Below are positions 1 to 12,490 of a stretch of 12,490 nt of DNA, piece by piece. Location: NCBI GenBank assembly GCA_020348985.1, contig CP070761.1, positions 587,798-600,287 on the forward strand, written 5' to 3'. Both the position numbers and the translations under genes were made by a program. Within the stretch, counting starts at the first letter, position 1. The number at the start of each line of letters is the position of its first letter. The notes beneath the pieces were generated by a model. It ran no database searches and was not told the origin of the DNA. It saw only the letters and a list, made by a program, of their open reading frames with translations. The DNA is from Candidatus Thorarchaeota archaeon (GTDB lineage: Archaea; Asgardarchaeota; Thorarchaeia; Thorarchaeales; Thorarchaeaceae).

Positions 1-612
1 CGTTTGTACGTCCATCATCAAGTAGTGACAACAAAAGAAGCAATGGCCATCCTAGATCTGGCCAGTAGGCAAACAGATGAGGACGAGCGTGCAGTGGTTC
101 GATTCCCATGTATATGTCGTTATCAAGTGGATGGCGAAGACCCGGGTTCTCACTGCTACGGAATTGCTTTCACTGACGAATACACTCGACGATTCCCAAA
201 ATACCTTGGCGGGAATCACGATTATGTTAGTGCGGAGATTGCTATTGATACGCTGGAAAAGATGGTGCTCGAAGAGCCGATAGTTCACGCGGTCTCTGCA
301 TTGCGAGTTCCCTACATAGGGTTGCTCTGCAATTGTGACATGAGAGTATGCCAACCTTACATCAAACGTTTGAGACTTGGAATTGATAGCCCGTTTCACA
401 AAGGCCACTATGCTGCCACTGTGGACGAAGACAGTTGTTCGGTGTGCGGAACATGCGAGAATGTTTGTCCCTTCGGTGCAGCAGCAATTGATGAGAAGGA
501 TGTATGTGCTCGTATCAACGTGGAGGCATGCTTTGGATGTGGCATCTGCATGGGGCGATGTCCCGAGGAAGCCATTTCCCTCGTTGAAGCTCCTCGTGAA
601 ACAGGCTTTTAG
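1..612 (+). CDS. 4Fe-4S dicluster (ferredoxin-domain) protein, 5'-partial
   Basis: Frame is open from base 1 (RLYVHHQ...) to TAG at 610-612. Two ferredoxin motifs, CSVCGTCENVCP and CFGCGICMGRCP, at the C-terminus. Extra Cys motifs (CICR, HC, LCNCD..C) upstream, typical of uncharacterised 4Fe-4S binding proteins of anaerobes. Confidence 0.85.
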   Translation, partial: RLYVHHQVVTTKEAMAILDLASRQTDEDERAVVRFPCICRYQVDGEDPGSHCYGIAFTDEYTRRFPKYLGGNHDYVSAEIAIDTLEKMVLEEPIVHAVSALRVPYIGLLCNCDMRVCQPYIKRLRLGIDSPFHKGHYAATVDEDSCSVCGTCENVCPFGAAAIDEKDVCARINVEACFGCGICMGRCPEEAISLVEAPRETGF

Positions 613-653
613 GTAAGAGATTCACTTGAGCCAAATGGAGCGTGAAGGTTTCC

Positions 654-1772
654 ATGGATTTGGGCTTCTGTGACCGACTCAACCAGCTAAACAATGCCAG
701 AGAGAGACAGGATCTGATTGAGCTATCAATGTGCGACCCCCCACGATTTGGCTTCAGACCAGACGAAAGCATTCTCAAAGTTTCCGAAGCAGAATCATTG
801 GAACAAGGTTATCCAGGCGTGCAAAGCCAACTAGTACAGGGTCTCGTCAAAAGAACAAAGGAGTTCACTGAGGTTAAGATTGACGAGTCGGATGTTCTCA
901 TCACTAATGGTCTCGGTGGTGCTTTCGCGATCCTTTCCATTGCACTTAGAGGAGAGTCTGTTGGAATCGAGTCCCCATTCTACGCTCCGATCTATGAGTA
1001 TCAGCGCAGAACTTCTCACATCTGGTTCTATAGGTGTACTCCGGAACTTGAATGGGCTATTGACTTTGAACTTCTGAGGAAAGAACTAGAGCAAAGAAAC
1101 AAGCCAGGTTTCCTCTTCCTAGTTACGCCTTCCAACCCAACAGGCAATGTTCACGACGAGAGAGCTCTGAAGAGACTAGTTGATTTGGCAGGCGAGTTTG
1201 GTCAGATTCTAGTCACCGACGAGGTCTATGACGAGATGTCCTTTGTTCCATTCACATCTCTTCTTTCTGTCGCAGGAGATGTGCCGGTCATCTACCTTCA
1301 TGGTTTCAGCAAAGTCTGGAGGGCACCGCAGATCCGCGTAGGCTACATGATGTTTCATGACCCAGCGAACAAAGCTACCGCTGTCATCAACGACATAAAG
1401 AGCATTTCCAGGCTTGGGTTTGGAGTGAATCCGCACTCGCAACTCATTGCAACAAGATTGCTTGAGGAGACCAAGAAACACAGGAGAAGGCAGATTGACG
1501 AGATTAGGAGAAGACGCGATGTCTTGAACGATGCCATCAGGAAGTCAGACAATCTGAAGAGTGTACAAGCTGAAGGTGCGACGTACCAATTCGTCGAGAC
1601 TCCCTGGAATGATTGGGATGTCTGCACCAAGCTCGTAAGCGATCACAACATCCTTGTTACCCCCGCAAGTGTGTTTGACCAATACATCGGTGATCGATAT
1701 CTGCGGGTAGTCTTCCTCAACACTCCCGAGAGACTGTCCAAGTTTGTGAACTGCTTGGATGAGCTATTCTAG
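654..1772 (+). CDS. PLP-dependent aminotransferase class I/II (alanine/aspartate aminotransferase-like)
   Basis: Motifs ITNG, PSNPTG, TDEVY, and HGFSK(PLP Lys)VWRAPQIRVG, plus C-terminal YLRV. Start chosen as ATG 654 (GAAGG 5 nt upstream); GTG 642 is the alternative. Confidence 0.88.
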   Translation: MDLGFCDRLNQLNNARERQDLIELSMCDPPRFGFRPDESILKVSEAESLEQGYPGVQSQLVQGLVKRTKEFTEVKIDESDVLITNGLGGAFAILSIALRGESVGIESPFYAPIYEYQRRTSHIWFYRCTPELEWAIDFELLRKELEQRNKPGFLFLVTPSNPTGNVHDERALKRLVDLAGEFGQILVTDEVYDEMSFVPFTSLLSVAGDVPVIYLHGFSKVWRAPQIRVGYMMFHDPANKATAVINDIKSISRLGFGVNPHSQLIATRLLEETKKHRRRQIDEIRRRRDVLNDAIRKSDNLKSVQAEGATYQFVETPWNDWDVCTKLVSDHNILVTPASVFDQYIGDRYLRVVFLNTPERLSKFVNCLDELF

Positions 1773-1833
1773 CTGTTGCTCAGCTCATCAAACTAAATAG
1801 AGAATCCATGACCTACTAACTGAGGACTGCATA

Positions 1834-2463
1834 TTGAACCCGGACTACTCAAGGTGGACATTGCTTCTCTCGTCCGCGTTCTTTGGAGGGACTGCATATT
1901 GTGTCCTTACATGGTTGTCAATCGGATTCTACCCCGGACACATTAGCCCTCTGGACAACTATCTCAGTGTTCTTGGCAACTCAAGTCTGAACCCAAGCGG
2001 TGCGATTTTCTACAACCTGGCTGTGATTCTGGCTGGAATATCTCTCATCCCGTTCTATGTAGGGCTTTTCCAGACATTCGGAGAAGAAGGACGCAACAGA
2101 ATTCTCACGCTTGCAATGACTATCGGCGTTCTTAACACAGTCGCAATAATGATGTCTGGTGTATTCTCTGAAGATGTCTATGACATACATTACTTGGCGA
2201 GCTTCTCAATCTTCCTTACTTGGATTCCCGTTCTGCTTTTGACTAACCTCGCACTTCTAAATCAGGGTGGGTTCATCATGTGGACGAGTCGTTATGGGTT
2301 GGTTTTGGGGGTAATTGACACATTGTTCATGTTCTACGTGCTGTTGTTCGGAACAGATACTGGTGCGATCATTGAATGGGTGACGATCTTCTCTTTCGTG
2401 GCTTGGACTGTGTTACTTGCAATCCCCTCTTTGAGGAATTACCGCGCACTGAGTGTAGCCTGA
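1834..2463 (+). CDS. DUF998-like integral membrane protein
   Basis: About 6 hydrophobic segments. Motifs YPG..SP..NYLSVLGNS.LNP.GA..YN, GVFSED...H and a late EW resemble the DUF998 family. TTG start preceded by TGAGGA. Confidence 0.7.
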   Translation: MNPDYSRWTLLLSSAFFGGTAYCVLTWLSIGFYPGHISPLDNYLSVLGNSSLNPSGAIFYNLAVILAGISLIPFYVGLFQTFGEEGRNRILTLAMTIGVLNTVAIMMSGVFSEDVYDIHYLASFSIFLTWIPVLLLTNLALLNQGGFIMWTSRYGLVLGVIDTLFMFYVLLFGTDTGAIIEWVTIFSFVAWTVLLAIPSLRNYRALSVA

Positions 2464-2552
2464 ATCGGAACATGTCTGAGCACCAGGGGAATCTTGAGAC
2501 CCGAATTCTGGCCGTCCTGCATTCTTTATCCTGCAACACATGGGATGCTAGA

Positions 2553-2570
2553 CTAATCGAAAAGGATTAG
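2553..2570. terminator. Hairpin between convergent DUF998 and ribA genes (possible terminator)
   Basis: CTAATC-GAAAAG-GATTAG is a perfect 6-bp inverted repeat 6 nt past the ribA stop, in a convergent intergenic gap. Confidence 0.3.
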
Positions 2571-2576
2571 AGAGTT

Positions 2577-3305
2577 TCAAGTATCTCTGCCAATTGCATC
2601 GACTTCTGATATGGATCGAATGCCAGACAAGTCACCGAGCAAGTGGCCAGCTCTCTTCTCCTTTGTATCGAGATATGTTTTGCTCTCCTCGGTGGGCTCT
2701 ATTACAAGCGGGACTCTTTCCAGAATCTTCACTCCGTGCTTCTGCAGTTCCTGAATCTTCTTGGGATTGTTTGTAAGAAGCCGTATCGATTTGACGTCAA
2801 GAGTTCTAAGAATGTGGGCAGCAATTCCATAGTCACGTTCGTCAGGTTCGAATCCAAGGATGATGTTTGCGTCAACCGTGTCAACACCCATGTCCTGGAG
2901 ATAGTAGGCTTTGATCTTGTTTGTTAACCCAATGTTCCGCCCCTCCTGTCTCAGGTAAAGCAAAATGCCTTCCCCTTCCGCCTCGATTCGCTCAAGGCTC
3001 TCAATCAGTTGATCTCGACAATCGCAACGTTTGCTACCTAGTGCGTCACCAGTAAGACACTCCGAGTGCAATCTAGTAAGAACGCTTTCTTTTCCCACAA
3101 TATCTCCTTTCACCAGAGCTGTGTGCTCCTTTCCGTCGCCAGGACTAGTAAAACCACATATCTGGAACTCGCCAAAACGACTAGGCAAGTCTGCGATAAT
3201 GACGAGTCTGACACATTGACTAATGGGATCACATTGGTGATTCTTGTTCTCTTTCGTGAGCATTCGAATCTTATCTTGTGATATCTTGAGAGGCTGTACT
3301 GCCAT
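2577..3305 (-). CDS. ribA: GTP cyclohydrolase II (riboflavin biosynthesis)
   Basis: Intact motifs RLHSECLTGDALGSKRCDC (three Zn-binding Cys), YLRQEGRNIGL.NK, DERDY, LLTNNPKK and YL.TK...GH. True start is probably ATG 3305 (MAVQPL..., GAGAGTG upstream), not 3440. Confidence 0.95.
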   Translation of the reverse strand: MAVQPLKISQDKIRMLTKENKNHQCDPISQCVRLVIIADLPSRFGEFQICGFTSPGDGKEHTALVKGDIVGKESVLTRLHSECLTGDALGSKRCDCRDQLIESLERIEAEGEGILLYLRQEGRNIGLTNKIKAYYLQDMGVDTVDANIILGFEPDERDYGIAAHILRTLDVKSIRLLTNNPKKIQELQKHGVKILERVPLVIEPTEESKTYLDTKEKRAGHLLGDLSGIRSISEVDAIGRDT

Positions 3306-3339
3306 AGCTGAACACTCTCGGTGAGCCCACTCAGGATGG

Positions 3340-3360
3340 TATGATATACCTTTTCCCGCG
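3340..3360 (-). promoter_or_regulatory. Putative archaeal BRE/TATA promoter of ribA
   Basis: Minus strand reads CGCGGGAAAAGGTATATCAT: a purine-rich BRE-like run followed by a TATA-like element about 40 nt upstream of the ATG. Confidence 0.45.
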
Positions 3361-3369
3361 GAAATCACA

Positions 3370-3422
3370 TAGAGAAGCAAAGAAGGCAAAGGCAGCACGC
3401 AGAAGAGAGTAAGAATGCTGCC
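3370..3422 (-). terminator. Putative terminator after the cytochrome b561-like gene
   Basis: GGCAGCA (3391-3397) and TGCTGCC (3416-3422) form an inverted repeat. On the minus strand it is followed by the pyrimidine/U-rich tract TTTGCCTTCTTTGCTTCTCT. Confidence 0.4.
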
Positions 3423-3432
3423 CAACCTCTTT

Positions 3433-3840
3433 TTACCCATACACCAATCCTAGACCCATGTAGATTGTCAGAGTCATGAATGACGCCGTAAGTACTGCCA
3501 AACTGATGTGAAGTCTCCTGAAAAGAGTCCTGTTTACCTTCAGTTTGCCTCTTTGTCGGGCGTATCCAGTTATCGTGGTTATCAGCGCAAGAGTGACCGA
3601 TGTGAGACCCATGTATGAATGAAGATATGCAAAATGAACTCCACTTGTTGTAGTAACCATGTAGAAGGCAACTGAAAAGCCTGCTAACACAGTCAGAGTA
3701 CCGATACTTGCCACGCTCTTGTGGACTCTCAACCACCAGTTCTTTCCTCTAAGGAATCTTGCGATCAAAGCCACAACAATGACTATGATCAAACCAGTAG
3801 TCATTGTTCCAGCGTGTATCTGCCAAAGCTCAATCTGCAT
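3433..3840 (-). CDS. Small 4-TM cytochrome b561-like di-haem membrane protein
   Basis: Four hydrophobic helices, each with a His near its start: H9 (QIHAGTM), H40 (WWLRVHK), H74 (LHSYMG), H111 (RRLHISL). This is the cytochrome b561 haem-ligand pattern. SD TGAGGT upstream. Confidence 0.7.
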   Translation of the reverse strand: MQIELWQIHAGTMTTGLIIVIVVALIARFLRGKNWWLRVHKSVASIGTLTVLAGFSVAFYMVTTTSGVHFAYLHSYMGLTSVTLALITTITGYARQRGKLKVNRTLFRRLHISLAVLTASFMTLTIYMGLGLVYG

Positions 3841-3881
3841 CGAGGACCAACCTCAGTTGTGGATCTTGCGAACTTGCAGTT

Positions 3882-4418
3882 CTATCGGCGTCTCATAATT
3901 GTAGCGACAGCGAACAAGAGTCCCACAACAACAATTGCTGCCGCGATTCCAACCGTGAAGAGGAATTGATTGCCGTCACCAGTTGGAGTAGTCGGTGCTG
4001 TTGTTGTAGTATCCATTGTTGTAGTGTCAGTGGCTGTCGTTGTCGTAGTAGTGGTCGTGGCTGGAGCAGTCACGGTGATATCACGAGTAATGGATCCTGC
4101 AATACTGCAGGCTGCTGTTATTTGCAGCACATCTCCATCAACAGCATCAACTGAAAATGTGTCATCCATTCCCGTCGTTGATTCTTGGCTTGTGTAGTCT
4201 CTTGACGTATACTCGACACTATTCTTCAGAATAGTAATGGATTCAATGTAATGCGTGCCTGTATCGGTCACGGAATGTGATACAGTTACAGTCAAAGTCT
4301 GAGTATCGAAATCGTATTCTAGCGTCATGTTAGATGGAGTGTGCGCCGTCACTGGATTTGCCATTGCCAACGCAACTGCAAAAGCGAGTGTTAACCCCAG
4401 AACCAAAGAACGTCTCAT
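3882..4418 (-). CDS. Secreted, C-terminally anchored His/Cys metal-binding beta protein (desulfoferrodoxin/SOR-like)
   Basis: Signal peptide (MRR + hydrophobic stretch + VTA|H). Beta-rich domain with H26, H48, HYI (H56) and C104-S-I-A-G. Thr-rich linker, C-terminal TM helix and RRR tail. SD AGGAG upstream. Confidence 0.65.
   Translation of the reverse strand: MRRSLVLGLTLAFAVALAMANPVTAHTPSNMTLEYDFDTQTLTVTVSHSVTDTGTHYIESITILKNSVEYTSRDYTSQESTTGMDDTFSVDAVDGDVLQITAACSIAGSITRDITVTAPATTTTTTTTATDTTTMDTTTTAPTTPTGDGNQFLFTVGIAAAIVVVGLLFAVATIMRRR
3981..4058 (-). repeat. Low-complexity Thr-rich linker (ACN codon run)
   Basis: Encodes TTTTTTTTATDTTTMDTTTTAPTTPT, typical of glycosylated stalks of archaeal surface proteins. 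Confidence 0.8.
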
Positions 4419-4563
4419 TACCGTCGATCTCCTATCAATTACCCGTGTTCTGCCTATTGCTTGGCTTCAATAATATCTTTGGAAATGACACTTTGAGAAG
4501 CGATTACCTGCGTAGGTAGTGTCAGGAATCTTAGCTTCGATGGTATCCAAACTCAAATGTTTC

Positions 4564-5832
4564 TCAAGCCATCTCGATGTCAGGTGCAGGAGTTGTTGGC
4601 GCAAGATGACCAGCCGCCGTTTGAGCAATCACCGTCCGAAGTCCAACGCCTTCCAAGAAGGACTTCACGTTTTTCATTTCATCTATAGAAGGCCGAGAAA
4701 TATCCGCTCGGCGAAACTCAGGACGATAGTCAAGCACTGTCACCTGGACCTGATCATTTAGAGAAATCAGTCTGGACGCCCATTCGTGGAGTTCTGAGTC
4801 CATAACTTCTATGGAAGTATAGAACATAGGATTGAAAGGTAGACCAATGCCTACAAACACATTCTCCGGATAGTGGTTCTGGAGGAGATGTCTGACGGCG
4901 TTCCAAGATGTTTCTAGATACCTCTTAGCGAGATTTGAGTCTGTGACACCAGAAATCGTCTGGAAGGTTTCTAAACTGACTGCCTTCAGGTCAGGCCCGA
5001 TATCCGTCATCCCCGCATCGATCAACTTCTCTATGTAGTCTTTTGTAAGTACCGTGGCATTTGTGTCCAAGTGAAGGCGACTACCACTAGGAGCATTCTC
5101 CTTGAGATGCCTGAAGAAACGTAGCAACCACGGACGGTTTAGCGTTGCTTCTCCGCCAGAGATGGCCATTCGATGGACCGCGACTCTTTCGCGAAGTTGC
5201 AGAAGGTGTCTTGCGGCCTCCTCAGGAGTTACTGCCTTAGCGCGACTGTCGTATGTCACATCGTGATTCTGACAGGTTCTACATCGAAGATTGCAGCCTG
5301 CCGAGAAGCAAGCGGCTTCCGCATAGAAAGCCCAGCCTCGACCTACACCCTTTTCCGGCCAAGGCGTTCCCACACCGCCTACTGAATGAGCTTGATGCCA
5401 TCCCACTATCCGTATAGGGTGTTGATCTTGTGACAATCGTGTCTCTATTCTTTGACCTTCTGAAACTGCAGTATGACAACTCTGTCTGACTTGATTGTTC
5501 ACCAAGACTGAGCAGGCATAACATCCGCCGGTCTCACATGGCGCGAAGAAGCCAGCATCCTCAATGTATCGTGAAAACGAGTAGCCAAGGTGTTCTAAGG
5601 CCACTTTTATCGTTGTGTCACCGGGAACTTCGACACGTTGGCCATCAACGGTGATTGTGACTGCAGACTTCGGTTGCACTGTGGTTTCTTCTATTGCCTC
5701 GCTGGGACACGCTAAATAGCAGGCCCGGCATCCAACACATGAATTGGGACTAGGGCAAGAAACTCTGGTAATGCAGTAGCGACACTTGGAGCACCGTTCT
5801 TGATTTCGATGGTACTCATAGTGCATCCACAT
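4564..5832 (-). CDS. Radical SAM protein (PflA/activase-like) with N-terminal 4Fe-4S and 2Fe-2S ferredoxin domains
   Basis: CNLRCRTC radical SAM motif, plus ISGGEAT, LDTNA and DLKA. N-terminal CSKCRYC....CP and CVGCRACYLACP, then TVDG...CETGGCYAC...SC (2Fe-2S-like). Start ATG 5832 follows SD GAGGTG; the ORF-track start at 5868 is less likely. Confidence 0.88.
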   Translation of the reverse strand: MWMHYEYHRNQERCSKCRYCITRVSCPSPNSCVGCRACYLACPSEAIEETTVQPKSAVTITVDGQRVEVPGDTTIKVALEHLGYSFSRYIEDAGFFAPCETGGCYACSVLVNNQVRQSCHTAVSEGQRIETRLSQDQHPIRIVGWHQAHSVGGVGTPWPEKGVGRGWAFYAEAACFSAGCNLRCRTCQNHDVTYDSRAKAVTPEEAARHLLQLRERVAVHRMAISGGEATLNRPWLLRFFRHLKENAPSGSRLHLDTNATVLTKDYIEKLIDAGMTDIGPDLKAVSLETFQTISGVTDSNLAKRYLETSWNAVRHLLQNHYPENVFVGIGLPFNPMFYTSIEVMDSELHEWASRLISLNDQVQVTVLDYRPEFRRADISRPSIDEMKNVKSFLEGVGLRTVIAQTAAGHLAPTTPAPDIEMA

Positions 5833-5864
5833 GCACACCTCGTTGTGTGGAAGCATGCTCGCTT

Positions 5865-6530
5865 TCACAGTGTGATTTCGTCGCCTTCGACCATTTCCTG
5901 AATCGAGATTTCAGTGGTCTCTTCAAGCGCCTTCTTGAAGTCCTCTGTTCCTTTGTCCCATGTATGCATTGGTATCACAGTTTTTGGTTTGATTGTGCTA
6001 GCCGCTTCTGCGCCCTCCTTGTTGTCCATGGTGTATGTATCACCGACAGGAATCATGGCAACGTCTATCGGACCTAGACTCTCCATCTCAGGAATTACGT
6101 CTGTGTCTCCGGCATGATAGATCGTCTTCCCGCCAATTGTGATAACATATCCAACGCCATAGTCCTTGGGGTGGTATGGATTTCCAGGAGATCTGAACTT
6201 CGAGATATTGTAAGCAGGCACTGCTCTAATCTTGACTCCTCTGATTTCAATCTCATCCCCAATCGTGATCGGTCTGAAGTCACCCTTGACTTTCTCACCG
6301 CAGTCTTCTGGAGCGATGATAATCGAATCCTCTGCTTGAACGCTCACAATTGATTCCGGATGACAATGGTCATTATGACCGTGCGTAGCGAGAATGATTG
6401 TGGCCTTCTCAGAAACATCGGACACTCTCTCAACATACTTTTTCGCTCTATAGAGGTCTATGTAGATACTCTCATCCTCGGTCTTGATCTGAAAACCAGC
6501 ATGTCCCAAATACCTAATCGTGACTGTCAT
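5865..6530 (-). CDS. MBL-fold metallo-hydrolase (UPF0173/UlaG-like)
   Basis: Motifs YLGHAGF, THGHNDH (HxHxDH), YHAGDT and IPMH. SD GGTGAA upstream. Confidence 0.9.
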   Translation of the reverse strand: MTVTIRYLGHAGFQIKTEDESIYIDLYRAKKYVERVSDVSEKATIILATHGHNDHCHPESIVSVQAEDSIIIAPEDCGEKVKGDFRPITIGDEIEIRGVKIRAVPAYNISKFRSPGNPYHPKDYGVGYVITIGGKTIYHAGDTDVIPEMESLGPIDVAMIPVGDTYTMDNKEGAEAASTIKPKTVIPMHTWDKGTEDFKKALEETTEISIQEMVEGDEITL

Positions 6531-6606
6531 TCAATTCACCAGCCAACTACAAATCAATAGTCAAGCATTACTTATGAAGACCATGTCTTGCGGCAGATCA
6601 ACAGCG

Positions 6607-7152
6607 TTAGAGCTCAGTCACAGGACCAGGACCAGTTGTCTTGCTTGAGTGACCTTTGGGAGGCTTGACCGTGGCTGAATCCTTCATGTCCCCCCGTTTC
6701 ACGTGGTGCCTACTCGACAGTTTCTCCATCTCAACGATTCTTGAATCAAGAGGCTCAGCATATTCAGTCGCAGAGTCGTAGAGCTCCAAGATTTCGGCCT
6801 TTGTGGGAATCCCCGGCAAAACCTCAAGACCCACTTGAACCCGCGGGATAGGCAGTGATGTTACCTTCGAACGGCGCTTCTCTCTGAATCCCATTGTTGC
6901 TATGTCGATAACAATCAGTTTACAGCCGATTTCATCTGCGGCGGCCTTTGCAGAATAGATTAGAGGCATGACGTCCGGCGGTACAATTCGATTACTCTTT
7001 CCATCCTTGTCTGAGAACGGCACTGAAGAGGCCCCACCGCCAACCGGACTACATTGGCCATAATCACAAAGATGAGTTCCCCTCCAATCATGCGCCCCAG
7101 TGGTAAACCGTGTCGTCTCAAGAACCACAATTATGTCATTTTGCTCATTCAT
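6607..7152 (-). CDS. Hypothetical protein (H-x-C-x4-C motif; possible thioredoxin-like core)
   Basis: 181-183 aa ORF filling the gap, co-directional with its neighbours. Contains HLCDYGQC and LIVIDI...PIPRVQVG, with a low-complexity C-tail. ATG 7152 or GTG 7158 start. Confidence 0.6.
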   Translation of the reverse strand: MNEQNDIIVVLETTRFTTGAHDWRGTHLCDYGQCSPVGGGASSVPFSDKDGKSNRIVPPDVMPLIYSAKAAADEIGCKLIVIDIATMGFREKRRSKVTSLPIPRVQVGLEVLPGIPTKAEILELYDSATEYAEPLDSRIVEMEKLSSRHHVKRGDMKDSATVKPPKGHSSKTTGPGPVTEL

Positions 7153-7161
7153 CGTCACACA

Positions 7162-7179
7162 CTCGAACCTTAGTTCGAG
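7162..7179. promoter_or_regulatory. Perfect inverted repeat CTCGAAC-N4-GTTCGAG (candidate operator or 5'UTR hairpin)
   Basis: 7-bp arms at 7162-7168 and 7173-7179, between a minus-strand TATA-like TTAATAT (7198-7204) and the start of the hypothetical gene. Confidence 0.45.
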
Positions 7180-7222
7180 AGTATGTTGAAACCAAGCATA
7201 TTAACCACTGAGTTCTTTGCAT

Positions 7223-7237
7223 ATGTCAAAGTGACAT
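7223..7237. promoter_or_regulatory. Inverted repeat ATGTCA-N3-TGACAT (candidate TF site or cruF 3' hairpin)
   Basis: 6-bp arms at 7223-7228 and 7232-7237, 26 nt past the cruF stop and just upstream of the TATA-like element of the next gene. Confidence 0.35.
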
Positions 7238-7263
7238 TTGAGTAGTTTCTAATTGAGGGTTGA

Positions 7264-8016
7264 TCAATCACCAAGTAGATAGATCAACAGGTAGGAAAGC
7301 ATTGTTGCACCGATGATTGTTGGGACGATCAGAACCGTCCACAGTGAGTATCCAGTCCAGAATGAGATTGTTAGAAGTAGACTAATCGATAATTCCTTTG
7401 GATACTCTGCCATTTTCTCATAGCCAACTGATGTCAGCGCATGTAGGATCAGGGAGGCTACGAGCCCCGTAAGGAGCCATCCAGTGTAGTTTGTCAGTGG
7501 TATTCCGTAATAGAGACCCGGTTCGTCCCAGACCCATATGTTAAGCACGACTGCCGCAGGATCTAGTATGAGATCGAATACAACCAAAAGAATAGCTCCA
7601 AGAGGTAAAGCGATTCTCGGATCTCTCGTTCTTGCTGCAGCGACTGTCACAGCCCCAATCACCAGAGGACCAAACGCGAAAGCCACGCTCCAGGGCACTA
7701 ATCCGAGTATTTTGTATCCCATTTGATCAGTATACTGAAACCCGCCGTAAGGCAATCCTGTTGTTATCCCGATTGCCTCTACTAGTATGGGAAAGATGCT
7801 CAAGAAGATGAGAACAAGAAGCCCTCTAACAGGGGAGAGCCACCTTAACAAGACGTAGTAGCTTGGAACAGCCAGAATCAGAATGAAGAACGCAGATACC
7901 CATGTTACTGATTCTCCAATGTCTACATTGGCAACCAACCAGCTTGCTAGAAACAAAGCAATTGTCGAAATAATCACCAGTGGCTTCAACGAAGGCTGTC
8001 GTTCTGATACGGCCAT
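7264..8016 (-). CDS. cruF: Carotenoid hydratase CruF (bisanhydrobacterioruberin hydratase-like; DUF422)
   Basis: Membrane protein with E..G..TGLPYG.F.Y...G.K..G.VP, DL.LDP.AV and YYGIP..NY.GW motifs. Start overlaps the lyeJ stop (TAATG at 8014-8018). Confidence 0.85.
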   Translation of the reverse strand: MAVSERQPSLKPLVIISTIALFLASWLVANVDIGESVTWVSAFFILILAVPSYYVLLRWLSPVRGLLVLIFLSIFPILVEAIGITTGLPYGGFQYTDQMGYKILGLVPWSVAFAFGPLVIGAVTVAAARTRDPRIALPLGAILLVVFDLILDPAAVVLNIWVWDEPGLYYGIPLTNYTGWLLTGLVASLILHALTSVGYEKMAEYPKELSISLLLTISFWTGYSLWTVLIVPTIIGATMLSYLLIYLLGD

Positions 8017-8879
8017 TATCCCACACCCAAAAGCGGAATTCCCAGAGACAAGAAGAGCACCATCCCAAACAGACCAGTGTAATAGGGGAAGTACCAGTAG
8101 GCCTTCTCAACACTTGCGCTAGGTCGAACAAGCAAGTAGAGTGGTATAGACGGATACACTAGCATTAGTAGGTTCCAAGGTGCATTCCAAGGCGCAACAA
8201 GGACAAGAATCATAGCGAAGGTAGCCCAGAATGCAAAGCACAGAAACAGTGACACTCTCTTTCCGACCACCACAGCGGTCGTCTTAAGGTCCGCCTTCAT
8301 ATCGGCCTCTATGTCAGGAATTGCAGAAAACAGATGCATTGCTGAAGTCCACATGAATGCCGCAAATATAGGTAGAAAAGGAGGAACAATCAGAGTAGCA
8401 TGGTAAAATGCCAACAAGGCTGGAATAACATAGAGGAAGTTTGAGGTGAAATCGAGGACAGGCCGAGCCTTGAATCGCAAGGGTTTCACACTGTAGAATG
8501 TCGATAACAGCATCCAAGAGAAGAACATGGCACTTGCAACCAAATCGGGCTGCAGAAACAAGATTAGTAGTATGCCATAAATGAAGGAAGCGGCAACAAG
8601 TAGATAGAGGTTCTTCCTATCCTTCTCCGCAGCTCGATATTCCTTTTCATCCTTCTTTGGGTTAAACATGTCAGTGTCCTTGTCTGATATGTCATTTACA
8701 CCATAGAGGAATATGTTGGCTGGTACCATGAAGAAGAACAGGTGGATTACGAAGTTGATATTCAGCAGCTGATTGAGGTCTGTTATGCCGACCATGTAAC
8801 CAAGTAGATACGTGCCACCGAGGTAGAGCCAGAATCTGACACGTGAGACCTTGAATGCGAGATAGAATATGTTTGTCAT
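8016..8879 (-). CDS. lyeJ: Lycopene elongase/hydratase (UbiA prenyltransferase family)
   Basis: Motifs SR.RFWLYL.G, PANIFLYGVNDISDKDTD..NPKK (UbiA NDxxDxxxD), YS..PLRFK..P.LD..SN.LY and MHLFSAIPDIEAD match haloarchaeal LyeJ. It sits between a desaturase and cruF. Confidence 0.88.
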   Translation of the reverse strand: MTNIFYLAFKVSRVRFWLYLGGTYLLGYMVGITDLNQLLNINFVIHLFFFMVPANIFLYGVNDISDKDTDMFNPKKDEKEYRAAEKDRKNLYLLVAASFIYGILLILFLQPDLVASAMFFSWMLLSTFYSVKPLRFKARPVLDFTSNFLYVIPALLAFYHATLIVPPFLPIFAAFMWTSAMHLFSAIPDIEADMKADLKTTAVVVGKRVSLFLCFAFWATFAMILVLVAPWNAPWNLLMLVYPSIPLYLLVRPSASVEKAYWYFPYYTGLFGMVLFLSLGIPLLGVG

Positions 8880-8907
8880 TCACATTACTCCGTCTTCTTC
8901 TTCGGCT

Positions 8908-10398
8908 TCATGTTCCTGCCGGAAAATCCTTCTTAATGAGCCCTGCGACAATCTCTGATGAAATGAGTGCCATTGGGACGCCGATTCCTGGATGTGTATA
9001 TTGTCCTGTATAGTAGAGATTCTTGACTTTCTTGCTCTTATGCCTGGGCCTGAAGAACGCAGATTGACTGAAGGTATGTGTTAAACCTACAGCAGTCCCT
9101 TTGTAGGCATTGTAGTCATGTGAGAAGTCGTTCAGCGTGTAGATTCTCTTCGCAATGATTGAGTCCCGAATTGGTGTGCTTAACACTTTCTCCATATGAG
9201 TTACCATCTTGTCATAATAGGCCTCTCTAATCGTGGGAGTGTCTTCGACGCCAGGTGAAATAGGAACCGTGACGAATATATTTTCACAATCCGGAGGGGC
9301 GACGGAACTATCCATTTTTGAAGGACAGCAGAGATAGTACGCCGGCTCATCCGGCCATGAGGGCTTCTCGAAAATCTGCTCGAAATGTCTTATCCAATCG
9401 TGATCTAGAATGACGTTATGATGAGTGAGGTTCTCAATCTTCTTGGCCAGACCTAGGTACATAACAAAAGCTGACGGAGCAATCGTTTTCTTCTCCCAGT
9501 AGTCCCTAGGATATGTCTGGAACTCTTTTTCGAGTAAATCAATCTCAGTATGAGCATAGTCCGCATTCGAAACAACTGCATCTGCCTCGAAGAAATCATC
9601 ACTGGATCTGACACCTACAGCCTTCCTGTCTACGACCTCTATCTCTGTGACTTCCTTTCCTAACTCAATTCTTCCACCGTGGTCCTCAGTCAGTCTCTGA
9701 AGAGCCTTAACAATCTCGCCTAAGCCACCTAGCGGATACCACACTCCAAGATTGAAGTCAATGTGAGATATCATCGAATACAGTGCAGGTGTGTTCTTTG
9801 GGTTGCCACCGAGGAAAACTATGGAGTATTGAAGGATCTTCCTTGCCCTTTCTGAATCGAAGTACTTTTTCGTCAGCTTGTCAATGTTTGACAGAATGCT
9901 CAGCTTCCAGCCCGCAGCCATAAGCCTTGGGCTGAACATGGATCTTAAGCCCGCGAGGTCTTCATACATTAGACCGTCCAGAAGATATTCATACTTCACC
10001 TTGGCTTGGCTCAAGTACTGAGATAGCTTGTCTGCTCCGTTCTCCTCTAGTCGCTCAAACAGTTCCATGTTGTCTTCAAGATTGGCCGAAATGTCGATGA
10101 CCTCATCTGGGAAGAATATCCGATACGATGGATCAAGTCTTGTTAGCTTGTAGAAGTCCTCTGTCTTTCTGCCGAAATTAGCAAAGAAATGGTCGAATAT
10201 CTCAGGCATTAGATACCATGAAGGACCCATATCGAAGAGAAAGCCGTCTTTCCGCCAGATTCTTGCCCTTCCGCCTAGTTCCTTGTTCTTTTCAAGAACT
10301 AGGACATCGTGTCCATCTCTTGCAAGTAGTGCTGCAGTCGAGAGTCCGCCAACACCAGCTCCTATTATGATTGTTCTCACTCTAACACCCTTCCTCAT
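8908..10398 (-). CDS. crtD: Phytoene desaturase family FAD oxidoreductase, probable carotenoid 3,4-desaturase
   Basis: GAGVGG Rossmann motif, EKN..LGGR, FDMGPSWYLMP, FLGG.P..TPALY, WYP.GG, SNAD and G.YTHPGIGVPM. First gene of a desaturase-lyeJ-cruF operon, as in haloarchaea. Start may be GTG 10380 (SD GGGTG). The family call is firm; crtD versus crtI is inferred from synteny. Confidence 0.8.
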   Translation of the reverse strand: MRKGVRVRTIIIGAGVGGLSTAALLARDGHDVLVLEKNKELGGRARIWRKDGFLFDMGPSWYLMPEIFDHFFANFGRKTEDFYKLTRLDPSYRIFFPDEVIDISANLEDNMELFERLEENGADKLSQYLSQAKVKYEYLLDGLMYEDLAGLRSMFSPRLMAAGWKLSILSNIDKLTKKYFDSERARKILQYSIVFLGGNPKNTPALYSMISHIDFNLGVWYPLGGLGEIVKALQRLTEDHGGRIELGKEVTEIEVVDRKAVGVRSSDDFFEADAVVSNADYAHTEIDLLEKEFQTYPRDYWEKKTIAPSAFVMYLGLAKKIENLTHHNVILDHDWIRHFEQIFEKPSWPDEPAYYLCCPSKMDSSVAPPDCENIFVTVPISPGVEDTPTIREAYYDKMVTHMEKVLSTPIRDSIIAKRIYTLNDFSHDYNAYKGTAVGLTHTFSQSAFFRPRHKSKKVKNLYYTGQYTHPGIGVPMALISSEIVAGLIKKDFPAGT

Positions 10399-10550
10399 TA
10401 CAAATGTTTACGGTTGAAATCCTCCAAGGCCCCAGTTTTTGCCATATGTCATACCTTATTAACTATGGTGAAGAGGAAATTCCAAGAATACTTCCATCTC
10501 CTTCAGGAAACCAATTGGGAAGTGTTTCAAGGATAATAGGGGGTTGTGTG
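10399..10550. promoter_or_regulatory. Divergent promoter region between the crtD and crtB operons
   Basis: Head-to-head genes. A central AT-only heptamer TTATTAA at 10456-10462 (TTAATAA on the minus strand) is TATA-like in both directions. Confidence 0.5.
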
Positions 10551-11531
10551 ATGTTCAACGATTATGCATTACATCTTACAGTCTTGCCCACTGACATAGA
10601 TGCAAGTCCGGAGATTGATCAGAAGACGCTTTCTGAAAGTTACGATTATTGTATGGATCTGTTCAAACTTCACGCTAAGTCATTCTACTTCGCTTCAAGA
10701 TATCTAGAGGAACATGAACGCAAGTCTATGGCAGCTCTTTATGCTTTCTGTAGACTCGCCGATGACTTCGCGGATGAGATTGATATCCCAAAGGATAGGC
10801 TAGAAGTCGAGTTGGATCGTCTTCTCGAGATAACTGAAAAGCTTGCCACCGGAGTGAACTTCAACCACCCTATCTTCATTGCCTTTGGAGACACAATGAG
10901 GAAGTACAGTATTCCACTCAGATATGTGCAAGAGCTGATTGAAGGCGTTCGAATGGACATTAATCTCATTGAGGTCCGGACGACCGAGGAGCTGGACAAA
11001 TACTGCTATCATGTTGCCTCCACAGTTGGAATCATGATGTGCCATGTCTGGGGTGCGGACAATCCCGACACTCTTGAGAGAGCTGCAGACTTGGGTCGTG
11101 CCATGCAGCTTACCAATATCCTACGCGATGTTGCAGAAGATTTCGAGAATGGCCGAATCTATATACCACTTGAGACACGAAGCGAGTTTCGTATAGGTAT
11201 TGATGATTTCAAGAACAGATCAACGAGTCCCAACTTCAAATGGATGATAAGGAGCCTGATTTCAAGAGCTGATAGCCTCTATGCGAAGGCGGAGATAGGC
11301 ATTGCCGACCTTCCTCCAAGAGCTCAGTTCACTGTCAAGGTAGCAAGCAGAGTCTATGGGGAAATCATGAATGTGATTAAGGACATGGACTACGATGTCT
11401 GGAGCAGAAGAGCAGTCGTGCCGAAATGGAAGAAACTCTGGATTGCTTTCAAGGCGAGAGGAGAGTATAAGAAGGAACTCAAGGACTATGCTCATAATCT
11501 GGTAGAAGAGCCACTTGTGGCGGCCACATGA
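10551..11531 (+). CDS. crtB: Phytoene synthase
   Basis: Motifs HAKSFYFAS, LYAFCRLADDFAD (DDxxD), YCYHVASTVG, LG.AMQLTNILRDV.ED...GRIYIP and RRAVV. Real start is probably ATG 10551 (AGGGGG upstream), not 10404. Confidence 0.93.
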   Translation: MFNDYALHLTVLPTDIDASPEIDQKTLSESYDYCMDLFKLHAKSFYFASRYLEEHERKSMAALYAFCRLADDFADEIDIPKDRLEVELDRLLEITEKLATGVNFNHPIFIAFGDTMRKYSIPLRYVQELIEGVRMDINLIEVRTTEELDKYCYHVASTVGIMMCHVWGADNPDTLERAADLGRAMQLTNILRDVAEDFENGRIYIPLETRSEFRIGIDDFKNRSTSPNFKWMIRSLISRADSLYAKAEIGIADLPPRAQFTVKVASRVYGEIMNVIKDMDYDVWSRRAVVPKWKKLWIAFKARGEYKKELKDYAHNLVEEPLVAAT

Positions 11532-11556
11532 TTAGTTTGTCTTTCGTGGTGGTGCA

Positions 11557-12490
11557 ATGACCGGGGAGATCGAATCTAAAGAACGTGATGAGGAAGTAAT
11601 AATCATCGGTGGAGGTTTTGGAGGGCTTAGCGCTGCGGTAAGGATGCAGGCAGCTGGGTTTCCAGTGACCTTGCTAGAAAAACGCCACCAGCTCGGTGGA
11701 CGCGCCGGAGTTTTTACTGAGAAGGGATATACATTTGATACTGGACCGACAATACTCACGCCACCATTCTTGATTGAAGACTTGTTCAGCTTTGCTGGAC
11801 GCAATTGGTCCGACTACGGTGAATTGGTTGAAGTTTCTCCAAAGTATAGACTCTATTTTCCAGATGGGTCCAAGATGGACTACGCTGATTCTGAGCACAA
11901 CATCAGGGAAGTAGAGCGGCTTAGTCCCGGTGATGTTGAGGGCTATAAAAGGTTCATGAAGGCTGTCAAACCCATCTACGAGCTAGGTTTTGAGAAGTTT
12001 GGTTCGCAGGCTTTTGACTCTCTTTGGGACATGGTGAAAGTTGGCCCAGCTGGTTTGAGACACAAAGCGTACAAGAGTGTGCATGGAATGGTTGCCAGCT
12101 ATGTCAAAGATCCACGGCTCCGAATGGCCTTATCATTCAACCCTCTCTTTATTGGAGGCAACCCGTTTTCTTCCACTGCGATCTATACTCTAATTACATA
12201 CATCGAAGAGAAGCACGGAATGTGGTGGGTGAGAGGAGGAACTCACAGACTTGCTGATGCTATGGAAAAGCTCTTCGTCGAGCTTGGCGGCAAAGTTGTC
12301 CTGAATTCGGAAGTTGAAAGAATCGGCGTTTCAAAGAGACGACAGGTTACTCACGTGGAAGCAAAAGATGGTAGGGAATACCCTGCCGACATTGTAATCT
12401 CTAATGCAGATGTTGCGCGTACATACATGGATTTGGTTGACAAAGAACACCGAATATGGAACTCAGACAAGAGGTTCAGACGAGCAAAGA
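11557..12490 (+). CDS. crtI: Phytoene desaturase, 3'-partial (absent from the ORF track)
   Basis: Hand translation from ATG 11557 (SD GGTGGTG) is open to the window end: MTGEIESKERDEEVIIIGGGFGGLSAAVRMQAAG...LEKRHQLGGRA...FDTGPTILTPP...GGNPF...WWVRGGT...SNADVARTY. Lies 25 nt downstream of crtB. Confidence 0.92.
   Translation, partial: MTGEIESKERDEEVIIIGGGFGGLSAAVRMQAAGFPVTLLEKRHQLGGRAGVFTEKGYTFDTGPTILTPPFLIEDLFSFAGRNWSDYGELVEVSPKYRLYFPDGSKMDYADSEHNIREVERLSPGDVEGYKRFMKAVKPIYELGFEKFGSQAFDSLWDMVKVGPAGLRHKAYKSVHGMVASYVKDPRLRMALSFNPLFIGGNPFSSTAIYTLITYIEEKHGMWWVRGGTHRLADAMEKLFVELGGKVVLNSEVERIGVSKRRQVTHVEAKDGREYPADIVISNADVARTYMDLVDKEHRIWNSDKRFRRAK

Follow-up and report, generated by a model that had tools for sequence, protein, structure and literature searches.

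A predicted bacterioruberin-type carotenoid gene cluster in a Thorarchaeal genome

Organization of the carotenoid locus and its host

The window analysed here, by which we mean the whole stretch of 12,490 nucleotides, carries between positions 7264 and 12490 the genes crtD, lyeJ and cruF on the minus strand, divergent from crtB and crtI on the plus strand (Table 1). All five genes were found at the coordinates given in a preliminary description of this DNA, and its claim of intact motifs holds for the motifs of LyeJ and CrtB and for the columns shared among CruF proteins. The crtD-lyeJ-cruF order, which had been likened to that of haloarchaea, is the same as in the annotated clusters of Halocatena and Halarchaeum; cruF lies directly downstream of lyeJ there, in related Asgard loci and in the window, where a TAATG stop/start overlap couples the two genes translationally. 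The spacer between crtD and crtB measures about 130-270 bp in the relatives. Read from its genes, the locus would be a self-contained carotenoid operon pair holding the complete set for a predicted route from GGPP to a product of bacterioruberin type.

Table 1. Coordinates of the features of the carotenoid locus
Feature	Positions	Strand	Profile match or remark
cruF-like membrane hydratase, 250 aa	7264-8016	(-)	PF04240, 146 bits
lyeJ-like UbiA prenyltransferase, 287 aa	8016-8879	(-)	NF009516/PRK12875, 286 bits
crtD-like FAD desaturase, 496 aa	8908-10398	(-)	NF058655 CrtID, 672 bits
crtD/crtB spacer, probable divergent promoter	10399-10550	no strand	conditional on crtB start at 10551
crtB phytoene synthase, listed ORF 375 aa	10404-11531	(+)	PF00494, 245 bits
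crtI phytoene desaturase, N-terminal 311 residues, cut by contig end	11557-12490	(+)	TIGR02734

The window is 12.5 kb long and forms one of the 131 contigs of a Thorarchaeota MAG, lyeJ was found in neither of the two other species of the same genus (0/2), and synteny with these congeners is confined to ribA, all of which would fit a mis-binned contig derived from a haloarchaeon, a methanogen, a bacterium or some other organism. We regard such an origin as highly improbable, given that contigs of 160-426 kb from MAGs of Thor and other Asgard archaea encode the nearest relatives of all five proteins, that RibA of the window shares 65-69% identity with its counterparts in the same-genus genomes, and that the GC content along the contig is 44-50% against 48% genome-wide. 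The best relative of LyeJ (83% identity) and the syntenic clusters also belong to Thorarchaeota MAGs, in agreement with the Asgard, possibly Thorarchaeial, lineage proposed in the preliminary description. Its remark that acidic proteins of the haloarchaeal kind are lacking was confirmed as well, the proteins of the window being non-acidic (CrtD has a pI of 6.1 here against 4.4-4.5 in haloarchaea). The anaerobe-type neighbours that it had considered informative did not prove so: comparison of the related loci showed that the other genes of the window adjoin the cluster in no relative, and they have therefore no functional meaning for it.

Enzymes of the C40 backbone

The true start of crtB is probably at position 10551, giving a protein of 326 amino acids, as orthologues begin at the position equal to M50 of the long ORF and a GGGGG Shine-Dalgarno-like run lies 8-13 nucleotides upstream of that ATG. 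Both DxxxD motifs of the protein (D120-D124 and D242-D246) are invariant, and crtB is the sole SQS_PSY gene of the genome. The protein passes none of the NCBIfam equivalogs for CrtB (best score 191 against a cut-off of 500; top match HpnD, 217 against 279). This test is nonetheless non-discriminating, because genuine haloarchaeal CrtB shows the same pattern of matches and fails likewise. The partner crtI fragment exceeds the subfamily cut-off of TIGR02734 with 326 bits over residues 14-308, and two full-length Asgard orthologues reach 577-580 bits on the same model.

The solved structure that best matches the synthase is 8IS6, named CrtM, which at 153 bits stands ahead of the rest. This could mean that the enzyme is a C30 synthase of the CrtM type, making from FPP diapocarotenoids that are then elongated, an interpretation to which we give very little credence. 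Genuine haloarchaeal CrtB yields the same CrtM-type top matches, and structures of this type head the list because no C40 CrtB structure is among the matches. Moreover, the synthase has a small residue, Ser, at the position of F26 in Staphylococcus aureus CrtM, where the CrtM-type entries 8IS6, 5IYS and 2ZCO have Phe. In 2002 Umeno, Tobias and Arnold reportedly implicated this residue in the control of chain length, and the entry 3AE0 departs from 2ZCO at precisely this residue (Phe to Ala). The accompanying desaturase also speaks against C30 products, being closely related to the C40 enzyme CrtI of Pantoea (a full-length Asgard orthologue matches 4DGK with 452 bits).

The desaturase, elongase and hydratase genes

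The CrtD-like protein lies above the equivalog cut-off of NF058655 (672 against 640 bits), which places it in the type of the haloarchaeal bifunctional CrtI/CrtD; this model and that for LyeJ also match the genuine haloarchaeal enzymes. It has an N-terminal FAD-binding fold with the domains NAD_binding_8 and Amino_oxidase, and it is 46% identical to the CrtD of the Halocatena crtD-lyeJ-cruF cluster and 30% identical to its Asgard CrtI paralogue. Among solved structures it comes closest to 4DGK (CrtI) and 4REP (CrtD).

The LyeJ-like protein likewise exceeds its cut-off (286 against 205 bits on NF009516/PRK12875, an NCBIfam equivalog on which the Halocatena LyeJ used as control scores 426), and the model is specific, with a pass in Haloferax volcanii only among 14 control genomes. 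Its Asp-rich motifs are whole (NDxxDxxxD from N62 to D70 and DxxxD from D189 to D193), and in our alignment the residues N62, D63, D66, D70, D189 and D193 are invariant across the Asgard archaea, Methanocalculus, Caldarchaeum, a Fimbriimonadales bacterium and haloarchaea. [quoted passage not shown] The phylogeny proposed in the preliminary description, against haloarchaeal and actinobacterial homologues, answered in two parts. The window LyeJ falls in an Asgard clade of its own (IQ-TREE support 99), inside a larger clade with Methanocalculus and Caldarchaeum (support 83), and the haloarchaeal LyeJ sequences form another clade outside it (support 95). A grouping with UbiA enzymes of quinone or lipid synthesis, which had been named as the outcome that would speak against LyeJ, was seen neither in the tree, where the DGGGP-synthase-like and MenA-like outgroups are set far apart by branches 7-10 substitutions per site long, nor in the profile scores, the protein being well below the cut-offs of the two other prenyltransferase models, NF009608 and NF010119. 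We know of no characterised member of the LyeJ clade that includes the Asgard sequences.

The CruF-like protein is the one at which the claim of a complete C50-type gene content needs qualifying: all five families were found, this one at the level of PF04240. It is under the cut-offs of both equivalogs (TIGR03460, 129.8 against 154.7; NF041333, 90.5 against 300), models that the Halocatena CruF control passes with 167 and 356 bits. It is 27-29% identical to haloarchaeal CruF and has in common with it E80 and the columns GxPxG, DxxxDP and GxPxxNxxGW. Its predicted reaction is the conversion of bisanhydrobacterioruberin into bacterioruberin by hydration of the C5 units added by the elongase.

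The second-best models of the CruF-like protein are C40 1'-hydroxylases, and the Asgard LyeJ sequences are 35-38% identical to two haloarchaeal LyeJ references and form a separate clade. These data, together with the absence of cruF from half of the Hermod-type genomes, are what one would expect if carotenoids were made that are not C50 bacterioruberin, either because the LyeJ-like enzyme stops at C45 or prenylates and hydrates differently, or because CruF and CrtD yield a hydroxylated acyclic C40 compound of the rhodopin or didehydrorhodopin type. We consider such an outcome unlikely, although it deserves to be kept in mind: the LyeJ cut-off is passed on a specific model, and the haloarchaeal gene order and lyeJ-cruF coupling are retained. 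In addition, to our knowledge no C40 pathway, including those with CruF in Deinococcus and cyanobacteria, needs a UbiA enzyme beside CrtD and CruF.

Members of PF04240 are much commoner in Asgard archaea than LyeJ, occurring in 132/400 genomes and without LyeJ in 108, and in one congener the gene adjoins a chloride channel gene. The family has therefore other roles, which is one ground for proposing that the substrate modified by the desaturase-like, UbiA and CruF-like proteins is not a carotenoid but a membrane ether lipid or some other isoprenoid. As a precedent, the phytoene-desaturase (CrtI) family includes the hydroxyarchaeol synthase (Has) of Methanosarcina acetivorans, which catalyses the hydration of unsaturated archaeol (Mori et al. 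2015, as cited in 10.1101/2025.10.20.683597). A lipid function seems very doubtful to us, however, with the three genes fixed beside crtI and the genome's only member of the phytoene-synthase family, and with a CrtD-like protein that passes the CrtID model and shares 46% identity with a haloarchaeal CrtD.

Conservation of the cluster in Asgard archaea

LyeJ has a patchy distribution, being present in 33 of the 400 Asgard species genomes, and the public annotation of the Thor proteins reads 'carotenoid biosynthesis protein' or 'prenyltransferase'. The cluster is conserved as a unit: the same five-gene layout occurs on contigs as long as 426 kb in MAGs of Thor, Hermod and other Asgard archaea and is therefore no binning artefact. 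The genes crtI, crtB, crtD and lyeJ are all present in 16/20 related loci, the remaining 4 being cut by contig ends, and in most loci cruF either follows immediately or lies no more than about 3.5 kb away. Because this identical layout recurs wherever the contig is long enough, the gene order is far beyond chance. Every LyeJ-positive genome of the family to which the window belongs (18/18) has a CruF of the cluster type, whereas cruF is missing from half of the Hermod-type genomes, so that the end products would differ among the relatives.

Proposed pathway and physiological context

Taking these results together, we infer that the best explanation for the locus, to which we assign a probability of roughly 0.6, is a Thorarchaeal operon pair for a bacterioruberin-like acyclic C50 (or C45) polyol carotenoid of the membrane. 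In the pathway so predicted, CrtB would join two molecules of GGPP into phytoene, CrtI would desaturate phytoene to lycopene, and the LyeJ-like enzyme would transfer C5 units from DMAPP onto C-2 of each lycopene end with hydration of the 1,2 bond. The 3,4 double bonds would be brought in by the CrtD-like flavoenzyme, and the CruF-like membrane protein would hydrate the added C5 units, so that the end product residing in the membrane, like the substrates, is deduced from the enzyme families.

A search of the genome returned no lycopene cyclase and no rhodopsin, and lycopene is therefore not diverted to retinal. Photolyase is encoded in 26/33 LyeJ-positive and in 72/367 LyeJ-negative Asgard genomes, these being raw counts uncorrected for relatedness or MAG completeness, and in the Hermod-type genomes its gene lies 5-8 kb from lyeJ. 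This association suggests a photo-protective or antioxidant role, with stiffening of the membrane an equally possible one. Were the pigment made, the link with photolyase would be a further sign that some Asgard lineages of sediments are exposed to light or oxidants. Judging by isolate names and record titles, several relatives presumably derive from dark sediments (an estuarine sulfate-methane transition zone and the Yap trench), and if so the case for protection from light is weakened. Asgard archaea of the Thor and Hermod types lack terminal oxidases and are considered strictly anaerobic, and the genome searched here had neither cytochrome bd nor a haem-copper oxidase. A MenA-like gene suggests that a quinone may exist. 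The biochemical question thereby raised is which electron acceptor serves CrtI-type desaturases in organisms without oxidases.

More tentatively, and with odds that we put clearly below even, the results could be joined into a wider proposal. Asgard archaea of the Thor and Hermod types would use oxygen-independent desaturation to make membrane-spanning bacterioruberin-like C50 carotenoids, which would belong, with photolyase, to a defence against light and oxidants, and crtD-lyeJ-cruF would be an old archaeal invention widely shared among Asgard archaea, Methanocalculus, Caldarchaeum and Thermoprofundales and not a haloarchaeal speciality. Production of the pigment would mean that C50 carotenoids no longer mark out halophiles and actinobacteria, and a rigid polyene with polar ends would have to be considered in Thorarchaeal membranes and would bear on models of the Asgard membrane. 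We know of no report of C50 pigments from the Thorarchaeal lineage.

Comparison with known carotenoid systems

The haloarchaeal pathway has the same five enzyme families, with crtD-lyeJ-cruF in the same order and crtB nearby in the Halocatena salina and Halarchaeum clusters, the same NCBIfam equivalogs for LyeJ and CrtD, and conserved Asp-rich and FAD motifs. The same order is given for Haloarcula japonica, with crtD (c0507), lyeJ (c0506) and cruF (c0505) (Yang et al. 2015, as cited in PMC9258230), and haloarchaeal CrtB and bifunctional CrtI/CrtD enzymes have been described (PMC11946383). In contrast to haloarchaea, the Asgard host is non-halophilic and apparently anaerobic with non-acidic proteins, its cluster has a separate CrtI of bacterial type, its CruF is below the equivalogs, its LyeJ branches outside the haloarchaeal clade, and the Thorarchaeal genome is without rhodopsin or lycopene cyclase. 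The identities given above (against both references for LyeJ and CruF, against Halocatena for CrtD) set the two systems further apart. The actinobacterial C50 elongases of the CrtEb/LbtBC type resemble LyeJ in being UbiA-family enzymes that add C5 units onto lycopene, whereas an Arthrobacter plasmid homologue of this type is 32% identical to the window LyeJ over 69% of the query and takes a long branch outside the LyeJ clades.

Comparable gene sets have already been published for organisms other than haloarchaea (PMC9585477, PMC12137139, PMC9948471), and like ours they place the module outside Halobacteria and are predicted from genomes alone. Genes of the bacterioruberin type are predicted in Thermoprofundales subgroup E, where the genes for carotenoids and photolyase are grouped, as they are in the Hermod-type Asgard loci (PMC9585477), in Hikarchaeia (PMC7599335, PMC13753752) and in Patescibacteria from Lake Baikal (PMC9948471). 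The Heimdallarchaeon 'Ca. Kariarchaeum pelagium' has crtB, crtI, a putative lyeJ and crtD (PMC12137139, Extended Data Fig. 3); the set listed for it lacks cruF and includes a putative glycosyltransferase, whereas the Thorarchaeal locus has cruF and no linked glycosyltransferase. In the searchable literature we found no description of the cluster in Thorarchaeia or Hermodarchaeia. The cluster is a real but ordinary addition to a known pathway, and the gain is modest, since the pathway is predicted from the genome alone and had been predicted before in several other uncultured archaea.

The nearest named relative outside the Asgard archaea is Methanocalculus alkaliphilus, a named, cultured species and a strictly anaerobic methanogen, on whose pigments we found no report in the literature. 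It has another gene order (cruF-crtD-crtB-lyeJ, contiguous) and one desaturase with no separate crtI. Its LyeJ adjoins the Asgard clade in FastTree (support 94) and falls in IQ-TREE in the same 22-row group, whose internal branching that tree does not resolve. The CruF and LyeJ of this methanogen are 41-43% and 45% identical, respectively, to the window proteins, and its NCBIfam matches follow the same pattern, including a CruF below the cut-off.

Gene content and family assignments

All five carotenoid genes proposed in the preliminary description were recovered at their expected positions by the ORF listing and HMM scans (see table), and the Asp-rich motifs of LyeJ and the DxxxD motifs of CrtB were invariant in the alignments, in agreement with the intact motifs that it had noted. 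The model NF058655 passed by the CrtD-like protein is that named 'bifunctional phytoene desaturase/3,4-desaturase', and the stop of lyeJ and the start of cruF overlap in the sequence TAATG. We read the start of crtB at ATG 10551 because its orthologues have their first residue at the equivalent of M50 of the window's long ORF, because a GGGGG run lies upstream of this ATG, and because a real long ORF would put just 5 bp between the starts of crtB and the divergent crtD. The divergent spacer to crtD would then probably be 152 bp long and codons 1-49 of the listed ORF (10404-10550) probably untranslated.

Carotenoid genes of the window, with the family matches of their predicted products
Gene	Positions	Strand	Family match
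cruF-like	7264-8016	-	PF04240, 146 bits (HMM scan)
lyeJ-like UbiA prenyltransferase	8016-8879	-	best model NF009516/PRK12875, 286 bits (cut-off 205)
CrtI-family flavoenzyme (crtD-like)	8908-10398	-	equivalog NF058655 passed, 672 bits (cut-off 640)
phytoene/squalene-synthase-family protein (crtB)	10404-11531	+	PF00494, 245 bits
second CrtI-family protein (crtI), N-terminal 311 residues, truncated by the contig end	11557-12489	+	

To calibrate these names we used two annotated haloarchaeal clusters on plasmid records, from Halocatena salina (L027) and Halarchaeum sp. (L028), both of which show the order crtI/D, prenyltransferase, cruF with crtB nearby. NF009516 can be taken as a LyeJ model because it scored 426 bits on the Halocatena LyeJ and its cut-off was passed by Haloferax volcanii only among 14 control genomes; by NCBI's own threshold, the UbiA protein of the window is a LyeJ member. 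Both CruF equivalog cut-offs are exceeded by the haloarchaeal CruF, whereas the CruF-like protein of the window stays below them (130 vs 155 and 90 vs 300), being a PF04240 member with 27-29% identity to CruF in which the conserved columns are kept. The complete C50-type pathway put forward earlier is supported as gene content, with five genes and the LyeJ and CrtID cut-offs passed, and as regards lineage, and is weakened at CruF.

The NCBIfam pattern of the synthase, with HpnD on top and every model below cut-off, is shared with genuine haloarchaeal CrtB, so that the HpnD score is no argument against a phytoene synthase. Similarly, its best solved-structure match is an entry named CrtM, but a haloarchaeal CrtB query gives the identical list of structure matches, and this top match therefore does not discriminate. 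At the position of S. aureus CrtM F26 the window has Ser, as against Phe in 2ZCO, 8IS6 (for which a literature search yielded no description) and 5IYS; it is precisely at this position that PDB entry 3AE0 departs from 2ZCO, with Ala in place of Phe. The residue reportedly restricts CrtM to C30, a result attributed to Umeno, Tobias and Arnold in 2002. The full-length Asgard CrtI orthologue matched Pantoea CrtI with 452 bits. Judging from these sequence comparisons, the backbone is taken to be C40.

The only SQS_PSY gene of the genome is that of the window, and no lycopene cyclase domain was found in the genome; two genome searches for rhodopsin were also empty, a result of little weight since the control genomes gave no match either. 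Most probably the cluster serves to make, from GGPP, a bacterioruberin-like carotenoid of C50 (or C45) type; we infer this product, its role and what would take up electrons from the desaturases under anaerobic conditions. Searches of the genome for cytochrome bd and haem-copper oxidase and for MqnA/D of the futalosine pathway found none, and a MenA-like prenyltransferase (G000:C1:1515693-1516526 in the window's own genome) scored just above cut-off (107.5 vs 102); a quinone is a possible acceptor for the two FAD desaturases.

Lineage and conservation of the cluster

The window is precisely one whole contig of a metagenome-assembled genome of 131 contigs (3.16 Mb in total, 48% GC, 86% completeness), stored with 100-N spacers joining the contigs. 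Because a search with RF01959 found no 16S gene, lineage was checked through homologues and related loci. The closest LyeJ (83% identity) belongs to a Thorarchaeota MAG and the contig's RibA shares 65-69% identity with those of the two congener species, which supports the Asgard/Thorarchaeia origin suggested before; the proteins are likewise of non-haloarchaeal character, CrtD having a pI of 6.1 compared with 4.4-4.5 in haloarchaea. In DNA comparisons with the two congeners ribA was the sole match, and the insertion site is therefore not visible from synteny.

We collected 20 related loci from MAGs labelled Thor, Hermod, 'Promethearchaeota' or Odin, on contigs reaching 426 kb. The window's arrangement, with crtI and crtB diverging from crtD and lyeJ, recurs in 16 of these loci, contig ends interrupting the remaining four; in most loci cruF lies directly downstream or at most about 3.5 kb away. 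The rival view that the cluster genes tailor ether lipids has a precedent in the CrtI-family hydroxyarchaeol synthase of Methanosarcina (Mori et al. 2015, as cited in 10.1101/2025.10.20.683597), and is unlikely because the three genes crtD, lyeJ and cruF are fixed to crtB and crtI.

The window's nine other genes were also considered as parts of the system (an Fe-S protein, a radical SAM protein, an MBL hydrolase, ribA and others), and were rejected as such, since none lies beside the cluster in any of these relatives, whose flanks are unrelated (a restriction-modification system, AOR, 2-oxoacid dehydrogenase). The cluster hence stands by itself as a unit, the 'anaerobe-type neighbours' remarked on earlier being incidental. 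Among these neighbours, a membrane protein of 135 aa (3433-3840, minus strand) that matches cytochrome b561 weakly (24 bits) has an ORF that overlaps the start of the GTP cyclohydrolase II gene (2577-3440, minus strand) by 8 bases, and the pair may form an operon.

Phylogeny of LyeJ

Trees of LyeJ were built with FastTree and IQ-TREE from matches in a representative library of 1.8 billion proteins. The Asgard sequences formed a single clade (support 99) with Thor-type and Hermod/Hod-type subclades, which FastTree places next to sequences of Methanocalculus and 'Ca. Caldarchaeum' (support 94); in IQ-TREE the branching of these three within a 22-row group was not settled. The Asgard group is nested in a larger, mostly unnamed clade that includes a Fimbriimonadales bacterium. 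Look-ups of cluster members around the Asgard and Methanocalculus clades added few names: one returned a Caldarchaeum cluster and an unclassified 'archaeon' and nothing else named, the other no names. The clade of haloarchaeal LyeJ (95) falls outside this larger clade, with actinobacterial-type and paralogous haloarchaeal prenyltransferases more distant still. The window's LyeJ-like protein is not nested among the characterised LyeJ enzymes, nor does it group with quinone/lipid UbiA enzymes, a grouping that would have spoken against the C50 proposal: branches 7-10 substitutions per site long lead to the lipid/quinone-type UbiA paralogue of the same genome and to a Hermod UbiA2. Being effectively unrooted, the trees say nothing on which lineage was donor and which recipient of the module. 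Three representatives of the family, P0230 (625 aa), P0234 (558 aa) and P0237 (630 aa), are about twice the normal length, their LyeJ part being C-terminal and fused to an N-terminal domain of no assigned identity.

The cultured methanogen Methanocalculus alkaliphilus (GCA_024170505.1) carries a contiguous cruF-crtD-crtB-lyeJ block (L022:10001-14082), adjoining glutamate synthase and F420-related genes. Our literature search found no report on its pigments.

Distribution across Asgard genomes and association with photolyase

LyeJ matches were present in 33 of 400 Asgard species genomes, 31 of them above cut-off: 18/86 in the window's family (own genome counted), 12/19 in a second family, called Hermod-type as its locus L035 shares a contig with the Hermodarchaeota-labelled L018, and 0/135 in the largest Asgard family. 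A genome search found LyeJ in neither congener, one of which is 98% complete. Cluster-type CruF accompanies LyeJ in all 18 positive genomes of the window's family and in only 6 of the 12 Hermod-type ones. In one Hermod-type genome the cruF adjoining lyeJ (G107:C64:7156-7719) has three in-frame stops (2 TAG, 1 TAA), which together with the relatives without cruF suggests that this lineage is losing the final hydration step. Proteins of PF04240 were found in 132 of the 400 genomes, 108 of which lack LyeJ, and the family clearly has other roles in Asgard archaea. A second, widespread type of about 300 aa (45-118 bits) is found in genomes without LyeJ; in one congener (L034:5906-6832; G320:C42) such a protein, of 308 residues, adjoins a CLC chloride channel with no crt genes nearby. 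Its substrate may be an ether lipid.

A photolyase gene is present in the window's genome (G000:C1:1404490-1404960) and absent from both congeners. In raw counts that ignore relatedness and completeness, photolyase occurs in 26/33 LyeJ-positive versus 72/367 LyeJ-negative Asgard genomes, and in 14/18 versus 26/68 within the window's family. In Hermod-type genomes it shares a contig with lyeJ at a distance of 5-8 kb, accompanied by a Nim/PPOX-like gene, a FixC/ETF-QO-like flavoprotein and often a 349-residue B12-binding protein; the four genes stand at L035:10350-15082 (= G095:C17) and also in L014, L016, L017, L018, L020 and L021. Over its C-terminal half the B12-binding protein resembles the B12 domain of CarH, a light sensor, at 57 bits and so far short of the cut-off, and its N-terminal 140 residues have no family match; a search for an orthologue of this protein in the window's genome gave just weak corrinoid-protein matches. 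These four genes form a possible light-response island. Photoprotection as the role of the carotenoid is only a suggestion, because several carriers, going by isolate names, record titles and sampling sites, presumably come from dark sediments.

Comparison with known systems

Our literature search found no paper on the cluster in Thorarchaeia or Hermodarchaeia, and the Thor proteins of the cluster appear in public annotation as 'carotenoid biosynthesis protein' and 'prenyltransferase', with one JGI record of 'bisanhydrobacterioruberin hydratase'. Outside Halobacteria, bacterioruberin-type gene sets have been described in Hikarchaeia (PMC7599335, PMC13753752), in Lake Baikal Patescibacteria (PMC9948471) and in Thermoprofundales subgroup E (PMC9585477), and the Asgard archaeon 'Ca. 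Kariarchaeum pelagium' has crtB, crtI, a putative lyeJ and crtD (PMC12137139). The carotenoid and photorepair cluster of Thermoprofundales resembles the arrangement seen here in the Hermod-type genomes.
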